Assembly (NCBI RefSeq): GCF_054482525.1
Contig: NZ_CM137006.1
DNA length: 64,000 nucleotides
Strand: one strand, 5' to 3'
Part shown: positions 1 to 64,000 of the stretch, one piece after another
Layout: the number at the start of each line of letters is the position of its first letter
How positions within the stretch are numbered: the stretch's first letter is position 1
Translations under genes and position numbers: made by a program
Notes under the pieces: model-generated
The model's input: the letters and a program-made list of their open reading frames with translations, nothing else
Told to the model about the DNA's origin: nothing
The model's database searches: none

Positions 1-1
1 C

Positions 2-268
2 AATACTCAGAAAATTTTCCGCTGGGTGGAGAAAGACACCCCTGATGCGGTTAAAAAAATTCAGGCGTTGTTACCAGCTATCGAAAAAGCAATGCCACCT
101 CTGCTGGTGGCCCGAATGCGCAGTCATAGCTCAGCCTATTTTCGGGAACTAGTGGAGACGCGGGAACGACTGGTGAGAGACGCTGATGATTTTGTCGCAG
201 TGGCGATCGCTGGTTTCAACCAGATGAATCGTGGTGGCCCTGCAGGAAATATTGTGGCTGTGCATTGA
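2..268 (+). CDS. 3' end of a phage gene that is open at the window start; unknown function
   Basis: Reading frame is open from base 2 with no upstream stop; first in-frame start in window is GTG at 26. Confidence 0.3.
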   Translation, partial: NTQKIFRWVEKDTPDAVKKIQALLPAIEKAMPPLLVARMRSHSSAYFRELVETRERLVRDADDFVAVAIAGFNQMNRGGPAGNIVAVH

Positions 269-333
269 CTCGCAATATTCATACCGGATCACTTCCGGCA
301 ATTTGTGAGTAAAAAGATTCGGTATCAAAAGAG

Positions 334-1410
334 GTGAGTATGGCTAACGCCTGGCTCAGATTATGGCATGACATGCCAAATGACCCTAAGTGGCGAACAA
401 TTGCCAGGGTGTCAGGGCAGCCAATTGCAACAGTGATGGCAGTGTATATCCACCTCCTGGTGAGCGCGTCACGAAATGTCACGCGAGGTCACATTGATGT
501 CACGACAGAAGATTTGGCAAGTGCGCTCGACGTGACAGAAGAGGTAATTGATTCAATTTTGCAGACGATGCAGGGGCGGGTACTTGATGGTGATTTAATC
601 ACTGGATGGGAAAAACGCCAGGTGCTTAAAGAGGACAACGGCAATATTTCGCAAACCGCAAAATCTCCTGCAGAGCGCAAGAGGGCGCAGCGAGAGAGGG
701 AAAGAAAGCGGGAACAAAATGGCGATTGTCACGGCGCGTCACGAAATGTCACGCACATGTCACGACGAGTCACGACAGATAAAGATACAGATAAAGATAC
801 AGATCAAGAAGATCAAAACACTATGGTCCATGGCGTAAAAAACGCCACGAACCAGGCAGGGGATGTTCAGACCGTCAATCCTGGTCAGCCAGCAGGCACG
901 ACACCGGAAGCCGATTCAGCGTATGCGCTGAAAGCCGATTCGGGCGCTGTGCAGCAGGTGATGACCGCAAGGCCGGAGCAATCACACCAACTGCAGCAGC
1001 CTGAAGCCGATTCCGCCATTCAGCGGGAAGCCGATCGGGTAGTCCCGGAAAGCACCGGGCAGTCTGTGGGACGAGTGGATTATCCGGATGTGTTCGAACA
1101 GGTCTGGCGGGAGTACCCGTTGCGTGCTGGGGCAAACCCGAAGAAATCCGCTTTCAGTGCTTGGAAGGCCAGATTACGCGAGGGGGTGCCACCAGAGGCC
1201 ATGCTGGATGGCGTGAGGCGTTACGCAAGATACTTGGCGGCTACCGGGAAAACGGGAACGGAATTTGTTCAGCGAGCGACGACGTTTTTTGGACCGGATC
1301 GGAATTTTGAGAACCCCTGGTTGCTCCCGGTAAGCGGCACGAACAACCAGCGTTGTGTGAATCATATTTCTGAACCGGATAACGAAATTCCGCCGGGCTT
1401 CAGGGGGTAA
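334..1410 (+). CDS. Putative phage replication protein with DnaT-like C-terminal domain
   Basis: 358 aa; C-terminus ...SEPDNEIPPGFRG resembles the E. coli DnaT C-terminus as recalled; acidic DKDTDKDTDQEDQ linker; two clusters of GTCACG direct repeats inside the ORF. Confidence 0.5.
   Translation: MSMANAWLRLWHDMPNDPKWRTIARVSGQPIATVMAVYIHLLVSASRNVTRGHIDVTTEDLASALDVTEEVIDSILQTMQGRVLDGDLITGWEKRQVLKEDNGNISQTAKSPAERKRAQRERERKREQNGDCHGASRNVTHMSRRVTTDKDTDKDTDQEDQNTMVHGVKNATNQAGDVQTVNPGQPAGTTPEADSAYALKADSGAVQQVMTARPEQSHQLQQPEADSAIQREADRVVPESTGQSVGRVDYPDVFEQVWREYPLRAGANPKKSAFSAWKARLREGVPPEAMLDGVRRYARYLAATGKTGTEFVQRATTFFGPDRNFENPWLLPVSGTNNQRCVNHISEPDNEIPPGFRG
466..780. repeat. Two clusters of iteron-like direct repeats (GTCACG x4 each), candidate phage origin inside the replication gene
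   Basis: gcgcgtcacgaaatgtcacgc...gtcac..gtcacgacag occurs at about 466-510 and again at about 735-780. Confidence 0.5.
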
Positions 1411-1450
1411 GTGTTAATTTCTGGTCATGAGGTAATTTTCAGGAGGGCTT

Positions 1451-1876
1451 GTGGCAAAAGTTTTTACACAAGAAGAGCGGGAAAAAATTAAAGGGCAGGT
1501 TGTTGAACTTGTACGTCTGAGCGGTCGCGAGACGTTGCGGCAACTGGAAGCCAGGACAGGTGCGACAAGATATCTGATGAGTGTTCTCGCCAGAGAGCTG
1601 GTTGCCAGTGGCGATGTATACAACTCTGGTTACGGGTTATTCCCGTCTGAACAGGCGCGTAAGGACTGGCAAAATGCTCGCAAAAAACTCTCAAGGGCAA
1701 AGGTGAAGAAACCTGCAGTGGTTGATCCGGACCTTATCTGGTCGTTACCAGACGGCGAAATACGCCGCTACGACAGGCGCCTGAATATAATCTGTCGCGA
1801 GTGCCGGAAGAGCGAAGCTATGCAGCGTGTACTGGCATTTTATCAAGGAAATGTTAGGTATTTTAGACGTTACTAG
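1451..1876 (+). CDS. Hypothetical phage early protein
   Basis: 141-aa ORF directly downstream of the replication gene, same strand; no family recognised. Confidence 0.4.
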   Translation: MAKVFTQEEREKIKGQVVELVRLSGRETLRQLEARTGATRYLMSVLARELVASGDVYNSGYGLFPSEQARKDWQNARKKLSRAKVKKPAVVDPDLIWSLPDGEIRRYDRRLNIICRECRKSEAMQRVLAFYQGNVRYFRRY

Positions 1877-2029
1877 ATTAAAGAGCATTAGTTCAGATGT
1901 GAATTGACATTTTCATGGCGCAGGGTAGAGCCAGCGTGGTTGTCCGCTTTGCGTCAAAACCAGATATTACCAGATTTAGACATATATTCCCGATAGACCT
2001 GCTCTGATGCTACACTCTGTGCTATTTTC

Positions 2030-2716
2030 ATGACCCCAATAAAAATATTTATGACTATTGCTGATTTCAAACGGCCTAAATTGGAGCTCCCAAACGGGGC
2101 AAACAAACTACTACTGCACTCTTGCTGTGCTCCATGTTCCGGTGAAGTGATGGAGGCGCTTCAGGCCTCGGGAATCGACTACACCATCTTTTTCTACAAC
2201 CCGAACATTCATCCTCAGAAAGAGTATTTAATTCGTAAGGATGAAAATATTCGCTTTGCTGAACAACACGGCGTGCCGTTTATCGATGCTGATTACGACA
2301 CCGACAACTGGTTTGAACGTGCCAAAGGAATGGAATGGGAGCCTGAGAGGGGGATCCGTTGTACCATGTGTTTTGACATGCGTTTTGAGCGGACAGCGTT
2401 GTACGCTGCTGAAAATGGTTTCAGTGTGATCAGCAGTTCACTGGGCATTTCACGCTGGAAAAATATGCAGCAGGTTAACGAGTGTGGGCGGCGAGCTGTT
2501 GCGCATTATCCGGGTATGGTGTACTGGGATTATAACTGGCGCAAGCAGGGCGGCTCGTCCCGTATGATTGAAATCAGCAAGCGCGAAAAATTCTATCAGC
2601 AGGAATATTGTGGCTGTGTGTATTCTCTGCGCGATACCAATCTACACCGCAAATCTCAGGGACGCCCTCTTATCAAAATTGGCCAACTCCACTACGGAAA
2701 AGAAGAGAAGGAGTGA
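2030..2716 (+). CDS. queH: QueH-like (DUF208) epoxyqueuosine reductase
   Basis: 228 aa with [11 protein letters not shown] near the N-terminus, [20 protein letters not shown] and C-terminal QEYCGCVYS motifs, recalled as the QueH cysteine signature; own upstream TTGACA at 1904-1909. Confidence 0.6.
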
Positions 2717-2952
2717 TTTTATGGATCACCTTTCTGATTGATTTTATATTGGCGAGGTAACGGGAGTTAAGTAGAATGGCTGCGGGTGCTTGAGGCTATC
2801 TGTCTCAGGCATGAACACCAAAGGCAGATAGAGAAAAGCCCCAGTTAACATTACGCGTCCTGCAAGACGCTTAACATTAATCTGAGGCTCAATCTATGAA
2901 CGGCAAATCTAGGTTAGCCTCTTACGTGCCGAAAGGCAAGGAGAAGCAGGCT

Positions 2953-3108
2953 ATGAAGCAGCAAAAGGCGATGTTAATCGCCCTGATCGTCATCTGTTTA
3001 ACCGTCATTGTGACGGCACTGGTAACGAGGAAAGACCTCTGCGAGGTACGAATCCGAACCGGCCAGACGGAGGTCGCTGTCTTCACAGCTTACGAACCTG
3101 AGGAGTAA
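2953..3108 (+). CDS. hokD: Hok/Gef-family type I toxin; in-frame Mok-like N-terminal extension begins at 2896
   Basis: MKQQKAMLIALIVICLTVIVTALVTRKDLCEVRIRTGQTEVAVFTAYEPEE (51 aa) matches Hok/Gef/RelF as recalled; GCTTGAGGC leader motif at about 2788-2800. Confidence 0.7.
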   Translation: MKQQKAMLIALIVICLTVIVTALVTRKDLCEVRIRTGQTEVAVFTAYEPEE

Positions 3109-3251
3109 GAGACCTGGCGGGGGAGAAATCCCTCGCCACCTCTGATGTGTCAGGCATCCTCAACGCACCCGCACTTAACCCGCTTCGGCGTTTTTTCCGT
3201 TGATTAACTCTAGTTATTAGAGAACCGAACTTTTATTGATGGGGCAGGGAG

Positions 3252-3644
3252 ATGAAGAAACTTGTTTTAGTCGCAGGTGTAATGATTGCAACAGTAATGT
3301 TGGGAGGGTGTGCAGCAAAGATCGATCCAGCGTTGAAAGCAGAAGCAATGAAGCCACTAACATGTAATGATGAAAAGCAATGTGACTTTTATTGGAAACG
3401 AGCGCAATTCTGGTTGGCTAATAATTCCTCATGGAAAATTCAAACGGCGACAGACACGCTAATTTCCACTTATAATCCCTCTCCAAATAGTCCATTCCTC
3501 GCTTATCAAGTGAGTAAAATGCCAAATGAAGATGGATCCTCAAGAATTTTCATCAAGCCTTTTTGCGATAATATGTTTGGCTGTCAACCAAACCCCTATC
3601 AGGCAGTTGTTTCCTTTAAAAACTTCGTTAAAACAGGGCAGTAG
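3252..3644 (+). CDS. Predicted lipoprotein of unknown function
   Basis: 130 aa; signal peptide with lipobox (VMLGGCAA); four further Cys; RBS ggga 7 nt upstream. Confidence 0.55.
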   Translation: MKKLVLVAGVMIATVMLGGCAAKIDPALKAEAMKPLTCNDEKQCDFYWKRAQFWLANNSSWKIQTATDTLISTYNPSPNSPFLAYQVSKMPNEDGSSRIFIKPFCDNMFGCQPNPYQAVVSFKNFVKTGQ

Positions 3645-3843
3645 TGTATAGCTTGGACGATAAATTATTAGTGAAAACGCCGTAAACCCTCACCCAATGT
3701 GGACTAAGTCTATCAAACATGACTGTGATGATTAGTCCGTAGTTGTTGTCTATGAAATCTGGATTGAGTCAGGGTTTAATCCAATAATTATTCTATCGTT
3801 CCTTTACAAGTCCGGTATATTACTTTCAGTTTGTTTTAGCATA

Positions 3844-3868
3844 CCCGCTTCGGCGGGTTTTGTTTTTT
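3844..3868 (+). terminator. Rho-independent terminator
   Basis: cccgcttcggcggg hairpin followed by a T-run. Confidence 0.5.
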
Positions 3869-3940
3869 CCTGGCATTCTGGTTTACAATTCGCACGCCAG
3901 CCTGAACAACTGGCACCTGCTGCGCCAGCAGAGACAACCG

Positions 3941-4219
3941 ATGGCGCACGATACCAAATTACACAATTCTGATGATTCTGCCGTCTTTGCCAGCAGGCAC
4001 GGGCGGCGTTCCCGCACTTTCAAATCTGACTGGTTCCAGCATGACCCATGTACTGAAGAACAGGCCGAATGGCTAATTCATAACTATCGCAGACGCGGAT
4101 ACGAGATTAAGAAAGCCCTCAGCCTCGATTATCGTCACTGGATAATCTATGTCAGGCTCCCTTATTCCGAACGCCCACCGCGCCCATCCCGCACATACCA
4201 GCAACGGATCTGGAGGTAA
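3941..4219 (+). CDS. Hypothetical nin-region protein (possibly YbcO/DUF1364-like)
   Basis: ORF 3860-4219; internal Met at 3941 (MAHDTKLHNSDD...) chosen because a terminator occupies 3844-3868. Confidence 0.35.
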   Translation: MAHDTKLHNSDDSAVFASRHGRRSRTFKSDWFQHDPCTEEQAEWLIHNYRRRGYEIKKALSLDYRHWIIYVRLPYSERPPRPSRTYQQRIWR

Positions 4220-5270
4220 CGTGCGGATATTACTTCGACCTGTTCTGGTACCGGAACTCGGGCTGGTGGTCCTTAGGCCGGGCCGTGAATCCATGCAAGT
4301 ATTTCATAACCCTCGAGTGCTGGTGGAGCCTGAACCGAAAAGCATGCGCGGTCTGCCGTCCGGAGTCGTCCCTGCCGTTCGCCAGCCGCTGGCGGAGGAT
4401 AAATCATTACTGCCATTTTTCAGCGATGAGCGGGTGATTCGTGCTGCTGGCGGCGCTGGGGCGCTGTCTGACTGGCTGTTGCGTCATGTCAAATCCTGCC
4501 AGTGGCCTCATGGTGACTATCATCACAGTGAAATCGTCATACATCGTTACGGTACCAGCGCGATGGTGTTGTGCTGGCACTGCGACAACCAGTTGCGTGA
4601 CCAGACATCCGAATCACTCGGGCAACTTGCTCATCAAAACCTGTCAGCATGGATGATTGACGTCATACGCCATGCAATGAATGGCACGCAGGAGCGGGAA
4701 TTGTCGCTGGCTGAATTATCTTGGTGGGCGGTCTGCAATCAGGTGGCGGACGCGCTTCCGGAGGCAGTATTACGTCGTTCTCTGGGGGTACGTGCGGAAA
4801 AAATCCGCTCCTTGTACCGCGAAAGCGACATCGTACCGGGAGAGCAGACCGCCACCAGCATACTGAAGCAGCGCACAAAAAATCTTGCGCCGTTGCCTCA
4901 TGCCCACCAGCAACAGAACCCACCACAGGAAAAGACGGTGGTATGCATCACCGTTGATCCGGAGTCTCCGGAATCTTTCATGAGGCGACCTAAACGTCGC
5001 CGTTGGCTAAATGAGAAATATACGCGCTGGGTGAAGACACAGCCGTGTGCGTGTTGTGGTCAGCCAGCCGACGATCCCCATCACCTGATTGGTCACGGTC
5101 AGGGAGGGATGGGAACAAAGGCCCACGATATTTTCACGCTACCGTTGTGCCGGGAACATCACAACGAACTTCATGCGGATCCGCTGGCGTTCGAAGAAAA
5201 GCATGGTTCCCAGGTTGATTTAATTTTTCGTTTTCTTGATCACGCCTTTGCAACCGGCGTGCTCGGGTAA
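4149..5270 (+). CDS. DUF968-like protein with C-terminal HNH-type zinc motif
   Basis: C-terminus CACCGQPADDPHHLIGHGQGGMGTKAHDIFTLPLCREHHNELH; same position as ydfU-type genes upstream of rusA/Q in E. coli prophages; start ambiguous (4149 or 4290). Confidence 0.5.
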   Translation: MSGSLIPNAHRAHPAHTSNGSGGNVRILLRPVLVPELGLVVLRPGRESMQVFHNPRVLVEPEPKSMRGLPSGVVPAVRQPLAEDKSLLPFFSDERVIRAAGGAGALSDWLLRHVKSCQWPHGDYHHSEIVIHRYGTSAMVLCWHCDNQLRDQTSESLGQLAHQNLSAWMIDVIRHAMNGTQERELSLAELSWWAVCNQVADALPEAVLRRSLGVRAEKIRSLYRESDIVPGEQTATSILKQRTKNLAPLPHAHQQQNPPQEKTVVCITVDPESPESFMRRPKRRRWLNEKYTRWVKTQPCACCGQPADDPHHLIGHGQGGMGTKAHDIFTLPLCREHHNELHADPLAFEEKHGSQVDLIFRFLDHAFATGVLG

Positions 5271-5282
5271 AAGAGGTTACTG

Positions 5283-5642
5283 ATGCGTATAGAGTTTGTT
5301 TTGCCTTATCCGCCGACGGTGAATACTTACTGGCGACGTCGTGGCAACACATATTTTGTATCAAAAGTCGGTGAGCGTTATCGCCGTGATGTGGCACTAA
5401 TTGTTCGCCAGCAGCGGTTGAAATTAAACCTGTCCGGAAGGCTGGCAATAAAAATTATTGCAGAGCCACCGGATAAGCGCCGCCGCGACCTGGACAATAT
5501 CCTGAAGGCACCACTGGATGCGCTGACGCATGCCGGACTTCTCATAGACGACGAGCAGTTTGATGAAATCAATATTGTGCGCGGACTGCCTGTTCCTGGT
5601 GGTCGGCTGGGGATAAAAATCACAGAACTGGAGTGCGCATGA
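5283..5642 (+). CDS. rusA: Holliday junction resolvase RusA
   Basis: 119 aa; LPYPPTVNTYW, RRRDLDNILKAPLDAL and GGRLGIKITELE align with RusA as recalled. Confidence 0.8.
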   Translation: MRIEFVLPYPPTVNTYWRRRGNTYFVSKVGERYRRDVALIVRQQRLKLNLSGRLAIKIIAEPPDKRRRDLDNILKAPLDALTHAGLLIDDEQFDEINIVRGLPVPGGRLGIKITELECA

Positions 5643-6328
5643 ATAACCAGTATTTACAGTTTGTGCGTGAGCAGCTCATTATCGCCACCGCTGATTTGAG
5701 TGGGGCAACAAAAGGTCAGCTTGAAGCCTGGCAAGAGAATGCCATGTTCGATACAGGGCGTTACAGGCGAAAAAAAATCCGGTACCGCGATGAAGTGACT
5801 GGAAAAATGATAACGCGGGATAATCCACCAATCCCGGGAAAGCAATCGCTGGCGAAGGGGACGTCAATTCCTCTGGTCAGTCCGGTTGAGTTTTCGACAT
5901 CATCGTGGCGGCGGGCTGTTTTGTCTCTTGAAGAACATCATAAAGCCTGGTTGTTGTGGTGTTACAGCGGGAGTATTTGTTGGGAATATCAGATCGCGAT
6001 AACACAGTGGGCGTGGAATGAATTTAATACTCAATCCGGTACCAGAAAAATTGCAGGGAAAACGCAGGAACGCCTGAAAAAATTAATCTGGCTGGCGGCG
6101 CAGGCAGTAAAAGCAGAACTTTTTGGTGGGGAAGGTTATGAATACCAGGAGCTGGCATTACTGGCGGGAGTGACAACTAAAAACTGGTCCAAAACATTTA
6201 CTCGTCACTGGGTTGCAATGAAACACATTTTTCACCGACTTGATAGTGAGGCTTTATTGTTTGTAATGAGAACACGTTCAAAACAAAAGGCGGCATTTTC
6301 AAAGCAAAGTATTGCAAAAGTAGATTGA
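5633..6328 (+). CDS. Putative late-gene antiterminator (Q-like)
   Basis: 231 aa directly downstream of rusA and upstream of a terminator, tRNA cluster and lysis genes; assignment by position only. Confidence 0.45.
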   Translation: MRMNNQYLQFVREQLIIATADLSGATKGQLEAWQENAMFDTGRYRRKKIRYRDEVTGKMITRDNPPIPGKQSLAKGTSIPLVSPVEFSTSSWRRAVLSLEEHHKAWLLWCYSGSICWEYQIAITQWAWNEFNTQSGTRKIAGKTQERLKKLIWLAAQAVKAELFGGEGYEYQELALLAGVTTKNWSKTFTRHWVAMKHIFHRLDSEALLFVMRTRSKQKAAFSKQSIAKVD

Positions 6329-6393
6329 AAGGCATATATTTCATGCAAATCTGATATTTTGCCGATTTTGTACGTGATGGCAAAAGCAAACAA

Positions 6394-6418
6394 AACCCGC
6401 CCACAAGCGGGTTTTTTG
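6394..6418 (+). terminator. Rho-independent terminator downstream of Q-like gene (tR'-like)
   Basis: aacccgcccacaagcgggtt hairpin followed by tttttt. Confidence 0.55.
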
Positions 6419-6484
6419 TGCCACTTATCTCGGATAGACATGGTGAATGCGCTAGTGGAGGAGATAAGGGTGATTTTTGAATGC

Positions 6485-6513
6485 TTGCAACATTGATTTC
6501 GTAACGTTATTAT
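6485..6513 (+). promoter_or_regulatory. Candidate sigma70 promoter for the tRNA cluster
   Basis: TTGCAA, 17-bp spacer, TATTAT, then GC-rich discriminator cctgcgcc just before tRNA 1. Confidence 0.4.
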
Positions 6514-6522
6514 CCTGCGCCC

Positions 6523-6598
6523 GGCCCTTTAGCTCAGTGGTGAGAGCGAGCGACTCATAATCGCCAGGTCGCTGGTTCAAATCCAGCAAGGGCCACCA
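6523..6598 (+). tRNA. tRNA with CAT anticodon (Ile2/Met-type)
   Basis: 76 nt cloverleaf ending CCA; anticodon loop CTCATAA; close to E. coli ileX as recalled. Confidence 0.7.
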
Positions 6599-6599
6599 G

Positions 6600-6676
6600 C
6601 CGCCACTAGCTCATCAGGAAAGAGCGTCAACCCTTTAAGTTGAGTGTGCGAGGTTCGAGTCCCCGGTGGCGGTCCA
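6600..6676 (+). tRNA. Atypical tRNA-like gene (anticodon loop CCTTTAA, UUU with C33); possibly non-canonical or pseudo-tRNA
   Basis: 77 nt; acceptor CCGCCAC/GTGGCGG plus T-CCA; D-arm GCTC/GAGC; T-loop TTCGAGT; one A-C mismatch in T-stem. Confidence 0.4.
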
Positions 6677-6678
6677 GT

Positions 6679-6754
<76 letters not shown>

Positions 6755-6757
6755 TAT

Positions 6758-6832
<75 letters not shown>

Positions 6833-7037
6833 GTTAGAGTCTTTCAGTCTGCGATGATGGGAAATCCCGGAGTGACTGAAAGACGTTTAAGTTATGAATG
6901 ATCGCTTTTTTTGCAAAATTGCTGTGCAGAAATACTAACCTTCGGGCAGGCGATCATTCATAAGCACTCTGCTTTTATTCCGATTAACTGTGGGTGGTTT
7001 GTTGGATAGAGTGCTTCCCTTACTGTATATATCGTTT

Positions 7038-7063
7038 CGCCCGCTTTTGCGGGTTTTTCTTTT
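7038..7063 (+). terminator. Rho-independent terminator between tRNA cluster and holin
   Basis: gcccgcttttgcggg hairpin followed by a T-run. Confidence 0.5.
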
Positions 7064-7123
7064 CAAATCCCTTTCATTTCTCAGTGTAAAACTACGCCAT
7101 CCGTTATTTGCGGAGGTGAGGCT

Positions 7124-7339
7124 ATGAAATCCATGGACAAAATTTCAACGGGCATTGCCTACGGCACCTCCGCAGGCAGTGCTGGCTACTGGTTTTTACA
7201 GTGGCTTGATCAGGTCAGTCCGTCACAGTGGGCTGCGATTGGTGTACTGGGGAGTCTGGTTCTGGGCTTCCTGACTTATCTGACAAATCTGTACTTCAAA
7301 ATCAGAGAAGACAAGCGTAAGGCTGCACGGGGAGAGTAA
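7124..7339 (+). CDS. S: Class II holin (phage 21 S-like pinholin)
   Basis: 71 aa; [26 protein letters not shown]... with dual-start MKSM; matches S21 as recalled. Confidence 0.8.
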
Positions 7340-7343
7340 TTCA

Positions 7344-7694
7344 ATGACTCAAAACTATGAACTGATTGTGAAAGGGATCCGCAATTTTGAGAATAAAGTT
7401 ACGGTAACTTTAGCGTTACGGGACAAAAAACGCTTTGACGGCGAAATTTTTGACCTGGACATCTCGCTGGACCGTGTTGAAGGTGCCGCGCTGGAGTTTT
7501 ATGAGGCAGCAGCCAGAAGGAGCATCAGACAGGTCTTCCTGGATGTTGCTGCCGGGTTATGTGAAGGGGATGAGCAGTCGCCGGAAAAGCGCCCCGTAAT
7601 TTTAGAGGCGCAGAATGTGTGGATAACCTACAAAGGAAAGCTACCAGGAAGAATTACTGGTTCTCTGAAGACTCCTCCGGAATCACAACCTTAA
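7344..7694 (+). CDS. Hypothetical protein between holin and endolysin (YdfR/DUF1327-like by position)
   Basis: 116-aa ORF 4 nt after the holin stop; Qin prophage has ydfR in the same position. Confidence 0.4.
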   Translation: MTQNYELIVKGIRNFENKVTVTLALRDKKRFDGEIFDLDISLDRVEGAALEFYEAAARRSIRQVFLDVAAGLCEGDEQSPEKRPVILEAQNVWITYKGKLPGRITGSLKTPPESQP

Positions 7695-7757
7695 GTCACT
7701 GACCGGAACAGATAAACCTGTCCGTGGGCAGAAACCGATAAATCCTGATAAATATCC

Positions 7758-8291
7758 ATGAACGCAAAAATCAGATACGGCCTGTCGGCTGCCGTTCTGG
7801 CACTGATTGCCGTCGGTGCGCCCGCGCCTGATATTCTCGACCAGTTTCTGGATGAAAAAGAAGGTAACCACACAACGGCATACCGCGATGGTTCCGGCAT
7901 CTGGACCATCTGTCGGGGTGCCACGATGGTGGATGGAAAACCCGTTTTTCCCGGTATGAAACTGTCGAAGGAAAAATGCGACCAGGTCAACGCCATTGAG
8001 CGTGATAAGGCGCTGGCATGGGTGGAGCGCAATATTAAAGTACCACTGACCGAACCACAAAAAGCGGGTATCGCGTCATTTTGTCCCTATAACATTGGCC
8101 CCGGTAAGTGTTTTCCATCGACGTTTTATAAGCGGCTGAATGCTGGTGATCGTAAGGGCGCATGCGAGGCGATTCGCTGGTGGATAAAAGATGGTGGGCG
8201 CGATTGCCGCATACGTTCAAATAACTGCTATGGACAGGTTATTCGTCGTGACCAGGAAAGCGCATTAGCCTGTTGGGGAATAGATCAGTGA
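7758..8291 (+). CDS. R: SAR endolysin (T4-lysozyme-like, GH24)
   Basis: 177 aa; N-terminal hydrophobic signal-anchor-release stretch; catalytic motif [16 protein letters not shown]. Confidence 0.8.
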
Positions 8292-8755
8292 GCAGAGTCG
8301 CCGCGATTATTTATGCTCTGGTTATCTGCATCATCGTCTGCCTGTCGTGGGCGGTCAATCATTACCGTGATAACGCCATCACCTACAAAGAACAGCGTGA
8401 TAAAAAAGTCAGTGAGCTGAAGCAGCTGACCGCCACCATCGCTGACATGCAGCAGCGTCAGCGTGATGTTGCTGCGCTCGATGCAAAGTACTCGAGAGAA
8501 TTAGCCAATGCGAAAGCTGAAAATGAAACTCTGCGCGCTGATGTTGCCGCTGGTCGTAAGCGCCTGCGGGTCAATGCCAGTTGCTCCGCAGCCGTGCGTG
8601 AAGCCACCGGACCCACCAGCGTGGATAATGCAACCAGCCCCAGACTGGCAGACACCGCTGAACGGGATTATTTCACCCTCAGAGAACGGTTGATGACGAT
8701 GCAGAAGCAACTGGAAGGGGCACAGCTATACATTCGTGAGCAATGTCTCAGATAA
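8273..8755 (+). CDS. Rz: Spanin inner-membrane subunit (Rz-like)
   Basis: N-terminal TM segment, coiled-coil body, overlaps endolysin 3' end; Rz1 ORF embedded in +1 frame. Confidence 0.6.
8508..8693 (+). CDS. Rz1: Spanin outer-membrane lipoprotein (Rz1-like), embedded in Rz
   Basis: 61 aa; lipobox LVVSAC; proline-rich mature part. Confidence 0.7.
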
Positions 8756-8910
8756 AAACCGGCCAAGGATAATCCGCTAAAGATTCGCCGGTGGCGAAAG
8801 AGAGCCAAGGTGTCAACCTACGCTATTACTTATGATAATGCAACAGACGAAGCGGGACATATTGGCGCATAACAAATCAGTGCAGGCTAACTGCAGGAAG
8901 AACTTAGGGC

Positions 8911-9177
8911 GTGAACGTAGAAAACCTAAGTAACGCACATTACATCTATAACGAGATGAAAGAGCTACAGCGACAGAAAGGTATACTGGAAAGTGGTGCA
9001 GGGCTTGGTGTGACAATCCAGTCTGCCTATCAATATAGTGCTTTTCTTGAGGCCATACGCCCGCATGCAGTTGCTGAACTTAACAGCCGTATTGAGGAAA
9101 AGAAATCCGCGCTGGTTAATTTGGGTGCTTCCTTCTCTATATACGAGCATAATAAGGCGGGTTGGAAACCCGCCTAA
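8911..9177 (+). CDS. Hypothetical protein
   Basis: 88-aa ORF after Rz; ends in a bidirectional hairpin (ggcgggtt..aacccgcc, about 9152-9176). Confidence 0.35.
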   Translation: MNVENLSNAHYIYNEMKELQRQKGILESGAGLGVTIQSAYQYSAFLEAIRPHAVAELNSRIEEKKSALVNLGASFSIYEHNKAGWKPA

Positions 9178-9182
9178 AGCAC

Positions 9183-9722
9183 TTAGAAACTGCGTGGAGC
9201 TGTGGAAAGAATGGATGCCAGTTCTTCCTTCGATAAATCCCAGCTTCGATTTACAGCGTCAATTTTCTTAAACTCATCAAGCATTGCGTTATAGAGATGT
9301 TCTGTACGTGAATGAGTATTGGCAATGGGCTGTTTCTGTTCGGGGAAGCGATCAATTTTCTGATATGCCTCAATGATACTGAAGTAATCGCATTCATTAT
9401 TACCGTCGAAACCTGGGAGCTGAATTGCCCCATCATGTATTTTTAGATGATGGTCACGGACTAATTCTTTTTGCTCGTCATCACTAAGTTTCCTGAAAGC
9501 ATTGGAAAGTCCGCGATACATATTCAAGACAGCAGTAACAAAATCACGATCTTCTTTACTTGGTTCATCAACATCCAAATGTGAATATTCGGCCTTCATA
9601 ACCCAACCATTACCAGATGACACAGCATATTTAACAAGCTGTGGATCAATATCAGTTTCGATACCTAGGTGGATGGCAATGTCACATAACAAAATGGTAT
9701 TGATTTTATCTTTAATATCCAT
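9183..9722 (-). CDS. YfbU-family (UPF0304-like) protein, antisense to phage late genes
   Basis: 179 aa; by-eye alignment to E. coli YfbU as recalled (..NMY..L, GFD, THS, LSKEELASI); only credible minus-strand gene in the prophage part. Confidence 0.5.
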   Translation of the reverse strand: MDIKDKINTILLCDIAIHLGIETDIDPQLVKYAVSSGNGWVMKAEYSHLDVDEPSKEDRDFVTAVLNMYRGLSNAFRKLSDDEQKELVRDHHLKIHDGAIQLPGFDGNNECDYFSIIEAYQKIDRFPEQKQPIANTHSRTEHLYNAMLDEFKKIDAVNRSWDLSKEELASILSTAPRSF

Positions 9723-9860
9723 GAGTTAACCCTCTGAAGTAAAAAGTAATATCTACACCCGTTAGCTCATGAAGTCTATTGATCTGGCTCATATCAGCGG
9801 CAAATCTATTTCATGGAGATACTCAATGCAGGTCACTTTTGATTTATATAAGGGCGAAAC

Positions 9861-10211
9861 ATGCCAGCACTAATCCCACGAGCCTGCCGTAAACGTGGAT
9901 GTGCAGGTACAACCACAGACAGTTCTGGTTACTGCGATAAACATCGTGGCGAAGGATGGGTACAGCATCAGCGCGGACTGAGTCGCCACCAGCGTGGCTA
10001 TGGCTCGAAATGGGATGCCATACGTGCGCGCATACTGAAGCGTGATAATGATCTGTGTCAGAACTGCCTGCGCAATGGGAGAGCCGTTGAAGCCAGAACT
10101 GTGGACCACATCATTCCGAAAGCTCATGGTGGCTCGGATGCAGACAGTAACCTGCAGAGTCTGTGCTGGCCCTGCCATAAAGCAAAAACAGCGCGCGAAC
10201 GCATCAATTGA
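9861..10211 (+). CDS. HNH endonuclease (packaging-associated)
   Basis: 116 aa; CxxC...DHIIPKAHGGSDADSNLQSLCWPCHKAK; immediately upstream of terminase small subunit. Confidence 0.75.
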   Translation: MPALIPRACRKRGCAGTTTDSSGYCDKHRGEGWVQHQRGLSRHQRGYGSKWDAIRARILKRDNDLCQNCLRNGRAVEARTVDHIIPKAHGGSDADSNLQSLCWPCHKAKTARERIN

Positions 10212-10360
10212 TAACAGTTCCCATCTGTAGGGGAGGGGTGGGTCAAATCCCTGCAGCCCTGGCTGCTCAGTACCGCCGCCTGACCCTTCCTCACATCGCC
10301 GCAGGTTCGAAAACTTTTTTTTTGGAAATGTGAACAAACGATTGATAGGTAAGACCGATT

Positions 10361-10843
10361 ATGTCAGGACCTCCGAAAACCCCGCCACGCCTGCATTTGA
10401 TTCGAGGTAACCCCTCAAAGCGCCCCGTTAAAGACCACAAAAAAACCGCTAAAAAGGATGAAAAAGGTCTTCCTAAAATTCCGCAGCATTTAGGGGCTCA
10501 GGGGAAGTACTGGTTCAGGCGAATGGCGGAAGAGCTGAATGCGGAAGGGATCATTTCTCAGCTTGATGCGCGTGCGCTCGAGCTGCTGGTGGAAGCCTAC
10601 ACCGAATATCGGCATCACTGCGAAACACTCGATGTTGAGGGGTATACCTACCGCACGGAAACGCAGAGCGGTGATGTACTGATTAAGGCGCACCCCGCGG
10701 CGGCAATGAAAGCGGATGCCTGGAAGCGGATCCGGGCAATGCTTGCAGAGTTTGGTATGTCACCGGCAAGCCGGGCTAAAGTAAATATCGCCGGACCGGA
10801 TGATGTTGATCCGCTGGCGGAGCTTTTAAAAGCGAGAGACTGA
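10361..10843 (+). CDS. Terminase small subunit (P27-type)
   Basis: 160 aa basic N-terminus; stop overlaps start of large terminase. Confidence 0.7.
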   Translation: MSGPPKTPPRLHLIRGNPSKRPVKDHKKTAKKDEKGLPKIPQHLGAQGKYWFRRMAEELNAEGIISQLDARALELLVEAYTEYRHHCETLDVEGYTYRTETQSGDVLIKAHPAAAMKADAWKRIRAMLAEFGMSPASRAKVNIAGPDDVDPLAELLKARD

Positions 10844-12600
10844 TGGCAAAAGTGGCTGACGGGATCCGCTACGCCGAACGTGTTGTTGCAGGAGAAATTG
10901 TTGCTGGCGAATTTGTCCGCCTGGCCTGCCAGCGTTTTCTTGATGATCTGAAGTACGGCGAAGAGCGGGGGATTTATTTCAGTGAACCCCGTGCGCAGCA
11001 CATCCTGAATTTCTACAAATTTGTGCCTCATGTAAAAGGGGCGCTGGCAGGCCAGCCCATTGAGTTGATGGACTGGCATGTATTTATCCTCATTAATATT
11101 TTTGGTTTTGTCATTCCGCTGGTCAATGAAGAGACCGGGGAAGTTGTCATGCGCAGCGATGGCAGCGGACGTCCGGTGATGGTGCGCCGGTTCCGGACGG
11201 CGTACAACGAAGTCGCCCGTAAAAACGCAAAATCAACTCTGTCATCGGGTATCGGCCTGTATATGACGGGGGCAGATGGTGAAGGCGGAGCTGAGGTGTA
11301 TTCAGCCGCAACCACGCGTGACCAGGCCAGAATCGTGTTTGAAGACGCCAAAAATATGGTCAGAAAAGCCCGGTCGACACTCGGGCGGTTGTTTGATTTC
11401 AACAAGCTGGCGATTTACCAGGAGCAGAGCGCATCAAAATTTGAACCGCTTTCTTCGGATGCAAACAACCTAGATGGTCTGAACATCCACTGCGCCATTA
11501 TTGATGAGCTGCATGCACATAAAACCCGTGACGTGTGGGACGTTCTGGAAACGGCAACCGGTGCCCGTCTGCAGTCCCTTTTATTTGGTATCACCACGGC
11601 AGGGTTTAACAAGGAAGGGATTTGTTACGAGCAGCGTGATTACGCCATCAAGGTATTGCGTGGCTATAACAGCGACGTGGAGGGCGCGGTAAAAGACGAC
11701 TCCTACTTTGCGATTATTTACACCCTCGATGAGGGAGATGATCCGTTTGATGAAACGGTCTGGCAGAAAGCGAATCCCGGCCTGGGCATCTGTAAACGCT
11801 GGGATGATCTGCGTCGCCTGGCGAAAAAAGCGAAAGAACAGGTCTCTGCGCGGGTGAATTTTTTTACCAAACACATGAATGTGTGGGTAACAGCAGAGTC
11901 TGCCTGGATGGACATGATTAAGTGGGAGAAGTGCGAATACATTGCCCCACGACATGAGCTGAAAACGTATCCCATGTGGGTCGGCGTTGACCTTGCTCAT
12001 AAGATTGATATCTGTGCGGCGGCAAAACTCTGGCGAACGGATAACGGGCATGTTCATGCCGATTTTAAATTCTGGCTTCCGGAAGGACGGCTGGAACGAT
12101 GCTCGCGGCAGCAGGCAGAACTTTACCGGAAGTGGGCGGAGATGGATAAGCTGATTCTGACGGATGGTGATGTTATCGATCATGCTCAGATAAAAAGTGA
12201 CTTACTGGAATGGATTGGTGGTGAAAACCTCAGGGAACTGGGATTTGACCCGTGGAGCGCGATGCAGTTCAGCCTGGCACTGGCTGAAGAAGGGATACCG
12301 CTGGTGGAGGTTCCGCAGACGGTTCGCAATCTGTCAGAGGCCATGAAGGAAACGGAATCACTGGTCTATGCCGGGCGTTTCCATCACAGCAATCATCCGG
12401 TCATGAACTGGATGATGTCTAACGTTACGGTAAAACCGGACAAAAACGACAATATCTTCCCGAATAAATCCACGCTGGAAGCCAAAATCGACGGCCCTGT
12501 TGCGATGTTTACAGCAATGAGCCGGATGCTGGTCAATGGTGGTGAACCGGAGCTGGATCTGTCTGAACATCTGGTCAGCGTGGGCATCCGCTCGCTTTAA
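10843..12600 (+). CDS. Terminase large subunit
   Basis: 585 aa; ATPase Walker-like region and nuclease C-terminal half; position before portal. Confidence 0.85.
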
Positions 12601-12611
12601 CCGAGGTCATT

Positions 12612-12794
12612 ATGTTTCTGATAATTCTCGCGCCACTGGTGGGCGTGCTGGGTGCGCTTTTGCTGGCGTATGGTGCCTGGCTGATTTATCCCCCGGCGGG
12701 TTTTGTTGTTGCCGGGGTGCTGTGCCTGTTCTGGTCGTGGCTGGTGGCGCGATATCTCGACCGTACACAGCCGTCTGTCGGCGGAGGTAAATAG
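12612..12794 (+). CDS. Small membrane protein (2 predicted TM helices)
   Basis: 60-aa hydrophobic ORF between terminase and portal; stop overlaps portal start. Confidence 0.3.
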
Positions 12795-14035
12795 TGTTCT
12801 TTTCGGGATTATTTCAACGAAAAAGTGACGCACCGGTGACCACGCCAGCAGAGCTGGCGGATGCCATCGGGTTGTCTTACGACACCTATACCGGAAAGCA
12901 GATCAGCAGTCAGCGGGCCATGCGACTGACGGCGGTTTTTTCCTGCGTCAGAGTGCTGGCAGAGTCGGTCGGGATGTTGCCCTGCAATCTGTATCACCTG
13001 AACGGCAGCCTGAAACAGAGGGCCACCGGCGAACGTCTGCATAAGCTGATCTCCACGCATCCCAATGGCTATATGACGCCGCAGGAGTTCTGGGAGCTGG
13101 TGGTCACCTGTCTGTGCCTGAGGGGAAACTTTTACGCCTACAAAGTGAAAGCATTTGGCGAAGTGGCTGAACTGCTGCCCGTCGATCCCGGTTGTGTGGT
13201 ACCGAAGCTTAACAGTCGCTGGGAGCCGGTCTATCAGGTCACATTCCCGGACGGTTCCACGGATGTACTGAGCCAGGAAGATATCTGGCATGTGCGCACG
13301 CTGACGCTGGACGGTCTGGTGGGACTGAATCCCATCGCCTATGCCCGCGAGGCAATATCGCTGGCAGCAGCGACCGAAGAGCACGGGGCCAGACTGTTCA
13401 GCAATGGTGCGGTGACGTCCGGTGTGTTGCGTACAGAACAGACGCTGTCGGATCAGGCTTATGAGCGCCTGAAGAAAGATTTTGAGGAGCGTCACACCGG
13501 GCTTGGCAATGCTCACCGCCCGATGATCCTTGAGATGGGGCTGGACTGGAAGTCGATGGCGCTGAACGCCGAGGACAGCCAGTTCCTGGAAACCCGCAAG
13601 TTTCAGCTTGAAGAAATCTGTCGTCTGTTCCGGGTGCCGTTGCACATGGTGCAGAACACCGATCGCGCCACCTTCAACAATATCGAAGAGCTGGGGCTGG
13701 GATTTATCAACTATTCACTGGTGCCGTATCTGACCCGCATCGAACAGCGGATCAACACCGGACTGGTACGAAAAAGTAAGCAGGGCGTTTATTACGCCAA
13801 ATTTAACGCCGGGGCGTTACTGCGCGGGGATATGAAGTCCCGTTTTGAAGCCTACGCCACCGGGATCAACTGGGGAATTTACTCTCCCAATGACTGCCGC
13901 GACCTGGAAGATATGAATCCGCGTCCCGGTGGTGATGTCTATCTCACACCGATGAACATGACCACAAAACCCTCCGATGGCAGTAAAGCCGGTAAGCAGA
14001 AGGATAACGCCAATGCAGACGAAACAACGTCTTGA
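12794..14035 (+). CDS. Portal protein (HK97-type)
   Basis: 413 aa; gene order and HK97-portal-like sequence. Confidence 0.8.
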   Translation: MFFSGLFQRKSDAPVTTPAELADAIGLSYDTYTGKQISSQRAMRLTAVFSCVRVLAESVGMLPCNLYHLNGSLKQRATGERLHKLISTHPNGYMTPQEFWELVVTCLCLRGNFYAYKVKAFGEVAELLPVDPGCVVPKLNSRWEPVYQVTFPDGSTDVLSQEDIWHVRTLTLDGLVGLNPIAYAREAISLAAATEEHGARLFSNGAVTSGVLRTEQTLSDQAYERLKKDFEERHTGLGNAHRPMILEMGLDWKSMALNAEDSQFLETRKFQLEEICRLFRVPLHMVQNTDRATFNNIEELGLGFINYSLVPYLTRIEQRINTGLVRKSKQGVYYAKFNAGALLRGDMKSRFEAYATGINWGIYSPNDCRDLEDMNPRPGGDVYLTPMNMTTKPSDGSKAGKQKDNANADETTS

Positions 14036-14663
14036 TGTACCGCTGAGTCTGAAATCTGTCAGTGACTCCGGTGAGTTTGAAGGGTATGGCTCCGTCTTTG
14101 GTGTAAAGGACAGCCACGATGATGTGGTGATGTCCGGGGCATTTGCTGCTTCCCTGCGGGCGTGGAGTGACAGAAAAGCGTTACCTGCGCTGCTCTGGCA
14201 GCACCGCATGGATGAACCCATCGGTGTTTACACCGAAATGAAGGAAGACGATGTCGGGCTTTACGTCAGGGGACGGTTGCTTATTGATGATGATCCCCTC
14301 GCAAAACGCGCACATGCACACATGAAGGCCGGTTCGTTAACCGGCCTTTCTATTGGGTACGTCCTGAAAGACTGGGAATACGACCGGAGCAAAGAAGCCT
14401 TTCTGCTGAAAGAAATCGACCTCTGGGAAGTCAGCCTGGTGACGTTCCCGTCTAACGACGAGGCGCGGATCAGCGACGTCAAGAACGCACTGGCCCGCGG
14501 GGAAATCCCCGAACAGAAAAAAATCGAAAGAGTCCTGCGTGATGTCGGACTCTCCCGTACCCAGGCCAAAGCATTCATGGCCGGGGGCTATGGCGCACTG
14601 TCCCTGCGCGACGCTGAGGATGTGGGCTCTGCACTGAATGCACTGAAAAATCTAAACTTCTAA
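13977..14663 (+). CDS. Prohead protease (HK97-type)
   Basis: 228 aa between portal and capsid; start may be internal. Confidence 0.7.
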   Translation: MAVKPVSRRITPMQTKQRLDVPLSLKSVSDSGEFEGYGSVFGVKDSHDDVVMSGAFAASLRAWSDRKALPALLWQHRMDEPIGVYTEMKEDDVGLYVRGRLLIDDDPLAKRAHAHMKAGSLTGLSIGYVLKDWEYDRSKEAFLLKEIDLWEVSLVTFPSNDEARISDVKNALARGEIPEQKKIERVLRDVGLSRTQAKAFMAGGYGALSLRDAEDVGSALNALKNLNF

Positions 14664-14677
14664 TCAGGAGAAATACG

Positions 14678-15883
14678 ATGGCGGTTGATATTAAAGATGT
14701 CGAACAGGTCGCGCAGGAGCTGCAGCAGAAGTTTGACGACTTCAAAGCAAAGAACGACAAGCGCGTGGATGCGATTGAGCAGGAAAAAGGCAAACTTGCC
14801 GGGCAGGTGGAAACCCTGAACGGGAAACTCAGCGAGCTGGAAAACCTCAAAAGCGATCTTGAAAAAGAGCTGCTTGAGCTGAAACGTCCGGCAGGTGGTG
14901 CGCAAAATAAACTGGCCACCGAGCATAAAGAAGCGTTTGTGGGCTTCCTGCGTAAAGGCCGTGAAGATGGTCTGCGCGATCTGGAGCGCAAGGCATTACA
15001 GGTGGGCACCGATGAAGACGGCGGCTATGCCGTGCCGGAAGCACTGGATCGCAACATTCTCACCCTGCTGAAAGATGAAGTGGTGATGCGCCAGGAAGCC
15101 ACGGTGATCAGCGTTGGTGGTTCCGACTACAAAAAACTGGTGAATCTGGGCGGCACGGCTTCCGGATGGGTTGGCGAGACTGACGCGCGCTCCCAGACTG
15201 CCACCTCAAAACTGGGCCTGATTGAACCTTTCATGGGGGAAATCTACGGTAACCCGCAGGCCACCCAGAAAATGCTGGATGATGCCTTTTTCAACGTGGA
15301 AGCATGGATCAACAGCGAGCTGGCAACCGAATTTGCCGAACAGGAAGAAATTGCCTTTACCACCGGCGATGGTACCAAGAAGCCGAAAGGGTTCCTGGCG
15401 TATGAGTCCACGGATGAAACAGACAAGGTCCGGGCGTTCGGCAAACTTCAGCATATTGTATCCGGCGAAGCGACGGCGGTGACCGCAGATGCCATTATCA
15501 AACTGATTTACACGCTGCGTAAGGCACACCGCACTGGCGCGAAGTTCATGATGAACAACAACAGTCTGTTTGCCATCCGTCTGCTGAAAGACAGTGAGGG
15601 TAACTATCTGTGGCGTCCGGGGCTGGAGCTGGGGCAGCCGTCCTCTCTGGCGGGTTACGGTATCGCTGAAAACGAACAGATGCCGGATATTGCCGCTGAT
15701 GCGAAAGCCATTGCATTTGGTAACTTCAAACGGGGTTACACCATCGTTGACCGTATCGGTACCCGCATTCTGCGTGACCCGTACACCAATAAACCGTTTG
15801 TCGGTTTTTATACCACCAAGCGCACCGGCGGCATGCTGGTCGATTCGCAGGCCATCAAACTGCTGAAGATTGCAGCGGCGTAA
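14678..15883 (+). CDS. Major capsid protein (HK97 fold) with N-terminal coiled-coil delta domain
   Basis: 401 aa; N-terminal coiled coil, then HK97-like capsid body. Confidence 0.8.
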   Translation: MAVDIKDVEQVAQELQQKFDDFKAKNDKRVDAIEQEKGKLAGQVETLNGKLSELENLKSDLEKELLELKRPAGGAQNKLATEHKEAFVGFLRKGREDGLRDLERKALQVGTDEDGGYAVPEALDRNILTLLKDEVVMRQEATVISVGGSDYKKLVNLGGTASGWVGETDARSQTATSKLGLIEPFMGEIYGNPQATQKMLDDAFFNVEAWINSELATEFAEQEEIAFTTGDGTKKPKGFLAYESTDETDKVRAFGKLQHIVSGEATAVTADAIIKLIYTLRKAHRTGAKFMMNNNSLFAIRLLKDSEGNYLWRPGLELGQPSSLAGYGIAENEQMPDIAADAKAIAFGNFKRGYTIVDRIGTRILRDPYTNKPFVGFYTTKRTGGMLVDSQAIKLLKIAAA

Positions 15884-15934
15884 TCATTCAGGGGGCGCAG
15901 AAGTGCGCCCCCTGTTCTGACAGGTGAAAGAATC

Positions 15935-16123
15935 ATGATCCTGAAACAAGATCTGAAATGGTCACCGGACGGTATGCGTGTTGAGATTATTCGGGCCGGT
16001 GAGTATGAAGATAAAGAATTACCCGAACGGGTACGCGAAATTGCCACTGCAGCTGGGATTGTCTCTGATAAGAGAACACCTGTTGCGCGGGGGGCTGATA
16101 AGTCTAAAAAACAGCATTCATAG
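15935..16123 (+). CDS. Hypothetical small head-module protein
   Basis: 62-aa ORF with RBS, between capsid and connector genes. Confidence 0.3.
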   Translation: MILKQDLKWSPDGMRVEIIRAGEYEDKELPERVREIATAAGIVSDKRTPVARGADKSKKQHS

Positions 16124-16134
16124 AGGTTGCCCAA

Positions 16135-16440
16135 ATGATGCCCACTCTGGAAGAGCTTCGTGTTCAGTGCCGGATTGATGATGACAATGAACAGGAGAAT
16201 TCTCTTCTTATGATGTATCTGGCTGCTGCCAGGGAAGAGGCTGAAAAGTTTTTAAACCGGACGCTTTACGATGAAACTGTTTCTGAGCAGGATACGACCG
16301 GGCTTGTAATAACACCTCTGATAAAACTGCGTCTTATGCAACTGGTTGGCTACTGGTACGAGAACAGGGAAATGCAGGATGCAGTGCCTGATTTTTTCTA
16401 TACCGGACTGCGGATGTATCGATTTCATCCCGGAACATAG
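16135..16440 (+). CDS. Head-tail connector protein (gp6-like)
   Basis: 101 aa; position and size. Confidence 0.55.
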   Translation: MMPTLEELRVQCRIDDDNEQENSLLMMYLAAAREEAEKFLNRTLYDETVSEQDTTGLVITPLIKLRLMQLVGYWYENREMQDAVPDFFYTGLRMYRFHPGT

Positions 16441-16448
16441 GAGGATTC

Positions 16449-16787
16449 ATGCAGGCAGGAAGATTACGTGATCGTGTGGTTATTCTGAATGCCACCACCG
16501 TTCGGTCTCCGTCAGGGCACCCTGTGGAAACAATGACGGAGGGGGCAACCATATGGGCAGAAGTTAAGGGGATCAGTGGCAGGGAGAGAATATCCGGAGG
16601 CGCAGAAACTGCTCAGGCTACAGTGAGGGTCTGGATGAGATTCCGGCGAGATGTAACAGCAACTTCATGTCTGAAAGTGCTGACTGGTGCATTCAAAGGC
16701 GCGATTCTGAGTATAGACGGTCCGCCGATACCGGATGCTCGTGCCACACGGCTTGAGATACTCTGTTCTCAGAAGGGGAATGTGTGA
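16449..16787 (+). CDS. Head-tail adaptor
   Basis: 112 aa; gene order. Confidence 0.5.
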   Translation: MQAGRLRDRVVILNATTVRSPSGHPVETMTEGATIWAEVKGISGRERISGGAETAQATVRVWMRFRRDVTATSCLKVLTGAFKGAILSIDGPPIPDARATRLEILCSQKGNV

Positions 16788-17233
16788 TGGATTTCAGTCT
16801 TGATTTTTCAGGTCTGGCGGATATTGCACGGGATCTGGAGACGCTCAGCAGGGCAGAAAATAATAAGGTACTGCGCGATGCCACCCGTGCCGGTGCTGAA
16901 GTTATGCGGGATGCAGTTGTTGAACGTGCGCCGGAGCGAACCGGGAAACTGAAGAAAAATGTGGTTGTTCTCACTCAGCGTTCAAAGCGTCGCGGGGAAA
17001 TTATCTCGGGTGTCCACATTCGTGGACGGAACCTGCGAACCGGAAACAGTGATAACAGCATGAAAGCCAGTGATCCCCGAAATGCGTTTTACTGGCGCTT
17101 TGTGGAGCTGGGAACGATAAACATGCCCGCGCATCCGTTCATTCGCCCGGCTTTCGATACGACAGAGGAACTGGCAGCACAGATTGCCATACAGCGAATG
17201 AATCAGGCTATTGATGAGGTCTTAAGTAAATGA
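16784..17233 (+). CDS. HK97 gp10-like head-tail joining protein
   Basis: 149 aa; overlapping stop/start coupling. Confidence 0.5.
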   Translation: MMDFSLDFSGLADIARDLETLSRAENNKVLRDATRAGAEVMRDAVVERAPERTGKLKKNVVVLTQRSKRRGEIISGVHIRGRNLRTGNSDNSMKASDPRNAFYWRFVELGTINMPAHPFIRPAFDTTEELAAQIAIQRMNQAIDEVLSK

Positions 17234-17574
17234 GAGAGACCACACTGTATTCCCTGCTGTCTCAACTGGCCGGAGGACAGGTTTATCCTTATGTGGTCCC
17301 GCTGACGGAGGGAAAGCCTGCGGTATCTCCGCCATGGCTGGTATTTTCTGTGGTGTCTGACACTGCGTCTGATGTGCTTGATGGTCAGGCTGAATCCAGA
17401 ATTACCGTGCAGATCGATGTCTGGGCAACAGTACCTGATGACGCAGATGATATCCGTGAGCAGGCGCTTGATGCGGTAAGGCAACTTGCACCCTCCGTTA
17501 TTTCTAAAACTCAGGGTTATGATCCTGATTCCCGTCTGAGCAGAGCCACGCTTGAATTTCAGGTAATAGCCTGA
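17230..17574 (+). CDS. Tail completion-like protein
   Basis: 114 aa; gene order. Confidence 0.45.
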   Translation: MRETTLYSLLSQLAGGQVYPYVVPLTEGKPAVSPPWLVFSVVSDTASDVLDGQAESRITVQIDVWATVPDDADDIREQALDAVRQLAPSVISKTQGYDPDSRLSRATLEFQVIA

Positions 17575-17633
17575 GGTCGTTAATGATTTTACCCACCCGC
17601 CGCTGGCGGGTTTTTTATTTTCAGGAGACGAGT

Positions 17634-18338
17634 ATGTCCTCTAATTTTGAGCGTTCGCAACTGACGAAAATTATGATTTCGTCTGCACCGGTAACAGCAG
17701 AAACCCTGGATTCTGCCAGCTATCTTGGCCTGAGCTGTACAATCAAAGAGGTGCAGTTTACCGCAGGACAAAAGCAGGATATTGATGTCACCACGCTGTG
17801 TTCTGTTGAGCAGGAAAATATTAACGGCCTTGGTGCCGCGTCAGAGATTTCCATGTCAGGCAACTTTTACCTCAATGCTGCCCAGAACGCGTTGCGCAGT
17901 GCCTATGACAATGACACCACGTATGGCTTTAAAGTTATTTTTCCGTCAGGCAACGGATTTACCTTTATGGCAGAGGTGCGTCAGCATACCTGGTCTGCAG
18001 GAACTAATGGTGTTGTGGCTGCAACGTTTTCCCTGCGCCTGAAAGGTAAACCTGTGCTGACGACAGAGCCGCTGAAAGTGAAGGTCGATTTAAACAGCAC
18101 GCTGCAGGTTTCTGCCGGAGCGAAACTCGAAATGGTGGTTGAGGCTGCCGGTGGTGTGCCGCCTTATTCTTATGTCTGGAAGAAAGGTAGTTCTCCTGTT
18201 TCCGGACAGACGGCGGCAACATTCAGTAAGGCATCAGCAGCATCAGGTGATGCCGGTGCGTATACCTGCGAGATTTCTGATTCAGCAAGCCCTGTTAACA
18301 AGGTGACCTCCACTTCCTGCACTGTTACCGTCAGTTAA
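17634..18338 (+). CDS. Major tail protein with C-terminal Ig-like domain
   Basis: ATG at 17634 with RBS aggaga; preceded by hairpin plus T-run at 17598-17620. Confidence 0.7.
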   Translation: MSSNFERSQLTKIMISSAPVTAETLDSASYLGLSCTIKEVQFTAGQKQDIDVTTLCSVEQENINGLGAASEISMSGNFYLNAAQNALRSAYDNDTTYGFKVIFPSGNGFTFMAEVRQHTWSAGTNGVVAATFSLRLKGKPVLTTEPLKVKVDLNSTLQVSAGAKLEMVVEAAGGVPPYSYVWKKGSSPVSGQTAATFSKASAASGDAGAYTCEISDSASPVNKVTSTSCTVTVS

Positions 18339-18724
18339 TGAGGATAGATGTGATGACTAAAAATATCCGCAATCTGGCACTGGCAACGATGTCGGGGTTT
18401 CGCCATAAAACTGTTGATGTGCCTGAATGGGAAGGGGCAACGGTTGTATTACGGGAACCTTCTGCAGAAGCCTGGTTGCGCTGGCAGGAGATCGTTAAAG
18501 CAAAAGATGATGAGACACCGTTATCCGTTGCGGAGCGCGCCCGCCGAAATCTGGAGGCAGATGTTGAACTGTTCATTGATGTTCTGTGTGATACCGGACT
18601 GCAACCTGTATTTTCAGAGGATGATCGTGAACAGGTGATTGCCGTGTATGGCCCGGTGCATGCGCGGCTTCTTCGGCAGTCTCTGGAACTGATCAGTGAT
18701 GCCGGCGAGGTTAAAAAAAAGTAG
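18338..18724 (+). CDS. G: Tail assembly chaperone (lambda G-like)
   Basis: 128 aa; ends in slippery GTT AAA AAA AAG TAG. Confidence 0.7.
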   Translation: MRIDVMTKNIRNLALATMSGFRHKTVDVPEWEGATVVLREPSAEAWLRWQEIVKAKDDETPLSVAERARRNLEADVELFIDVLCDTGLQPVFSEDDREQVIAVYGPVHARLLRQSLELISDAGEVKKK

Positions 18725-19026
18725 AGCTTCCGGGGATGCGTTTTCTGATGATGCTGGCGCTCAGGATGGGGCGCACATTGTCAGAGTTACGCCGGGAAAT
18801 GTCCGCATCAGAAATCATGATGTGGGCAGAATTTGACAGGTTCAGCCCGCTGGGTGACGAGCGGGCTGATATCCGGGCTGCCCAGATAGTTTCTGCGGTT
18901 TACGGTGCGCAGGGTGTCAAAGTCCCACTGAATGATGCGCTTCTTCAGTGGGAACAAGAGCAGACAGAAGGCGTCTCAGATCCATTTGCCGGACTGGAAA
19001 ACGCGCTTTTAATAGTGTCTCAGTGA
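18715..19026 (+). CDS. Tail assembly chaperone extension (T-like), expressed as G-T fusion by -1 frameshift
   Basis: A AAA AAG at 18715-18721; the -1 frame is open from 18721 through ORF 18736-19026. Confidence 0.6.
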   Translation, partial: KKVELPGMRFLMMLALRMGRTLSELRREMSASEIMMWAEFDRFSPLGDERADIRAAQIVSAVYGAQGVKVPLNDALLQWEQEQTEGVSDPFAGLENALLIVSQ

Positions 19027-19065
19027 GTCAACATAACCGCTTCGGCGGTTTTTTTCGTCCGGAGA

Positions 19066-22000
19066 ATGAGTGTGGCGACATTACGTGAACTGATTATTAA
19101 AATCTCGGCAAATTCCCGGTCATTCCAGTCAGAGATCTCCCGGGCTTCGCGTATGGGGCAGGATTACTACCGTACCATGCAGAACGGAGGCCGGCAGTCC
19201 GCTGCTGCATCCCGTGAAATGCGGCGTGCACTGGCAGAAGTGACGGATCAGATAAATACAGCTAAATCTTCGGCACTGAATATGGCGGGGGCATTTGCCG
19301 GAGCTTTTGCTACCGGTCATCTTATTTCTCTCGCCGATGAGTGGAATTCAGTAAATGCCCGTCTGAAGCAGGCTTCACAGTCCAGTGATGATTTTCAGGT
19401 ATCACAACGTGAATTAATGGCAATCAGCCAGAGAACGGGAACGGCGTTTTCTGATAACGCCAGCCTTTTTGCCCGCTCTGCAGCTTCCATGCGGGAGTAT
19501 GGCTACAGTTCTGAGGAGGTACTGAAAGTCACCGAGGCGATCTCCACGGGCCTGAAATTATCCGGTGCCAGTACAGCAGAAGCCAGTTCGGTGATCACGC
19601 AGTTCAGTCAGGCACTGGCGCAGGGAGTGCTGCGCGGTGAAGAATTTAACGCTGTGAATGAGAACGGCGATCGTGTTATTCGTGCGCTGGCTGCGGGAAT
19701 GGGTGTTGCCCGTAAGGATCTGAAGGCCATGGCGGATAACGGAAAACTGACCGCCGATAAGGTTGTTCCTGCACTGATTAGTCAGCTTGGGGCGTTGCGT
19801 GATGAATATGCAGCAATGCCTGATACTGTTTCATCCTCTGCAACCAAAGTTGAAAACGCCTTTATGGCCTGGGTTGGTGGTGCGAACGAGGCAAGCGGAG
19901 TGACAAAGACACTCACCGGGGTGTTGAATGGTGTTGCAGACAATATTGATACCGTGGCTGCTGCAGCTGGCGCACTGGTTGCCGTCGGGGTAGCCCGATA
20001 TTTTGGCAATATGGCGTCGTCTGCTGGATCTGCAACTGCCGGATTAATTACTGCATCCAGAAACGAAGTGGCTCTTGCTGAAGCGCAACTTCGGGGGACA
20101 CAGATAGCAACCGCCAGGGCGCGTGCGGCGGTTTATCGTGCGCAACAGGCGGTTGTTGCTGCTCGCGGTACCGAAAGGCAGGCCGCAGCAGAAGCGAAGC
20201 TGACAGCTGCCCAGGCGTCACTTACCCGTAATATTGCGGCCAGAACAGCGGCACAGACAACGCTGAATACTGTCACGTCAGTGGGGAGTCGTCTGTTAAG
20301 TGGTGCGCTGGGGTTGGTTGGTGGTGTGCCGGGACTCGTCATGCTGGGGGCGACGGCCTGGTACACGATGTATCAGAATCAGGAGCAGGCCAGAGAATCT
20401 GCACGCCAGTATGCCGCAACAATCGACGAAATTCGCCAGAAAACGTCGGCAATGTCGCTTCCTGAAGCGTCAGATAATGAGGAAAAGACGCGGCAGGCAC
20501 TTGATGAGCAAAACAGGTTAATTGACGAGCAGAAAAGTAAGATTAAATCCTTACAGGAAAAAATTGCTGGCTATCAGTATGTGCTGGCAAACCCGGGCTG
20601 GACAACCGATAACGGTTTTATGATTAACCACATGACGTCGGTAAAAACTGTCACAGAAGGGCTTGCAGAAGCAACAAATCAACTGGCAGTTGAACAGTCC
20701 CGTCTCACACAAATGCAGGGCAAAGCGCAATCCATTCAGGATGTGCTTGCCGGGCTGGAGGAGCGACGGGTGGCGTTGATCCGTCAACAGGCCGCGGAAC
20801 AAAACAAAGCGTATCAGTCCCTGTTGATCATGAATGGGCAGCATACCGAGTTTAATCGCCTTCTCGGGCTCGGTAATGAATTACTTCAGCAGCGACAGGG
20901 GCTGGTGAATGTACCGTTACGGCTACCACAGGCAACCCTGGATGATAAACAGCAGACCGCACTGAATAACAGCGAGCGCGAACTGGCTCTGTCCCGCCTG
21001 AAGGGGGAAGCCCGTGAGCGTGCCCGCCTGGGTTATGCTGCGGATGATCTCGGCTTTGTGGGAGAGGCGTATCAGACAGCCAGACAGAATTATATCAATA
21101 CCTCACTGGATGCCTGGCGAAATAACCAGGTAAATAAACCCAAAGCGCATAAAAAGACCGAAGCGGAAAAAACAGAAGATATTTATAAACGGCTGATTAA
21201 ACAGCAAAAAGAACAAATAGCACTGGCAGGGCAGAATACTGAACTGGCTAAGATGAAATATCAGGTCAGTCAGGGCGAATTATCAACCCTGTCAGAAGCG
21301 CAGAAAAAAACGCTTTTGCAGAATGCAGCACTTATCGACCAGAAAAAGATTCGTGAGCAGCTTGCTGCGTATGAGAGCAGTCTGGCGGACAGTAATGCCA
21401 GTGCCCGGGCATCTGACGAAGCGCAGTTGTTGGGATATGGTGAAGGCTCACGGATGCGTGAACGACTCCAGGAAATGTGGAGTATCCGGCAGGCGTTTGA
21501 GCAGAAAAATAACGAGCTACTGAGACAGTATCAGGCCGGAGAAATTGAAGAAGCCCTGTGGAAACAGGAAAAATCGCTGAATGAAAAATATCTGGAAGAG
21601 CGTCTCAGCGATCAGCAGGATTATTATGCAAAGGCTGATGCTTTACGCAGTGACTGGAATGCCGGCCTCCAGGAGGGACTGACGAACTGGGCAGACAGTG
21701 CCACCGATTATGCTTCGCAGGCGGCAGATGCTGTCGTTTCCACTATGGACGGGCTGGTATCAAATATTTCCGATGCACTGGCCGGAAATGTTGTGGACTG
21801 GCGAAACTGGGGGAGTTCAATTCTCCAGGAAGTTTCAAAAATTCTGATGAACGCTGCCATCGTTAACGGGCTGAAGTCACTTTCCAAAAGCATGTCCGGT
21901 GCCGGAGGATGGCTTGGTACGGTCGGCGACTGGCTTTCCGGTGCAGTGGCAAACGCAAAAGGTGGTGTTTATACATCTGCAAATCTGAGTGCTTACAGTA

Positions 22001-22311
22001 ACACCATTGTGGATACCCCGACGTATTTTGCTTTTGCGAAAGGTGCCGGGCTGATGGGCGAGGCCGGGCCTGAAGCTATCATGCCACTGACCCGGGCAGC
22101 GGACGGCTCTCTTGGAGTCAGAGCCATTGGCAATGTGAATGGTGGCGGGGGATTTGTTTATTCTCCCGTGTATCACATCAGTATTCAGAATAAAGGGAGC
22201 AATGGCGAGATAGATACGCAGTCAGCCAGGGGGCTGGTGGATCTGATCGACAGCAGGGTTGTGTCAATTATGCAGTCATCACGTCGGGACGGAGGATTAT
22301 ACAGTGCCTGA
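19066..22311 (+). CDS. Tail tape measure protein
   Basis: 1081 aa, alpha-helical, follows the G/T chaperones. Confidence 0.85.
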   Translation: MSVATLRELIIKISANSRSFQSEISRASRMGQDYYRTMQNGGRQSAAASREMRRALAEVTDQINTAKSSALNMAGAFAGAFATGHLISLADEWNSVNARLKQASQSSDDFQVSQRELMAISQRTGTAFSDNASLFARSAASMREYGYSSEEVLKVTEAISTGLKLSGASTAEASSVITQFSQALAQGVLRGEEFNAVNENGDRVIRALAAGMGVARKDLKAMADNGKLTADKVVPALISQLGALRDEYAAMPDTVSSSATKVENAFMAWVGGANEASGVTKTLTGVLNGVADNIDTVAAAAGALVAVGVARYFGNMASSAGSATAGLITASRNEVALAEAQLRGTQIATARARAAVYRAQQAVVAARGTERQAAAEAKLTAAQASLTRNIAARTAAQTTLNTVTSVGSRLLSGALGLVGGVPGLVMLGATAWYTMYQNQEQARESARQYAATIDEIRQKTSAMSLPEASDNEEKTRQALDEQNRLIDEQKSKIKSLQEKIAGYQYVLANPGWTTDNGFMINHMTSVKTVTEGLAEATNQLAVEQSRLTQMQGKAQSIQDVLAGLEERRVALIRQQAAEQNKAYQSLLIMNGQHTEFNRLLGLGNELLQQRQGLVNVPLRLPQATLDDKQQTALNNSERELALSRLKGEARERARLGYAADDLGFVGEAYQTARQNYINTSLDAWRNNQVNKPKAHKKTEAEKTEDIYKRLIKQQKEQIALAGQNTELAKMKYQVSQGELSTLSEAQKKTLLQNAALIDQKKIREQLAAYESSLADSNASARASDEAQLLGYGEGSRMRERLQEMWSIRQAFEQKNNELLRQYQAGEIEEALWKQEKSLNEKYLEERLSDQQDYYAKADALRSDWNAGLQEGLTNWADSATDYASQAADAVVSTMDGLVSNISDALAGNVVDWRNWGSSILQEVSKILMNAAIVNGLKSLSKSMSGAGGWLGTVGDWLSGAVANAKGGVYTSANLSAYSNTIVDTPTYFAFAKGAGLMGEAGPEAIMPLTRAADGSLGVRAIGNVNGGGGFVYSPVYHISIQNKGSNGEIDTQSARGLVDLIDSRVVSIMQSSRRDGGLYSA

Positions 22312-22645
22312 GCCTGAAGTTTTTAACTGGATCCCCCGCGAGGGGATGGAGACGACACGAAAGCCATCTGTTATTACGGTAAAGTTCGGTGACGGATATG
22401 AACAGCGGCGGGCTGGTGGTCTGAATGCGGATCTGAAAACGTTTAAACCGGTGTTTCGTGTCACAGATGAATATTCCCGTGCTGCGCTGGACAGTTTTTT
22501 ATCCCGTCATGCCGGGATACGTGCTTTTTTGTGGCGTCCGCCAAAACACAACAGAACCGTCCGGGTTGTCTGCAGGGAGTGGAGTATTTCGGATAATGCC
22601 ATGTATACCGATTTTAACTGTACCTTTGAAGAGGTCACTCACTGA
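22304..22645 (+). CDS. M: Minor tail protein M
   Basis: KFGDGYEQRRAGGLNADLKTF... aligns with lambda M as recalled; GTG start at 22304 assumed. Confidence 0.75.
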   Translation: MPEPEVFNWIPREGMETTRKPSVITVKFGDGYEQRRAGGLNADLKTFKPVFRVTDEYSRAALDSFLSRHAGIRAFLWRPPKHNRTVRVVCREWSISDNAMYTDFNCTFEEVTH

Positions 22646-23343
22646 TGCAGGATATACAGCAGGAAACACTGAATGAGTGTACAAAAGCGGAGCAATCCGC
22701 GCTGGTCGTGCTCTGGGAAGTCGATCTGACAGAAGTCGGCGGAGAGCGTTATTTTTTCTGTAATGAGCAGAACGAAAAAGGTGAGTCAGTCACCTGGCAG
22801 GGGCGACAGTATCAGGCGTACCCTATTCAGGGAAGCGGCTTTGAGATGAACGGCAAAGGAGCCAGTGCAAGACCAACGCTGAAAGTCTCTAACCTGCACG
22901 GCATGGTCACCGGGATGGCGGAAGACCTGCAAAGTCTGGTCGGCGGAACGGTGGTCAGGCGTAAGGTTTACGCCCGTTTTCTGGATGCGGTGAACTTCGT
23001 CAACGGAAACAGTGACGCCGATCCGGAGCAGGAGGTGATCAGCCGCTGGCGCATCGAGCAGTGCAGCGAACTGAGCGCGGTCAGTGCCTCCTTTGTGTTG
23101 TCCACACCGACGGAAACGGATGGTGCCGTTTTTCCGGGGCGCACCATGCTGGCCAACACCTGCACCTGGACCTATCGCGGTGATGAGTGCGGTTATAATG
23201 GTCCGGCTGTCGCGGATGAATATGACCAGCCGACGTCCGATATCACGAAGGATAAATGTAGCAAATGCCTGAGTGGCTGTAAGTTTCGCAATAACGTCGG
23301 CAACTTTGGCGGCTTCCTTTCCATTAACAAACTTTCGCAGTAA
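22645..23343 (+). CDS. L: Minor tail protein L
   Basis: 232 aa, near-identical to lambda L as recalled. Confidence 0.9.
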   Translation: MQDIQQETLNECTKAEQSALVVLWEVDLTEVGGERYFFCNEQNEKGESVTWQGRQYQAYPIQGSGFEMNGKGASARPTLKVSNLHGMVTGMAEDLQSLVGGTVVRRKVYARFLDAVNFVNGNSDADPEQEVISRWRIEQCSELSAVSASFVLSTPTETDGAVFPGRTMLANTCTWTYRGDECGYNGPAVADEYDQPTSDITKDKCSKCLSGCKFRNNVGNFGGFLSINKLSQ

Positions 23344-23348
23344 ATCCC

Positions 23349-24092
23349 ATGACAGAGACAGAATCAGCGATTCTGGCGCACGCCCGGCGATGTGCGCCAG
23401 CGGAGTCGTGCGGCTTCGTGGTGAGAACGCCGGAGGGGGAAAGATATTTTCCCTGCGTGAATATCTCCGGTGAGCCGGAGGAGTATTTCCGGATGTCGCC
23501 GGAGGACTGGCTGCAGGCAGAGATGCAGGGTGAGATTGTGGCGCTGGTCCACAGCCATCCCGGTGGTCTGTCCTGGCTGAGTGAAGCCGACCGGCGGCTG
23601 CAGGTGCAGAGTGATTTACCGTGGTGGCTGGTCTGCCGCGGGGAGATTCATAAATTCCGCTGTGTGCCGTATCTCACCGGGCGGCGCTTTGAGCACGGGG
23701 TGACGGACTGTTACACGCTGTTCCGGGACGCTTACCATCTGGCGGGGATTGAGATGCCGGATTTTCACCGCGAGGATGACTGGTGGCGTAACGGCCAGAA
23801 TCTCTATCTGGATAATCTGGAGGCCACAGGGCTGTATCAGGTGCCGTTGTCATCGGCCCAGCCGGGCGATGTGCTGCTGTGCTGTTTTGGTTCATCGGTG
23901 CCGAATCATGCCGCCATTTACTGCGGCGACGGCGAGCTGTTGCACCATATTCCTGAACAACTGAGCAAACGAGAGAGGTATACCGACAAATGGCAGCGAC
24001 GCACACACTCCCTCTGGCGTCACCAGGCATGGCACGCATCTGCCTTTACGGGGATTTGCAACGATTTGGCCGCCGCATCGACCTTCGTGTGA
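23349..24092 (+). CDS. K: Tail assembly protein K (MPN/NlpC-P60 domains)
   Basis: 247 aa, near-identical to lambda K as recalled. Confidence 0.9.
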   Translation: MTETESAILAHARRCAPAESCGFVVRTPEGERYFPCVNISGEPEEYFRMSPEDWLQAEMQGEIVALVHSHPGGLSWLSEADRRLQVQSDLPWWLVCRGEIHKFRCVPYLTGRRFEHGVTDCYTLFRDAYHLAGIEMPDFHREDDWWRNGQNLYLDNLEATGLYQVPLSSAQPGDVLLCCFGSSVPNHAAIYCGDGELLHHIPEQLSKRERYTDKWQRRTHSLWRHQAWHASAFTGICNDLAAASTFV

Positions 24093-24637
24093 AAACGGGG
24101 GCTGAAGCCATCCGGGCGCTGTCCACACAGGTCCCGGCGTTTCGTCAGAAACTGAATGACGGCTGGTATCAGGTGCGCATTGCCGGGCGTGATGCAGGTG
24201 AAACCGAATTATCTGCCCGTCTTAATGAGCCGCTGGCAAATGGTGCAGTGATCCACATCGTGCCGCGTCTGGCGGGAGCCAAAAGTGGCGGTGTTTTTCA
24301 GGCGGTGCTGGGTGCGGCGCTGATTGCGGTGGCGTGGTGGAACCCCGCAGGCTGGCTGGGTGCCGCGGCTTTATCGGGCATGTATGCGGCTGGGGCCAGT
24401 ATGATCCTGGGTGGTGTGGCGCAGATGCTGGCACCGAAAGCCCGGACGCCCACGGCAGCCAGTACAGATAACGGCAAACAGAACACGTATTTCTCGTCAC
24501 TGGATAACATGGTTGCCCAGGGCAATGTTCTGCCCGTTCTGTACGGTGAAATGCGTGTGGGGTCGCGAGTGGTATCTCAGGAGATCAGCACGGCAGATGA
24601 AGGTGATGGTGGTCAGGTTGTGGTGATTGGTCGCTGA
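23990..24637 (+). CDS. I: Tail assembly protein I
   Basis: 215 aa; MAATHTLPLASPGMARICLYGDLQRFGRRIDLRVKTGAEAIRAL as in lambda I as recalled. Confidence 0.8.
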   Translation: MAATHTLPLASPGMARICLYGDLQRFGRRIDLRVKTGAEAIRALSTQVPAFRQKLNDGWYQVRIAGRDAGETELSARLNEPLANGAVIHIVPRLAGAKSGGVFQAVLGAALIAVAWWNPAGWLGAAALSGMYAAGASMILGGVAQMLAPKARTPTAASTDNGKQNTYFSSLDNMVAQGNVLPVLYGEMRVGSRVVSQEISTADEGDGGQVVVIGR

Positions 24638-24697
24638 TGCAAAATGTTTTATGTGAAACCGCCTGCGGGCGGTTTTGTCGTTTATGGAGCGTGAAGA

Positions 24698-27600
24698 ATG
24701 GGTAAAGGCAGCAGTAAGGGGCATACCCCGCGCGAAGCGAAGGACAACCTGAAGTCCACGCAGTTGCTGAGTGTGATCGATGCCATCAGCGAAGGGCCGA
24801 TTGACGGTCCGGTGGATGGATTAAAAAGCGTGCTGCTGAACAGTACGCCAGTGCTGGACACTGAGGGGAATACCAACATCTCCGGCGTCACGGTGGTGTT
24901 CCGGGCAGGTGAGCAGGAGCAGACTCCGCCGGAGGGGTTTGAATCCTCCGGCTCCGAGACGGTGCTCGGTACAGAAGTGAAATATGACACGCCGATCACC
25001 CGGACCATCACGTCGGCAAACATTGACCGTCTGCGTTTTACTTTCGGCGTGCAGACACTGGTGGAAACCACCTCAAAGGGGGACAGGAATCCGTCGGAAG
25101 TCCGCCTGCTGGTTCAGATACAGCGTAACGGTGGCTGGGTGACGGAAAAAGACATCACCATTAAGGGCAAAACCACCTCGCAGTATCTGGCCTCGGTGGT
25201 GGTGGGTAACCTGCCGCCGCGCCCGTTTAATATCCGGATGCGCAGGATGACGCCGGACAGCACCACAGACCAGCTGCAGAACAAAACGCTCTGGTCGTCA
25301 TACACCGAAATCATCGATGTGAAACAGTGCTACCCGAACACGGCACTGGTCGGCGTGCAGGTGGACTCGGAACAGTTCGGCAGTCAGCAGGTGAGCCGTA
25401 ATTATCATCTTCGCGGGCGCATTCTGCAGGTGCCGTCGAACTATAACCCGCAGACGCGGCAATACAGCGGTATCTGGGACGGAACGTTTAAGCCAGCATA
25501 CAGCAACAACATGGCCTGGTGTCTGTGGGATATGCTGACCCATCCGCGCTACGGCATGGGGAAGCGTCTCGGTGCGGCGGATGTGGACAAATGGGCGCTG
25601 TATGTCATCGGCCAGAATTGCGACCAGTCGGTGCCGGATGGCTTTGGTGGCACGGAGCCGCGCATCACCTGTAATGCCTGGCTGACCACACAGCGTAAGG
25701 CGTGGGATGTTCTCAGTGATTTCTGCTCGGCGATGCGCTGTATGCCGGTATGGAACGGGCAGACGCTGACGTTCGTGCAGGACCGACCATCAGATAAGGT
25801 GTGGACCTATAACCGCAGTAATGTGGTGATGCCGGATGATGGCGCGCCGTTCCGCTACAGCTTCAGCGCCCTGAAGGACCGCCATAATGCCGTTGAGGTG
25901 AACTGGATTGACCCGAACAACGGCTGGGAGACGGCGACAGAGCTTGTTGAAGATACGCAGGCCATTGCCCGTTACGGTCGTAACGTCACGAAGATGGATG
26001 CCTTTGGCTGTACCAGCCGGGGGCAGGCACACCGCGCCGGGCTGTGGCTGATTAAAACGGAACTGCTGGAAACGCAGACCGTGGACTTCAGCGTGGGCGC
26101 AGAAGGGCTTCGCCATGTACCGGGCGATGTCATTGAAATCTGTGATGATGACTATGCCGGTATCAGCACCGGTGGTCGTGTGCTGGCGGTGAACAGCCAG
26201 ACCCGGACGCTGACGCTCGACCGTGAAATCACGCTGCCATCCTCCGGTACCACGCTGATAAGCCTGGTTGACGGAAGTGGCAATCCGGTCAGCGTGGAGG
26301 TTCAGTCCGTCACCGACGGCGTGAAGGTAAAAGTGAGCCGTGTTCCTGACGGTGTTGCTGAATACAGCGTATGGGGGCTGAAGCTGCCGACGCTGCGCCA
26401 GCGCCTGTTCCGCTGTGTGAGTATCCGGGAGAACGATGACGGTACGTATGCCATCACCGCCGTGCAGCATGTACCGGAAAAAGAAGCCATCGTGGATAAC
26501 GGGGCGCACTTTGACGGCGACCAGAGCGGCACGGTGAATGGTGTCACGCCGCCAGCGGTGCAGCACCTGACCGCCGAAGTCACCGCAGACAGCGGGGAAT
26601 ATCAGGTGCTGGCGCGATGGGACACGCCGAAGGTGGTGAAGGGCGTGAGCTTCCTGCTTCGCCTTACCGTGGCAGCGGACGACGGCAGTGAGCGGCTGGT
26701 CAGCATGGCCCGGACGACGGAAACCACATACCGCTTCAGGCAACTGGCGCTGGGGCGTTACACGCTGACGGTCCGGGCGGTAAATGCGTGGGGGCAGCAG
26801 GGCGATCCGGCATCGGTATCGTTCCGGATTGCGGCACCGGCAGCGCCTGTCACTATTGAACTGATACCAGGGTATTTTCAGATAACAGCGGTCCCGAAAC
26901 TGGCTGTATATGACCCGACGGTGCAGTTTGAGTTCTGGTTCTCGGAAACGCGGATTACCGATATCAGGCAGGTTGAAACCACAGCCCGCTACCTTGGCAC
27001 GGGGCTGTACTGGATAGCCGCCAGTATCAATATCAAACCGGGCCATGATTATTACTTTTATATCCGCAGTGTGAACACCGTTGGCAAATCGGCATTCGTG
27101 GAGTCCGTCGGTCGGGCGAGCGATGATGCGGAAGGTTACCTGGATTTTTTCAAAGGCAAGATAACCGAATCCCATCTCGGCAAGGAGCTGCTGGAAAAAG
27201 TCGATCTGACGGAGGATAACGCCAGCAGACTGGATGAGTTTTCGAAAGAGTGGAAGGATGCCAACGATAAATGGAATGCCATGTGGGCTGTCAAAATTGA
27301 GCAGACCAAAGACGGCAAACATTATGTCGCGGGTATTGGCCTCAGTATGGAGGACACGGAGGAAGGCAAACTGAGCCAGTTTCTGGTTGCCGCTAACCGT
27401 ATCGCGTTTATTGACCCGGCAAACGGGAATGAAACGCCGATGTTTGTGGCGCAGGGCAATCAGATATTCATGAACGACGTGTTCCTGAAACGCCTGACGG
27501 CCCCCACCATTACCAGTGGTGGAAATCCACCGGCATTTTCCCTGACACCGGATGGGCGGCTGACGGCGAAAAATGCCGATATCAGCGGTAACGTGAATGC

Positions 27601-28093
27601 GAACTCCGGGACGCTCAACAACGTCACGATTAACGAGAACTGTCGGGTTCTGGGAAAACTGTCCGCGAACCAGATTGAAGGCGATCTCGTTAAAACAGTG
27701 GGCAAAGCTTTCCCCCGGGACTCCCGTGCACCGGAACGGTGGCCATCAGGGACCATTACCGTCAGGGTTTATGACGATCAGCCGTTTGACCGGCAGATTG
27801 TTATTCCGGCGGTGGCATTCAGCGGCGCTAAACATGAGAGAGAGCATACTGATATTTACTCCTCATGCCGTCTGATAGTGCGGAAAAACGGTGCTGAAAT
27901 TTATAACCGTACCGCGCTGGATAATACGCTGATTTACAGTGGCGTTATTGATATGCCTGCCGGTCACGGTCACATGACGCTGGAGTTTTCGGTGTCAGCA
28001 TGGCTGGTAAATGACTGGTATCCCACTGCGAGCATCAGCGATTTGCTGGTTGTGGTGATGAAGAAAGCCACTGCAGGCATCACTATTAGCTGA
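24698..28093 (+). CDS. J: Host specificity / central tail fibre protein J
   Basis: 1131 aa; lambda J-like size and position. Confidence 0.9.
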
Positions 28094-28111
28094 ATTTTAT
28101 AACCCAGATAC

Positions 28112-28138
28112 GGGCGCCAGAAATGGCGCCTTTTTTAT
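28112..28138 (+). terminator. Rho-independent terminator after J
   Basis: ggcgccagaaatggcgcc hairpin followed by a T-run. Confidence 0.55.
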
Positions 28139-28160
28139 TGCAGAAAAGCGAGAGGTAATT

Positions 28161-28760
28161 ATGCGTAAATTATGTGCTGTTATTCTGTCCGCAGTAGTCT
28201 GGCTGGTTGCCGCTGGTACGCCAGCGAGCGCAGCAGAGCATCAGTCCACACTAAGCGCCGGGTATCTTCAGACCCATACTGATATGCCAGGCAGCGATGA
28301 CCTGAAGGGCATTAATGTGAAATACCGTTATGAATTTACGGACACGCTGGGGCTGGTGACGTCATTCAGTTATGCCAATGCCAAAGATGAGCAAAAAACG
28401 CATTACAGCGATACCCGCTGGCATGAAGATTCAGTGCGTAACCGCTGGTTCAGCATGATGGCGGGGCCATCTGTACGCGTGAATGAATGGTTCAGTGCTT
28501 ATGCGATGGCAGGTGTGGCTTACAGCCGTGTTTCGACTTTTTCCGGGGATTATCTCCGCGTAACTGACAGCAAGGGGAAAACGAACGATGTGCTGACCGG
28601 AAGTGATGATGATCGCCACAGCAACACGTCTCTGGCGTGGGGAACTGGCGTGCAGTTTAACCCGACCGAATCCGTGGCCGTTGATATTGCTTATGAAGGT
28701 TCCGGCAGTGGCGACTGGCGCACTGACGGTTTCATCGTGGGTGTCGGTTATAAATTCTGA
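28161..28760 (+). CDS. lom: Lom-like outer membrane protein (Ail/Lom family)
   Basis: 199 aa; signal peptide, beta-barrel pattern, C-terminal GVGYKF. Confidence 0.8.
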   Translation: MRKLCAVILSAVVWLVAAGTPASAAEHQSTLSAGYLQTHTDMPGSDDLKGINVKYRYEFTDTLGLVTSFSYANAKDEQKTHYSDTRWHEDSVRNRWFSMMAGPSVRVNEWFSAYAMAGVAYSRVSTFSGDYLRVTDSKGKTNDVLTGSDDDRHSNTSLAWGTGVQFNPTESVAVDIAYEGSGSGDWRTDGFIVGVGYKF

Positions 28761-28786
28761 TTAGCCAGGTAACACAGTGTTATGAC

Positions 28787-28815
28787 AGCCCGCCGGTTCA
28801 GGCGGGCTTTTTTGT
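28787..28815 (+). terminator. Rho-independent terminator after lom
   Basis: agcccgccggttcaggcgggct hairpin followed by a T-run. Confidence 0.55.
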
Positions 28816-28818
28816 GGA

Positions 28819-31224
28819 GTGGATATGGCAGCAGTAAAAATCTCAGGTGTGCTGAAAGATGGTGCGGGAAAACCAATACAGAACTGCACTATTCAACTGA
28901 AGGCAAAGCGTAACAGCACCACGGTACTGGTGAACACGGTGGCCTCTGAAAATCCGGATGAAGCCGGGCGTTACAGCATGGATGTTGAGTATGGCCAGTA
29001 CAGCGTCATCCTGCTGGTTGAAGGTTTTCCGCCTTCACATGCCGGGACCATTACCGTCTATGAAGGCTCCAGACCAGGTACGCTGAATGATTTTCTCGGT
29101 GCCATGACGGAAGATGATGTCATGCCGGAGGCATTGCGTCGTTTTGAGGAAATGGTGGAAGAAGCGGCACGCAACGCTGAAGCCGCCTCTCAGAGCGCAG
29201 CGGCGGCAAAGAAATCAGAAACTGCAGCGGCATCATCGAAGAACGCGGCGAAAACCTCAGAAACGAATGCAGCTAACAGCGCACAGGCGGCAGCGGCCTC
29301 ACAGACTGCATCAGCAAACTCCGCGACAGCAGCCAAAAAATCAGAAACCAACGCGAAAAATAGCGAGACAGCCGCAAAGACGAGCGAAACCAACGCAAAG
29401 TCCAGCCAGACGGCAGCGAAAACCAGCGAAACGAATGCCAAAGCCAGTGAAACTGCGGCAAAAAACAGCCAGGTTGCAGCAGCCCAAAGCGAGAGCGCGG
29501 CAGCCGGTTCTGCGACTTCAGCAGCTGGATCAGCAACTGCTGCGGCTAACAGCCAGAAAGCTGCGAAGACGAGTGAAACTAACGCAAAGTCCAGCCAGAC
29601 GGCAGCGAAGACCAGCGAAACGAATGCCAAAGCCAGCGAAACTGCGGCGAAAAACAGTCAGGATGCAGCAGCCCAAAGCGAGAGTGCTGCAGCTGGTTCT
29701 GCAAGCGCGGCGGCTGCTTCTGCCACTGCATCAGCCAACAGTCAAAAAGCAGCAAAAACCAGTGAAACCAATGCAAAGACAAGCGAGACTGCAGCGGCGA
29801 ACTCGGCGAAAGCATCGGCAGCAAGCCAGACAGCAGCTAAAGCAAGTGAAGACGCAGCCAGAGAGTATGCAAGTCAGGCAGCAGAGCCGTATAAATATGT
29901 CTTACAGCCACTGCCTGATGTGTGGATACCGTTTAACGATTCACTGGATATGATTACGGGCTTTTCGCCGTCATATAAAAAAATTGTTATTGGTGATGAT
30001 GAAATAACGATGCCTGGCGACAAGGTTGTTAAGTTTAAACGCGCATCAACTGCCACATATATCAATAAATCAGGCGTATTTAGTGTTGCTAAAATTGATG
30101 AGCCACGATTTGAAAAAGAAGGTTTATTGATTGAAGGACAGCGCACTAACTATTTTGTTAAATCCAATACTCCCGCTGAATGGACGAGTACCAGCAATAT
30201 CGATAAAACTAATAATGGTGTTGATGAATTTGGTTTTTCATATGCCAAAATGCGAACAAAAGATAATATGACAGGACAATCATCTGCACTTAGTCTGCAT
30301 ACATGCAGTGCATCCCGGGGGATTGATGTTAGTGGCGATAATAAGTATTGCACTGTTTCATGCAGGGTTAAAGCTCCTGATGGTCTTCGTTGTCGTTTGC
30401 GTTTTGAAAAATACGATGGGTCGGTTTATACATTTTTAGGAGATGCTTATTTAACTTTCGGAACTCTGATAATAGAAAAAACTGGCGGAGCAGCCAATAG
30501 AATAGCAGCTACTGCAACTAAAGATCCGGTTACAGGGTGGATTTTCTATGAGGCAACTATAGAAGCTGTTGAAGGTGAAACCTTAATTGGCGCAATGATT
30601 CAGTATGCGCCGAAAAAAGGTGGTATAACTGAAGCGGGAGATTATATTTACCTTGCAACACCACAATTTGAAAACGGCGGATGTGCTTCATCTTTTGTTA
30701 TTACGACAACTGCACCCGCAACCCGCTCCAGTGATATGGTGACGATCCCAACTGAAAATAATATCTATAATAGACCGCTTACGTGTCTTGTCGAGGTTAA
30801 TAGAAATTGGGGCGATATTCCTCCTAATGTAGCACCGCGTATTTTTGATTTTTCTGGTGTGCCACCTATTGAGTCAATTACATACGCTTTTAACACAACT
30901 GAGAAATATTACGGTCAGCTTTATATGCAGACTTATAAAGCGTCGACAAGTACTTACGTTTCTAGTGTGTTTGCTGGTCGAACTGATGTTCGAAAATTCA
31001 TTGGTGGTTTTAATATTTATTCTGATGGTACTAAACGAGTAGTTTCTAACGGTGAGGCTACTAAAACTATGAAAACGGAGTGGACGGGCGTAAAAACACG
31101 GACCTTTATTCGAATTGGAGGTCAAGCCACATCGGGAACTCGTCATCTATTCGGCCATTTGAGAAATCTTCGTCTCTGGCATAAAGAATTAACTGATGCG
31201 CAAATGGGGGAGAGTATTAAATGA
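28819..31224 (+). CDS. stf: Side tail fibre protein (Stf-like) with Ala/Ser/Thr repeat stalk
   Basis: 801 aa; N-terminus like lambda Stf as recalled; central KTSETNAKxSxTAA repeats. Confidence 0.8.
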   Translation: MDMAAVKISGVLKDGAGKPIQNCTIQLKAKRNSTTVLVNTVASENPDEAGRYSMDVEYGQYSVILLVEGFPPSHAGTITVYEGSRPGTLNDFLGAMTEDDVMPEALRRFEEMVEEAARNAEAASQSAAAAKKSETAAASSKNAAKTSETNAANSAQAAAASQTASANSATAAKKSETNAKNSETAAKTSETNAKSSQTAAKTSETNAKASETAAKNSQVAAAQSESAAAGSATSAAGSATAAANSQKAAKTSETNAKSSQTAAKTSETNAKASETAAKNSQDAAAQSESAAAGSASAAAASATASANSQKAAKTSETNAKTSETAAANSAKASAASQTAAKASEDAAREYASQAAEPYKYVLQPLPDVWIPFNDSLDMITGFSPSYKKIVIGDDEITMPGDKVVKFKRASTATYINKSGVFSVAKIDEPRFEKEGLLIEGQRTNYFVKSNTPAEWTSTSNIDKTNNGVDEFGFSYAKMRTKDNMTGQSSALSLHTCSASRGIDVSGDNKYCTVSCRVKAPDGLRCRLRFEKYDGSVYTFLGDAYLTFGTLIIEKTGGAANRIAATATKDPVTGWIFYEATIEAVEGETLIGAMIQYAPKKGGITEAGDYIYLATPQFENGGCASSFVITTTAPATRSSDMVTIPTENNIYNRPLTCLVEVNRNWGDIPPNVAPRIFDFSGVPPIESITYAFNTTEKYYGQLYMQTYKASTSTYVSSVFAGRTDVRKFIGGFNIYSDGTKRVVSNGEATKTMKTEWTGVKTRTFIRIGGQATSGTRHLFGHLRNLRLWHKELTDAQMGESIK
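29180..29860 (+). repeat. In-frame tandem repeats within stf, including a direct duplication of about 120-190 bp
   Basis: gcaaagtccagccagacggcagcgaa... occurs at about 29395 and again at about 29581; many shorter related units. Confidence 0.7.
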
Positions 31225-31502
31225 AAGATTTAACACTCAAATTTGCAGACAGGGCCGACTTTTCGGCCTTTATGGAGAGCATTGGCTATTATGATGACGA
31301 GTCGATGCAGGATGATATTCTTATTGACGTGATAGGTAATGTGTACAAAGAAACCGGAGAACTTACTGAAGATGGCGAGCCGGTATGTGTTAAGGAGGAC
31401 GGATATTTTGTAAACGTGCGCATCATTAATGATTCGCAAATATCGTCATTATTCGATGAATACGCGGTTGCTGTTGAGCATCAACTTCGTGGCTGGATGT
31501 GA
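31221..31502 (+). CDS. Hypothetical acidic protein between the two fibre genes
   Basis: 93-aa ORF whose start overlaps the stf stop. Confidence 0.35.
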   Translation: MKDLTLKFADRADFSAFMESIGYYDDESMQDDILIDVIGNVYKETGELTEDGEPVCVKEDGYFVNVRIINDSQISSLFDEYAVAVEHQLRGWM

Positions 31503-31511
31503 GGAAGGAAA

Positions 31512-32552
31512 ATGGCTACATCGACAGTAATTCCTGATGATATCAAAACGCTAAAATCCGACGTTAGCAAATTAAAAAACGATCAAGGGAGCTACGCAAC
31601 AAAATCATATGTAGACAATAAAACAACATGGAATAGTTATTGCAATGTAATCTATGATCAAAAGACATTGCCGACCACTGGAACTATATTTAGCGGTAAG
31701 ATTCACTTGTCAAATAAGACAGGAGAAACCGAAAACGCTTATAGTGAGATGTACACCAGAAAAAATATTGACGGTACAAAAGATACAATGACAAGGATTG
31801 TCACACACAATGGAACAAAAGGTATCTTTTGGGATTTTAGCGATCTTTACGGCGGAACATTAATTTTTCCAGGCAGTGATGGTTACCTTAAGATGGGGAA
31901 CTGTCTCATGTCGTATGGTGTGCGGGGAAGTAACGCGCTTATTAAGTTTGACTGCACAGACACATTACAAATCAAATATGCCAATCATGGGTCAACCATG
32001 ACATTAAACACACAGGGGACCGCTCATTCTGGCGCTACTACTAGTTTGTGGGGTAACTCTACCCGTCCGGTTGTATATGAAGTTGGTGCTGATGGTGGCG
32101 CGTATATGTTCTATGCGCAGAAAAATACCGATAACACCTATATGTTAAGCGTTAATGGTGCATGTCATGCCACCGCATTTAACCAGCATTCCGACCGGGA
32201 TCTGAAAGACAACATTCAGGTGATCGATAATGCAACCGACCGCATCCGTAAAATGAACGGCTATACATACACGCTTAAAGAAAACGGTATGCCCTATGCA
32301 GGTGTCATTGCACAGGAAGCTCTGGAAGCAATCCCAGAAGTTGTAGGTTCCGCAATGAAATATCAGGACGGTGCAAGCGGATCGGAAGGTGAAGAAGGTG
32401 AACGTTATTACACAGTAGATTATTCTGGTGTTACTGGCTTGCTTGTTCAGGTAGCCAGAGAGTCAGACGACAGAATAACAGTACTGGAAGAAGAAAACGC
32501 AGAATTAAGGCAAAGATTATCTGCAATTGAGGCGACGCTTGCGTCTAAATAA
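31512..32552 (+). CDS. Second tail fibre/spike-like protein with C-terminal intramolecular chaperone (peptidase S74-like) domain
   Basis: 346 aa; C-terminal DRDLKDNIQVID...RIRKMNGYTYTLK...GVIAQEA plus terminal coiled coil. Confidence 0.6.
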   Translation: MATSTVIPDDIKTLKSDVSKLKNDQGSYATKSYVDNKTTWNSYCNVIYDQKTLPTTGTIFSGKIHLSNKTGETENAYSEMYTRKNIDGTKDTMTRIVTHNGTKGIFWDFSDLYGGTLIFPGSDGYLKMGNCLMSYGVRGSNALIKFDCTDTLQIKYANHGSTMTLNTQGTAHSGATTSLWGNSTRPVVYEVGADGGAYMFYAQKNTDNTYMLSVNGACHATAFNQHSDRDLKDNIQVIDNATDRIRKMNGYTYTLKENGMPYAGVIAQEALEAIPEVVGSAMKYQDGASGSEGEEGERYYTVDYSGVTGLLVQVARESDDRITVLEEENAELRQRLSAIEATLASK

Positions 32553-32587
32553 TATTAAGGGCTATGCGCCCCGTTTTATTGGGTAGG

Positions 32588-32881
32588 ATGAAAATGGATA
32601 TAACACCTTTTCTTCATGCGCTTTGTGCTGTGGCTGCGCAGGTACTGGTTGGTTTTTTTACCGGAAACTGGGCTTACGGGGCGATAGCCGGTTGTACATT
32701 CTTCATTGCGCGGGAACACACCCAGGCAGAATATCGCTGGATTGAAATGTTCGGGCATGGCAAGCGGATTAACATGCCGTGGTGGGGCGGTTTTGATCCA
32801 CGTGCATGGGATGTGGCAAGCCTGATGGATTTTGCTGTGCCGGTGGTGGCGTGTCTGCTGATCTGGATGTTGATCCGTTAA
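32588..32881 (+). CDS. Hypothetical membrane protein at prophage right end
   Basis: ORF 32564-32881; two hydrophobic segments; followed by a hairpin at about 32900-32935. Confidence 0.3.
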   Translation: MKMDITPFLHALCAVAAQVLVGFFTGNWAYGAIAGCTFFIAREHTQAEYRWIEMFGHGKRINMPWWGGFDPRAWDVASLMDFAVPVVACLLIWMLIR

Positions 32882-33228
32882 ATATAAAAAGTAAAAAGCC
32901 GCAGTAACTTGTCATGATAGGATACTGCGGCTGGCTGGTTAACTTTCGATAGTGCGAGTATTGAATGATTTCCAGCCGTTACCGATTTTATATAACTGCA
33001 GTGGAATTATTCAACACACAGGCAAAACGGAATAAGCTGAGAAAAAAGCGTGCTTACCCAATCTGGGGTAAATCACGTCTGAATGACACCTGAAAACAGG
33101 TGGTGGCCTCAAGAAGGCTTGGAATATTCTTCTTTAATGTTATGTAATTTATTGATTTTTCGTGTACGATTTTAAGACATTTATTCCAAGAAAAATTTTT
33201 AACTCTTTGATTTTTCGACTCTGTATCA

Positions 33229-33290
33229 TCGGTCTCGAAAACCGGAGTAGGGGCAACTCTACCGGGGGTTCAAATCCCCCTCTCTCCGCC
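33229..33290 (+). other. Prophage right attachment site: 3' 62 nt of tRNA-Ser (serU-like), not a complete tRNA
   Basis: cggtctcgaaaaccggagtaggggcaactctaccgggggttcaaatccccctctctccgcca matches the 3' part of tRNA-Ser(CGA) as recalled; 5' half absent. Confidence 0.7.
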
Positions 33291-33960
33291 ACTTTATCAA
33301 TGACTTATCTCCCGACTTCCCGCCTTGCTTTTCCTAAACAGAACAATCGTAGAATATTCTTGAAGGGTTAGATCGTCACTGTTTTCTGTTCGATACTGTG
33401 ACATTCAGCACTTGATTCGCTATGGATCTGACAGGAAGGTCTCGAGCGAAAATCTGCAGTTATTCAGTCGTTTTCTTATCGGTCACCATTATTCTTTTAG
33501 ACATTGATCCTACGAAGCTGCCGCAAAGTTGGTGGTGGGAACTGAATTTGCGTAGAGAAGGGGTCAATAATTGAGCCAAAAAAGGAACGCGGCCGTCAGA
33601 TTAAAGCCGCGGGACAAAGTCCATAATTTCCAAGAGTTGTTGAATTTCCCAGCTTTTTTGAAAGCCTTTGTATCATACTAACAAGTAAAAAAGGTTTAAA
33701 TACCAAAATTAACCTATATTTCTGGTTAGCTTTACCATGACAGATGACTTGCTCCTGGAGACATTGGCGCAGCCAGTCTGTATTGGTGAGTTGTGTATTT
33801 ATTGTTCGCCGTTTTCTCAGTTTTTTTCTACAGACATAATAAAAAAGACACGTCTCAAGCATGAGCGTGTCTGAGTTTGTCTTATTTATTTGTCTTGGTA
33901 AATTATTGTCGTTACTACCAGGCACTGTTCTGTTAAATAATTGAAGTCAGCGCAAAAAAA

Positions 33961-34611
33961 TCAATGAGACATCATTTCCTCGACCACTTCTTCGCTACTC
34001 AACTGATATGGATAATACGTTGGCCAGTTTTCCATTTCATTTAATAAAGATTGCTGTGAATCATTACCCATAAAAATGTGAAAATGAGATGATTTTCGTG
34101 GTGCAATTATATGATCGCTAAATTGTATATATTTAGGGGCTTTGCTTTTAGGATCTTTACATTCGAATAAGTAACGAACGCCTTTCTTGCCTGATTTATA
34201 GGTGAGTATTTTGTATCCATCGTAATCATATTTACAGGATGTTGTTTCATTATTTCTATGGAATTCAACAATGCCGTCCTCAATGCCAATCATCTCGATA
34301 TCTGTCACATAACCTTTGCGATAATAATCTTTAATTTCAGCAAATGTTTTAGTTTTATCTGCATCCGCTTTCTTCTGAAAGACGGGGTCAAGTTTGCCAC
34401 TTTGCAGTAAAGGATAAACGGATTGCCAGACTCCATCCCAGTCACTGAGCGTTCGGTTTTGTACATTGGCATCATCAAAAACACCATTAGCAGCTTTTTG
34501 TTCGACCTCTGTTAAGGGTTTGCCGTGTGAGTGATGACCATGCGAAAAGGCAGGAGCGCTAACAATAAAGACACCTAAAGCAACAGCCAGTTTATGAAGA
34601 CGAATCGCCAA
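33961..34611 (-). CDS. zinT: Metal-binding protein ZinT
   Basis: 216 aa; signal peptide and His-rich HGHHSHG motif; synteny with msrQP. Confidence 0.85.
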
Positions 34612-34819
34612 AACAGTTTCCTCCAGAGTTAATGTATATGATGTGTAATGTTATATTGTAACACATAAAAAAATGCAACAACTCTTAGGAGACAAGAGAA
34701 TAGTTCTCTCAGGTGTGCTTATCTATCTTATTGAAATAAAATAAATTATGTCGATGATTTGAGGTTGATGACAAACGAAACATAACCTAATGCGATCTGT
34801 GTATGCCGGATAAGGCGCT

Positions 34820-35574
<755 letters not shown>

Positions 35575-35678
35575 ATCAGCATACTTGTCCTTAGCCTTCT
35601 GCAGTGACAGCTGGTAGTACAGCGTGCTTCTGGCCAGCCCTGCAGCCTTTAACAGGTCAGACTGGCAGTGTCCGCACC

Positions 35679-36209
35679 TCAGGCTCCGGATGACTTTCGT
35701 TTTTTCTCCAGCTCCTGGCGCTTTTTTTCCAGGAGATGCTCCTGCATGGCTTTCAGATATGCATTTTCTGCGCGAAGATAACGCAGCTCATTCTTCATCT
35801 CTTCCGGCGTCATGTTTGCCTCGTTTTCATGGGTATCATCAGAACGGGTCATGCTTTTCTCCTTCCTGCGCCTGATAAAGGCCTCATTACCAGATTTGCG
35901 GTAGCCTTTTATCCAGTTTTTAACCGTGTTGTGGCTGGGAATGTTAAACCGGGCAGCTACCCGGGGTAGAGACTCAGAATGCCCGAGAGCATAAAGAACC
36001 ACGCAAAGTTTATCTTCAGGAGAATAGCTACGCTTGTGTCTGCAATCCAGTGCCCGAGGACCGTGAAGAAGAAAAAGATTAATCCAGTGTGAGAGGCTGG
36101 TGTGAGAAAGTTGAAAGAGTTTTGCCGTAGAAATGATGCCTGCATGACCAGCCAGGTAATGATTTACAGCGGCAAGTTTTACTTCAAATGAATGTTTCAT
36201 AAACTGCAC
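35679..36209 (-). CDS. IS3-family transposase OrfA (HTH)
   Basis: 176 aa with HTH N-terminus and leucine-zipper-like C-terminus. Confidence 0.8.
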   Translation of the reverse strand: MQFMKHSFEVKLAAVNHYLAGHAGIISTAKLFQLSHTSLSHWINLFLLHGPRALDCRHKRSYSPEDKLCVVLYALGHSESLPRVAARFNIPSHNTVKNWIKGYRKSGNEAFIRRRKEKSMTRSDDTHENEANMTPEEMKNELRYLRAENAYLKAMQEHLLEKKRQELEKKRKSSGA

Positions 36210-36302
36210 CTTCAGATGTCAGATTATGTCCAACATTTGGGGTGCAGTTCAGCTCGCGCCGCATCCGGCAGGGATAACGCGTACTTTGTCGGCAATATGA
36301 AG

Positions 36303-36938
36303 TTATAGAGATAATTTGTTGTGAACCTGCTTGCGTAACCGGTTGAAAAGGGAAAGCAACTTCTTATACCGTAAGGCTAAAAGCAGTACCGCCAGCCCAG
36401 CGTAGATGAGTGGCTGCGGTGAAATAATCTTCACTGACCACAGATAATGTATTGGGGCCAGGATCACGACAAGATAGACGAAGTTATGCAACTGTTGCCA
36501 GTGTTTGCCGAGTTTTCGCTGCATCGCCTGGGTTGAAGTGAACGCTAAAGCAAGCAAAATAACCCAGCTGATAATTCCTAACGTTAAATAAGGCCGGGTA
36601 ATTAACTCCTTGCCTAATAACGCCAGATTATTCACGCCCAGCTCCAGTAATGCGTAACTGGTTAAATGCAGTGTCGCCCAGGCAAAGCACCATAAGCCTA
36701 ACAGGCGGCGAGTGCGTATCAATAACGGCTGTTTTGCGTAGCGTGCCAGAGGTGTGATTAACAAGGCCGCCAGCAAAAATTTCAGTGCAGTGCGACCAGT
36801 AAAATGCTGAATATCTTTCACCGGATCGGCACCCAATCCACCGTGATTAATCGCCCAGACCAGCCAGAGAAACGGCAACAATCCGGCAAGATGCAGGCAA
36901 ACTTTCAGCCATGTCACCTGTTTTGCTGTCAGACGCAT
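36303..36938 (-). CDS. msrQ: Methionine sulfoxide reductase haem-binding subunit MsrQ
   Basis: 211-aa polytopic membrane protein immediately downstream of msrP. Confidence 0.85.
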
Positions 36939-37949
<1,011 letters not shown>

Positions 37950-38051
37950 TCACACTTTTTTGTCTTTAGCCAGCAAGAGCCGTTTACTGTTAATCTGTCA
38001 GGGAGTGTCCTCCCTAACAGTAGCAGAGATCTGCTTTTACATATTTATGCA

Positions 38052-38465
38052 TTAACTGCCACGATAGGTTGAATACCCATATTGGCTAAGTAATAAAGGC
38101 ACATGATAATGCTCGTTCACTTTATTAATATGAAATTCAACGGGGATCTCAGGGAAGAGACTTTCAAGATTTTGTTTCTTGAAATAGTCCCCGGTTTTAA
38201 ATACGACACGGTAATCGCCCGTAGTTGCAGTTTGCTCGGGCCACAGTGCCTTAATTCGTCCATCCTTATCTGTTTTGGCGGTATTAAGTTGTAACCAGCC
38301 GTTATCCGCTTTCTTTTCAAGAGTGACTGTCACGTCGGCAGCGGGTTTTCCTGTTTGCTGGTTCAAAATATGCACGCTAAGAATGTTTTGTTGTGCAGCA
38401 TAGACCAAAGAAGGTAATGAAAATGCAGCCGTTACTACGGAGAGTACTAAATAACGCTTTAACAT
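38052..38465 (-). CDS. hiuH: 5-hydroxyisourate hydrolase (transthyretin-like)
   Basis: 137 aa; signal peptide; C-terminal YRGS motif. Confidence 0.85.
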
Positions 38466-38597
38466 GTTTATATCCTTGTCATGTGAATGAGTTTTGAGGA
38501 TAGCGAAAAAGCGTCCAGGGTAACCTTACAGAAGCATTACAATTTTGTAATGAACCAGGCTGTTTCTATAACATATGATTTATGGCATATTATTTTC

Positions 38598-39269
38598 ATG
38601 AAGATTCTACTTATTGAAGATAATCAAAGGACCCAGGAATGGGTAACGCAGGGGCTTTCAGAAGCGGGTTATGTCATTGATGCCGTTACTGATGGCAGAG
38701 ACGGGCTTTATCTTGCGCTGAAGGATGATTATGCATTGATCATTCTGGATATTATGCTTCCGGGTATGGATGGCTGGCAGATCTTACAAACGTTAAGAAC
38801 GGCAAAGCAAACTCCTGTTATTTGCCTTACTGCAAGAGATTCTGTCGATGACAGAGTCAGAGGGCTGGACAGTGGGGCAAATGATTATCTGGTAAAACCT
38901 TTTTCATTTTCTGAGTTGCTGGCAAGGGTTCGGGCACAATTAAGGCAACATTACGCTTTGAATTCAACATTAGAAATCAGCGGCTTAAGAATGGACTCTG
39001 TTAGTCAAAGTGTGAGCAGGGACAATATCAGTATTACACTGACGCGCAAGGAGTTTCAGTTACTTTGGCTACTGGCCTCCAGAGCTGGCGAAATTATACC
39101 CAGAACGGTTATTGCGAGTGAAATTTGGGGAATCAACTTTGATAGTGATACCAATACGGTGGATGTCGCCATTCGCAGGCTCCGCGCAAAAGTTGATGAT
39201 CCTTTTCCTGAAAAGCTAATCGCCACAATCCGGGGGATGGGCTATTCATTCGTAGCGGTAAAAAAATAA
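38598..39269 (+). CDS. hprR: Two-component response regulator HprR (OmpR family)
   Basis: Internal ATG at 38598 (MKILLIEDNQ...) chosen as start; receiver plus winged-helix domains. Confidence 0.85.
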   Translation: MKILLIEDNQRTQEWVTQGLSEAGYVIDAVTDGRDGLYLALKDDYALIILDIMLPGMDGWQILQTLRTAKQTPVICLTARDSVDDRVRGLDSGANDYLVKPFSFSELLARVRAQLRQHYALNSTLEISGLRMDSVSQSVSRDNISITLTRKEFQLLWLLASRAGEIIPRTVIASEIWGINFDSDTNTVDVAIRRLRAKVDDPFPEKLIATIRGMGYSFVAVKK

Positions 39270-40627
39270 TGAAAAGATTATCTATAACCGTCCGTTTAAC
39301 CTTGCTTTTTATATTGCTGCTGTCTGTTGCTGGCGCTGGAATTGTATGGACTCTCTATAATGGCCTGGCAAGTGAGTTGAAATGGCGCGATGATACAACA
39401 CTCATTAACCGGACAGCGCAGATCAAGCAGTTGTTAATTGATGGGGTAAATCCAGATACGTTACCTGTGTACTTTAACCGGATGATGGATGTTAGTCAGG
39501 ATATCTTGATCATTCATGGTGATAGCATCAACAAAATTGTTAACCGGACGAATGTCAGTGATGACATGTTAAATAACATACCTGCTACTGAGACAATCAG
39601 CGCAGCTGGCATTTACAGAAGCATTATTAATGATACAGAGATAGATGCTTTACGAATTAATATTGATGAAGTTTCGCCATCATTAACGGTTACTGTGGCT
39701 AAATTGGCTTCAGCCAGACATAACATGCTTGAACAGTATAAAATTAATAGCATTATAATTTGCATTGTCGCCATTATACTTTGCTCAGTATTAAGTCCGT
39801 TGTTAATCAGAACGGGGTTACGAGAGATCAAAAAGTTGAGTGGTGTAACGGAAGCGCTGAATTATAACGATAACCGGGAGCCTGTTGAGGTTAGCGCATT
39901 ACCGAGAGAACTAAAACCTCTTGGGCAGGCGTTGAATAAAATGCACCAAGCCTTAGTCAAAGATTTTGAACGCCTAAGTCAATTTGCTGACGATCTCGCT
40001 CATGAACTTAGAACACCAATTAATGCATTACTGGGTCAGAATCAGGTTACGCTCAGTCAAACCAGAAGTATCGCTGAATATCAAAAAACAATTGCCGGAA
40101 ACATTGAAGAGCTGGAAAATATTTCGCGGTTAACAGAGAACATACTGTTTCTTGCCAGGGCAGATAAAAACAATGTTTTGGTGAAACTGGATTCGCTTTC
40201 TCTCAATAAGGAAGTCGAAAATTTGTTGGACTATCTTGAATACCTTTCAGACGAGAAAGAGATTTACTTTAAGGTCGAGTGCAATCAGCAAATTTTTGCG
40301 GATAAAATTTTACTGCAACGAATGTTATCGAATCTTATTGTTAACGCTATTCGATATTCACCAGAAAAATCGCGCATTCAGATAACCAGTTTTCTTGATA
40401 CCAACGGTTCTCTTAATATTGATATCGCCAGTCCTGGAACGAAAATTCATGAGCCTGAAAAACTCTTCCGTAGATTTTGGCGGGGAGATAATTCGCGTCA
40501 TTCCGTAGGTCAGGGACTTGGTCTTTCTTTAGTCAAAGCGATTGCCGAATTGCATGGGGGAAGTGCTACGTATCACTATCTCAATAAGCATAATGTGTTC
40601 CGGATTACGTTACCGCAAAGAAATTAA
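39269..40627 (+). CDS. hprS: Sensor histidine kinase HprS
   Basis: 452 aa; two TM segments, H-box (LAHELRTPINAL), ATPase G-boxes. Confidence 0.85.
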   Translation: MKRLSITVRLTLLFILLLSVAGAGIVWTLYNGLASELKWRDDTTLINRTAQIKQLLIDGVNPDTLPVYFNRMMDVSQDILIIHGDSINKIVNRTNVSDDMLNNIPATETISAAGIYRSIINDTEIDALRINIDEVSPSLTVTVAKLASARHNMLEQYKINSIIICIVAIILCSVLSPLLIRTGLREIKKLSGVTEALNYNDNREPVEVSALPRELKPLGQALNKMHQALVKDFERLSQFADDLAHELRTPINALLGQNQVTLSQTRSIAEYQKTIAGNIEELENISRLTENILFLARADKNNVLVKLDSLSLNKEVENLLDYLEYLSDEKEIYFKVECNQQIFADKILLQRMLSNLIVNAIRYSPEKSRIQITSFLDTNGSLNIDIASPGTKIHEPEKLFRRFWRGDNSRHSVGQGLGLSLVKAIAELHGGSATYHYLNKHNVFRITLPQRN

Positions 40628-40733
40628 CATAGGGCTTCAGTACGCCATAAATTAACCGTGAAAAACGCAGCCACGTCGTGAGTACTAACGCGGCTGCGAT
40701 TGATTATGTGCTTACATTCAAACGTAACAGGGA

Positions 40734-41585
40734 TTAACCCGCGTAAGCTGCCAGCATTTCCTGCGCCGCCAGTTTACCCAACGCATTCGCTGCGAAAGGA
40801 CTGTCGCCGGTGAGAACTTTACGGTCCTTATGTACTCGCCCGGTGATGTCGTCATTAATAATGTTCATGCCCATTTTCTTCAGCTCTTCGCCGAAGTACC
40901 AGGTGAGATGACCCGGCATATAGCCTATCTCTGGCGTTTGTTTGTCTGCGGCGTCTGGGAATGCGCAAATGGAATAACCATTCAGTGGGTTATCGCCGTG
41001 GCGAAGCGCCAGAAATGCCGCCGGGCCGTGGCAAAGGGAGATAACAAAACGGTCATTTTTGATTGCCCACTGTAAAGCGGCAGCCACGTTCTGGCTTTCT
41101 GGTAAACCAATAAGTGCGCCATGACCACCAGGAACAAAGATTGCTGCATATTCGCTGTCAGCGTTGAGGCTGGCGACAACATCCGCGAGTTTCTTCGGAT
41201 TGCGGAACAACGATTTATGCTGCTCAAAGAATGGCATTACTTTTTCATCTTTGTGCGGCATAGCCCAGTATTCAAACTTGGTCATCAGACCGGAAATGGT
41301 CGCCACTTCGAATTCGAAACCTGCAGCGTGGAGATGATACAACGGCAGCAACGTTTCAATCGGATGGTTACCGGTCGAGAACAGTTTTCCGTTATCGGTC
41401 GGCAAATAACGTTCGTCCGCGGCGATCACCAGAATTTTATGTTTACCGCGATACGGTTTTGGATAGTCCACGCCATCAAGATCAGAGACAGGACTGGTAT
41501 ATTGGCTAAGCGAATATTCTGAAGGGAAGAATGCATTATCTTCAGCAATATCGACCTGCGGATTTTTACTTGTTTGAACAGTCAT
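40734..41585 (-). CDS. hchA: Hsp31 glyoxalase/chaperone HchA
   Basis: 283 aa, DJ-1/PfpI fold motifs. Confidence 0.9.
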   Translation of the reverse strand: MTVQTSKNPQVDIAEDNAFFPSEYSLSQYTSPVSDLDGVDYPKPYRGKHKILVIAADERYLPTDNGKLFSTGNHPIETLLPLYHLHAAGFEFEVATISGLMTKFEYWAMPHKDEKVMPFFEQHKSLFRNPKKLADVVASLNADSEYAAIFVPGGHGALIGLPESQNVAAALQWAIKNDRFVISLCHGPAAFLALRHGDNPLNGYSICAFPDAADKQTPEIGYMPGHLTWYFGEELKKMGMNIINDDITGRVHKDRKVLTGDSPFAANALGKLAAQEMLAAYAG

Positions 41586-42176
41586 AGTGTATTCCTTATT
41601 GTTGCTTAGTTAGGGTAGTCACTATATTTGCGACTGAGCTGGTCGTTATTTTTACCCAGTCTGGAAAATTGAGTCAATATATCGAAAGCGGTAGTCGGCG
41701 GGCGTAAGTATGTAATGATGATGCTGCACTGGTGTTGAATATTATTCACGCCAAATTTTCCTTATGGAGCAACGCCGTCGCAAGTGGCCTCAATGATTTT
41801 AGACCATTATCAGAGGTCCGGGGCGGCAGGGAGAGATTTAATGTTGTGGAATATTGTGGTGCTGATGAATATTTATATCGCGGATTGGTAGAGAAAAAGC
41901 TTTTTTCATGCACTATTTTTGCAAATATTTCTATATGGACGGCGGTTTTGTTGCGGATTAATTCATAAAGAAATGCATTTGGGTGTTGGCTGGAAGAGAC
42001 GCTGGTAGATTTTATTGAGCCAGGAGGGGCGGGGTAATGTGCTGTATCGATATGCTTTGGCAATTGCGTGTGCCGCAGATGGAGATGAAATGCCAATAAA
42101 AAAGCCTGAGTTCGATGAGGGACGAACTCAGGCTATTGTTAAGTTTTACAGTAACACGCCACGGCGCGTTGGCTGA

Positions 42177-43292
42177 TTAGAACTGGTAGACGATACCAAC
42201 TGCAAACTGGTCATCAGCTGCTGCGCCAGTAATGGCGGCGTCATCTTTATCCAGCATGTTGAATTTGTATGCAGTATAAACGTTCATGTTCTTATTGAAG
42301 TAGTACCAGGTACCAACTTCAATGTAGTTCACACGGTCAGCGTCAACATATCTATGTCCAGGTACACCTTTGATATCTTTACCTTTAGAATACACATAAC
42401 CTAAGGACGGACGCAGACCAAAGTCGAATTGATACTGAACAACCGCTTCAAAGTTCTGGGTTTCATTGATAAGTTGATCACGCATTATTGTATTGCCTTC
42501 TCGATCGGCAACACCTGTATCAATAGAACTCGGAGTCATATTACGAGTTTCACCGTACATTACAGCTGCGTAGACATTGTTCGCGTCATACTTTGCAGCC
42601 AATGACCACAGTTCAGCATTTGAACCGTTTCCATCGGCAACTTGATCGTTGGTGCGATCAGATTTGCTATATGCACCAACGATACCAAAACCATTGATGT
42701 TATAGTCTACAGACAACGCATAGCCGTCACCATTTTGTTTCTTAGTGCTACGGTTGCTGTTTTTGCCTTGGTACTGAATCGCAAAATCAAGACCATCAAC
42801 CAGACCAAAGAAATCAGAGTTACGGTAGGTTGCAACACCGTTGGTACGACCGTTCATGAAGTTGTCAGCGGACGCCCAGGAATCACCACCCCATTCAACT
42901 AACATATCGGTATAAGCTGCGGCATCATAAGCAACACCGTAGTTACGACCATAGTCGAAAGATCCTAACTCGTTATATTTCAAACCTGCGAAGGTTAAAC
43001 GGGTTTTTTCCTGATTAGAGCCTTCGGGCTTGCTGGCGTCGAGGTTGTATTCAAACTGACCAAAACCAGTCAGTTCGCTGGTGATTTGGGTTTCACCTTT
43101 AACACCGAAACGAGCATAGGAGGTATCTTCGTTTTCGCTGTTATTATCATCAGTATTTGACCAGATGCGTTCGCCAACCATCTTGCCGTAGAAATCAACT
43201 TTATTGCCATCTTTATTATAAATTTCAGCCGCATTTGCTGCGCCAGCAACTAATAACGCCGGGACCAGCATTGCCAGAACTTTTCTTTTCAT
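42177..43292 (-). CDS. yedS: OmpC-family general porin (yedS locus), apparently intact
   Basis: Signal peptide [21 protein letters not shown]; porin motifs; C-terminal ...VYQF; lies between hchA and yedR. Confidence 0.8.
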
Positions 43293-43839
43293 TATGTATT
43301 CCCTTGTGATTATAATCTTCATGAATATATCAATAAGTGCTGTTATCCAAAAAAAAGCACATTTGGATACTATTCTATGAAGTTCATTTTATTTTAAAGA
43401 TTACATGTAACAAATGTATTTAAAAGATTTCAAAATGTTTCCAATCTATTTAATATAATTCAGAATTATGAATTCTAAATATAAGCATTCATGAAAATTA
43501 TAAATACATATCAATATGTTATGAGTTGAGCGGAAATATAGGGGGTATCAATGATTGTTGCGCCAAACGGCTGGTGTGATCACGCGCACATTAATGAAGA
43601 CATAAAAAAAGCCGGCATCATGCCGGCCCAAAAAATATAAACAAGACGATAAAAGGCTAATAACGGAAGCATCATGACACAGAATAATAAAAAGGGATAA
43701 TTGTAATCAGTGCTAATATATTGATCGAATGAATTAATAAAGCCGATATCAAAGATAAATAAAATCGCTCAAAACGATTTTTCCTGTATTCACTGCCATT
43801 GCGCAAAAATTATCTATTTGTTCAAAAAATGATTGAGTC

Positions 43840-44223
43840 TTGACTGGCTCATCCAATGTGGAAAAATGTGACTTTTATCACATAATAGTACTAAGTCTGA
43901 ATTTTCCGGGTTATCTCAAAATGGAATACGGTTCGACAAAGATGGAAGAGAGACTCTCTCGCAGCCCTGGTGGCAAATTGGCTTTGTGGGCTTTCTATAC
44001 ATGGTGTGGCTATTTTGTCTGGGCAATGGCGCGTTACATCTGGGTGATGAGCCGGATCCCCGATGCCCCCGTGTCGGGATTTGAAAGCGATTTAGGCTCT
44101 ACCGCGGGAAAGTGGTTAGGGGCACTGGTCGGCTTTTTATTTATGGCTCTGGTCGGGGCATTGTTAGGCAGCATTGCCTGGTACACCCGACCTCGTCCCG
44201 CACGCAGCAGACGCTATGAATAA
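43840..44223 (+). CDS. yedR: Inner membrane protein YedR (start uncertain)
   Basis: 127-aa ORF with TM segments; assigned by synteny. Confidence 0.5.
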   Translation: MTGSSNVEKCDFYHIIVLSLNFPGYLKMEYGSTKMEERLSRSPGGKLALWAFYTWCGYFVWAMARYIWVMSRIPDAPVSGFESDLGSTAGKWLGALVGFLFMALVGALLGSIAWYTRPRPARSRRYE

Positions 44224-44262
44224 AAACTGCTAATGTTGCGACTCTTTGGCAACGGAGCGCGT

Positions 44263-44958
44263 ATGGACTTACAACACTGGCAGACACAGTTCGAAAACTG
44301 GTTGAAAAACCATCATCAGCACCAGGACGCGGCCCATGACGTGTGTCATTTTCGCCGCGTCTGGGCTACGGCACAGAAGCTGGCGGCAGATGACGATGTC
44401 GATATGCTGGTGATTTTAACCGCCTGTTATTTTCACGATATTGTGAGCCTGGCGAAAAATCATCCACAACGGCAGCATTCTTCAATCCTGGCGGCAGAAG
44501 AGACGCGTCGCCTGCTCCGTGAAGAGTTCGTGCAATTTCCGGCGGAGAAAATCGAGGCCGTTTGTCATGCCATTGCCGCTCACAGTTTCAGCGCGCAAAT
44601 CGCCCCCTTAACAACGGAAGCTAAAATCGTCCAGGATGCGGATCGGCTGGAAGCCCTGGGGGCGATTGGCCTGGCGCGCGTGTTTGCTGTTTCAGGGGCA
44701 TTGGGCGTGGCGCTGTTTGATGGTGAAGATCCGTTCGCACAGCATCGCCCGCTTGATGATAAACGCTACGCGCTGGATCATTTCCAGACTAAGTTGCTGA
44801 AGCTACCGCAAACCATGCAAACCGCAAGAGGCAAGCAGCTGGCGCAGCACAACGCGCAATTTTTAGTCGAGTTTATGGCGAAGCTCAGTGCCGAACTGGC
44901 GGGGGAGAATGAAGGTGTCGATCACAAGGTGATAGATGCGTTTTCACCCGCGGGCTGA
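44263..44958 (+). CDS. yedJ: HD-domain phosphohydrolase YedJ
   Basis: HD motif (CYFHDIV); synteny upstream of dcm. Confidence 0.8.
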
Positions 44959-45024
44959 GCGCGTGGCCCTAAATGGCTGTAATTATGTTAACCTGTCGGC
45001 CATCTCAGATGGCCGGTTAAATCT

Positions 45025-46443
45025 ATGCAGGAAAATATATCAGTAACCGATTCATACAGCACCGGGAATGCCGCACAGGCAATGCTGGAGAAACTGCTGC
45101 AAATTTATGATGTTAAAACGCTGGTGGCGCAGCTTAATGGTGTGGGTGAGAATCACTGGAGCGCGGCAATTTTAAAACGTGCGCTGGCGAATGACTCGGC
45201 ATGGCACCGTTTAAGTGAGAAAGAGTTCGCCCATCTGCAAACGTTGTTACCCAAACCACCGGCACATCATCCGCATTATGCGTTTCGCTTTATCGATCTA
45301 TTTGCCGGTATTGGCGGCATCCGTCGCGGTTTTGAATCGATTGGCGGACAGTGCGTGTTTACCAGCGAATGGAACAAACATGCGGTACGCACTTATAAAG
45401 CCAACCATTATTGCGACCCGGCGACGCATCATTTTAATGAAGATATCCGCGACATCACCCTCAGCCATAAAGACGGCGTGAGTGATGAGACGGCGGCGGA
45501 ACATATTCGTCAACACATTCCTGAACACGATGTATTACTGGCCGGTTTCCCATGTCAGCCATTTTCGCTGGCTGGCGTATCGAAAAAGAACTCGCTCGGG
45601 CGGGCGCACGGTTTTGCCTGCGATACCCAGGGCACGCTGTTCTTTGATGTGGTGCGCATTATCGACGCGCGTCGTCCGGCGATGTTTGTGCTCGAAAACG
45701 TCAAAAACCTGAAAAGTCACGATAAAGGAAAAACGTTCCGCATCATCATGCAGACGCTGGACGAACTGGGCTATGACGTGGCTGATGCAGAAGATAACGG
45801 GCCGGACGATCCGAAAATCATCGATGGTAAACATTTCCTGCCGCAGCACCGTGAACGCATCGTGCTGGTGGGTTTTCGTCGCGATCTGAATCTGAAAGCC
45901 GATTTTACCCTGCGTGATATCAGCGAATGTTTTCCTGCGCAGCGAGTGACGCTGGCCCAGCTGCTGGACCCGATGGTCGAGGCGAAATATATCCTGACGC
46001 CGGTGCTGTGGAAGTACCTCTATCGTTATGCGAAAAAACATCAGGCACGCGGTAACGGCTTCGGTTATGGAATGGTTTATCCGAACAATCCGCAAAGCGT
46101 CACGCGTACTCTGTCTGCGCGTTATTACAAAGATGGCGCGGAAATTTTAATCGATCGCGGCTGGGATATGGCCACGGGTGAAAAAGACTTTGACGATCCG
46201 CTGAATCAGCAACATCGTCCACGTCGGTTAACGCCTCGGGAATGCGCGCGCTTAATGGGTTTTGAAGCGCCGGGAGAAGCGAAATTCCGCATTCCGGTTT
46301 CGGACACTCAGGCCTATCGCCAGTTCGGTAACTCGGTGGTCGTGCCGGTCTTTGCCGCGGTGGCAAAACTGCTTGAGCCAAAAATCAAACAGGCGGTGGC
46401 GTTGCGTCAGCAAGAGGCACAACATGGGCGACGTTCACGATAA
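45025..46443 (+). CDS. dcm: DNA-cytosine methyltransferase Dcm
   Basis: 472 aa; motif [13 protein letters not shown], motif IV PCQPFS. Confidence 0.9.
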
Positions 46444-46894
46444 GGCCACCCGCAGCAAAAATATGCGCGCGATTGCTACGCGTGATACGGCGATTGAGAA
46501 GCGCCTCGCCAGTCTGTTAACCGGGCAGGGCCTGGCATTTCGCGTTCAGGACGCGGATCTCCCCGGACGCCCGGATTTTGTCGTTGATGAATATCGCTGC
46601 GTGATATTTACCCACGGCTGCTTCTGGCATCATCATCACTGCTATCTGTTTAAAATGCCTGCGACTCGAACCGAGTTCTGGCTGGAGAAGATAGGTAAAA
46701 ATGTTGAGCGGGATCGCCGTGATATCAGTCGCTTGCAGGAGCTTGGCTGGCGTGTACTGATTGTCTGGGAGTGTGCGTTACGTGGGCGCGAGAAGCTGAC
46801 GGATGAAGCGCTTACCGAGCGTCTGGAAGAGTGGATCTGCGGCGAAGGTGCCAGCGCGCAGATCGACACGCAGGGGATTCATTTACTCGCTTGA
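46424..46894 (+). CDS. vsr: Very-short-patch repair endonuclease Vsr
   Basis: Internal ATG at 46424 ([17 protein letters not shown]...) overlapping the dcm 3' end by 20 nt. Confidence 0.85.
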
Positions 46895-47803
46895 TGCATC
46901 CTGAATAACTGGCGCAACTACGGGTTTTGCCGGGAAGAGATATTTTCCCAACGTGACCAGTACCACCGCGAAGACAATCACGCCGAGCGCCAGCCATTCA
47001 ATCTTCGACAGCGTCTCTCCGCCCAGTCCCGTACCCAGCAAGACCGCGACCACAGGGTTAACGTAGGCGTAGCTGGTGGCGAGAGCCGGACTGACGTTGC
47101 GGATTAAATACATATAAGCGTTAATGGCGATAATCGAACCAAACAGCGCCAGATAGCCGACCGCAAGGAAGCCTGAAAGGGAAGGGAGCGCCGTCAGTTT
47201 TTCACCCGCAATCATCGACGCGATCATTAACACCACGCCTGCCGCCAGCATCTCAATCGCACCCGCCATCATCCCTACAGGTAAGGTAATGCGCGAGCCA
47301 TAAACCGAGCCAAACGCCCAGCTAATCGAGCCGATTAAAATCAGAATCGCGCCCCACGGATTGCCGCTTAAATTTCCACCGCTATTGAGCATGATGATTC
47401 CGGCAAGCTCAATGGCGATACCCACCCATTCCAGTTTGCGCGTTTTAATGCCAAACAGGCGGCTGAAGCACAGGGTAAAAAGGGGCACGGTTGCAACCAC
47501 TACGGCGGCGATGCCGGAAGGAACATTTTGATGTTCGGCAACCGTCACCATGCCATTACCGACAGCCAGCAATAACAGGCCAATCAGCGCGGCATTGAGC
47601 AGCGGACGTAGCGGGGGGAGTTTGTGTCCGCGCAGTAGCAAAAATGCCAGCAATAAAATACCGGCTGCCAGGAATCGAACGCCCGCCATCATTAACGGAG
47701 GCCAGCTTTCCACGCCAATCCGAATGACAAAATAGGTTGAGCCCCAAATGATATACAACGCAAACAACGCGCCAAAAAGCGGTAACAACTGGCGGAAACG
47801 CAT
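46883..47803 (-). CDS. yedA: EamA/DMT-family transporter YedA
   Basis: 306 aa, 10 TM pattern; synteny. Confidence 0.8.
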   Translation of the reverse strand: MRFRQLLPLFGALFALYIIWGSTYFVIRIGVESWPPLMMAGVRFLAAGILLLAFLLLRGHKLPPLRPLLNAALIGLLLLAVGNGMVTVAEHQNVPSGIAAVVVATVPLFTLCFSRLFGIKTRKLEWVGIAIELAGIIMLNSGGNLSGNPWGAILILIGSISWAFGSVYGSRITLPVGMMAGAIEMLAAGVVLMIASMIAGEKLTALPSLSGFLAVGYLALFGSIIAINAYMYLIRNVSPALATSYAYVNPVVAVLLGTGLGGETLSKIEWLALGVIVFAVVLVTLGKYLFPAKPVVAPVIQDASSE

Positions 47804-47975
47804 AATCCCTCACGGTGGAAATAAAAAGGTGGTTCATAGTAAACGTGAAAATCATTCTGCTGGCGAGAGATATAATTGCACTTGATTGTTAAAAAAATGT
47901 TGACCTGTGAAGCAAGTATCAGAGGTGCCGTTTTTGCTTCATACTTACACCCTTCAACAATAAAAATGAGAGGGA

Positions 47976-48893
47976 ATGCTTTTGGCCGGGAGTAGTTTAC
48001 TGACGTTGCTCGATGATATCGCCACACTGCTGGACGATATTTCCGTGATGGGCAAGCTGGCGGCGAAGAAAACCGCCGGTGTATTAGGGGATGACTTATC
48101 GCTCAATGCGCAACAAGTTTCAGGCGTGCGGGCCAACCGGGAACTTCCCGTGGTCTGGGGCGTGGCGAAAGGATCGCTGATCAATAAAGTGATTCTGGTG
48201 CCGCTGGCGCTGATCATCAGTGCGTTTATCCCGTGGGCGATTACGCCACTGTTGATGATTGGCGGCGCGTTTCTCTGCTTTGAAGGGGTAGAGAAAGTGC
48301 TGCATATGCTGGAGGCGCGTAAACATAAAGAAGATCCGGCGCAGAGTCAGCAGCGTCTGGAGAAGCTGGCGGCGCAGGATCCGCTGAAGTTTGAAAAAGA
48401 CAAAATAAAAGGGGCGATTCGTACCGATTTTATATTGTCTGCGGAAATCGTCGCCATCACGCTGGGGATTGTGGCAGAAGCGCCGTTGCTTAATCAGGTG
48501 CTGGTGCTTTCAGGCATCGCGCTGGTAGTGACCGTGGGCGTCTACGGTCTGGTAGGGGTTATCGTTAAGATTGATGACCTGGGGTATTGGCTGGCGGAAA
48601 AATCCAGCGCGCTGATGCAGGCATTAGGTAAAGGGTTATTGATCATTGCGCCCTGGTTGATGAAAGCGTTATCGATTGTCGGCACGCTGGCGATGTTCCT
48701 CGTCGGCGGCGGGATTGTGGTACATGGTATTGCGCCGCTGCATCACGCCATTGAACATTTCGCCGGGCAGCAAAGTGCAGTGGTGGCGATGATATTACCG
48801 ACTGTTTTAAATCTGATTCTTGGATTTATCATCGGCGGCATCGTGGTGCTGGGAGTGAAAGCAGTAGCGAAAATGCGCGGTCAGGCACATTAA
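47976..48893 (+). CDS. yedI: Inner membrane protein YedI (DUF808)
   Basis: 305 aa; synteny. Confidence 0.75.
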
Positions 48894-48971
48894 TACTCGC
48901 ACTGGCTATTATGCAAAATTCGCCATCTTCAACTAAGGTGAACAAGTTTCACTCGAAAAAAGGAGGCGAGT

Positions 48972-49154
48972 ATGAGCTTTATGGTTAGTGAGGAAGTTAC
49001 GGTTAAAGAGGGCGGCCCGCGGATGATTGTCACCGGATACTCCAGCGGTATGGTTGAGTGTCGTTGGTATGACGGTTACGGGGTCAAGCGGGAAGCTTTT
49101 CATGAAACCGAGCTTGTTCCGGGGGAGGGGAGTCGTTCTGCGGAAGAAGTTTGA
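48972..49154 (+). CDS. yodC: Small protein YodC
   Basis: 60-aa ORF with RBS aggagg; synteny. Confidence 0.7.
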   Translation: MSFMVSEEVTVKEGGPRMIVTGYSSGMVECRWYDGYGVKREAFHETELVPGEGSRSAEEV

Positions 49155-49324
49155 AAGGGTATCATTAACACCAGGCCGGATCACATCCGGCCTGGTGTGC
49201 CAATGCCTGCAATGAATGATAGTCGCGTCTTATCATGCCACCATTATAAAATTATCGCTGTTTTGCGGTACGTTATCGCCGGGTTATGCCAGAATCATAA
49301 AAAAGCAGGTTGGGAGTCGTCAGG

Positions 49325-51849
<2,525 letters not shown>

Positions 51850-52028
51850 TTACCAGGATGATTCTTAAAACAGCACAAATTATCAAAGATGATTTTTTCG
51901 GGAGCGATCCCGTTGACGCCAGAGCCACCAAGGGGTGACGCGCGTCACATTTCTATTCATAAGTAGCGTTAATCATTCATATCACGAATATTTTCTTGTC
52001 AGCGAAAAAAATTGCGGATAAGGTGATG

Positions 52029-52115
52029 AACACATCAGATTTCCTGGTGTAACGAATTTTTTAAGTGCTTCTTGCTTAAGCAAGTTTCATCCCGACCCCC
52101 TCAGGGTCGGGATTT
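52029..52115 (+). ncRNA. dsrA: DsrA small regulatory RNA
   Basis: aacacatcagatttcctggtgtaacgaattttttaagtgcttcttgcttaagcaagtttcatcccgaccccctcagggtcgggattt matches DsrA as recalled; ends in a terminator. Confidence 0.85.
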
Positions 52116-52128
52116 TTTTATTGTGCAT

Positions 52129-52356
52129 TCAACGATTCACTTCAGAGACGCTGAAGTCATGAATATCCAGTTCGAAGGCATCCGCCAATTCACGCCATGT
52201 ATGATATTCACGTCCATCGACGCTAACGTGTTCAGAATCGTTCTGGCTGCGATGAACTTCGCTTTCGCTAATTTCATTGATCGCCGCCAGCAGGGCATCG
52301 ACATCGACGCTGACCTCACGTTTTGCGGTATCGCTGTACTCTTTTGCGGTTTTCAT
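52129..52356 (-). CDS. yodD: Small stress protein YodD
   Basis: 75 aa from internal Met (MKTAKEYSD...). Confidence 0.75.
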   Translation of the reverse strand: MKTAKEYSDTAKREVSVDVDALLAAINEISESEVHRSQNDSEHVSVDGREYHTWRELADAFELDIHDFSVSEVNR

Positions 52357-52428
52357 CATCTTTCCTCGCAACCGTTACTCTGTTGTTGCCGCCAGTCGTT
52401 AAGTCCGCCTGGCATCTCTTAAGTATAG

Positions 52429-52707
<279 letters not shown>

Positions 52708-52750
52708 TCTAATTCAGCCTGACTGGTGGGAAACCACCAGTCAGAATGTG

Positions 52751-53374
52751 TTAGCGCATGTTGACAAAAATACCATTAGTCACATTATCCGTCAGTCGGA
52801 CGACATGGTAGATAACCTGTTTATTATGCGTTTTGATCTTACGTTTAATATTACCTTTATGCGATGAAACGGTCTTGGCTTTGATATTCATTTGGTCGGA
52901 GATTTGAATGGTTCCCTGACCTGCCATCCACATTCGCAACATACTCGATTCGGTTCGGCTCAATGATAACGTCGGCATATTTAAAAACGAGGTTATCGTT
53001 GTCTCTTTTTTCAGAATATCGCCAAGGATATCGTCGAGAGATTCCGGTTTAATCGATTTAGAACTGATCAATAAATTTTTTCTGACCAATAGATATTCAT
53101 CAAAATGAACATTGGCAATTGCCATAAAAACGATAAATAACGTATTGGGATGTTGATTAATGATGAGCTTGATACGCTGACTGTTAGAAGCATCGTGGAT
53201 GAAACAGTCCTCATTAATAAACACCACTGAAGGGCGCTGTGAATCACAAGCTATGGCAAGGTCATCAACGGTTTCAATGTCGTTGATTTCTCTTTTTTTA
53301 ACCCCTCTACTCAACAGATACCCGGTTAAACCTAGTCGGGTGTAACTACATAAATCCATAATAATCGTTGACAT
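52751..53374 (-). CDS. rcsA: Capsule regulator RcsA (LuxR-type HTH)
   Basis: 207 aa; C-terminal LuxR HTH. Confidence 0.85.
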
Positions 53375-53663
53375 GGCATACCCTCACTCAATGCGTAACG
53401 ATAATTCCCCTTACCTGAATATTTCATCATGACTAAACGGAACAACATGGGTCACCTAATGCGCCACTCTCGCGATTTTTCAGGCGGACTTACTATCCCG
53501 TAAAGTGTTGTATAATTTGCCTGGAATTGTCTTAAAGTAAAGTAAATGTTGCGATATGTGAGTGAGCTTAAAACAAATATTTCGCCGCAGGAGTATCCTG
53601 GAAGATGTTCGTAGGTATTATTTTTCGGATAATCCTTAGGATAACATGATAAACGTTACGGAA

Positions 53664-54449
53664 TTATATTAATGGCAATTCACTAATAATATCAGCCAGC
53701 AAATTAAACATCTCACTGAATAAATGTTCGCAAAAAGGCGCAATTAACGGCATTAATGCCGCCATTAAAGAGATACCGACAGTCAGAGTTAATGGAAATC
53801 CAATAACAAAAATGGATAATTGCGGGGCCATACGATTAAGTAAACCTAATGCCAGATTCAGGGTCAGCAGCAGAGTAATGAGCGGTAACGCCAGCATCAG
53901 CCCGTTAAGGAAAATCAAACTCCCTGCTTTGGTGAGTGCCAGAAACGCATTGCTGTTCAACGGTTCGCCACCAATTGGCAGGGTGTGAAAGGTATCGACC
54001 AGCAGTGAAATCAACCATAAATGACCGTTAAATGTCAGGAACAGCAATAATGCCAGCATATCCATGATACGCGCTAGAACGGGCATATTGAGATGGCTGG
54101 CCGGATCGACAAACGTCGCAAATGACAGCCCCATTTGCAGACCGATAATTTCGCCAGCGGTTCGTACAGCGGCAAAGGCAAATTGCATGGTAAAACCAAG
54201 CGCAATGCCGATCAGGATCTGCTGCACGGCCAGCCACAGAGCAAAGAACGAAAAAACAGGAACATCGTTGGCAGGTAATGATGGGGCAATAGCGAACGTG
54301 ATCATCATTGCCAGACCCAGTTTTACCCGTTTCGGCACGCTGCGTTCGCTCAGAATTGGCGCGGTAGAAATGAGCGCCAGCACGCGCAGTAACGGCCAGA
54401 AGTACAGACTTAGCCAGGAAAGCCATTGATCGCTTGTCACCTGCATCAT
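53664..54449 (-). CDS. fliR: Flagellar export apparatus protein FliR
   Basis: 261 aa polytopic; operon order fliLMNOPQR. Confidence 0.9.
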
Positions 54450-54457
54450 TGTACGGG

Positions 54458-54727
54458 CTACCCGATGATATACGGCAGGTTAGTGAACAAGGTGCGGACG
54501 TAATCCAGCAACAGATTGAGCATCCACGGTCCGGCAATAATAATGGCGATAAATACGGCGATGATTTTCGGAATAAACGACAGCGTCATTTCGTTAATCT
54601 GTGTGGCGGCCTGCAAAATACTGATGATAAGGCCCGTGACCAGCGCCACCAGCAACAGCGGGGCAGCCAGTGCCAGCGCGACTTTCATCGCTTCAGTCCC
54701 CATCATCATGACCGATTCAGGTGTCAT
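54458..54727 (-). CDS. fliQ: Flagellar export apparatus protein FliQ
   Basis: 89 aa, two TM helices. Confidence 0.9.
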
Positions 54728-54736
54728 TTTGCCTCT

Positions 54737-55474
54737 CTAGCTGTAAAAGCTCTGCGCCAGCGAACCGACCAGCAATTGCCAGCCATCCACCAGTACAAAC
54801 AGCATCAGTTTAAAGGGCAGAGCAATAGTGGCTGGGGGAACCATCATCATCCCCAATGCCATCAACACGCTGGCAATCACCAGGTCGATAATCAAAAAAG
54901 GAATGAAAATCGTGAAGCCTATCTGAAATGCGGTTTTCAACTCGCTGGTCACGTAAGCCGGGAGCAAAATGCGCATCGGCACGGCTTCAGGTCCCTGCAA
55001 CGGGCCAGTATTTGCCAGTCTGGCAAACAACCCTAAATCCGCCTCACGGGTCTGACGCAGCATAAACTCACGCAGCGGCTGCGCCCCTTTTTCCAGCGCC
55101 TCCTGCATTGATATTTTCTCTTCGCTGAATGGCTGGTACGCATCGACATAAATTTTGTCGATCACCGGTGACATAATAAAAAAGGTCAAAAACAGTGCCA
55201 GCCCCAGCAATACCTGGTTAGGTGGCGCGGAGGGCGTTCCCAGCGCGTTACGCAATAAACCAAAAACAATGATGATGCGGGTGAAACTGGTCATCATCAG
55301 TAAAATTGCCGGAATAAACGTCAACGAGGTGATGAATACCAGCGTCTGCACCGGGAGCGACCAGCTTTGTCCACCGCCAGGCAGCGGCTGGCTGGTGATA
55401 CCCGGCAGTTGCGCGAAGGCGAGGGGCGTAATCAGCCAGAGAAGGACAGGTGCGACAGACAACAAACGACGCAT
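54737..55474 (-). CDS. fliP: Flagellar export apparatus protein FliP
   Basis: 245 aa with signal peptide. Confidence 0.9.
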
Positions 55475-55842
55475 CAGGATCTCCCGCTACGCTTAAGCAA
55501 GTTTTTCATGACCGACTGAAAATCGGTCTGCGGTATCTCTTCCGTTGGTGCTGAAGGGGGAAGTTTATGCAGCAGATTGATTTGCCCAGCGGTAACGCCG
55601 AGCACCAGCCGTGCATCTTCCACATCGACCACCACGACCCGTTCACGCGCGCCCAGCGAAGCACTGGCGCTAATTTTCAGACCGTTAACGCCAGTGCGTT
55701 TCTGGGCAAATCCCAGCCGTTTTACCAGCCAGGCAGCAGCGAGGATCAGGGCAATAATGGCGATGAGTGCGCCGCTCACCTGCAGCAGTGGCGCAGCAGA
55801 AACCGGCGCGGAAGATTGCACAGTAGCGTGGTTATTCATCAC
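55474..55842 (-). CDS. fliO: Flagellar protein FliO
   Basis: 122 aa, single TM. Confidence 0.85.
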
Positions 55843-56255
55843 TAACGGCTCAGGCGGCGCATCCGCTCAGACGGAGTAATGATATCGGTGATCCGCACGC
55901 CATATTTATCAGCGACTACGACAACTTCGCCCTGAGCAATTAAATAACCGTTGATCAGAATATCCAGCGGTTCGCCCGCCAGACCGTCCAGCGCCACGAC
56001 TGATCCTTGCGTCAGACGCAATAACTCTTTGATGGTCATTCGTGTGCGGCCCAGCTCGACGGTCAGCTTGACCGGAATATCCATAATCAGGTCGATATCC
56101 TGTAACGTTCCGCTGACATCACCACCGCCAAATTGCTGGAACACCGCGTCGGCAGCGCTTTTGCTGCTGGTTGATTTTTGTTCGCTCAACGCTTCAGCCC
56201 ACAGATCGTCCATTGCGCCGTTGTTGTCATCGGCCGGATTATTCATGTCACTCAT
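55842..56255 (-). CDS. fliN: Flagellar motor switch protein FliN
   Basis: 137 aa. Confidence 0.9.
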   Translation of the reverse strand: MSDMNNPADDNNGAMDDLWAEALSEQKSTSSKSAADAVFQQFGGGDVSGTLQDIDLIMDIPVKLTVELGRTRMTIKELLRLTQGSVVALDGLAGEPLDILINGYLIAQGEVVVVADKYGVRITDIITPSERMRRLSR

Positions 56256-57256
56256 TTGGGCTGTTCCTCGTTCAGAGAATTTAAAATCGGGTTAATCAAA
56301 TGTTCTATCCGTAACGCATATTGACCGTTGAGTGTGCCGTACTGACTGGTCAGCACCGGGACGCCGTCAACATGGGCGATGATGCGGTCGGGTTTTTCTA
56401 TCGGCAGGACGTCGCCGGGTTTCAGTTTTAAAATCTGCGACAGGCGTAGCGAGATATCGGCAAAGTTGGCGACCAGCTCCAGCTGTGAATGCTGCACCTG
56501 GCGCACCAGGTTATCGCGCCAGTTCTGATCTTCATTACGCGAGTTTTCCAGCGGCGGGTTAACCAACAATTCCCGTAGCGGCTCGATCATGCTGAATGGC
56601 AGGCAGATATTAAATTCGCCGGTCAGGTTGCCAATCTCCACATGGAACGGCGTGTTAACCACGATGTCGTTCGGCGAGGTGGTGATATTGGTAAATTTCA
56701 CCTGCATTTCCGAACGTACGTACTCAACTTCCAGCGGATTAATCGCCTTCCAGGCATCGCTATAGCCTTCAAGCGCCAGCTTTAACATGCGGTTGATGAC
56801 GCGCTGTTCGGTATGGGTAAACTCGCGACCTTCCACTTTAGTCGGGAAGCGTCCATCGCCGCCAAACAGGTTATCCACGGCGATAAACACCAGACTCGGT
56901 GAGAACACCACCAGCCCTGTGCCGCGCAGCGGTTTCAGATGGATAAGGTTCAGGTTGGTCGGCACCGGCAGGTTGCGGGCAAATTCATGGTACGGCTGAA
57001 TGCGGATGGCCCCGACGGTTATATCCGGGCTACGGCGCAGCAGGTTGAACAGCCCCATACGAAAATGGCGAGCAAAGCGCTCATTAATGATTTCCAGCGC
57101 CTGCAAACGTTCGCGCACAACCCGTCGTTGGGTATTCGGATCGTACGGACGAATGTCACTTTCGCCGCTTACACTGGCTGTCGGTTCGTCTTTGACTTCG
57201 CTGTCACCATTCAACAGCGCATCAATTTCAGCTTGAGAAAGAATACTATCGCCCAT
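56252..57256 (-). CDS. fliM: Flagellar motor switch protein FliM
   Basis: Internal start MGDSILSQAEIDALL chosen (334 aa). Confidence 0.9.
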   Translation of the reverse strand: MGDSILSQAEIDALLNGDSEVKDEPTASVSGESDIRPYDPNTQRRVVRERLQALEIINERFARHFRMGLFNLLRRSPDITVGAIRIQPYHEFARNLPVPTNLNLIHLKPLRGTGLVVFSPSLVFIAVDNLFGGDGRFPTKVEGREFTHTEQRVINRMLKLALEGYSDAWKAINPLEVEYVRSEMQVKFTNITTSPNDIVVNTPFHVEIGNLTGEFNICLPFSMIEPLRELLVNPPLENSRNEDQNWRDNLVRQVQHSQLELVANFADISLRLSQILKLKPGDVLPIEKPDRIIAHVDGVPVLTSQYGTLNGQYALRIEHLINPILNSLNEEQPK

Positions 57257-57260
57257 GTCG

Positions 57261-57725
57261 TTATCGCAGAATAAAAGCGGTATACAGCACGTCGGTGACA
57301 TCCTGTTTCGGTTGCCCGGCAACAAGCGGGGTGGAAAGTGTGGTTTTAATCTCGGCAATCAGTTTTTTCTTGCCTTCTTCTGTCGCCAGTACGGCAGCAT
57401 CCTGACGCGAAAACAGTAACAGCAAACGGCTACGGACTTCCGGCAAATACTCACTCAGCCGCGAGCGGGTAGCTTCATCTTTCAGTCGCAGGGTTATGCC
57501 GATATAAAGCACGCGATCCGCATCGCCCAGATTGACCGTAAAGGTATCCAGCGCATAGAAGACCGGGGAGGGCACGACGCGTTGCTGTGCTTTGTCTTCA
57601 GCGGCAACCTGATGCGAATGCCAGTAGCTGTAACCTGCGCTGGCACAGGCCGCGAGGGTAATGAATACCAGAATCGGGATCCAAAGCGATCGCTTGCTTT
57701 TCTTGCTTATCGCGTAATCAGTCAT
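57261..57725 (-). CDS. fliL: Flagellar basal-body protein FliL
   Basis: 154 aa, single TM. Confidence 0.9.
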
Positions 57726-57829
57726 GTGTTGCGGTCTTCCTGTGTCGCTACTGCTTATCGGCTAATTATCCTGCGTCTTGAGCGCAACAAAGCGGGGAAA
57801 AGACGCGGATTACGGTGCTACCTCTGACG

Positions 57830-58957
57830 TTAGGCGAAAATATCAACGCCGCTGTTGCCTGTTACACGCCCTTGTAAAGAGACGGGAACCGGAAGCGTAT
57901 CGTCGTCTTCCCCCGCCAGAGGTTCATGGTTTGCTGTGCGTTGGCTTTGCTGTTGCTGGGAAGCGGCCTGCTGCTGACCACTAAAGCTTTCGCCACTAAT
58001 GTTGCTTTGCCCTAACTGAATGCCACTTTCGGCCAGCTGCGTACGCAGTACCGGAAGCGCTGCTTCCAGGGCGGCGCGTACGTGCTGATGCGGTGAAACC
58101 ATCTGGATTTGCGCCTGGTTATCATCCACTTTGAGGGAGATTTGCACTTCACCTAAATCCTGCGGGTGCAGACGCAACTCTGCACTTTGTTGCCCCTGGC
58201 GGGTTAACAGCGAAATATGCTGGCTTAATGATTGTTGCCATTCGTGAGAACCCAGCGGTGCACTCAAAACAGGCGCGGCGACGGTGGGCAGTGGCTGTGT
58301 CTGGTGTGGAGTGATTAGCGGGCTGGCGGCAGCGGTCACCGACGAAGGCGTGCTGATGACTTCCGCTTTACTCTGGGCTTCTGCTACCAGCGGTGTTAAT
58401 GGCTGAGCTGGTGTGCCGGGGGCGTCATCAGGCTGTGCTGTTGTGAGTTGCTCAGAAGTCAGTTTTGTGAAGAGCGTTGGTTTCTCTGTCGGTAATACGG
58501 TTGACGGTGCATCAGTCACTTTGGGCGTATTGTCAAAACCCGGCAACATCGCAAAAAGGGCACTCAGGCTGGCGGTGACGTCTTCATTCAGATCATCCGC
58601 TTTTTCGTCTTTTGCCGTATTGTTGTCAGCCGCCGCAGCCAACGTTATCGTCTGAGCGGTGGTTAACGGTGTTGATGTGGATTGTTCGTCGTTGATGACA
58701 GGCAGTGTTTCATCCACGGGGATCAGTAAATCCGCTTGGTGCGCGTCGGAAACAATATCGCTGACCAGCGGCTCGCCTTTTGTCGTGGGCTTATCTGTTG
58801 CCACCAGCAGCTGGGGGGCCGCTTTGTCGGTAGTTGCCTCGCCTGCTAATGCTTCGCTTAACAACGCGAGAAAATCTTGTGCAGCATCGCTGGCTTTGCC
58901 GCCAGGCAATGTGGTGGTGTCAACGTCGGCGGTAATCAAGGGCGCTAAGCGAATCAT
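57830..58957 (-). CDS. fliK: Flagellar hook-length control protein FliK
   Basis: 375 aa, Pro/Gln/Thr-rich. Confidence 0.9.
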
Positions 58958-59397
58958 TCAGGTTTCCTCATGGCGGCGCGCTGGGCGAACTCATCCATCT
59001 TTTTCTGATCGAGGCGGTTTTCTGCAAGCAGTGCCGCCGTGGATTGCCGTTCCTGCAGTGTCTGCCAGGCCTGCAAACGTTGTTTCTTTTCTCGCCAGCT
59101 GTTCAGGGCAATGTCAACTTTCTGCGTCCACTGATTAAGTTGCTGGCGATGCTGAGTAATGGCTTTTTCCAGCGTCTGGATAAACTGCTGATAGTTGATC
59201 CAGCGGTTGCTGGTCATCCCGGCACTCATATCGCTATTGAGGTTATTGCGATATTCATTCTGATAATCGATCAGCATTTTGAGCTGTTCTTCCGCCTGCT
59301 GACATCCGCGACGCATTTCACCCAGCAGGCGCGCGGCATCCTCTACCTCTTTTTCTGCCAGATCTTTCAGGGTCGCCAGCGCACCATGTTCTGCCAT
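58954..59397 (-). CDS. fliJ: Flagellar export chaperone FliJ
   Basis: 147-aa coiled coil. Confidence 0.9.
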
Positions 59398-59415
59398 CTG
59401 CCGTTATCTCCTGGG

Positions 59416-60788
59416 TTATGACACTGTCGGGAAAATACGCTCCAGCCCCTGGAGAGACGCTTCCCAGTCCGCGCGTTCAAAAATGCCTTGTTGCAAATAG
59501 CCCTCCAGCTGCGGCCACAGGGCGATGGCTTTGTCGAGCATCGGATCGCTGCCTTTGGCATACGCGCCGACGCTAACCAGATCGCGGTTACGCTGAAAAC
59601 TCGACAACAGCTGTTTGAAGGTGCGCACTCGCGCGTAATGTTGCTCACTGATCAACGCCGTCATTGCGCGGCTGATCGACGCTTCAATATCGATAGCCGG
59701 ATAGTGCCCGGCTTCCGCCAGTCGGCGAGACAGCACAATGTGACCGTCGAGGATGGCCCGCGCGGAGTCGGCAATGGGGTCCTGCTGGTCATCGCCCTCG
59801 GTGAGCACGGTATAAAACGCGGTAATCGAGCCGCCGCCGCTAATGCCATTTCCGGCACGCTCGACCAGTGCCGGTAATTTGGCAAACACCGACGGGGGAT
59901 AACCTTTGGTGGCGGGTGGTTCGCCAATCGCCAGCGCAATTTCACGCTGGGCCATCGCGTAGCGGGTGAGGGAGTCCATAATCAGCAACACATGCTGACC
60001 ACGATCGCGAAAATCTTCGGCAATGCGCGTGGCATAGGCGGCACCCTGCATTCGCAGGAGCGGAGAAACATCCGCCGGAGCGGCAATCACCACGGAGCGT
60101 GCACGTCCTTCGGCACCGAGGATATTCTCAATAAAATCTTTTACTTCGCGCCCACGTTCACCAATCAAACCCACGACAATGACATCGGCGCGGGTGTAAC
60201 GTGCCATCATCCCCAGCAGCACACTTTTACCAACGCCGGACCCGGCAAACAGCCCCATACGCTGCCCACGCCCAACGGTAAGCAGGGCATTGATTGGGCG
60301 CACGCCGGTGTCCAGCACATGTTCAATCGGTGTACGTTGCAACGGGTTAAATGGCGGGGTAATCAGCGCACCGGTTTCCGTCGTATCGGGGGAGGGGAGG
60401 CCATCGAGCGGTTTACCGCTGCCGTCCAGAACGCGACCTAATAACGCCGGACCGAGCGGCAACTGCTTGCCGCTTTGCAGCCCTTCAGCCGAAATGTTTT
60501 TGGCATAAACACGCGCGCCGGGCAGGACACCTTCCACTTCCTCCAGCGGCATTAAAAACAGCCGTTGACCGTTAAAGCCAACGACTTCGCTTTCTACTTC
60601 GTGCGTTTCGCTGCCGTTCTGGCGTTCAATGACACAGGTTGCGCCGAGCGGCAATTGTAATCCGGTGGCTTCCAGCACCAGCCCGGTAGCGCGGGTTAAT
60701 CGCCCGTAGCGACGTACCGCAGGCAACTGCGCCATTTTGGCTTCAAAGTTATCCAGCGTGGTTAGCCAGCGAGTCAGACGCGTGGTCA

Positions 60789-60789
<1 letters not shown>
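59416..60789 (-). CDS. fliI: Flagellum-specific ATPase FliI
   Basis: 457 aa; Walker A GSGVGKS. Confidence 0.95.

Positions 60790-64000
<3,211 letters not shown>

What the first reader, a model, noticed from the sequence alone, without database searches (positions are those of the whole stretch)
334..1410. Iteron-like repeat clusters inside a replication gene with a DnaT-like C-terminus
Seen: two clusters of four GTCACG repeats at about 466-510 and 735-780, roughly 270 bp apart and in-frame so the protein also repeats (SRNVT...), with an acidic DKDTDKDTD linker and a C-terminus ending ...SEPDNEIPPGFRG. Established: lambda carries its origin iterons inside gene O; DnaT is a host primosome protein. 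Inference: the phage origin lies inside this gene and its product may recruit the host PriA/DnaT-type primosome rather than a P/DnaC-type loader, since no loader-sized gene follows.
Basis: partly seen in the sequence, partly recalled or inferred. Interest (0 to 1): 0.45.

Follow-up and report, generated by a model that had tools for sequence, protein, structure and literature searches.

The report
Phage origin inside loaderless initiator gene
This is the replication initiator gene of a very common E. coli lambda-like prophage, with the phage origin built into its own coding sequence; its last 19 residues match the host protein DnaT, a motif that in phages almost always sits next to a DnaC-type helicase loader, which suggests how phages with no loader gene borrow the host's.

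Summary
GTCAC(G/A) occurs nine times on one strand in 307 nt: four copies at 468-504 and five at 728-774, spaced 10-11 nt (P about 3e-15). The repeats are a DNA feature. They fall in all three codon phases and exceed all 2000 synonymous-codon permutations. In homologs 45-47% identical, both clusters switch together to GTAACG. Cluster 2 is followed by an AT-rich tandem repeat and a conserved palindrome, the oriλ layout. An origin inside the gene is well supported.

The DnaT likeness is significant but covers only the last 19 residues (RCVNHISEPDNEIPPGFRG). The protein is not a DnaT family member.

No loader gene exists in the window. However, 75 of 98 phage loci with this tail have a DnaC homolog directly downstream, and none has λ P. 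Conversely, 74 of 80 phage DnaC genes follow a tail-bearing or tail-like gene. E. coli dnaT-dnaC and Rac ydaU-ydaV have the same layout.

Best reading: a λ-O-like initiator that recruits host DnaB-DnaC through this tail. It is a new variant of a known kind, and it bears on two questions the literature calls open.

The parts
340..1410 (+). Initiator gene (356 aa; ATG 340, stop 1408-1410). An in-frame GTG lies at 334.
   Evidence: ORF list. Full-length match to phrog_3729 'replication initiation protein', E 2e-257. 99% identical to P0001 'phage replisome organizer', a cluster of 5786 sequences.
340..615 (+). Codes for the N-terminal helical plus winged-helix domain (aa 1-92), the presumed iteron-binding domain.
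   Evidence: AF2 model, pLDDT 74-89 over this part. Weak Foldseek matches to winged-helix regulators only. Pfam Phage_rep_org_N aligns end to end but with E 0.24. PHROG replisome-organizer families E 5e-6 to 2e-4.
468..504 (+). Iteron cluster 1: GTCACG at 468, 478 and 499, and GTCACA at 488, spaced 10/10/11 nt. Encodes a disordered loop (aa 43-55) inside the N-domain.
   Evidence: Loop has pLDDT below 50 at aa 46-49. Homologs have indels exactly here in units of two repeats.
531..536 (-). Single inverted copy of the iteron core (CGTGAC on the + strand).
   Evidence: Invariant in 43 of 44 distinct relatives. Function unknown.
728..774 (+). Iteron cluster 2: five GTCACG copies at 728, 738, 748, 759 and 769, spaced 10/10/11/10 nt. 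Encodes the start of the disordered linker (aa 130-145).
   Evidence: GTCAC cores vary at 2 of 45 positions against 8 of 39 spacer positions in 44 distinct sequences.
775..822 (.). AT-rich stretch, the presumed DNA-unwinding element. It contains 2.9 copies of ACAGATAAAGAT (775-809) and encodes the acidic DKDTDKDTDQEDQ.
   Evidence: GC 27.5% at 780-819, against roughly 40-70% in the other 40-nt windows across the gene. TRF result. Copy number varies from 2 to 6 among close relatives. The equivalent (GATAAA/GATACA)n stretch follows cluster 2 in L004-L006, L008 and L093.
824..854 (.). 31-nt palindrome: TGGTCCATGGCG, a 7-nt A-rich loop, then CGCCACGAACCA.
   Evidence: (I14). Conserved as a hairpin-capable element in L001, L004-L006, L008, L009 and L093, including initiators with a different N-domain and different iterons. 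Its position matches that of the oriλ palindrome, which I recall from my own knowledge.
1072..1329 (+). Codes for the C-terminal three-helix domain (aa 245-330). It belongs to a large family with no Pfam model.
1351..1407 (+). Codes for the C-terminal tail RCVNHISEPDNEIPPGFRG (aa 338-356), shared with DnaT residues 161-179. Presumed docking motif for the DnaC-type loading machinery.
   Evidence: Association with DnaC homologs shown.
26..268 (+). Context: the upstream cII-like gene, cut by the window start.
   Evidence: phrog_163 E 2e-13. Gene order matches λ cII-O-P-ren.
1451..1876 (+). Context: LygF/DUF977, a Ren-like gene, starting about 40 nt after the initiator. This is where relatives carry dnaC plus one further ORF.
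   Evidence: phrog_142 E 5e-46. A roughly 1.5-kb indel relative to DnaC-carrying relatives.

Best explanation
ORF 340-1410 encodes the origin-binding initiator of a lambdoid prophage, and the phage origin is written into the gene itself.

Origin: the N-terminal winged-helix domain is inferred to bind short GTCAC(G) iterons phased one helical turn apart. They form two arrays about 230 nt apart. One array lies in the codons for a surface loop of that same domain. The other lies at the start of the disordered interdomain linker. Oligomerisation on the arrays would strain and open the adjoining AT-rich 12-nt tandem repeat. A conserved palindrome lies just beyond it.

Loading: the C-terminal part consists of a three-helix domain plus a flexible 19-residue tail, RCVNHISEPDNEIPPGFRG. 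It is inferred to recruit the replicative helicase. This phage has no loader gene. The tail is the signature of proteins encoded immediately upstream of DnaC-family loaders: host DnaT, Rac YdaU, and more than 11 phage initiator families. The most likely route is therefore direct capture of the host DnaB-DnaC complex through the tail. In effect the protein would act as an origin-specific counterpart of DnaT.

What is shown: the repeat anatomy, its DNA-level selection, its co-variation across lineages, the absence of a loader gene, and the statistical coupling of tail and DnaC.

What is inferred: binding of the N-domain to the repeats, unwinding at the AT-rich stretch, and the tail's partner.

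My confidence is about 0.85 that the origin lies in the gene and about 0.5 that the tail engages DnaC or DnaB-DnaC.
For: Repeats
- The cluster is far beyond chance and is maintained against the genetic code.
- Copies fall in all three codon phases.
- Cores are nearly invariant while spacers vary in 44 distinct relatives.
- Homologs at 45-47% identity (L004-L006) have GTAACG instead, again in two clusters. In L004 and L005 the spacing is again 10/11 nt and the two clusters are near-identical within each genome; L006 is less regular.
- Indels occur in whole repeat units.

Origin layout
- The order iterons, AT-rich stretch (27.5% GC), palindrome is conserved across lineages. It matches the position of the annotated oriλ iterons inside O and the gene order cII-O-(P)-ren.

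Loader
- There is no P, DnaC or helicase gene between the initiator and Q, nor any DnaC-like sequence in the 64 kb.
- The same initiator (>=95% identical C-domain) occurs with a DnaC homolog 10 nt downstream in 5 loci and without one in 62.

Tail
- Tail-only hhalign against DnaT gives P 8e-16.
- 75 of 98 tail-bearing phage loci, from at least 11 N-domain families and several unrelated C-domains, have DnaC within 200 nt downstream. None has P.
- 67 of 80 phage DnaC loci are preceded by the strict tail, and 7 more by a relaxed form.
- 0 of 71 λ-P loci have it.
- Relatives with the same N-domain and core but another tail are followed by P.
- E. coli dnaT sits directly upstream of dnaC. Rac YdaU carries the tail and is followed by YdaV, 50% identical to DnaC.
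- The tail is retained in loaderless lineages, including phage LLS.

Viability
- Tritos, whose module is about 95% identical, forms plaques on MG1655 (PMC9928086).
Against: - No experiment exists. Neither origin activity nor any tail-partner contact has been shown for this family.
- The tail-DnaC coupling is a genomic association between adjacent genes, which are co-inherited. The loci are not phylogenetically independent, so the P values are descriptive only.
- In the 2026 preprimosome structures the DnaT C-terminal domain docks on PriA, and the authors suggest that the DnaT N-terminal domain recruits DnaB/DnaC (PMC13377028). The text I could read does not say what residues 161-179 do.
- 23 of 98 tail-bearing loci lack DnaC. 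That is also what one would expect if the tail served something other than DnaC.
- Six phage DnaC genes are preceded by divergent C-termini (FIPEDF, KPPEFN).
Confidence: 0.55

Rival explanations
1. The DnaT-like tail docks the initiator onto PriA (or PriA-PriB), so the opened origin is handed to the host restart primosome (PriA-PriB-DnaT), which then loads DnaB. Replication would depend on PriA.
For: The tail is shared with DnaT. The DnaT C-terminal domain contacts PriA through a hydrophobic interface in PDB 9ZBT/9ZBU (PMC13377028). There is no loader gene in the window. Other elements (phiX174, ColE1-type plasmids, Mu) do use PriA-dependent loading, which I recall from my own knowledge.
Against: Phage genes carrying the tail are overwhelmingly followed by their own DnaC homolog: 75 of 98 one way, 74 of 80 the other. 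A PriA-docking role does not predict this. The initiator lacks the DnaT three-helix ssDNA-binding domain (PF17948), which is the modelled PriA-proximal element. PF17948 itself occurs in initiators paired with λ P, without the tail.
Confidence: 0.15
2. The tail (with the C-domain) binds DnaB itself or another host replisome protein such as SSB or DnaG. The link to DnaC is then indirect: initiators that contact the helicase directly need a DnaC-type loader rather than a P-type one.
For: The tail persists in loaderless lineages from several unrelated initiator families, so its partner must be host-encoded. DnaA and PriC are reported to contact DnaB directly (PMC12122000 abstract).
Against: Nothing separates this from the DnaC model. 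The near-obligate adjacency to dnaC-family genes, including host dnaT-dnaC, is explained more simply by a DnaC contact.
Confidence: 0.15
3. The loaderless module is not self-sufficient. It depends on a DnaC homolog supplied in trans by another resident prophage, for example Rac YdaV, rather than on host DnaC.
For: Phage DnaC homologs are common in E. coli prophages, and K-12 itself carries ydaV. Tritos was plated on MG1655, which contains Rac (PMC9928086). The module matches up to 7 places per genome.
Against: The loaderless form is the majority (62 of 67 window-type loci). The module (initiator plus LygF) is covered at >=80% in 1525 of 5426 complete E. coli genomes. Dependence on a repressed gene of another prophage would be fragile. 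The host DnaC is 45-51% identical to the phage DnaC homologs compared here over their full length.
Confidence: 0.08
4. The repeats are not an origin. They are operator sites for autoregulation or for another regulator, or a protein-level repeat, and the origin lies elsewhere. The tail would then be a degradation or regulatory tag.
For: No replication assay exists. λ O is an unstable ClpXP substrate (my own knowledge), so C-terminal tags are conceivable. A weak promoter-like match overlaps cluster 2 on the minus strand.
Against: Copies lie in three codon phases, so this is not a peptide repeat. They are followed by the AT-rich stretch and the palindrome, exactly as in oriλ. Other initiators in this group carry their own in-gene iterons. 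The tail is shared with stable host DnaT and tracks the loader type.
Confidence: 0.05

Closest known systems
Phage λ O protein and oriλ (with loader P)
   Same: Same gene order: cII, initiator, (loader), ren-like. Iterons lie inside the initiator gene at the junction of the N- and C-domain codons (λ gene nt 349-433 of 900; here 389-435 of 1071). They are followed by an AT-rich stretch that encodes the flexible linker, then a palindrome (the palindrome in λ is from my own knowledge).
   Different: No detectable sequence homology to O (BLAST E > 0.2; no PF04492 hit). The iterons are 10-11-nt units with a 5-6-nt core, rather than 18-nt sites about 20-24 nt apart. A second array lies inside the N-domain codons. 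There is no P gene. The C-terminus carries the DnaT-type tail instead of λ O's ...KLDLTNTDWIYGVDL.
E. coli DnaT (primosomal protein i) and the dnaT-dnaC operon
   Same: The last 19 residues share the motif RD(V/I)NxxSxPDxxIPxGFRG-COOH (74% identity between family consensuses, P 8e-16). In relatives, the tail-bearing gene sits directly upstream of a DnaC-family gene, as dnaT does.
   Different: There is no DnaT N-terminal domain and no PF17948 three-helix ssDNA-binding domain. The NCBIfam DnaT model scores 19 bits against a cut-off of 201. The protein is a sequence-specific origin binder, not a fork-restart factor. In this window no dnaC follows.
Rac prophage YdaU-YdaV of E. coli K-12 (region of oriJ)
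   Same: YdaU ends ...RQVNTVSLPDSAIPPGFRG and is followed 6 nt later by YdaV, 50% identical to DnaC. The upstream regulators are of the same YdaS/YdaT type as in relatives of the window gene.
   Different: YdaU has a DUF1376 N-domain and a different C-terminal core. Rac keeps its own DnaC homolog.
'O-only' lambdoid phages such as LLS (PQ299149)
   Same: The replication module has a single initiator gene and no loader or helicase. The LLS O protein also ends in the tail (...GPVDTKIPEGFRG). The 2025 Genome Research paper states that 34 of 314 lambdoid phages are of this type and that their replication 'is not yet understood' (PMC12315714).
   Different: LLS has a different N-domain, resembling the HTH_36-type initiators seen (by eye, not tested), and a different C-core. 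It is followed by a methyltransferase gene rather than LygF.
SPP1 G38P-type 'replisome organizers' (Pfam Phage_rep_org_N) with an origin inside the gene
   Same: NCBI names this family 'phage replisome organizer'. Pfam PF09681 aligns over the whole N-domain. PHROG replisome-organizer families match. That the origin lies within the organizer gene is known for SPP1 (my own knowledge).
   Different: The Pfam match is below threshold (E 0.24). The SPP1 system uses G39P plus its own helicase G40P. The host range and the C-terminal half are unrelated.
DopC/DopE of Cellvibrionales and Oceanospirillales (Brezellec et al. 2017, PMC5509034)
   Same: An O-like N-terminus fused to a 'DnaT C-terminal' element, presented as a domesticated phage initiator.
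   Different: DopC is paired with a P-like protein (DopE) and has no iterons. Its DnaT match (to PDB 2ru8) may be to the three-helix domain, as in the PF17948-plus-P prophage genes. Whether DopC carries the IPxGFRG tail was not checked.

Membership tests
λ-type replication module (initiator gene containing its own origin) | Direct repeats (iterons) inside the initiator gene, between the N- and C-domain codons | tested here: met
   Five GTCACG copies at 728-774 (gene nt 389-435), plus a second array at 468-504. λ iterons lie at gene nt 349-433.
λ-type replication module (initiator gene containing its own origin) | An AT-rich stretch next to the iterons, followed by an inverted repeat | tested here: met
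   GC 27.5% at 780-819. Palindrome at 824-854, conserved in relatives.
λ-type replication module (initiator gene containing its own origin) | Iteron sequence co-varies with the initiator's DNA-binding domain | tested here: met
   GTCACG here and in Tritos. GTAACG in both clusters of L004-L006, whose proteins are 45-47% identical. Other repeats occur in initiators with other N-domains.
λ-type replication module (initiator gene containing its own origin) | Sequence homology to λ O (Pfam PF04492) | tested here: not met
   No Pfam hit. BLASTP against λ O gives E > 0.2.
λ-type replication module (initiator gene containing its own origin) | A dedicated helicase loader (P, DnaC-like) or helicase gene immediately downstream | tested here: not met
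   The next genes are LygF/Ren-like, a phrog_3217 ORF of unknown function, MokW, an HNH protein, RusA and Q. tblastn finds no DnaC-like sequence in the 64 kb; λ P was not searched across the whole window.
λ-type replication module (initiator gene containing its own origin) | The fragment supports initiator-dependent autonomous replication | not testable with these tools
   Needs a plasmid replication assay.
DnaT (primosomal protein i; NCBIfam NF002770, Pfam PF17948) | Whole-protein match above the curated cut-off | tested here: not met
   19.2 bits against a cut-off of 201. Only residues 333-356 align, to DnaT 156-179.
DnaT (primosomal protein i; NCBIfam NF002770, Pfam PF17948) | The three-helix ssDNA-binding domain (PF17948, DnaT 84-153) | tested here: not met
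DnaT (primosomal protein i; NCBIfam NF002770, Pfam PF17948) | The C-terminal motif RDxNxxSxPDxxIPxGFRG at the very C-terminus | tested here: met
   phmmer against PDB 6aep gives E 0.003. tblastn gives 60% identity over 25 aa. Tail-only profile comparison gives P 8e-16.
DnaT (primosomal protein i; NCBIfam NF002770, Pfam PF17948) | Function in PriA-PriB-dependent restart | not testable with these tools
   Needs genetics or biochemistry.
Phage replisome organizer (Pfam PF09681 Phage_rep_org_N) | N-terminal domain matches the family model | tested here: inconclusive
   Aligned over residues 5-122 to model positions 1-118 of 121, but E 0.24. PHROG replisome-organizer families E 5e-6 and 2e-4. NCBI's name for the cluster is 'phage replisome organizer'.
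DnaD-like C-terminal domain (DDBH2) | Fold similarity of the C-terminal helical domain | tested here: inconclusive

The most novel reading that the evidence does not exclude
The C-terminal peptide RDxNxxSxPDxxIPxGFRG is a portable docking motif for DnaC (or the DnaB-DnaC complex). Phage initiators from many unrelated families use it to bring the loader-helicase complex to their origins. 'O-only' lambdoid phages, including this one, Tritos and LLS, use it to take the host's DnaB-DnaC directly. In E. coli DnaT the same tail would be the long-sought link between the PriA-PriB-DnaT preprimosome and DnaB-DnaC. The dnaT-dnaC operon would then be a domesticated phage initiator-loader cassette.
Probability: 0.4. 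Interest if true: 0.8.

Novelty: new variant of a known kind. Interest (0 to 1): 0.6.

Why it matters
About 28% of complete E. coli genomes (1525 of 5426) carry at least 80% of this module (initiator plus the downstream LygF gene), yet RefSeq often labels the gene 'hypothetical protein'.

A 2025 survey states that lambdoid phages with only an O-like gene and no loader (34 of 314) have a replication mechanism that is 'not yet understood' (PMC12315714). The data here give a concrete and cheap-to-test answer. These initiators keep the C-terminal motif that otherwise accompanies DnaC-family loaders, so they probably use the host's DnaC-DnaB.

The same motif ends host DnaT. [quoted passage not shown] A DnaT-DnaC contact has only been speculated from the operon structure (PMC5778457). 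The phage comparison points to specific residues to delete or mutate in DnaT.

On the practical side, the iteron, AT-rich and palindrome map gives a defined origin for typing or engineering these prophages, which include Stx-phage relatives.

Tried and rejected
- **Pfam on the whole protein and on 15 C-terminal family members:** nothing significant.
- **Foldseek of the full-length AF2 model against PDB:** no match with E < 1, only weak winged-helix regulators. The full-length model is poor (mean pLDDT 56) because residues 128-244 are disordered.
I therefore rejected 'DnaT-like domain' in favour of 'DnaT-like tail'.
- **DnaA boxes:** none in or near the repeats. The nearest relaxed match is at 1462.
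- **Promoter and terminator scan:** no more sites than in shuffled sequence.
- **A hidden loader elsewhere in the window:** tblastn with four phage DnaC homologs and E. coli DnaC found nothing. PHROG scans of the ORFs between the initiator and Q found no loader or helicase.
- **Literature:** searches for 'DnaT-like' and 'PPGFRG' found nothing. The Eru paper on Stx-phage replication regions does not mention DnaT or iterons. McCool 2004 on dnaT822 is not held. The residue-level PriA-DnaT interface is not given in the text of the 2026 structure paper.
- **LygF as a substitute loader:** rejected, because LygF is also present downstream of DnaC in DnaC-carrying relatives and is absent from some loaderless ones.
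Full report
**Observation.**
- GTCACG occurs on the plus strand at 468, 478 and 499, with a variant GTCACA at 488.
- It occurs again at 728, 738, 748, 759 and 769. One inverted copy lies at 531-536.
- Spacing within each array is 10 or 11 nt.
- The hexamer is not enriched in the window as a whole (31 copies against 28 expected). However, 8 of its 20 plus-strand copies lie within 307 nt. Poisson P is 3e-15, about 1e-8 after correcting for all hexamers and windows.
- A perfect 19-nt repeat at 466 and 736 is offset by 270 nt, so ASRNVT occurs twice in the protein.
- The acidic DKDTDKDTD is encoded by 2.9 copies of a 12-nt tandem unit at 775-809.
- The ORF ends ...VNHISEPDNEIPPGFRG.

**Identity and context.**
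- The gene most likely starts at ATG 340 and encodes 356 aa. It matches PHROG 3729 'replication initiation protein' end to end (E 2e-257).
- It is 99% identical to a protein cluster of 5786 sequences that NCBI calls 'phage replisome organizer'.
- The module (initiator plus the downstream LygF gene) is covered at >=80% in 1525 of 5426 complete E. coli genomes, where the initiator is often annotated only as 'hypothetical protein'.
- It is also present in isolated phages, including Tritos, Evi and vB_EcoS-689R5. There it is annotated variously as 'DNA replication protein O', 'Primosomal protein I' or 'replisome organiser'.
- The flanking genes are a cII-like gene upstream and a Ren-like LygF/DUF977 gene downstream. 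This is the λ order cII-O-P-ren with the P position empty.

**The repeats are a DNA feature, not a peptide feature.**
- Because the spacing is 10-11 nt, successive copies fall in all three codon phases. They are read as Ser-Arg, Val-Thr or Cys/Gly-His.
- With the amino-acid sequence held fixed, 2000 synonymous-codon permutations gave a mean of 2.4 and at most 7 copies of GTCAC(G/A), against 9 observed.
- Among 44 distinct near-identical sequences from viral contigs, the GTCAC cores vary at 2 of 45 positions and the spacers at 8 of 39 (Fisher P 0.04).
- One relative has a 21-nt insertion that adds two further GTCAC copies to cluster 1.

**Comparative evidence for an origin.**
- Full-length homologs 45-47% identical in protein (L004, L005, L006) carry GTAACG instead of GTCACG, again in two arrays. 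In L004 and L005 the spacing is again 10/11 nt, the arrays are 272-282 nt apart, and the two arrays within one genome are almost identical 40-mers. L006 is less regular.
- Protein alignment shows length variation exactly at the two array positions.
- Initiators of the same group with other N-domains have other in-gene repeats. For example, mEp460_ev081 has five 23-nt units in mid-gene.
- Co-variation of repeat sequence with the initiator lineage, and concerted change of both arrays, is the behaviour expected of iterons bound by the gene's own product.

**Rest of the origin anatomy.**
- Directly after array 2 the GC content falls to 27.5% at 780-819, against roughly 40-70% in the other 40-nt windows across the gene.
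- The 12-nt unit there varies from 2 to 6 copies among close relatives.
- A 31-nt palindrome follows at 824-854.
- The same order (iterons, a (GATAAA/GATACA)n stretch, AAAACAC, then the palindrome) is found in L004-L006, L008, L009 and L093. The palindrome also occurs in L001, whose N-domain and repeats are different. This explains why the peptide NT(L/M)VHG(E/V)KNA is conserved inside an otherwise disordered linker.
- No DnaA box lies in the region.
- This is the λ layout. The λ record annotates four iterons at gene nt 349-433 of O. The AT-rich stretch and palindrome to their right are from my own knowledge of oriλ.

**Protein architecture.**
- AlphaFold2 gives an N-terminal helical plus winged-helix domain (aa 1-92, pLDDT 74-89). 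The array-1 peptide forms a low-confidence loop between two of its helices.
- A basic helix spans aa 110-127.
- A disordered stretch spans aa 128-244. It contains the array-2 peptide and the acidic segment.
- A C-terminal three-helix domain and a disordered tail follow.
- Modelled alone with 100 homologs, the C-terminal 127 aa reach a mean pLDDT of 85.
- The constrained DNA elements therefore sit in loop or linker codons, where the protein tolerates them.
- The C-terminal core belongs to a large family (4098 representatives at E <= 1e-3) that has no Pfam model.

**The DnaT similarity.** It is real but short.
- The NCBIfam DnaT model aligns only residues 333-356, to DnaT 156-179 (19 bits against a cut-off of 201).
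- PDB DnaT chains match the same stretch.
- tblastn with E. coli DnaT gives 60% identity over 25 aa.
- A profile comparison of 15 phage C-termini with 10 DnaT C-terminal halves gives 97% probability. When split, the 19-residue tail alone gives P 8e-16, while the helical cores give only 16% probability.
- The protein is therefore not a member of the DnaT family. It shares with DnaT the C-terminal motif RD(V/I)NxxSxPDxxIPxGFRG.

**The loader question.**
- No P, DnaC-like or helicase gene lies between the initiator and the Q antiterminator, and no DnaC-like sequence is found anywhere in the 64 kb.
The relatives say otherwise. The homologs L004, L005, L006 and L008, and initiators with other N-domains but the same C-terminus (Stx phage 75/02 and L010), are each followed within a few nucleotides by a protein 45-51% identical to E. 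coli DnaC.
- Among 80 viral loci whose C-domain is >=95% identical to the window's, window-type initiators occur with a DnaC homolog 10 nt downstream in 5 cases and without one in 62. A phage DnaC is thus optional for one and the same initiator.

**Tail and loader type go together.**
- A DNA pattern for PDxxIPxGFRG-stop retrieved 98 usable viral loci. They come from at least 11 N-domain families (Pfam Phage_rep_O, DUF1376, HTH_36 and others) and several unrelated C-terminal cores, including a λ-O-like one.
- Of these, 75 have a DnaC homolog within 200 nt downstream, 23 have none, and none has λ P.
- Conversely, of 80 viral loci found through their DnaC homolog, the upstream gene ends in the strict motif in 67, in a relaxed IPxGF form in 7, and in FIPE(D/N)F or KPP(E/G)FN in 6.
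- Of 71 λ-P loci, none has the motif; all of these, however, are close λ relatives.
- Relatives that share the window's N-domain, or its N-domain plus C-core, but carry a different C-terminal tail are followed by λ P. These P-associated tails, like that of λ O, contain an LDxxxW motif.
- In E. coli K-12 itself, dnaT ends two nucleotides before dnaC starts.
- The Rac prophage gene ydaU ends ...LPDSAIPPGFRG and is followed by ydaV, 50% identical to DnaC.
- These counts are not phylogenetically independent, and adjacent genes are co-inherited. They are a strong association, not proof of contact.

**State of the literature.**
- A 2025 study of lambdoid phages reports that phage LLS and 34 of 314 phages encode only an O homolog with no loader, and that the replication of this type 'is not yet understood' (PMC12315714). 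The LLS O protein also ends in the tail (...GPVDTKIPEGFRG).
- Tritos, whose module is about 95% identical to the window's, produces virions and plaques on MG1655 (PMC9928086). The loaderless module therefore works.
- For DnaT, a 2018 review notes that dnaT lies directly upstream of dnaC and that an interaction is 'tempting to speculate' (PMC5778457).
- The 2026 preprimosome structures state that how DnaB/DnaC is recruited 'remains unknown', and suggest a role for the DnaT N-terminal domain (PMC13377028).
- I found no paper describing the tail motif or its link to DnaC.
- Brezellec et al. 2017 noted a DnaT C-terminal element in the domesticated O-like protein DopC, which is paired with a P-like protein. 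That may correspond to the PF17948 domain that I also see in P-associated prophage initiators. I did not check whether DopC has the tail.

**Proposed mechanism.**
1. The initiator binds its phased iterons in the two arrays through the winged-helix domain.
2. It oligomerises and opens the AT-rich tandem repeat next to array 2.
3. Through its C-terminal domain and tail, it brings in the host DnaB-DnaC complex. It would thus act as an origin-specific analogue of DnaT.

The following are shown:
- the repeat anatomy;
- selection on the repeats at the DNA level;
- lineage co-variation of the repeat core;
- the conserved AT-rich and palindrome elements;
- the absence of a loader gene;
- the tail's restricted similarity to DnaT;
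- the tail's coupling to DnaC-family genes.

DNA binding, unwinding and the tail's partner are inferred.

**Rivals kept open.**
- The tail docks on DnaB or another host protein.
- A resident prophage supplies DnaC in trans.
- The repeats are regulatory rather than an origin.

**Verdict.** The in-gene origin is an ordinary feature of lambdoid phages, here in a distinct form: short helically phased iterons in two arrays. The loaderless arrangement and the tail-DnaC coupling make this a new variant of a known kind. It is of more than routine interest because it turns two acknowledged open questions into simple experiments.

Noticed in passing
window 824-854; also L001, L004-L006, L008, L009, L093: A 31-nt palindrome lies just right of the AT-rich stretch. 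It is conserved across initiators with different N-domains and iterons, with arm changes that keep the pairing. It encodes the oddly conserved linker peptide NT(L/M)VHG(E/V)KNA.
   Followed up: partly
window 775-809; L012-L091: The 12-nt unit ACAGATAAAGAT varies from 2 to 6 copies among otherwise near-identical relatives. The acidic linker, which is also the AT-rich element, is therefore length-polymorphic.
   Followed up: partly
L094 (λ O), L009, L092, L093; L297-L376: Initiators followed by λ P end in a different shared motif, LDxxxW (λ O: KLDLTNTDWIYGVDL; others LDCEEW, LDCQEW, LDCPDW). This suggests that the extreme C-terminus generally encodes loader specificity.
   Followed up: partly
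L092 2501-3538 (O157-type prophage): A protein with the window-type N-domain (85% identical over the aligned stretch) carries the DnaT ssDNA-binding domain PF17948 in place of the window's C-core. It lacks the DnaT tail and is followed by λ P. All parts of DnaT except its N-domain therefore occur separately in phage initiators.
   Followed up: partly
L295 3120-4730 (E. coli K-12 Rac prophage): YdaU (DUF1376) ends in the DnaT-type tail and is followed 6 nt later by YdaV, 50% identical to DnaC. This mirrors the host dnaT-dnaC pair (L007).
   Followed up: yes
L296 10214-11068 (phage LLS, PQ299149): LLS is the experimentally grown 'O-only' phage whose replication is described as not understood. 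Its O protein ends ...GPVDTKIPEGFRG, the same tail.
   Followed up: yes
L001 2580-2605 and 2831-2842 (Stx phage 75/02 initiator); P0033, P0126: Initiators with the MRDY-type N-domain repeat GGGGCTTC (peptide EGA(S/L)KGL) once in the N-domain codons and once just before the acidic linker. This is the same two-array layout with a different repeat.
   Followed up: no
L002 2428-2557 (mEp460_ev081 'Primosomal protein I'): Five 23-nt direct repeats lie in the middle of another loaderless, tail-bearing initiator gene.
   Followed up: partly
window 531-536: A single inverted copy of the iteron core lies 27 nt after array 1. It is unchanged in 43 of 44 distinct relatives. Its role is unknown.
   Followed up: no
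window 1072-1329 and P0121-P0268: The C-terminal three-helix core (motif YPxEFExxWxxYPKRaGgNsK...TFFGP) defines a family with 4098 representatives at E <= 1e-3. No Pfam model covers it.
   Followed up: partly
window 2030-2716, 2896-3108, 4149-5270, 5283-5642, 5633-6328: Downstream genes are a 228-aa Cys-rich ORF (phrog_3217, unknown function, apparently a moron), a MokW/Hok-like toxin ORF, an HNH/DUF968-type protein, RusA and a Q-like antiterminator.
   Followed up: no
L098-L214 (loaderless, tail-bearing loci): In 16 of 23 loaderless loci LygF/DUF977 starts 41 nt after the initiator. In several of the others the next ORF is a small protein that looks winged-helix-like by eye; that was not tested. 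LygF is also present downstream of DnaC in DnaC-carrying relatives, so it is probably not a loader substitute.
   Followed up: partly

Follow-up and report, generated by a model that had tools for sequence, protein, structure and literature searches.

A queH gene in lambdoid prophages of Escherichia coli and its candidate role in cobalamin-independent completion of queuosine

The biosynthesis of queuosine (Q) is taught from E. coli K-12, in which the last step proceeds via QueG and hence depends on imported B12; E. coli is unable to synthesize cobalamin de novo. QueH is an Fe-S, cobalamin-independent epoxyqueuosine (oQ) reductase that completes Q at position 34 of tRNA-Asn, -Asp, -His, and -Tyr. 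What a gene resembling queH is doing inside a lambda-like (lambdoid) prophage of E. coli is the question raised by the locus described here. The oQ-to-Q step of E. coli has been reported to need cobalamin (PMC4646009, which cites Frey et al. 1988), with QueH as a cobamide-independent alternative (PMC6461909). The DNA analyzed was a stretch of 64,000 nt (the window) from contig NZ_CM137006.1 of assembly GCF_054482525.1, and all positions follow window numbering. The gene order is Ren-like/DUF977 gene, queH, hok/sok, DUF968, RusA, and phage gene Q, and the features around queH are as follows.

1451 to 1876, plus strand: Ren-like/DUF977 gene, which closes the replication module (match to PHROG 142, Ren-like exclusion protein, at E = 5e-46; DUF977 in PGAP).
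1877 to 2050, plus strand: intergenic stretch that separates the DUF977 gene from queH, without a riboswitch or stable structure.
1904 to 1909, plus strand: TTGACA box noted earlier, unsupported as a promoter.
2008 to 2016, plus strand: candidate extended -10 element TGCTACACT, with a transcript start predicted in silico at about 2022 to 2025.
2030 to 2050, plus strand: in-frame upstream extension of the 228-aa open reading frame (ORF), probably 5' untranslated region and not coding.
2051 to 2716, plus strand: queH coding sequence (CDS), 221 aa plus stop, predicted cobalamin-independent epoxyqueuosine reductase (PGAP WP_000150294.1).
2717 to 2783, plus strand: short spacer 3' of queH, the right end of the cassette, which travels with queH.
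2784 to 3108, plus strand: hok/sok type I toxin-antitoxin locus (hokD CDS at 2953 to 3108), an occupant of the variable cargo slot and outside queH.

The original prediction, made from the sequence alone, had read a 228-aa ORF at 2030 to 2716 of the plus strand as a QueH-like protein on the basis of its cysteine motifs. The ORF is present and both motifs, including QEYCGCVYS, occur in its translation, but the start has to be moved. ATG 2030 is not conserved, being ATT in the diverged prophage allele L010, whereas ATG 2051 is invariant in the prophage allele comparison and is the start used by PGAP; the true start is therefore almost certainly ATG 2051. The resulting length of 221 aa equals that of homologues. 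No Shine-Dalgarno sequence precedes ATG 2051. The upstream gap, which had been put at about 150 bp, begins after the DUF977 stop at 1876 and measures 153 nt if taken to 2030 and 174 nt if taken to 2051.

Membership of the QueH family was examined by profile, alignment, and predicted structure. The Pfam QueH profile (PF02677, DUF208) matched the ORF at E = 1.2e-65 over model positions 1 to 174 of 175, a full-length match that sets it apart from a chance ORF, and Thermotoga maritima QueH in the PDB (7lc5) matched the protein at E = 8e-22 using phmmer. In a 43-sequence alignment reaching down to 35% identity, residues C25, C26, C29, C104, C107, C187, C189, E99, R103, R111, and K137 (221-aa numbering) were invariant, and the same residues of prophage QueH are all at consensus among 58 family representatives; thus, all seven family-conserved cysteines have been kept. 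Going by PDB entry titles, we take these residues to serve the Fe-S cluster and an adjacent iron site. QueH is the sole Pfam domain in the protein, with no cobalamin-binding module. A scan against NCBIfam returned no family at E <= 0.001; this says nothing against membership, because identical proteins are named QueH by PGAP, presumably on other evidence.

The AF2 model of prophage QueH (pLDDT 95.4, pTM 0.90) superimposes on 7lc5 with a TM score of 0.92 and a root mean square deviation of 1.2 Å. The top five Foldseek matches were all T. maritima QueH entries (TM by target, 0.90 to 0.92), and those that followed, TtuA and others, reached a TM of 0.56 at most. The T. maritima enzyme (7lc5, 7lc7, and 9deu) shares with prophage QueH the CCxxC...CxxC...CxC cysteine set, the full-length profile match, and the same predicted single-domain fold without a cobalamin-binding module. 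However, identity between the two is only 30%, and T. maritima QueH carries Asp13 where prophage QueH and 56 of the 58 family representatives carry Cys, which makes the T. maritima protein the outlier at this position. Prophage QueH differs further in being prophage encoded and in a basic C-terminal tail of approximately 20 residues, common to other Enterobacterales. With profile match, conserved cysteines, and predicted fold in agreement, the product of 2051 to 2716 is, as judged by conserved residues and modeled structure, a genuine and catalytically intact QueH.

To identify how widespread the gene is, complete E. coli genomes and phage collections were searched. A queH CDS was found in 994 of 5,426 complete E. 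coli genomes, 984 of the copies being full length, whereas queG was full length in 5,425 of the same genomes, in line with the expectation that E. coli uses QueG. QueG (YjeS) catalyzes the same conversion of oQ-tRNA to Q-tRNA in the same genomes, but this Fe-S enzyme is from an unrelated family, needs cobalamin (PMC4646009), and is encoded by a core chromosomal gene, while queH is accessory. In addition, 163 IMG/VR contigs carry queH. From a tblastn search of 50,697 phage records, the plaque-forming HannyBb was the only cultured phage found to encode QueH. The other matches were set aside, as they lay in unannotated fragments (faecal metagenome, Listeria, and Staphylococcus phage records) or in oversized "phage" records of 283 to 379 kb, which were not trusted as phage genomes.

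In every locus examined queH occupies the same slot, whether the lambdoid prophage is Qin-like, Rac-like, or of another type, and a survey of related prophages found that its presence or absence varies among them. The DUF977 gene lies upstream in 86 of 90 loci and a match to the 1877 to 2050 stretch in 88 of 90; the spacer at 2717 to 2783 accompanies queH in 80 of 81 loci, independently of what follows further downstream. The slot beyond it holds hok/sok in 57 of 81 loci, Dcm plus an NgoMIV-family restriction-modification (R-M) system in 20, and Kiwa-like genes in one. In the window the occupant is the hok locus anticipated from the sequence: the Rfam sok family (RF01794) matches 2784 to 2958 at 110 bits (gathering score, 59), and hokD is annotated by PGAP in near-identical loci. 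In strain BAP1, queH has been lost by a clean 1,361-bp deletion with flanks that are 100% identical. This arrangement was rejected as an ancestral empty DUF977–hok site, as the deletion also takes the end of DUF977 and BAP1 was the sole joined match. Strain NCTC10537, which is queH positive, as are APEC O18 and an ST131 isolate, forms a near-natural pair with the BAP1/BL21 lineage. The gene also stands alone, as had been proposed, with no tgt, dpdA, queC, queD, queE, or folE in the prophage or host DNA of the window; this was read from the annotation of a collinear genome (92.8 to 98% identical over aligning stretches), from integrase to tail fibers plus flanking host DNA.

Among prophage queH alleles, dN/dS was 0.05 to 0.06 at a dS of 0.27 to 0.45, and from these sequence comparisons the gene appears strongly conserved under purifying selection. 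It is intact in an Escherichia albertii island and in prophages whose integrase is frameshifted, fragmentary, or a pseudogene. The original reading of queH as moron-like accessory cargo is supported by this conservation, by its variable presence, by its fixed slot next to the variable addiction/defense slot, by a promoter-like element (see below), and by its persistence in integrase-defective prophages. Morons, or lysogenic-conversion genes, of lambdoid prophages include lom and bor of lambda. Like them, queH is accessory, variably present between functional modules, kept in defective prophages, and equipped with a candidate promoter of its own. It differs in that no terminator was found, in a G+C content (48%) not distinct from that of the prophage (51%), and in its product, which is a tRNA-modification enzyme and not a surface or virulence protein. 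No composition anomaly of queH was detected against the prophage in either G+C (0.48 versus 0.51) or GC3 (0.53 versus 0.54).

Prophage QueH is 80 to 90% identical to QueH of Enterobacter, Klebsiella, Citrobacter, Erwinia, Photorhabdus, and Providencia, reaching about 90% amino acid identity with the chromosomal proteins of the first three genera. Chromosomal queH genes of Enterobacter, Klebsiella, Citrobacter koseri, and other Enterobacterales share with the prophage gene its length, this 80 to 90% amino acid identity, and a TGCTAnAnT motif 31 to 35 nt upstream, but they lie in ordinary gene surroundings, e.g., near a LysR regulator and acetyltransferases or, in Providencia, next to tmcA and purC. 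Apart from the motif, DNA homology to the chromosomal loci is confined to window positions 2047 to 2707. Synonymous sites of the chromosomal genes are saturated relative to the prophage copy; therefore, either the capture was not recent or the donor is unsampled. A housekeeping-type Enterobacteriaceae queH would thus have been picked up by a lambdoid phage as a compact cassette, composed of a short leader with its own candidate extended -10 promoter, the CDS, and a trailer of about 67 nt. The slot of this cassette is fixed, after the replication module (Ren-like/DUF977) and before the variable addiction/defense slot ahead of DUF968-RusA-Q.

How the gene might be transcribed was examined in the upstream region. 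The TTGACA box that had been noted there is present at 1904 to 1909, but a role for it as the queH promoter was rejected for want of a -10 partner and of conservation: no acceptable -10 lies at 16 to 18 nt (the hexamer at a spacer of 16 to 17 nt is TAGAGC or AGAGCC), the box was not called by a consensus promoter scan, and it is missing from alleles L010 and L011. It is probably not the queH promoter. The extended -10-like TGCTACACT at 2008 to 2016 is a better candidate. It falls within the block TCTGATGC-ACAC (2003 to 2015), which is identical in six of the seven prophage alleles compared; the hexamer has C for T at its first base in allele L099 (CACACT) and ends in A in L010 (TACACA). The TGCTAnAnT motif is found 31 to 35 nt upstream of ATG in the prophage, in the E. 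albertii island, and in two chromosomal queH loci that otherwise cannot be aligned in their flanks. The prophage hexamer, TACACT, is weaker than the TACAAT and TAAAAT of chromosomal copies, and the consensus scan called no promoter at 2008 to 2016. An RNA element ahead of queH, such as a riboswitch, was also considered and discarded, with no Rfam match in 1877 to 2050 at E <= 1 and a fold of this region no better than that of shuffled sequences (z-score, -0.49).

The explanation that we consider likely is that queH, captured from a housekeeping locus and equipped with a promoter of its own, gives the lysogen a cobalamin-independent conversion of oQ to Q, to the benefit of the host. Because QueG needs cobalamin and E. 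coli makes none de novo, a lysogen with an active QueH could finish Q without B12: oQ-tRNA would be turned into Q-tRNA whatever the B12 supply or the uptake by BtuB. Such lysogenic conversion of tRNA modification status would benefit the host. Transcription in the lysogen, activity of the enzyme in E. coli, a B12-sparing benefit, and an effect on the oQ/Q status of tRNA are what we infer from the conserved gene and its setting. The tRNA genes of the prophage, for Met/Ile(CAU), Lys, Thr, and Gly, include none with a GUN anticodon; it is counted in favor of this explanation that queH would not be there for phage tRNAs or phage DNA. Against it, the gut usually offers B12 and other corrinoids.

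The stretch from 1400 to 3700 contained no terminator-like site, which leaves queH joined both to the early operon before it and to hok after it, so queH would also be transcribed within the early-right operon of the phage. This leads to a second explanation, in which queH is chiefly a phage early gene that is expressed from the early-right promoter once the phage is induced or infects a cell and supplies more Q-tRNA for phage translation, with any effect in the lysogen incidental. Its co-orientation with the replication genes and phage gene Q, without an intervening terminator-like site, would fit such a role, as would its retention in the plaque-forming HannyBb and a 2026 preprint on phage-infected Shewanella, where queG was up-regulated and oQ shifted to Q. 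However, codon usage gave no sign of a phage need for Q, as NAU and NAC are used alike (NAU fraction of 0.59 in prophage genes versus 0.62 in neighboring host genes). In addition, queH has stayed intact in integrase-defective prophages and in the E. albertii island, where selection through the lytic cycle is expected to be weak or absent, and its promoter-like element is of the chromosomal queH type and not the phage type. We consider this explanation unlikely.

BtuB, the B12 transporter, is also a receptor for E colicins and some phages. A further reading, which we put forward as quite unlikely, is that prophage QueH is an "epitranscriptomic" lysogenic-conversion factor that belongs functionally with the adjacent defense/addiction cargo, either uncoupling Q from cobalamin uptake, so that lysogens could lose or down-regulate BtuB and still keep Q-tRNA, or setting the oQ/Q state of GUN tRNAs and thereby altering how vulnerable they are to tRNA-targeting toxins. 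More doubtful still is a role for QueH in a tRNA-centered conflict, in which Q on GUN tRNAs would protect from, or sensitize to, anticodon nucleases, colicins, or phage defense, and in which the gene would belong with the defense slot. Directly downstream, the slot is indeed occupied by hok/sok, by a type II R-M system, or by Kiwa-like genes, and the prophage tRNA genes include tRNA-Lys(UUU), which is a common target of anticodon nucleases. Bacterial immunity is also recognized to target tRNAs (PMC12409363). To our knowledge, however, no nuclease distinguishes oQ from Q, and a protein about 90% identical to housekeeping QueH bears no sign of a new function. Because queH remains constant while the neighboring cargo changes, it has no fixed partnership with defense genes.

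It is highly improbable that queH is a functionless passenger kept by linkage to addiction modules (hok/sok and R-M): such modules adjoin it in 77 of 81 loci and it is, on paper, redundant with queG, but a dN/dS of about 0.05 among alleles whose dS reaches 0.45, the full length of 984 of 994 copies, and the retention of every conserved catalytic or metal-binding residue all stand against neglect. Least probable of all, and scarcely tenable, is a part in a phage 7-deazaguanine DNA-modification system. Phage clusters of this kind (DpdA with FolE, QueD, QueE, and QueC, as in phage 9g) likewise bring queuosine-pathway genes into phages, which use them to modify their own DNA (PMC6884629), but they rely on a transglycosylase that acts on DNA and on genes for preQ0 synthesis. 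Neither DpdA/Tgt nor folE, queD, queE, or queC is annotated in the collinear genome across the prophage and the window, so that such a role for queH is not supported, in agreement with the original prediction. QueH, moreover, acts on oQ in tRNA, a step later than the DNA-modification intermediates, and in the 2019 survey QueA, QueG, and QueH were all absent from such phages.

The original prediction was aware of no description of queH in lambdoid prophages, and this stands only in part. No paper on prophage queH, and no study of queH as phage cargo, was present in the literature searched, where an earlier mention in key QueH papers is possible; the databases, on the other hand, already name the gene, as in about a thousand E. 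coli genomes the protein bears the RefSeq/PGAP name "epoxyqueuosine reductase QueH." PHROGs lists the prophage QueH family as "unknown function," and the record of HannyBb labels the product hypothetical. An annotation gap thus exists between bacterial pipelines, which say QueH, and the phage family database, which says "unknown function." The 2019 survey reported no QueH in viruses (PMC6884629).

If the enzyme is active, Q could be completed in the absence of B12 by approximately 18% of sequenced E. coli, a group to which O157:H7, ST131, and avian pathogenic strains belong. Q affects the decoding of NAU and NAC codons. It has been tied to biofilm, virulence, and metal or oxidative stress phenotypes (PMC10570037, PMC9508795); therefore, differences between strains in these traits under B12 limitation could trace to a prophage. 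If true, this would be a case of a temperate phage altering the tRNA modification status of its host.

The original prediction of a 228-aa ORF at 2030-2716 (+) carrying three cysteine motifs was borne out by the window sequence, as were the gap in front of it, 153 nt from the end of a 141-aa gene, and a hok toxin locus downstream. The window begins within a lambdoid prophage that ends at ~33.7 kb, past which comes E. coli chromosomal DNA (the yodB-zinT-msrQP...fli region). Past hok/sok, a small lipoprotein-like ORF leads into DUF968, RusA and the Q antiterminator, with four tRNA genes next.

Features around queH (window coordinates)
1451-1876, + strand, DUF977/Ren-like gene, 141 aa (PHROG 142)
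2051-2716, + strand, queH, 221 aa, predicted epoxyqueuosine (oQ) reductase
2784-2958 (sok; Rfam sok, 110 bits) and 2953-3108 (hokD CDS), hok/sok type I toxin-antitoxin locus

The proposed profile search against DUF208/QueH returned an end-to-end Pfam match to PF02677 (QueH; E=1.2e-65), and the only solved relatives were T. maritima QueH entries (E=8e-22). In an alignment of 43 sequences, down to 35% identity, all seven cysteines (C25, C26, C29, C104, C107, C187, and C189; 221-aa numbering) were invariant, as were E99, R103, R111, and K137. Residue 29 (window 2135-2137) is Cys in 56 of 58 full-length representatives, including the prophage protein, and corresponds to Asp13 in T. maritima QueH, the residue mutated in PDB 9dco; thus, it is T. 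maritima that departs from the family consensus and the prophage QueH that keeps to it, so the structurally characterized enzyme is atypical at what is probably a metal or catalytic position. An AlphaFold model built from the 43-sequence alignment (mean pLDDT, 95.4) superimposed on 7lc5 with a target-normalized TM score of 0.92 and an rmsd of 1.2 Å, the next structural neighbors, adenine-nucleotide alpha-hydrolase-type enzymes such as TtuA, scoring far lower. Judged on sequence and model, the product is a QueH by every membership criterion applicable in silico, its activity being predicted.

Start and leader conservation were judged from an alignment of seven prophage alleles. The frame of the 228-aa ORF exists, but its ATG at 2030 is not conserved, being ATT in the most diverged allele, while ATG 2051 and the codons following it are invariant and match the PGAP start (221 aa, WP_000150294.1); ATG 2051 is therefore taken as the start. 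Similarly, the predicted TTGACA box is present at 1904-1909 but has no usable -10 hexamer at 16 to 18 nt, was not called by a consensus scan and is missing from two allele groups, and it is probably not the promoter. The region immediately 5' of the start is better conserved. A block, TCTGATGCTACAC (2003-2015), was found without change in the first six prophage loci searched and differs by one change in the allele at locus L099 (TGCCACACT). Within it, TGCTACACT matches the extended -10 pattern TGnTAnnnT, which also occurs 31 to 35 nt 5' of the start codon in an E. albertii island and at two chromosomal queH loci.

Extended -10-like motifs upstream of queH
E. coli prophage cassette, window 2008-2016, TGCTACACT
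E. albertii island, TGCTAGAAT
Chromosomal queH locus L002, TGCTAAAAT
Chromosomal queH locus L008, TGCTACAAT

As the motif is kept across prophage, E. albertii and chromosomal lineages whose surrounding DNA is otherwise unalignable, it may represent a native queH promoter that travelled with the gene. The prophage copy has a weaker -10 hexamer, with variants in two alleles (TACACA and CACACT); the E. albertii extended -10 is stronger than that of the E. coli prophage copy. No Rfam family matched the queH leader, its predicted fold was no better than that of shuffled sequence, and no Shine-Dalgarno sequence was found before queH or in the chromosomal homologues inspected.

Among complete E. coli genomes, the queH CDS was found in 994 of 5,426 (18%), with at least 80% of it covered in 984 of the 994 carriers, and all matches listed were annotated as QueH. 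A search with an 884-bp segment gave 1,822 genomes, a larger number because it took in flank-only matches. Full-length queG, encoding the chromosomal cobalamin-dependent oQ reductase, was present in 5,425 of the 5,426. In IMG/VR, 163 viral contigs encode queH, the best 80 of the 163 all being 100% identical at the protein level, and among trusted genomes one cultured phage, Escherichia phage HannyBb, carries it. The HannyBb gene (PP925841, 33011-33697) is labelled hypothetical and the PHROGs family of the prophage protein (phrog_3217, E=1.7e-138) is of "unknown function," while PGAP names the same protein QueH; phage resources thus leave an annotation gap.

The survey of related prophages that had been suggested placed queH in the same slot in every annotated context opened: behind the DUF977 gene that closes the replication module and ahead of a DUF968/RusA/Q block or its equivalent. 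In three Qin-type loci the DUF977 gene and queH are separated by a short methyltransferase pseudogene fragment, and in an ST70 locus by a small reverse-oriented ORF.

Prophage contexts of queH
serU/mtfA-site prophage (window and relatives)
O157:H7 prophage
ST131 prophage
Rac-like prophage with kilR and ydaTUV
Qin-like prophages adjoining rspAB

Downstream cargo was tallied in the 81 loci with inspectable DNA past queH (L009, L099, and L010 included).

Cargo 3' of queH
hok/sok, 57/81 loci
Dcm-type methyltransferase and NgoMIV-family restriction enzyme, 20/81 loci (e.g., O157:H7 strain Z1767)
Kiwa-like (KwaB-like) genes, 1/81 loci (strain 7/2)
Other content, 3/81 loci

Because cargo beyond queH differs among these loci, queH is a constant accessory gene next to a variable addiction/defense slot. 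The site just 3' of queH (window 2717-3700) is a cargo hot spot. Within 1.5 kb downstream, a 130-aa ORF (3252-3644, +) with a lipoprotein-type signal (…LGGC…; phrog_16082, "unknown function") was seen in only 8 of the 81 loci.

Elsewhere in the window, the four tRNA genes directly after Q (6523-6832) are CAU, Lys(UUU), Thr(UGU), and Gly(UCC), none of them a queuosine tRNA. The first is called Met by ARAGORN and Ile by PGAP in related loci and is thus probably a lysidine tRNA-Ile. Other subsets occur in related prophages (Ile+Thr, Thr+Gly, and Ile+Arg). Between Q and the tRNA cluster, 6344-6417 (+) matched the Hfq-binding sRNAs isrJ and isrK weakly in Rfam, below threshold (23 to 25 bits, E 0.1 to 0.3). 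The closest complete genome, the collinear CM2, aligned at 92.8 to 98% identity (megablast level) except at 27195-27432 and 30114-31141 (tail tip/tail fiber region), 33738-33961 (prophage/host boundary), and 42191-43183 (near ompC). An IS3-family-like insertion at 34852-36209 (-), between zinT and msrQ, has a 176-aa ORF and a 240-aa ORF with transposase-like sequence and is absent from CM2.

The prophage protein is most closely related to QueH from other Enterobacterales. At 90% identity it clusters with sequences of Enterobacter and some from Klebsiella; Citrobacter koseri, the Klebsiella oxytoca group and E. albertii fall in a sister cluster, and Erwinia, Photorhabdus, Providencia, Proteus, and others share 80 to 86% identity. 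The non-E. coli contexts fetched were ordinary chromosomal ones, two adjoining a LysR regulator and acetyltransferases, and that of Providencia lying between tmcA and a transporter operon. Nucleotide homology between prophage and chromosomal loci was confined to 2047-2707 (76 to 82% identity), with a dN of 0.06 and saturated synonymous sites, which argues that the prophage queH is a captured cellular gene and that the capture was not recent or the donor is unsampled. In E. albertii an intact queH (220 aa; 7001-7663 in loci L094 to L096) was seen in many assemblies. The icd-adjoining island that holds it also has genes for an omptin and a T3SS NleG effector, and a fragment of a phage lysis gene.

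Among three prophage allele groups, dS was 0.27 to 0.45 and dN 0.015 to 0.023 (dN/dS, ~0.05); therefore, queH is not a decaying passenger. It is intact in several carriers with a frameshifted or fragmentary integrase. Lytic growth is unlikely both there and in the E. albertii island, so retention of the gene suggests selection at the level of the bacterial host. A role in the lytic cycle is less likely: queH belongs to the early-right operon, no terminator precedes it, and a preprint on Shewanella describes infection raising queuosine (Q) via queG, but a codon-usage signature was not found and retention in defective elements favors a host-level benefit. Participation in a tRNA-centered conflict, which the addiction/defense neighborhood and phage tRNA genes might suggest, is considerably less credible still. 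A DNA-modification role can be dismissed, as the original prediction held, since the annotation of the collinear genome shows no transglycosylase or preQ0 genes and the enzyme acts specifically on oQ in tRNA.

A benefit to the host would follow from the pathway itself. oQ is made by QueA on tRNA-Asn, -Asp, -His, and -Tyr and then reduced to Q by QueG or QueH. E. coli is not known to make cobalamin de novo. The passage of PMC4646009 citing Frey et al. 1988 gives E. coli oQ reduction as cobalamin-dependent, and QueH is the cobamide-independent alternative (PMC6461909). A lysogen transcribing queH from the conserved candidate promoter could then complete Q regardless of B12 supply or BtuB-mediated uptake. 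The gene can also be lost: relative to NCTC10537 (L098, 4613-5973), strain BAP1 (L101) has a clean 1,361-bp deletion covering the last part of the DUF977 gene, a methyltransferase fragment, queH and ~290 nt beyond. The flanking 3.1 and 3.5 kb are 100% identical, and the two strains offer a possible natural queH-plus/queH-minus pair.

QueG and QueH are reported together in many streptococci (PMC12632869), so their co-occurrence is not unprecedented, and presumably it holds in the Enterobacter/Klebsiella group too. Public databases already contain the QueH family, its reaction and even a name for this very protein, which qualifies the original remark of not being aware of such a gene being described for lambdoid prophages; no paper on queH as prophage cargo was found, passing mention elsewhere being possible, and the main survey of viral Q-pathway genes found no QueA, QueG, or QueH homologues (PMC6884629). 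The enzyme itself is ordinary, and what is unusual is its carriage by a temperate phage: prophage queH encodes a known protein in an unusual, biologically suggestive location.

Follow-up and report, generated by a model that had tools for sequence, protein, structure and literature searches.

The hokD gene near the start of the window, by which we mean the whole stretch of 64,000 nucleotides analyzed here (contig NZ_CM137006.1 of assembly GCF_054482525.1), raises the question of whether it belongs to a complete toxin-antitoxin module or is a leftover toxin gene of the kind found in K-12. Our analysis indicates that window 2740-3200 is very probably a complete hok/mok/sok type I toxin-antitoxin module, i.e., a hokD allele and sibling of hokW-sokW, which a lambdoid E. 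coli prophage carries as a moron between its replication genes and Q, in the early-right region. Read at the level of sequence, every cis element of the hok/mok/sok paradigm is present between these positions. Modules of this kind are known, and RefSeq already lists this one as hokD. With hok/sok a textbook system and its sibling hokW-sokW characterized, the locus has little weight as a discovery. What the window offers is an undamaged hokD locus that can be set against the truncated K-12 reference copy.

The placement of the locus inside a prophage, proposed earlier by the sequence-only reading, is borne out by the surrounding genes. The window has the lambdoid order DUF977, QueH, hokD, lipoprotein, DUF968, RusA, Q, four tRNAs and lysis genes, and its first 7 kb are 96.7% identical to a prophage stretch of APEC IMT5155. 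In that strain the equivalent lambdoid prophage adjoins tRNA-Ser/mtfA and runs integrase, exonuclease, dicB, repressors, YdaT, DUF977, QueH, hokD, hypothetical protein, DUF968, RusA, Q, four tRNAs, holin, lysozyme and terminase, where the hypothetical protein after hokD is the lipoprotein ORF at window 3252-3644. The Q ORF of the window is uninterrupted (231 aa), and alignments to K-12 hokD and hokW revealed neither an IS element nor a rearrangement between 2740 and 3180. A stretch of 561 bases spanning the locus (2700-3260) recurs at 100% identity in many complete E. coli genomes, APEC IMT5155 and AR_0077 among them, and several of those listed come from poultry, dog, cattle or human hosts. 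RefSeq names the gene hokD in those genomes, with QueH and a hypothetical protein as its neighbors.

Several other genes of the window were recorded along the way. The prophage carries a QueH homologue (epoxyqueuosine reductase; Pfam QueH, 221 bits) at 2030-2716. A four-tRNA cluster (CAT, Lys-UUU, Thr-UGU and Gly-UCC) is located after Q at 6523-6832, about 3.8 kb downstream of QueH, and its CAT tRNA is called Met by ARAGORN and Ile by RefSeq in the equivalent gene. Two host sRNA genes, DsrA at 52029-52115 (plus strand, 102.5 bits) and RseX at 43604-43693 (minus strand, 97.7 bits), are also present, and the right part of the window is therefore ordinary E. coli chromosome outside the prophage.

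The toxin gene hok, here the hokD allele, occupies 2953-3108 on the plus strand and encodes 51 aa (MKQQKAMLIALIVICLTVIVTALVTRKDLCEVRIRTGQTEVAVFTAYEPEE), with a Shine-Dalgarno (SD) sequence GGAG at 2940-2943. Both the Hok/Gef-like ORF of this length and its in-frame extension from 2896 had been noticed before, and both are there. The ORF matches profile positions 1-42 of 42 of Pfam HOK_GEF (PF01848) with 82.9 bits (cut-off 22), and it matches PHROG 251 'MokW-like host killing' with E = 2.8e-33. The NCBIfam Hok models score the protein below cut-off (48.5 bits vs 73), and these scores were set aside because the Pfam match passes and the protein equals HokD. It is identical to K-12 HokD/RelF, with one synonymous nucleotide difference between the genes. 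The same K-12 peptide is toxic on overexpression and has served as a toxic control (bioRxiv 10.1101/2025.08.07.668861).

The UAC codon of Tyr47 (3091-3093, plus strand), read from the sequence in a UACG context, is a candidate site for TadA A-to-I editing, which would change Tyr to Cys. Editing of hokD mRNA is reported at the position equivalent to HokB Cys46, where the resulting Cys is the second cysteine of a disulfide pair (preprint 10.1101/2025.08.07.668861). The UACG context of this Tyr codon is kept even in R100 hok (GCTTACGAA).

The mok reading frame (2896-3108, plus strand, 70 aa) starts at ATG 2896 behind the SD sequence GAGG at 2884-2887, and is open into hok in the same frame. This relation is not fixed in the family. 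In our alignment (A2) of the window with 63 distinct related loci, three mok architectures are found upstream of an identical Hok: in 46 loci it is an in-frame 70-aa ORF, in 15 an upstream ORF of 19 codons that runs into an AUGA stop/start overlap, and in 3 a +1-frame ORF of 68 codons. As the frame relation varies, it is translation that matters and not the sequence of Mok.

Upstream of the reading frames, the promoter scan gave a putative hok promoter at 2749-2777 (plus strand) with 9/12 matches, consisting of a -35 element TTGGCG at 2749-2754, a 17-nt spacer and a -10 element TAGAAT at 2772-2777. The -10 element is kept in most related loci despite mosaic sequence upstream. The predicted full-length hok mRNA would span 2784-3197 (plus strand, about 414 nt), where the 5' end is set by promoter spacing and position 1 of the Rfam model, and the 3' end by the T-run. 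A leader motif had been pointed out at about 2790, and it corresponds to GCTTGAGGC at 2788-2796, its sole copy in the window. On its own this 9-mer is not significant, as at least one copy occurred in 47 of 100 shuffles. Its significance comes from the leader as a whole, which matches Rfam RF01794 at 2784-2958 on the plus strand (110 bits, gathering cut-off 59, E=4e-24, full model 1-157). Relative to the RF01794 consensus, the Sok hairpin region of the window holds an extra 16-nt insertion. Despite its name, this 'sok' family of Rfam matches the sense hok leader through the hok AUG rather than the antisense strand. Orienting Sok by Rfam alone would consequently put it on the wrong strand, as Sok is a partial reverse complement of the matched sense leader.

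The MFE fold of the 414-nt RNA has an energy of -164.3 kcal/mol (z = -7.8), which none of 100 shuffles matched. It pairs the 5' end of the mRNA, tac (translational activator element; 2784-2795, plus strand; GGGUGCUUGAGG), with fbi (fold-back inhibitory element; 3158-3170, plus strand; CCUCAACGCACCC) in a helix of 12 bp with one bulge. A 3' complement to the 5' leader had been suggested at 3135-3160; the complement exists, but it lies at 3158-3170, about 20 nt away from where it was first placed. In the same full-length fold, positions 2837-2848 of ucb (anti-SD; 2836-2848, plus strand) pair with 2877-2889, which is the mok SD region.

Removal of the 3' end changes this arrangement in the predictions. 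When 2784-3152 is folded, the 5' end moves onto ucb, so that 2784-2791 pairs with 2836-2842, and GAGGCU at 2884-2889 is freed to pair with AGCCUC at 2916-2921 (dcb). This closes a Sok-target hairpin at 2884-2921 (plus strand, 14 bp), which includes the mok SD and is seen only in the 3'-truncated fold. The mok AUG of the window allele is found in the loop of this hairpin and not in the stem, unlike most alleles. A third fold is predicted for the nascent RNA, where the first 32 nt form an 11-bp hairpin of -16.9 kcal/mol. Here 2786-2796 pairs with 2802-2812 (plus strand), which matches the R1 metastable structure (PMC9841398). Additionally, the predicted folds contain a GC-rich 10-bp hairpin just past the stop codon (3115-3138, plus strand), which is likely the 3' end-protecting stem of the processed mRNA. 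The last stem-loop of R1 is analogous, and disrupting it exposes the RNA to exonucleases (PMC9841398). RNA folding had been recommended as a check on the locus, and folding 2784-3197 and its shortened forms reproduced the tac/fbi closure, the ucb/SD pairing, the truncated refolding and the metastable hairpin. In silico, the predicted refolding matches the published R1 scheme point for point (PMC9841398).

The helices are kept across the family. Over the 64 loci, 95.6% of cells are paired vs about 40% when the partners are slid, and the tac/fbi helix is 99.7% paired. Compensatory changes were detected in 4 pairs only, in a covariation test that has little power because the loci were retrieved via an identical protein and are very close relatives.

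The antisense partner was expected to have its promoter on the minus strand around 2850-2950, and a promoter identical to the validated one of sokW is indeed found there. It covers 2911-2939 (minus strand), with a -35 element TTGCCT at 2939-2934, a 17-nt spacer and a -10 element TAACCT at 2916-2911. A sigma-70 scan of 2650-3300 called neither the Sok promoter nor the terminator. The scanner missed the promoter because TAACCT matches the consensus at 3/6 positions only, and we placed it by identity with the sokW promoter that has been mutated experimentally. In that work the 'pro-less' primer YO-421 changes exactly the TAACCT -10 element, whereby antitoxin activity was abolished and then partly restored by Sok in trans (PMC8621323).

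The predicted Sok RNA (2832-2904, minus strand) would be about 71-73 nt long. It would begin with a single-stranded tail (complement of 2891-2904), continue into a long hairpin resembling a terminator and have a U-rich end. Its start is placed at G2904, 7 nt past the -10 element, and the complement of its 5' tail covers the mok AUG. The predicted fold has an energy of -31.2 kcal/mol (z = -5.2). The predicted length agrees with the 71 nt of complementarity given for sokW, and the hokW mRNA probe YO-597 matches the minus strand of the window exactly (PMC8621323). As far as the sequence can tell, the locus encodes in cis an antisense Sok with its own promoter, covering the mok start. The loci with the AUGA-overlap form of mok carry another Sok promoter (TTGACC / TAATCT).

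The sibling hokW-sokW (Sakai prophage 5, VT2-Sakai) is 93% identical to the window over 417 nt. The hok -10 element, tac, ucb, Sok promoter, hok SD and fbi are identical between the two, as is the Sok body save one loop base. In both, mok is in frame with hok and 70 aa long, the toxin belongs to PHROG 251, and the host element is a lambdoid prophage. The differences are found in patch 2895-2910, where the cognate pair has a predicted duplex energy of -21.3 kcal/mol vs -4.1 kcal/mol for the window tail on the hokW target, and in the 5' hairpin, where the changes are compensatory. The 3' flanks differ as well, and so do four residues at the Hok C-terminus (TAYEPEE in the window vs VDYESEK in hokW). 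While the window module lies between QueH and DUF968/RusA/Q, hokW lies by ea22-like and DUF551 genes, and the module therefore behaves as a mobile moron. Experimentally, hokW-sokW is a demonstrated type I system in which hokW is neutralized by sokW. After mitomycin C induction Hok protein was made, growth arrest/lysis was sped up and phage release doubled, while prophage stabilization by hokW-sokW was not shown (PMC8621323).

The plasmid systems R1 and R100 fall in the same Pfam and Rfam families as the window locus, and share with it tac/fbi, ucb, mok SD/dcb, an antisense promoter inside mok and the UACG Tyr codon near the C-terminus. R100 Hok is 42% identical to window Hok. When R100 hok/sok was folded for comparison, its 5' and 3' ends closed in the same way, with a compensatory change in tac/fbi from U-A to C-G. 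The R1/R100 loci (parB) are on plasmids whereas the window locus is in a prophage, and post-segregational killing has been demonstrated for R1 only. In R100, as read from its sequence, mok is out of frame with hok, while the two are in frame in the window. mok is also out of frame with hok in R1. The hok homologue hokC/mokC (gef) of the E. coli chromosome has mok (orf69) in frame with hok, as in the window, but it is a separate paralogue located elsewhere on the chromosome, and its K-12 copy is inactivated by an IS element.

A type I toxin-antitoxin mechanism is well supported for the window locus by homology and structure, but the same does not hold for its biological role. For 2784-3197 our analysis shows sequence identity, alternative folds and conservation, whereas the transcripts, their 3' processing and the biological role are inferred, and the mechanism would run as follows. 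The promoter at 2749-2777 would give a stable mRNA of about 410 nt, according to the R1 paradigm. On the nascent mRNA, the 5' metastable hairpin (2786-2812) would block translation. Once the mRNA is complete, tac (2784-2795) would pair with fbi (3158-3170), and ucb (2837-2848) would then hide the mok SD, so that the full-length RNA is proposed to be neither translated nor bound by Sok. Slow 3' trimming to the 3115-3138 hairpin would remove fbi, whereupon tac could switch to ucb and the mok SD and AUG would be exposed on the target hairpin (2884-2921). Ribosomes starting from mok at 2896 could then either continue into hok in the same frame or make the hok SD accessible, giving a membrane-depolarizing peptide of 51 aa or 70 aa. 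A constitutive, short-lived Sok of about 71 nt would be made from the minus strand from ~2904 (promoter 2911-2939). Its 5' tail would pair over the mok start, and the duplex would be destroyed, probably by RNase III. As Sok would destroy the mRNA through this duplex, Hok is proposed to be made only once Sok synthesis stops, which could follow DNA loss, transcription shut-off or prophage induction.

The sequence-only reading went further and saw a functional addiction module rather than a decayed copy. The second part of this view holds in that all cis elements are present and the locus is not a K-12-style remnant, although the clipped terminator means that the copy is not quite pristine. The first part needs more caution, as addiction is unsupported (hokW aids lysis). 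The intact chromosomal loci hokA, hokB and hokC are reported to give neither post-segregational killing nor rifampicin activation (summarized in preprint 10.1101/2025.08.07.668861). Given the lysis role of hokW and these chromosomal hok loci without post-segregational killing, addiction is only one of several possible roles, and to ascribe it to the window locus is an assumption.

The module might also be structurally intact and physiologically silent, i.e., transcribed and folded but never activated to kill, which is what has been reported for other chromosomal hok loci. It would then persist only as a hitch-hiker of the prophage. A change in 3' processing, which the clipped terminator could bring about, would favor such silence. 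However, the sibling hokW-sokW gives Hok protein and a phenotype after mitomycin C (PMC8621323), and conservation of all regulatory helices is strong in at least 64 loci. The three mok architectures, moreover, all let ribosomes translate through the hok start, an argument for selection on function. We therefore find a silent module unlikely, and continue with a complete module as the preferred reading.

The 3' end is the only part of this module where an element of the family is damaged. The weak terminator described at about 3176-3196 could be confirmed, and it appears to be a clipped intrinsic terminator (3177-3197, plus strand) consisting of AACCCGCTTCGGCG and then T6, after which the sequence is unrelated to the family, where the consensus is AACCCGCTTCGGCGGGTTTTT. 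The remnant has a 3-bp stem (3181-3183 with 3188-3190), a UUCG loop and T6 at 3191-3196. Two G's of the 3' arm are lost, and the hairpin has an energy of -3.1 kcal/mol vs -11.3 kcal/mol for the 7-bp consensus. This clipped form occurs in 2/80 IMG/VR loci. A mosaic junction (3177-3260) within the 3' arm of the terminator fuses the module to the upstream region of the putative lipoprotein gene. The lipoprotein ORF at 3252-3644 encodes 130 aa with the lipobox LGGC and belongs to PHROG 16082 (unknown function), and it has no Pfam or NCBIfam match. With the terminator clipped, the hok mRNA may read through into this ORF.

Such a junction could mark early decay, where recombination clipped the terminator, the hok transcript reads into the lipoprotein gene, and the timer based on 5'-3' end pairing fails in comparison with R1. 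The loss of terminator stability, with the consensus cut to ...GGCG+T6, is in line with this, and the junction is present in only 251 of 5426 complete E. coli genomes vs 1626 with the same Sok allele. On the other hand, fbi is undamaged, its pairing with tac persists in the predicted fold, and the junction is unchanged in the 251 complete genomes. The hokW locus (VT2-Sakai, L084 1476-1980) has no counterpart of the consensus terminator at all, since its homology to other family members stops about 10 nt past fbi (about window 3180). As hokW is functional without it, the clipped terminator is not treated as inactivating, and we regard early decay as quite improbable. In VT2-Sakai, the hokW locus is followed by a YgiW/YdeI-family gene.

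The preferred reading, a complete module, differs from what is seen in K-12, where hokD (relF) is found in the cryptic prophage Qin, directly after relE. K-12 and the window agree fully in the 51-aa protein, the 3' UTR and fbi, while the terminator is full in K-12 and clipped in the window. Homology to the window starts no earlier than ~2940, about 13 nt ahead of the hok ATG. K-12 has consequently lost hok promoter, tac, ucb, Sok, Sok promoter and mok start to the relBE junction, and the window copy is the intact form. That the window holds a K-12-type remnant, i.e., a bare toxin gene lacking mok, sok and a promoter of its own, can be dismissed with near certainty despite the identical protein and the RefSeq name hokD, as the alignment shows a complete 170-nt leader in the window upstream of ~2940, where K-12 has the 3' end of relE. 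The full leader is found in 73/79 IMG/VR prophage loci encoding the identical Hok protein, and the remaining 6/79 are rearranged. Judged from these sequences, the complete form is the norm among prophage loci and the K-12 copy is the exception. The intact hokD form is also common in E. coli, as the window Sok allele occurs in 1626/5426 complete genomes (30%).

While the CDS and tac/fbi are almost invariant across the 64 aligned loci, a patch at 2890-2913 (columns 107-131 of alignment A2) is hypervariable. It takes in the region around the mok start codon, the target loop, and both the start site and the 5' tail of Sok. Pairwise identity averages 0.68 in the patch vs 0.99 in the CDS, and the patch is the entropy peak of the alignment. 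It has 17-22 alleles, which are combined with differing 5' hairpin variants. The target hairpin is kept in 17/17 alleles examined, at -11.5 to -15.9 kcal/mol. The predicted Sok-tail/target duplexes have means of -20.8 kcal/mol for cognate vs -7.6 kcal/mol for non-cognate pairs, and the window Sok tail on foreign targets is predicted to reach -1.4 to -9.1 kcal/mol.

A tentative interpretation, which we hold to be possible but less likely than not, is that this patch of ~24 nt is a specificity cassette under diversifying selection, where about 20 discrete alleles with mutually orthogonal Sok tails are shuffled among prophage backgrounds. If true, the cassette would keep the hok of each resident prophage in polylysogenic E. 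coli from being disarmed by another prophage's Sok. We found no discussion of this idea in the literature searched. The allelic patch offers a handle on whether co-resident prophage toxin-antitoxin modules avoid cross-talk. Among co-resident copies in IMG/VR, 0/16 within-genome pairs were identical in allele, which is not significant (chance P = 0.17). A rough estimate of same-allele depletion was rejected, because phage immunity and the relatedness of the strains act as confounders. The window allele is found at 1709 places in the 1626 genomes and in up to 4 copies per genome, and there is therefore no strict exclusion of co-residence for the same allele.

Related copies were also seen in other phages. 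The module occurs at 96% identity in a record labelled Actinobacillus phage vB_Apl-pPE4, and P1-like phages have an 88% identical copy. One IMG/VR locus has a piece of a second module (the Sok promoter region) joined immediately upstream of tac in a complete module.

Follow-up and report, generated by a model that had tools for sequence, protein, structure and literature searches.

The window, by which we mean the whole 64,000-nt stretch analyzed (contig NZ_CM137006.1 of RefSeq assembly GCF_054482525.1), is a lambdoid prophage in which replication genes, QueH, hok/sok, a small lipoprotein gene, a 92-aa gene, DUF968, RusA, Q, four tRNAs, and the lysis and tail genes follow one another in that order. 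The features at and around the lipoprotein gene are listed below.

2749 to 2777, forward strand: promoter-like site TTGGCG-17-TAGAAT, the candidate hok promoter, just 5' of the hok mRNA region (consensus scan, 9/12 matches)
2784 to 2958, forward strand: hok/sok regulatory region (Rfam RF01794 sok, 110 bits versus a gathering score of 59, E 3.4e-25, full model length)
2953 to 3108, forward strand: coding sequence of the 51-aa hokD toxin (Pfam HOK_GEF, E 3e-23 for 2896 to 3108)
3178 to 3196, forward strand: left copy of the 13-bp repeat ACCCGCTTCGGCG (3178 to 3190) plus a T-run, the hok terminator without the 3' half of its stem
3191 to 3251, forward strand: cassette leader of ∼60 nt with a decayed TGnTAGGAT remnant and the conserved ribosome-binding region TTTTATTGATGGGGCAGGGAG, aligned to the leaders of Enterobacter, Pantoea, and other copies
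3252 to 3644, forward strand: lipoprotein precursor gene, 130 aa, with the signal peptide encoded by 3252 to 3308 and the lipidated Cys20 by 3309 to 3311
3645 to 3842, forward strand: AT-rich 3' spacer of 198 nt with natural deletions, no significant fold, and no Rfam match
3843 to 3868, forward strand: intrinsic terminator containing the right repeat copy (3843 to 3855; terminator scan, -13.1 kcal/mol, z = -3.5)
3941 to 4219, forward strand: conserved prophage gene of 92 aa, followed by the DUF968 gene, the right edge of the cargo slot (RefSeq annotation of an identical locus)

The hok gene that the sequence-only reading had placed next to the lipoprotein gene belongs to a complete hok/sok locus, as the Pfam and Rfam matches listed above establish. 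RefSeq names the toxin WP_000813254.1, hokD, at a 100%-identical locus, and the ORF beginning at 2896 is its mok-like extension. At the same identical locus, the product of 3252 to 3644 is entered as WP_000737634.1, a "hypothetical protein," and we found no paper that mentions WP_000737634.

The ATG at 3252 is the earliest possible start of the lipoprotein ORF, because an in-frame TGA is located at positions 3237 to 3239. The encoded N terminus reads MKKLVLVAGVMIATVMLGG followed by the lipidated C and displays a positive n-region, a hydrophobic core of 14 residues, and an L-G-G-C lipobox, so that the signal peptide divides into MKK, LVLVAGVMIATVM, and LGG ahead of C20. Glycine at position -2 of a lipobox is rarer than A, S, or T, and LGGC occurs in other members of the family as well. 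The lipobox reported earlier from the letters of the window is thus present, and a strict lipoprotein-signal pattern run over the 64 kb retained this ORF alone, besides three spurious frames. At least 123 of 147 family representatives possess a lipobox behind a hydrophobic stretch. The residue following the lipidated cysteine (+2) is Ala in the window protein and in 97 of the 123 lipobox-bearing members, and it is never Asp (0/123); we therefore predict that the lipoprotein is probably sorted to the outer membrane. The four additional cysteines that had been pointed out are C38, C44, C105, and C111. All of them are invariant in 12/12 orthologues, and among 68 diverse relatives, which span 31 to 83% identity, C38, C44, and C105 never vary and C111 is found in ≥90%. 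The spaced ribosome-binding site of the sequence-only reading was a loose description: the best Shine-Dalgarno-like match, GGGAG (3247 to 3251), touches the ATG with zero spacing, and only the weak GGGG at 3241 to 3244 sits at a normal distance of 7 nt.

The dN/dS ratio of the gene ranged from 0.04 to 0.22 overall, with 0.22 within E. coli and about 0.1 between genera, where synonymous sites are saturated. In addition, an uninterrupted ORF is kept by practically all of the viral-contig copies (about 50) and in 249 complete genomes. Given these dN/dS values, 3252 to 3644 is no chance ORF but a real gene under strong purifying selection.

The gene is the only one within an insert of 665 bp (3191 to 3855) that has a GC content of 38%, versus about 50% in its flanks. 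The 13-bp direct repeat ACCCGCTTCGGCG flanks the insert, with one copy at 3178 to 3190 and an identical one at 3843 to 3855; exactly two perfect copies exist in the 64 kb, where 0.12 would be expected even with one mismatch allowed. The prophage ECONIH6, in which the site is empty, can be aligned over it and lacks exactly 665 bp; in prophages without the insert, homology begins again at the 3941 to 4219 gene. Prophages with hok occur in nearly all E. coli, and of 5,426 complete E. coli genomes, 249 (about 5%) contain the full segment; elsewhere, the same slot holds rem (K-12-type Qin) or a different insert of ∼460 bp. All the E. coli copies occupy the hok slot, including those of the induced phages vB_EcoS-689R5 and vB_EcoM-606R7.

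The flanking repeat is the hok terminator hairpin, and the cassette inserted into it. At the empty site, the equivalent of the 3843 to 3868 terminator directly follows hok, with a predicted stability of -13.9 kcal/mol for the intact hairpin. The left copy at the occupied site carries GCGTT in place of GCGGG and reaches only -3.3 kcal/mol, and this crippled hairpin was found in 49/49 E. coli copies on viral contigs with enough upstream sequence. The right copy (ACCCGCTTCGGCGGGT then TTTGTTTTTT) is the resident hok terminator, moved downstream by the insertion. Hence, the strong terminator described for this locus is real, but it is not immediately downstream of the gene, since it starts 199 nt past the stop codon. 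The terminators that relatives possess on their own account lie 19 to 47 nt past the stop. As for the 3' spacer in between, E. coli variants lacking 69 nt or 104 nt of it exist and its fold is not significant (z = -0.92), so it is probably dispensable junk; these deletions, the fold score, and the absence of any Rfam match for 3645 to 3842 also ruled out a small RNA or another structured element.

The gene is thereby an accessory, moron-type gene of a lambdoid prophage, absent from collinear prophages, in agreement with its earlier description as prophage encoded. The insert is extra DNA with an empty site and alternative cargos, its base composition is deviant (38 to 40% versus about 50% GC, and the lipoprotein gene is below its flanks in 12/12 contexts), and a terminator bounds it, although that terminator is the displaced one of hok. 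A consensus search detected no promoter of its own that could be active in a repressed prophage. The moron concept is reportedly laid out in Juhala 2000 and Cumby 2012. The gene for HK97 gp15 is likewise an addition: its GC content deviates, collinear relatives lack it, and terminators bound it. Relatives of the lipoprotein gene in tail operons lie at similar junctions. However, gp15 is a YebO-related inner membrane protein, whereas the lipoprotein cassette has no recognizable promoter and borrows the hok terminator.

We then considered how the gene might be transcribed. The consensus scan revealed no sigma-70 promoter-like site between hok and the ATG (3191 to 3251). A sigma-E-like GAACTT, picked out by eye in the leader, was dismissed for want of conservation and of a -10 element in the proper position. 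Three relatives (L008, L064, and L005) have a leader of ∼60 nt containing TGnTAGGAT, a candidate extended -10 element, to which AGtTATTAG aligns in E. coli, and two others (L006 and L010) have a leader with a GTTAC(A/C)-17-TATCAT element that is decayed or absent in the window. Furthermore, the hairpin ahead of the leader, CCCGCTTCGG(C/T)GGG plus a T-run, is intact in L008 and L064. The E. coli cassette thus appears to be left with neither a promoter of its own nor the upstream terminator that would have insulated it. The likeliest route of expression in a lysogen would be read-through or cotranscription from the hok promoter, which is favored because there is no sigma-70 site, the upstream hairpin is crippled, and the hok terminator has been displaced downstream; this model is based on predicted hairpin stability and on the absence of a consensus promoter, and a nonconsensus promoter is possible. 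Under the model, a transcript from the constitutive hok promoter (candidate at 2749 to 2777) would read through the crippled hairpin into the lipoprotein gene in the lysogen, the gene would be transcribed within the delayed-early operon during lytic growth, and either transcript would end at the displaced hok terminator (3843 to 3868). The independent transcription unit that the sequence-only reading had suggested is not supported at this locus, given the missing sigma-70 site, the decayed -10 element, and the fact that the upstream terminator is crippled and the downstream one borrowed from hok.

The lack of a promoter-like element in the E. coli copies, together with their variable 3' spacer and poorly spaced ribosome-binding site, would be expected of a hitchhiking or decaying passenger without a current function in E. 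coli, and one E. coli copy even has an IS end 7 bp 5' of the ATG. Nevertheless, we consider such a passenger highly improbable, in view of the constraint on the protein within E. coli and between genera and of the ORF remaining intact in essentially all of the viral-contig copies and the 249 complete genomes.

We modeled the protein with AlphaFold2 from 12 orthologues. The pLDDT of the mature part was mostly >90, and the modeled elements are, in order, a helix, a short strand, a long helix, a four-stranded sheet, and a C-terminal helix, so the mature region is predicted to be an alpha+beta domain of ∼111 aa. Its fold neighbors are KA1, the BamC N-terminal domain, and Flpp3 (DUF3568). The likeness to these proteins is at the level of the fold only (9 to 15% identity, Foldseek E ≥0.01, TM-score <0.5); the lipoprotein has no Pfam match to their families, and its two Cys-x5-Cys loops are peculiar to its own family. 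Homology to the BamC N-terminal domain or to DUF3568 (Flpp3) beyond the common fold was accordingly rejected.

The homology and structure searches, which had been proposed as a check on the sequence-only reading, gave a mixed outcome. On the one hand, the protein matches phrog_16082, a group of unassigned function, over its full length and has the fold neighbors just described. On the other hand, no model of Pfam, NCBIfam, or PADLOC-DB v2 matched it (PADLOC families matched, 0), and no match to Cor, Llp, or Bor was obtained. Pfam assigned no family to the 68 relatives besides a spurious DUF6491 hit in 2 of them, and a sequence-profile search of the PDB returned only noise (E >0.6). A profile search of 1.84 billion representatives recovered at least 1,140 clusters at E values up to 1e-3 and 532 at E values up to 1e-10, counted at 50% identity. 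The relatives were found in Enterobacter, Pantoea, Salmonella, Citrobacter, Acinetobacter, Shewanella, and many metagenomic lineages, and the range of the family extends to environmental Burkholderiales, Alphaproteobacteria, and the fungal endosymbiont Mycetohabitans. A moron-encoded outer membrane lipoprotein is a known kind of protein, but the family of the window lipoprotein is uncharacterized, lacks a curated model, and shares neither sequence nor fold with Cor, Llp, and Bor.

We examined the loci of the relatives. The alignment of 68 sequences was too diverse for a pattern-based locus search, and narrower alignments worked. Seven or more copies lie in tail modules, beside the tape-measure gene, gpM, gpI, or gpJ, and a terminator follows each one examined for it. 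For instance, the Pantoea copy is located between gpI and gpJ and the Enterobacter copy between the tape-measure gene and gpM; in three lineages (L010, L063, and L064), the gene is part of a small moron island (with Fic, YafO, Bro, or a second lipoprotein) just before gpI-gpJ. Another copy (L125) is ahead of a J-like gene, and yet another (L068) is beside a tape-measure-like gene and an Mrr-type nuclease. In three lineages, the family gene directly follows, and is co-oriented with, the gene for a CI repressor (HTH plus Peptidase_S24). In one of these (L069), the order is cI, lipoprotein gene, orf107, terminator, and a TTGACA-17-GATAAT promoter, and the lipoprotein gene holds the position that rexAB has behind cI in lambda. 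A further mobile element, which encodes a VapE primase and contains a diversity-generating retroelement, has the family gene behind that of an HTH regulator.

Plasmids are a second vehicle, with 144 plasmid records matching the family. WP_032201349.1, which is 41% identical to the window protein, is almost the sole cargo of ColRNAI (ColE1-type) plasmids of 2.5 to 4.6 kb in Citrobacter, Salmonella, and Enterobacter. In the Shewanella plasmid pNi1-3, the family gene is the first cassette of an integron, next to intI and bounded by GTTAGGC and an attC site (GCCTAAC...GTTAGGT); attC-like repeats occur after each of the four cassettes. Such a spread over phage, plasmid, and integron vehicles is unusual, and the contexts taken together would fit a product made in the lysogen to the benefit of its host.

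From these contexts and from the predicted location of the protein, we propose that the gene encodes a single-gene, host-protective envelope factor that would most likely block phage adsorption or DNA entry, that is, superinfection exclusion. We assign this reading a probability of roughly 0.45, slightly below even. The candidate role in superinfection exclusion or lysogenic conversion named in the sequence-only reading was thus a reasonable guess, to which the genomic contexts now lend support. The lipidated protein is predicted to reside on the periplasmic face of the outer membrane, and lipidation would place the alpha+beta domain of ∼111 residues in the periplasm. Two disulfides, C38/C44 and C105/C111, the second within a conserved CxNMFGC loop, would staple the domain. 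There, the protein would bind a conserved outer membrane or periplasmic component needed by incoming phages, and perhaps by colicins, and the binding would block adsorption or DNA entry in the manner of Cor and Llp but through an unrelated protein. Relatives fused to LysM or PDZ domains would support a stand-alone factor acting at the envelope, as would the retention of the gene under selection as a single unit on phages, very small plasmids, and an integron and its location, in phages, at sites known to hold protective genes expressed by lysogens.

Cor and HK97 gp15 provide precedents as moron-encoded superinfection exclusion proteins (PMC3594210), and Llp is counted with them as a precedent for exclusion (PMC3594210; bioRxiv 2022.06.28.497910). 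Cor of phi80, N15, HK022, and T1, which inactivates FhuA, is also a small outer membrane lipoprotein specified by a moron of temperate siphophages; cor is located in the tail gene cluster, as are orthologues of the lipoprotein gene, whose product would likewise be made to the benefit of the lysogen (PMC3594210). However, the window lipoprotein has a larger mature domain (∼111 aa) with four cysteines, shows no covariation with a receptor-binding protein, and is found on plasmids and in an integron as well. A match to the Cor family phrog_1119 (E 0.0088) covered only residues 1 to 43, the signal peptide, with no passing stretch, and was discarded.

Across E. coli, Enterobacter, and Pantoea prophages, the mature lipoprotein is 70 to 84% identical, whereas the C-terminal, receptor-binding regions of J are unrelated, and we found no covariation between the lipoprotein and the receptor-binding end of J in the carrier phages. 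Therefore, the lipoprotein is not matched to the receptor of its own phage as Cor is. Should it exclude phages, its target would probably be some conserved component of the envelope or a step of entry; a target of this kind, rather than a phage-specific receptor, is favored because the family is conserved across phages with unrelated receptor-binding proteins.

Llp of phage T5 binds the periplasmic side of FhuA, is stabilized by a disulfide, and needs no partner gene, making it a plausible mechanistic model, by analogy, for the lipoprotein. Llp is about half the size of the lipoprotein and is encoded by a virulent phage, next to the gene for the receptor-binding protein, and no Llp chain appeared among the PDB sequence or fold matches listed for the lipoprotein. 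Other precedents are the exclusion lipoproteins encoded within the structural gene clusters of mEpimmI phages, of which Lpp021 and Lpp010 experimentally exclude phages that use OmpA or LamB (PMC11893012). Their genes share with the tail-module relatives a position in the structural cluster, here of temperate coliphages. A tblastn search of 50,697 phage records identified only two E. coli phages, both with the hok-slot cassette; Lpp021 and Lpp010 were not detectably homologous.

A product that benefits the host need not act on phages at all. A lysogenic conversion factor that promotes host survival through serum or complement resistance, adhesion, or tolerance to envelope stress, as Bor/Iss or TraT do, would agree with the gene being a prophage moron of the class and size of bor, with the poultry and human origin of many fully matching E. 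coli genomes, and with the presence of the gene as lone cargo on plasmids and in an integron, which suits any trait beneficial to a host. Bor/Iss of lambda is also a small prophage-encoded lipoprotein, and Bor is expressed in the lysogen, although genome position and size differ from those of the lipoprotein gene. Yet neither the lipoprotein nor any of the 68 relatives matched Lambda_Bor (PF06291) or TraT in Pfam, and carriage by environmental Burkholderiales, Alphaproteobacteria, Shewanella, Pantoea, and Mycetohabitans fits poorly with a trait directed at an animal host. Moreover, the recurrent sites by the tail-tip genes and behind cI are classic for phage exclusion genes. Conversion of this type is thus unlikely in our judgment, but it should be kept in mind.

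Some of the domain arrangements in the family would also agree with a periplasmic inhibitor or orphan immunity protein that neutralizes an incoming wall-degrading enzyme or toxin, such as a tail lysin, a lysozyme, a type VI amidase, or a bacteriocin, with no masking of a receptor. On Acinetobacter plasmids of about 110 kb, the family domain is fused behind a LysM domain that replaces the lipid anchor, and other members add a C-terminal PDZ domain, one such form being encoded on an island along with an integrase and a restriction-modification system; through these fusions, the domain comes to lie at the cell wall or to have a protein-binding role in the periplasm. Several copies adjoin gpK, the gene for a tail protein of the NlpC/P60 type. 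In addition, the two short Cys-x5-Cys loops, one with CxNMFGC, are reminiscent of the inhibitory loops of lysozyme inhibitors. We still regard an inhibitor of this sort as decidedly unlikely.

If the preferred reading, a block to the entry of phages or colicins, is correct, the lipoprotein would add a new protein family to the few receptor- or entry-blocking lipoproteins, with a bearing on the prediction of host range in phage therapy. Prophage morons and integron cassettes without an assigned function constitute a main reservoir of undiscovered genes for phage resistance and host fitness, and the gene studied here is small, has no partner gene, and resides in about 5% of complete E. coli genomes. 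Its locus also illustrates how cargo becomes wired into a prophage: insertion into the hok terminator hairpin, loss of a promoter, and probable read-through from the promoter of a toxin-antitoxin system. Integron cassettes of formerly unassigned function have been shown to encode phage defense (10.1101/2024.07.02.601719). A bolder proposal, which we hold to be doubtful, is that the lipoprotein could be the founding member of a large, as yet unrecognized family of protection factors, each encoded by a single gene and acting at the envelope. The members, which travel among the immunity operons of phages, morons in tail-gene clusters, ColE1-type plasmids, and integron cassettes, would confer broad exclusion of phages, and possibly of bacteriocins, by a mechanism unlike that of Cor and Llp.

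Finally, the window gene has no promoter of its own and is part of the delayed-early operon, with the replication genes on one side and Q on the other, which raised the question of whether it serves the phage during the lytic cycle, for example by keeping progeny off cell debris or by modulating lysis, with transcription occurring only along with the antiterminated early or late operons. The Enterobacter and L064 copies are compatible with such a role, as an intact terminator precedes each of them and insulates it within the late operon. However, relatives on 2.5-kb ColE1-type plasmids and in the integron have no lytic cycle, and the copies co-oriented right behind cI sit in an operon that is expressed in the lysogen; we find a lytic function very unlikely. 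Among lysis proteins, an o-spanin (Rz1) was ruled out, since 4.6 kb separates the gene from the lysis cassette downstream and the prophage already encodes Rz (8273 to 8755) and an embedded Rz1-like spanin (8508 to 8693).

Lambdoid prophages have a cargo-exchange slot directly 3' of the hok terminator. When we compared its contents in the window (3191-3855) and in three other loci (L002, L003 and L004), the slot was either empty or held rem, an insert of ~460 bp or the lipoprotein cassette. The presence of rem in this slot is the arrangement of K-12-type Qin, and the ~460-bp insert carries no annotation.

Insertion of the cassette crippled the hok terminator: folding gave -3.3 kcal/mol for the copy in the cassette carrier (window 3178-3196) versus -13.9 kcal/mol for the terminator of the empty site (L002 629-660). 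As a result of the insertion, the hok mRNA is probably extended by ~665 nt at its 3' end. Translation of hok is normally under the control of mRNA 3'-end processing, and the extended mRNA could change this processing. The Hok protein itself (WP_000813254.1) has the same sequence with or without the cassette.

In some E. coli copies, the upstream side of the cassette has been struck by insertion elements. An IS end lies 7 bp 5' of the lipoprotein ATG in L013 (1-331), and hok is separated from the cassette leader by additional DNA of ~1.35 kb in L032 and ~0.4 kb in L039.

At 90% identity, this lipoprotein falls into a cluster of 1,137 members, many of which are Hok proteins. Their presence looks like a clustering artefact from partial or fused gene calls across hok and the lipoprotein gene, and cluster-level names are unreliable for this lipoprotein.

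Further features of the window are described below.

Other prophage features of the window
2030-2716: homologue of the epoxyqueuosine reductase QueH (Pfam E 1e-65)
6523-6832: four tRNA genes (Met/Ile2-type CAT, Lys, Thr and Gly), 3' of the Q antiterminator gene
19035-19055: UUCG-loop hairpin terminator, AACCGCTTCGGCGGTT then T7, of a type near-identical to the hairpins bounding the cassette

The QueH homologue, located in the prophage early region directly 5' of hok, is a tRNA/queuosine-modification gene carried by the phage. Directly 5' of the tRNA genes, the segment 6344-6417 gave a weak, sub-threshold match (22-24 bits, E 0.09-0.25) to isrK and isrJ, two prophage sRNAs from Salmonella.

The hairpin at 19035-19055 sits at the junction of the tail chaperone and tape-measure genes, the same junction that is occupied in HK97 by the gp15 moron. 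In Enterobacter (L008) and in the tail-module copy L064, the cassette is bordered by a UUCG-loop hairpin of the same type, and half of such a hairpin is left in L063, another tail-module copy. These hairpins may serve as microhomology in moron exchange. In these two viral-contig prophages (L063 6374-6784, L064 6332-6679), two lipoprotein genes overlap: the family gene runs into the 5' end of an unrelated one, assigned to phrog_890 ("lipoprotein") or phrog_914. The pair belongs to a moron island directly 5' of gpI-gpJ, whose other contents include a gene for a toxin of the YafO type or a Bro-N/antirepressor gene.

Domain fusions were found among the family members P0034, P0101, P0103 and P0134; P0065; and L133 3776-4345 (the last on an Acinetobacter plasmid).

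Fusion forms of the lipoprotein family
C-terminal PDZ fusion, in Alphaproteobacteria and others
N-terminal DUF4124 fusion
N-terminal LysM fusion, on ~110-kb Acinetobacter plasmids

The LysM form has an ordinary signal peptide in place of the lipobox and a 9-residue insertion in the second Cys loop. Finally, the cI-linked copy of a lambdoid phage (L123 4995-5381) and the cargo of the ColE1-type small plasmids (L130 1504-1884) appear to share roughly 80% identity, as estimated by eye from the alignment; if this value is true, it would imply recent gene exchange between phage immunity regions and plasmids.

What the first reader, a model, noticed from the sequence alone, without database searches (positions are those of the whole stretch)
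6836..6960. Two long inverted repeats in the leader between the tRNA cluster and the holin
Seen: gtctttcagtc/gactgaaagac (about 6839-6884) and tatgaatgatcgc/gcgatcattcata (about 6894-6958) predict two stable stem-loops in non-coding RNA upstream of the 7038-7063 terminator and the holin gene. Inference: possible tRNA-processing signals, an antitermination (qut-like) element, or a small structured RNA.
Basis: inference. Interest (0 to 1): 0.3.

Follow-up and report, generated by a model that had tools for sequence, protein, structure and literature searches.

The report
Structured RNA trailing prophage tRNA operon
The two inverted repeats are real and belong to a conserved, unannotated three-hairpin non-coding RNA that follows a self-promoted tRNA cluster between the Q antiterminator and the lysis genes of lambdoid prophages; it looks like a new RNA family of a familiar kind, with an unknown partner, and it is not a qut site.

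Summary
The perfect 11-bp and 14-bp inverted repeats (6839-6884, 6892-6963) are real and rare: 8 such repeats in 64 kb against 0.4 in shuffles. With a third hairpin (6962-7016) they form a ~185-nt structured RNA on the + strand.

The module keeps its pairing through compensatory changes in phage HK639 and over 100 viral contigs. It occurs in 535 of 5,426 complete E. coli genomes and in Citrobacter, Yokenella and Phytobacter. It is unannotated and matches no Rfam family, Pas/STnc100 sRNA or put RNA.

It always lies between Q and the lysis genes. It usually abuts the 3' end of the last tRNA of a small tRNA operon with its own conserved sigma-70 promoter (here 6485-6513). An intrinsic terminator usually follows (here 7039-7063). 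Hairpin 1 carries a consensus K-turn.

pR'/tR', where qut would lie, are upstream (6312-6417), so a qut-like role is not supported.

Best reading: this is the structured 3' trailer of a self-transcribed tRNA "moron". It is probably released as a stable folded RNA, and forms the 5' end of processed late mRNA in lytic growth. Its partner and role are unknown. It is a new family of a known kind, of moderate interest.

The parts
6312..6340 (+). Context: candidate late promoter pR' (TTGCAA-17-TATATT), overlapping the end of the Q gene
   Evidence: Promoter scan. The Q ORF 5633-6328 matches PF06323 with E = 8.6e-92.
6344..6417 (+). Context: short pR'-proximal RNA ending in the tR' terminator (hairpin 6392-6415 plus a T run)
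   Evidence: Weak isrK/isrJ Rfam matches of 22-25 bits, below gathering. The terminator hairpin is visible in the sequence; the scan lists it on the minus strand. HK639 has the same arrangement (and the annotation).
6485..6513 (+). Sigma-70 promoter of the tRNA unit (TTGCAA-17-TATTAT), followed by a G+C-rich discriminator (CCTGCGCCC); the -10 hexamer ends 9 nt before tRNA-Met
   Evidence: Promoter scan. The two hexamers, their spacing and their position are kept in many relatives whose spacer and flanks differ: TTGCAA/TTTGCA/TTGCGT, 17-18 nt, TATTAT/TATCAT.
6523..6832 (+). Four tRNA genes: Met(CAU), Lys(UUU), Thr(UGU), Gly(UCC)
   Evidence: ARAGORN; Rfam tRNA scores of 44-74 bits.
6834..6890 (+). 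Hairpin 1 (H1). Outer stem 6839-6849/6874-6884. Internal loop with K-turn consensus: C6852-G6872, bulge G6853-A-U6855, G6856.A6871, A6857.G6870, U6858.G6869. Short stem GGG/CCC with a variable 4-nt loop.
   Evidence: Compensatory changes at columns 26/69 and 27/68 (UA to CG in 16 sequences, CG to UA in 18). G6856, A6857 and A6871 are invariant and G6870 is kept in 45 of 46 sequences.
6892..6963 (+). Hairpin 2 (H2). Basal stem of 14 bp (6892-6905/6950-6963) carrying two small apical hairpins, i.e. a three-way junction; the segment UUUUUGCAAAAUUGCUGUG is conserved.
   Evidence: Compensatory changes at A1 columns 12/84, 20/76, 24/72 and 28/71. H2 occurs alone in Salmonella phage Fels-1.
6962..7016 (+). 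Outer stem 6962-6970/7008-7016, an A/U-rich 5' bulge 6971-6978, an inner helix 6979-6989/6996-7006 (UCCGAUUAACU/GGUUUGUUGGA, rich in G-U pairs) and loop 6990-6995.
   Evidence: Compensatory changes at A1 columns 91/136, 92/135 and 93/134. The 3' strand of the inner helix is the most conserved stretch of H3. H3 occurs alone, downstream of tR', in other phages.
7039..7063 (+). Intrinsic terminator (GCCCGCTTTTGCGGGT plus a T tract) that ends the tRNA-plus-trailer unit upstream of the holin
   Evidence: Terminator scan and fold. Terminators of several unrelated sequence types lie within 40 nt of H3 in 44 of 74 distinct downstream contexts, with weaker variants among the 26 scored as having none.
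7124..7339 (+). Context: P21-type holin S, the first lysis gene
   Evidence: PF04971, E = 1.4e-35.

Best explanation
The two inverted repeats are hairpins H1 and H2 of a three-hairpin structured RNA module of about 185 nt (6834-7016, + strand). The module is the 3' trailer of a small autonomous stable-RNA transcription unit, a 'moron', inserted in the late-operon leader of a lambdoid prophage. The unit runs: sigma-70 promoter 6485-6513, then tRNA-Met, Lys, Thr and Gly (6523-6832), then H1-H2-H3, then the intrinsic terminator 7039-7063.

Proposed working. In a lysogen the unit is transcribed from its own promoter. The tRNAs are cut out by the host tRNA-processing nucleases. The trailer remains as a compact RNA of about 230 nt. 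Its 5' end is made by tRNA 3' processing and sits next to a strong stem, and its 3' end is the terminator hairpin. The terminator keeps this transcription out of the holin gene. After induction, Q-modified polymerase from pR' reads through the whole unit, and the same hairpins become the 5' end of the processed lysis/late mRNA.

The best-conserved parts are folded motifs: a consensus K-turn in H1, the three-way junction of H2 and the inner helix of H3. The single-stranded linkers are the least conserved. I therefore infer that the RNA is read as a folded object, either as a protein-binding or architectural RNA or as an end-protecting structure, and not through a linear seed.

Shown here: the structure and its covariation, the strand, the position, and the conservation of the promoter and terminator. 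Inferred: processing, stability, expression in lysogens, and any action in trans.
For: Structure. 92.4% of 2,982 pair cells are standard pairs, against 36-45% when the partners are slid. 17 pairs carry compensatory changes, against 2-10 when slid. The covariation score is 0.18 against about 0.06, and no shuffle of 500 reaches it.

Strand. There are 419 G-U cells against 95 A-C cells, so 92.4% of cells pair on the + strand and 81.6% on the - strand. The covariance model scores 150 bits on the + strand of the window and finds a single copy.

Position. In 100 distinct contexts, 62 have tRNA + H1 + H2, 11 have a tRNA abutting H2 within 10 nt, and 11 have a tRNA further upstream. The preceding tRNA is mostly Gly(UCC), but also Thr, Glu, Met or Arg. 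Upstream lie several Q-like protein clusters, two confirmed as Q (the HK639 annotation). Downstream lie holins of at least five families.

Own promoter. It is conserved in position, with its -10 hexamer ending 9 nt before tRNA-Met, across diverged variants.

Terminators. Unrelated terminator sequences follow H3 within 40 nt in most contexts.

Motifs. The K-turn core is invariant and fits the published definition (PMC5061560; the folding rule 3n = G, PMC4382518). Column identity among 13 representatives is 0.93-1.0 for the K-turn and 0.89 for the 3' strand of the H3 inner helix, against 0.49-0.57 for the linkers.

Spread. The module occurs in 535 of 5,426 complete E. coli genomes, with a median of one copy and always on the chromosome. 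It is also in HK639 and in Citrobacter, Yokenella and Phytobacter.
Against: There are no expression, end-mapping or stability data of any kind.

The modules also occur apart from tRNAs and from any visible promoter. H2 stands alone after an ORF in Fels-1. H3 stands alone about 20 nt after tR', or after other sequences, in about 10 phages. At least H3 may therefore work only within late transcripts.

26 of 74 downstream contexts lack a strong terminator, although about 10 of these carry a weakened copy of one.

Most of the variation separates two clades, the window type and the HK639 type, so the independent compensatory events are fewer than the cell counts suggest. The relatives were collected with an exact 19-mer from the H2 apex, which inflates the apparent conservation of H2. 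The K-turn is assigned from sequence only. To my knowledge, E. coli has no L7Ae-type K-turn-binding protein.
Confidence: 0.45

Rival explanations
1. The module is purely a cis-acting element of the late transcript. The hairpins would be processing and stability signals, for example RNase III or RNase E sites and 5'-terminal stem-loops. They would separate the non-coding leader (pR' RNA, tRNAs) from the lysis/late mRNA and protect its new 5' end. The RNA made in lysogens would be a by-product.
For: In every arrangement a strong stem starts within a few nucleotides of a stable upstream structure. H1 or H2 starts -4 to +7 nt from a tRNA 3' end. H3 alone starts about 20 nt after the tR' U tract, behind an A/U-rich linker. 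The module sits upstream of at least five unrelated holin families and of other late-leader genes, as a generic leader element would. H3 alone has no promoter of its own in L160, L231 or L234, so only read-through or Q-modified transcription can make it. That 5'-terminal stem-loops stabilise E. coli mRNAs is established knowledge (own knowledge: the ompA 5' UTR work of Emory and Belasco).
Against: A generic stabiliser or RNase III site needs structure, not sequence. Yet the K-turn core, the H2 apex and the 3' strand of the H3 inner helix are nearly invariant. The terminators placed directly after H3 and the conserved dedicated promoter point to a discrete transcript.
Confidence: 0.25
2. The module is a seed-based, Hfq-dependent trans-acting sRNA or sponge. 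It would be released from the tRNA operon trailer as 3'ETS-leuZ is, or would work like the Pas, STnc100, AgvB or AsxR sRNAs that occupy the same Q-holin slot.
For: Its position, directly 3' of the last tRNA and upstream of the operon terminator, matches that of a 3'ETS RNA. A/U-rich linkers followed by a terminator with a U tail are present. The Q-holin interval is a documented home of prophage sRNAs. STnc100 copies lie immediately downstream in HK639 and L023.
Against: The single-stranded stretches, where a seed would lie, are the least conserved parts (0.49-0.57 column identity). There is no similarity to PasA or PasD (no R1 hit in L222 or L223) and no match to any Rfam sRNA. The 10-nt identity with GcvB is at chance level: 222 and 567 of 1,000 shuffles reach the same score.
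Confidence: 0.15
3. The module is a processive antitermination element. On this reading it would be a put-like RNA that modifies RNA polymerase, or a qut-like site, and would let transcription pass the 7039-7063 terminator into the lysis genes.
For: It lies upstream of one or more terminators in the late leader. HK639, which carries it, is known to use an RNA antiterminator in its early operon, annotated as a putL-like RNA. Like put, it consists of stem-loops with bulges (PMC9378689).
Against: put RNAs are about 70 nt with two stem-loops and sit just downstream of the early promoters. This module is about 185 nt with three hairpins and sits in the late leader. It shares no sequence or model similarity with the HK639 putL-like RNA. 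These phages encode Q, which already handles late terminators. An antiterminator acting on transcripts from the constitutive tRNA promoter would express the holin in lysogens, which would be lethal. qut must overlap pR', which lies 500 nt upstream.
Confidence: 0.04
4. The module has no RNA function. The repeats would be DNA-level features: remnants of recombination at tRNA genes, a miniature palindromic mobile element, a protein-binding palindrome, or a small peptide gene.
For: The modules shuffle independently, and tRNA halves occur next to the module in HK639. The region is mosaic. Short ORFs can be drawn through H2.
Against: G-U pairs outnumber A-C pairs 419 to 95, which is expected for RNA on one strand and not for DNA symmetry. 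In the window the two halves of the H3 inner helix match at only 7 of 11 positions as a DNA palindrome but pair at 10 of 11 as RNA (read from the sequence). There is a median of one copy per genome, always in prophages, so it is not a dispersed repeat. T-run length varies and single-base indels occur among close relatives, which breaks any reading frame. Similarity of H1 to tRNA-Gly is not significant: 117 of 2,000 shuffles reach it.
Confidence: 0.06

Closest known systems
3'ETS-leuZ, the tRNA-operon trailer RNA of the E. coli glyW-cysT-leuZ operon (own knowledge; listed as the sRNA '3'ESTleuZ' in the EPEC data set)
   Same: It lies directly 3' of the last tRNA of an operon and upstream of the operon's intrinsic terminator, so it would be freed by tRNA 3' processing.
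   Different: 3'ETS-leuZ is short and acts through a single-stranded sequence that pairs with sRNAs on Hfq. This trailer is about 230 nt and almost fully folded, its linkers are its least conserved parts, and it is carried by a prophage.
rtT RNA from the tyrT operon trailer, and the stable 'species 1 and 2' RNAs of the phage T4 tRNA cluster (own knowledge)
   Same: These are stable non-coding RNAs of unknown or poorly known role, co-transcribed with tRNAs and released by the tRNA-processing machinery. The T4 case is also phage-encoded.
   Different: There is no sequence or model similarity: the Rfam search gave nothing at E up to 10. The phage type and genomic position also differ.
Prophage sRNAs of the Q-holin interval: PasD/STnc100 (RF02076), PasA/PasC, AgvB, AsxR
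   Same: They occupy the same genomic slot between the Q antiterminator and the holin, end in an intrinsic terminator, and show mosaic distribution among lambdoid prophages. An STnc100 copy sits right after this module in HK639 and L023.
   Different: The sequences are unrelated and no Rfam family matches. The Pas sRNAs are Hfq-dependent RNAs of 80-240 nt, three of them complementary to a motif shared by their targets. This module is tRNA-linked, larger, and conserved in its folded motifs.
HK022/HK639 put antiterminator RNAs
   Same: These are phage-encoded cis-transcribed RNAs built of bulged stem-loops upstream of terminators. HK639 carries both a put-like RNA and this module.
   Different: [quoted passage not shown] This module has three hairpins, lies in the late leader behind tRNAs, and shows no similarity.
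Standard K-turn motif (Kt-7 type)
   Same: The H1 internal loop has a Watson-Crick C helix, a 3-nt bulge, tandem G.A/A.G pairs and a non-canonical helix that starts with U.G. The G.A pairs are invariant and the bulge varies (definition in PMC5061560).
   Different: The assignment rests on sequence alone. No kinking, tertiary contact or binding protein has been shown.

Membership tests
Any curated Rfam 15 family | A covariance-model match at or near the family's gathering score | tested here: not met
   Nothing matches 6833-7016 on either strand at E up to 10. Nothing matches the homologous stretches of HK639, L016, L023, L024, L160, L215 or Fels-1 at E up to 0.1.
HK022-type put antiterminator RNA | An RNA of about 70 nt made of two stem-loops | tested here: not met
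   Three hairpins span about 185 nt. The definition is from PMC9378689.
HK022-type put antiterminator RNA | [quoted passage not shown] | tested here: not met
   It lies in the late leader between Q and the holin. The HK639 putL-like RNA is annotated elsewhere, at 34187-34312.
HK022-type put antiterminator RNA | Sequence or structure similarity to known put RNAs | tested here: not met
   Model R1 gives no hit in L227, which holds the HK639 putL-like RNA. The folds differ.
HK022-type put antiterminator RNA | Terminator read-through that depends on the beta' zinc-binding domain | not testable with these tools
   This needs transcription assays.
Lambda-type qut site | A DNA element overlapping the late promoter pR' and its early transcribed region (own knowledge) | tested here: not met
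   The pR'-like promoter is at 6312-6340 and tR' at 6392-6415. The hairpins start about 500 nt further on, beyond a second promoter and four tRNAs.
3'ETS-type tRNA-trailer sRNA | Lies between the last tRNA of an operon and the operon's terminator | tested here: met
   tRNA-Gly ends at 6832 and the terminator is at 7039-7063. The same layout is found in 73 of 100 distinct contexts.
3'ETS-type tRNA-trailer sRNA | A conserved single-stranded pairing sequence (seed) | tested here: not met
   The linkers are the least conserved parts, at 0.49-0.57 column identity.
3'ETS-type tRNA-trailer sRNA | Release by RNase E and binding to Hfq | not testable with these tools
   This needs end mapping and co-immunoprecipitation.
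Pas / STnc100 prophage sRNAs | Sequence or covariance-model similarity to PasA, PasC, PasD or STnc100 | tested here: not met
   The E2348/69 PasA and PasD loci were read, and R1 gives no hit in L222 or L223. The STnc100 model hits a neighbouring stretch, not this one.
Pas / STnc100 prophage sRNAs | Located between Q and the holin-lysozyme genes and ended by an intrinsic terminator | tested here: met
   family description.
Standard K-turn | [quoted passage not shown] | tested here: met
   C6852-G6872, bulge GAU 6853-6855, G6856.A6871, A6857.G6870. The G.A nucleotides are invariant, or kept in 45 of 46 sequences. The definition is from PMC5061560.
Standard K-turn | Adopts the kinked fold, with metal ions or with a protein | not testable with these tools
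   The 3b.3n position is U.G (3n = G), which the rule in PMC4382518 classes as folding in metal ions alone. This is a prediction only.
Phage 'moron' (autonomous transcription unit inside the late operon) | Its own promoter upstream and its own terminator downstream | tested here: met
   Promoter 6485-6513, conserved in relatives. Terminator 7039-7063, with counterparts in relatives. The activity of either was not tested.

The most novel reading that the evidence does not exclude
This is a previously undescribed family of K-turn-containing structured RNAs that lambdoid prophages express together with their tRNA operons in lysogens. The RNA would work as a folded decoy or scaffold that binds and titrates a host or phage protein, for example an RNA-processing, ribosomal or anti-phage factor, and not by base pairing. 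About one in ten E. coli genomes would then carry an unrecognised protein-binding riboregulator.
Probability: 0.2. Interest if true: 0.65.

Novelty: new member of a known kind. Interest (0 to 1): 0.42.

Why it matters
The interval between Q and the holin of lambdoid prophages is already known as a nursery of small RNAs that rewire host regulation (Pas, STnc100, AgvB, AsxR). This module would add a larger, highly folded family linked to tRNAs. It is present in about 10% of complete E. coli genomes and in other Enterobacteriaceae, yet it is absent from Rfam and from genome annotation. If it is a stable RNA made in lysogens, it is a candidate for a protein-binding riboregulator, or for a new example of a functional tRNA-operon trailer. 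If it acts in cis, it would show how phages that place tRNAs in their late leader keep the downstream lysis mRNA intact after the tRNAs are cut out. In either case the conserved K-turn and the invariant G/U-rich strand of H3 give precise handles for mutagenesis.

Tried and rejected
1. Rfam. Searches of the window stretch and of seven relatives gave no family for the module.

2. Literature. A full-text search for six characteristic sequence strings found no paper. A search for tRNA-trailer or prophage sponge RNAs found nothing on this element. The King et al. HK639 paper could not be retrieved.

3. Pas sRNAs. They share the slot, but the PasA and PasD sequences read from E2348/69 are unrelated.

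4. put. There is no similarity to the HK639 putL-like RNA.

5. GcvB mimicry. A 10-nt identity (GGTCTGCGAT) looked suggestive but is at chance level: 222 and 567 of 1,000 shuffles reach the same score.

6. H1 as a decayed half of tRNA-Gly. The alignment score is 20 against 14.6 +/- 2.8 in shuffles, and 117 of 2,000 shuffles reach it, so this is not significant.

7. Riboswitch or attenuator logic. The terminators behind H3 are of several unrelated sequence types, and I saw no conserved alternative pairing with H3 (by inspection).

8. Small peptide genes in H2. Frames differ between subtypes, and T-run length varies among close relatives.

9. Dispersed palindromic repeat. There is a median of one copy per genome, and only in prophages.

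10. The 14-mer anchor GGGTGGTTTGTTGG returned mostly chance hits in viral contigs. Only 8 new true hits were recovered by nhmmer.

11. The genome contigs pattern was too strict and returned only three species.

Full report
**Observation**

The repeat finder gives arms 6839-6849/6874-6884 (11 nt, perfect) and 6892-6905/6950-6963 (14 nt, perfect). Only 8 perfect inverted repeats with arms of at least 11 bp and loops of 3-50 nt exist in the 64-kb window, against 0.43 on average in shuffles, and two of them are adjacent here. As RNA, the + strand 6833-7070 folds into three hairpins plus a terminator hairpin at -80.9 kcal/mol (z = -5.4). The minus strand folds less well, at -61.3 kcal/mol.

**Context in the window**

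The upstream ORF 5633-6328 is a Q antiterminator (PF06323, E = 9e-92). Before it lie RusA and DUF968 genes. After the hairpins come a P21-type holin (7124-7339), a DUF1327 gene and a lysozyme.

Immediately after Q there is a promoter-like site (6312-6340) and a terminator. The stretch 6344-6417 gives weak IsrK/IsrJ matches. This is the usual pR'-tR' arrangement of lambdoid phages.

A second promoter-like site, TTGCAA-17-TATTAT at 6485-6513, is followed by a G+C-rich discriminator. It lies 9 nt upstream of the first of four tRNAs, Met, Lys, Thr and Gly, at 6523-6832. A terminator-like hairpin with a T tract lies at 7039-7063.

The hairpins therefore occupy the stretch between the last tRNA and the terminator of a small transcription unit that sits inside the late leader.

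**Relatives**

The 291-nt stretch occurs in 521-535 of 5,426 complete E. coli genomes. Most copies are at least 95% identical. There is a median of one copy per genome, always chromosomal, with no annotated feature under any match listed. It also occurs in four sequenced temperate E. coli phages.

A 77%-identical copy lies in phage HK639, again between the Q-like gene and the holins. It follows a tRNA and a tRNA-Gly 3' half, and is followed within 10 nt by a terminator that the depositors annotated.

An exact-word scan of viral contigs returned 120 loci with 59 distinct core sequences. A strict pattern found the module in Citrobacter sedlakii, Yokenella regensburgei and Phytobacter ursingii. 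A Salmonella record in the plasmid collection holds a 77% copy. Salmonella phage Fels-1 holds hairpin 2 alone.

**Structure is conserved, on the + strand**

RNAalifold on 53 cores recovers hairpins 2 and 3. The pairs with compensatory changes are:
- H2: 12/84 (AU to UA, 26 against 26), 20/76 (UA to GC, 24 against 24), 24/72 and 28/71.
- H3: 91/136, 92/135 and 93/134.

On 46 sequences that contain all three hairpins, 92.4% of 2,982 pair cells are standard pairs, against 36-45% when the 3' partners are slid by 1-3 columns. Compensatory changes occur in 17 pairs, against 2-10 when slid. The covariation score is 0.18 against about 0.06, and none of 500 shuffles reaches the observed score.

G-U pairs outnumber A-C 419 to 95, so the + strand pairs at 92.4% and the minus strand at 81.6%. 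A covariance model built from the alignment finds one copy in the window, at 6885-7025 on the + strand with 150 bits. It scores minus strands far lower.

There are two caveats. Much of the variation separates two clades. The relatives were collected with a 19-mer from the H2 apex, which inflates the apparent conservation of that stretch.

**Anatomy**

[quoted passage not shown] The loop reads C6852-G6872, bulge GAU 6853-6855, G6856.A6871, A6857.G6870, then U6858.G6869 and a GGG/CCC stem with a variable loop. The G.A nucleotides are invariant or kept in 45 of 46 sequences, and the bulge varies: GAU, GAA, UAA, AAU. With 3n = G, the rule of PMC4382518 predicts folding in metal ions alone. This is a sequence-level assignment, not a demonstration.

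H2 is a 14-bp basal stem that bears two small hairpins, i.e. a three-way junction.

H3 has an outer stem that covaries freely, an A/U-rich 5' bulge, and an inner 11-bp helix. The 3' strand of that helix (GGUUUGUUGGA) is almost invariant. Its 5' strand drifts through changes that keep pairing by G-U or A-U.

Among 13 representatives below 93% identity, column identity is 0.93-1.0 in the K-turn core and 0.89 in the 3' strand of the H3 inner helix. It is only 0.49-0.57 in the linkers and 0.56 in the H1 apical loop.

**Context across relatives**

Of 100 distinct contexts:
- 62 have a tRNA followed by H1 and H2.
- 11 have a tRNA whose 3' end abuts H2 directly, with H1 absent.
- 11 have a tRNA further upstream.
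- 13 have no tRNA within 700 nt.
- 3 are H3 alone.

The abutting tRNA is mostly Gly(UCC), but also Thr, Glu, Met or Arg.

The promoter upstream of the first tRNA keeps its two hexamers, its spacing and its distance to the tRNA, while the spacer and flanks differ.

Within 40 nt after H3, 44 of 74 distinct downstream contexts have a clear intrinsic terminator. About ten more have a weakened copy. The terminators belong to several unrelated sequence types.

Upstream genes fall into several clusters of Q-like proteins. Two are confirmed as Q: the 231-aa type by Pfam and the 165-aa type by the HK639 annotation. Downstream genes are holins of at least five families, or small genes of unknown function.

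H3 alone occurs in about ten phages, often about 20 nt after a pR'-tR' pair and 40-100 nt before a gene.

**What it is not**

No Rfam family matches the module in the window or in seven relatives. No paper holds its characteristic sequence strings.

The Pas sRNAs of EPEC and STnc100 occupy the same Q-holin slot but are unrelated in sequence. An STnc100 copy follows the module in HK639 and in L023.

put RNAs are about 70 nt, have two stem-loops and lie next to the early promoters. The putL-like RNA of HK639 is annotated in the early left operon and shows no similarity.

From my own knowledge of lambda, a qut site overlaps pR', which is 500 nt upstream here.

Similarity to GcvB, and of H1 to tRNA-Gly, is at chance level. 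Reading frames through H2 are not conserved.

**How it most likely works**

Shown here are a conserved, strand-specific RNA structure, its fixed place at the 3' end of a tRNA unit in the late leader, a conserved dedicated promoter, and a following terminator.

The rest is inferred from established knowledge of tRNA-operon processing: RNase P at tRNA 5' ends, and RNase E in A/U-rich trailers. The unit would be transcribed in lysogens and the tRNAs excised. The trailer (6833-7063, about 230 nt) would survive as a compact RNA, because both of its ends sit in strong stems, while the terminator shields the holin gene.

After induction, Q-modified polymerase from pR' must read through the unit. After tRNA excision, the same hairpins then form the 5' end of the lysis/late mRNA.

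The conservation pattern, with folded motifs high and linkers low, argues for recognition as a folded object: a protein-binding or architectural RNA, or an end-protecting structure. It argues against a linear seed.

I put 0.45 on this composite reading, 0.25 on a purely cis-acting late-leader role, 0.15 on a seed-based Hfq sRNA or sponge, about 0.04 on antitermination, and about 0.06 on no RNA function. The separate occurrence of H2 and H3 away from tRNAs is the main unexplained point. It keeps the cis reading alive.

**Novelty and verdict**

This is a new, unannotated family of a known kind: prophage non-coding RNAs of the late leader, and tRNA-operon trailer RNAs. It is fairly widespread and has an interesting motif content, but there is no functional evidence. 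Its 'small structured RNA' option is supported, its qut option is not, and its tRNA-processing option remains open. Interest is moderate (0.42).

Noticed in passing
window 6312-6417: A pR'-like promoter directly after Q is followed by a short RNA that ends in the tR' terminator. The RNA gives weak IsrK/IsrJ Rfam matches (22-25 bits, below gathering). HK639 has the same arrangement (isrJ, 34.6 bits). This suggests that the IsrK/IsrJ families are pR'-tR' 'short late' transcripts of lambdoid prophages.
   Followed up: partly
window 6600-6676, and the second tRNA slot in loci L003-L122: The second tRNA of the cluster is hypervariable among otherwise similar prophages: Lys(UUU) in 30, Arg(UCU) in 7, Phe(AAA) in 3, one with a stop-reading anticodon (UUA), and nine with abnormal anticodon loops that ARAGORN calls 'tRNA-???'. 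The window's tRNA-Lys has the lowest Rfam tRNA score of the four (44 bits).
   Followed up: no
window 6485-6513 and the homologous sites in relatives: The tRNA-unit promoter has a G+C-rich discriminator (CCTGCGCCC or CTCGCTCCC) between the -10 hexamer and tRNA-Met. From my own knowledge, this is as in stringently controlled stable-RNA promoters. It is conserved across diverged variants.
   Followed up: partly
L001 (HK639) 3254-3459; L023 1000-1233; L229 (Fels-1) 273-486, 687-809, 1810-2028: Copies of the sRNA STnc100 (RF02076), not annotated in the records inspected (HK639, Fels-1), lie in the late leaders: one right after the module in HK639 and L023, and three in Fels-1. The late leader of these phages is a train of small RNA genes, each with its own terminator.
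   Followed up: partly
L001 (HK639) about 2940-2992: A 3' half of tRNA-Gly(UCC), without its 5' half, lies directly upstream of the module. It appears as a weak hit to the tmRNA model, which belongs to the tRNA clan. It points to recombination within tRNA genes of the leader.
   Followed up: no
L062, about 9640-9700: An IS3-family transposase gene (MSGKRYPEEFKIEAVKQVV...) is inserted inside hairpin 3 of one relative.
   Followed up: no
window 15889-15914, 34870-34896, 42103-42134, 42645-42683, 49168-49198, 52719-52744: These are the six other perfect inverted repeats in the window with arms of 11-14 bp and short loops. They are probably terminators, but none was examined.
   Followed up: no
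L050, L064, L073, L196 (upstream of hairpin 2); L222 1562-1720: In some relatives the module follows the end of an apparent small ORF instead of a tRNA. By eye it may correspond to the DUF3927 gene that precedes PasD in E2348/69; this was not tested. If so, the module and PasD would be alternative cassettes of one slot.
   Followed up: no
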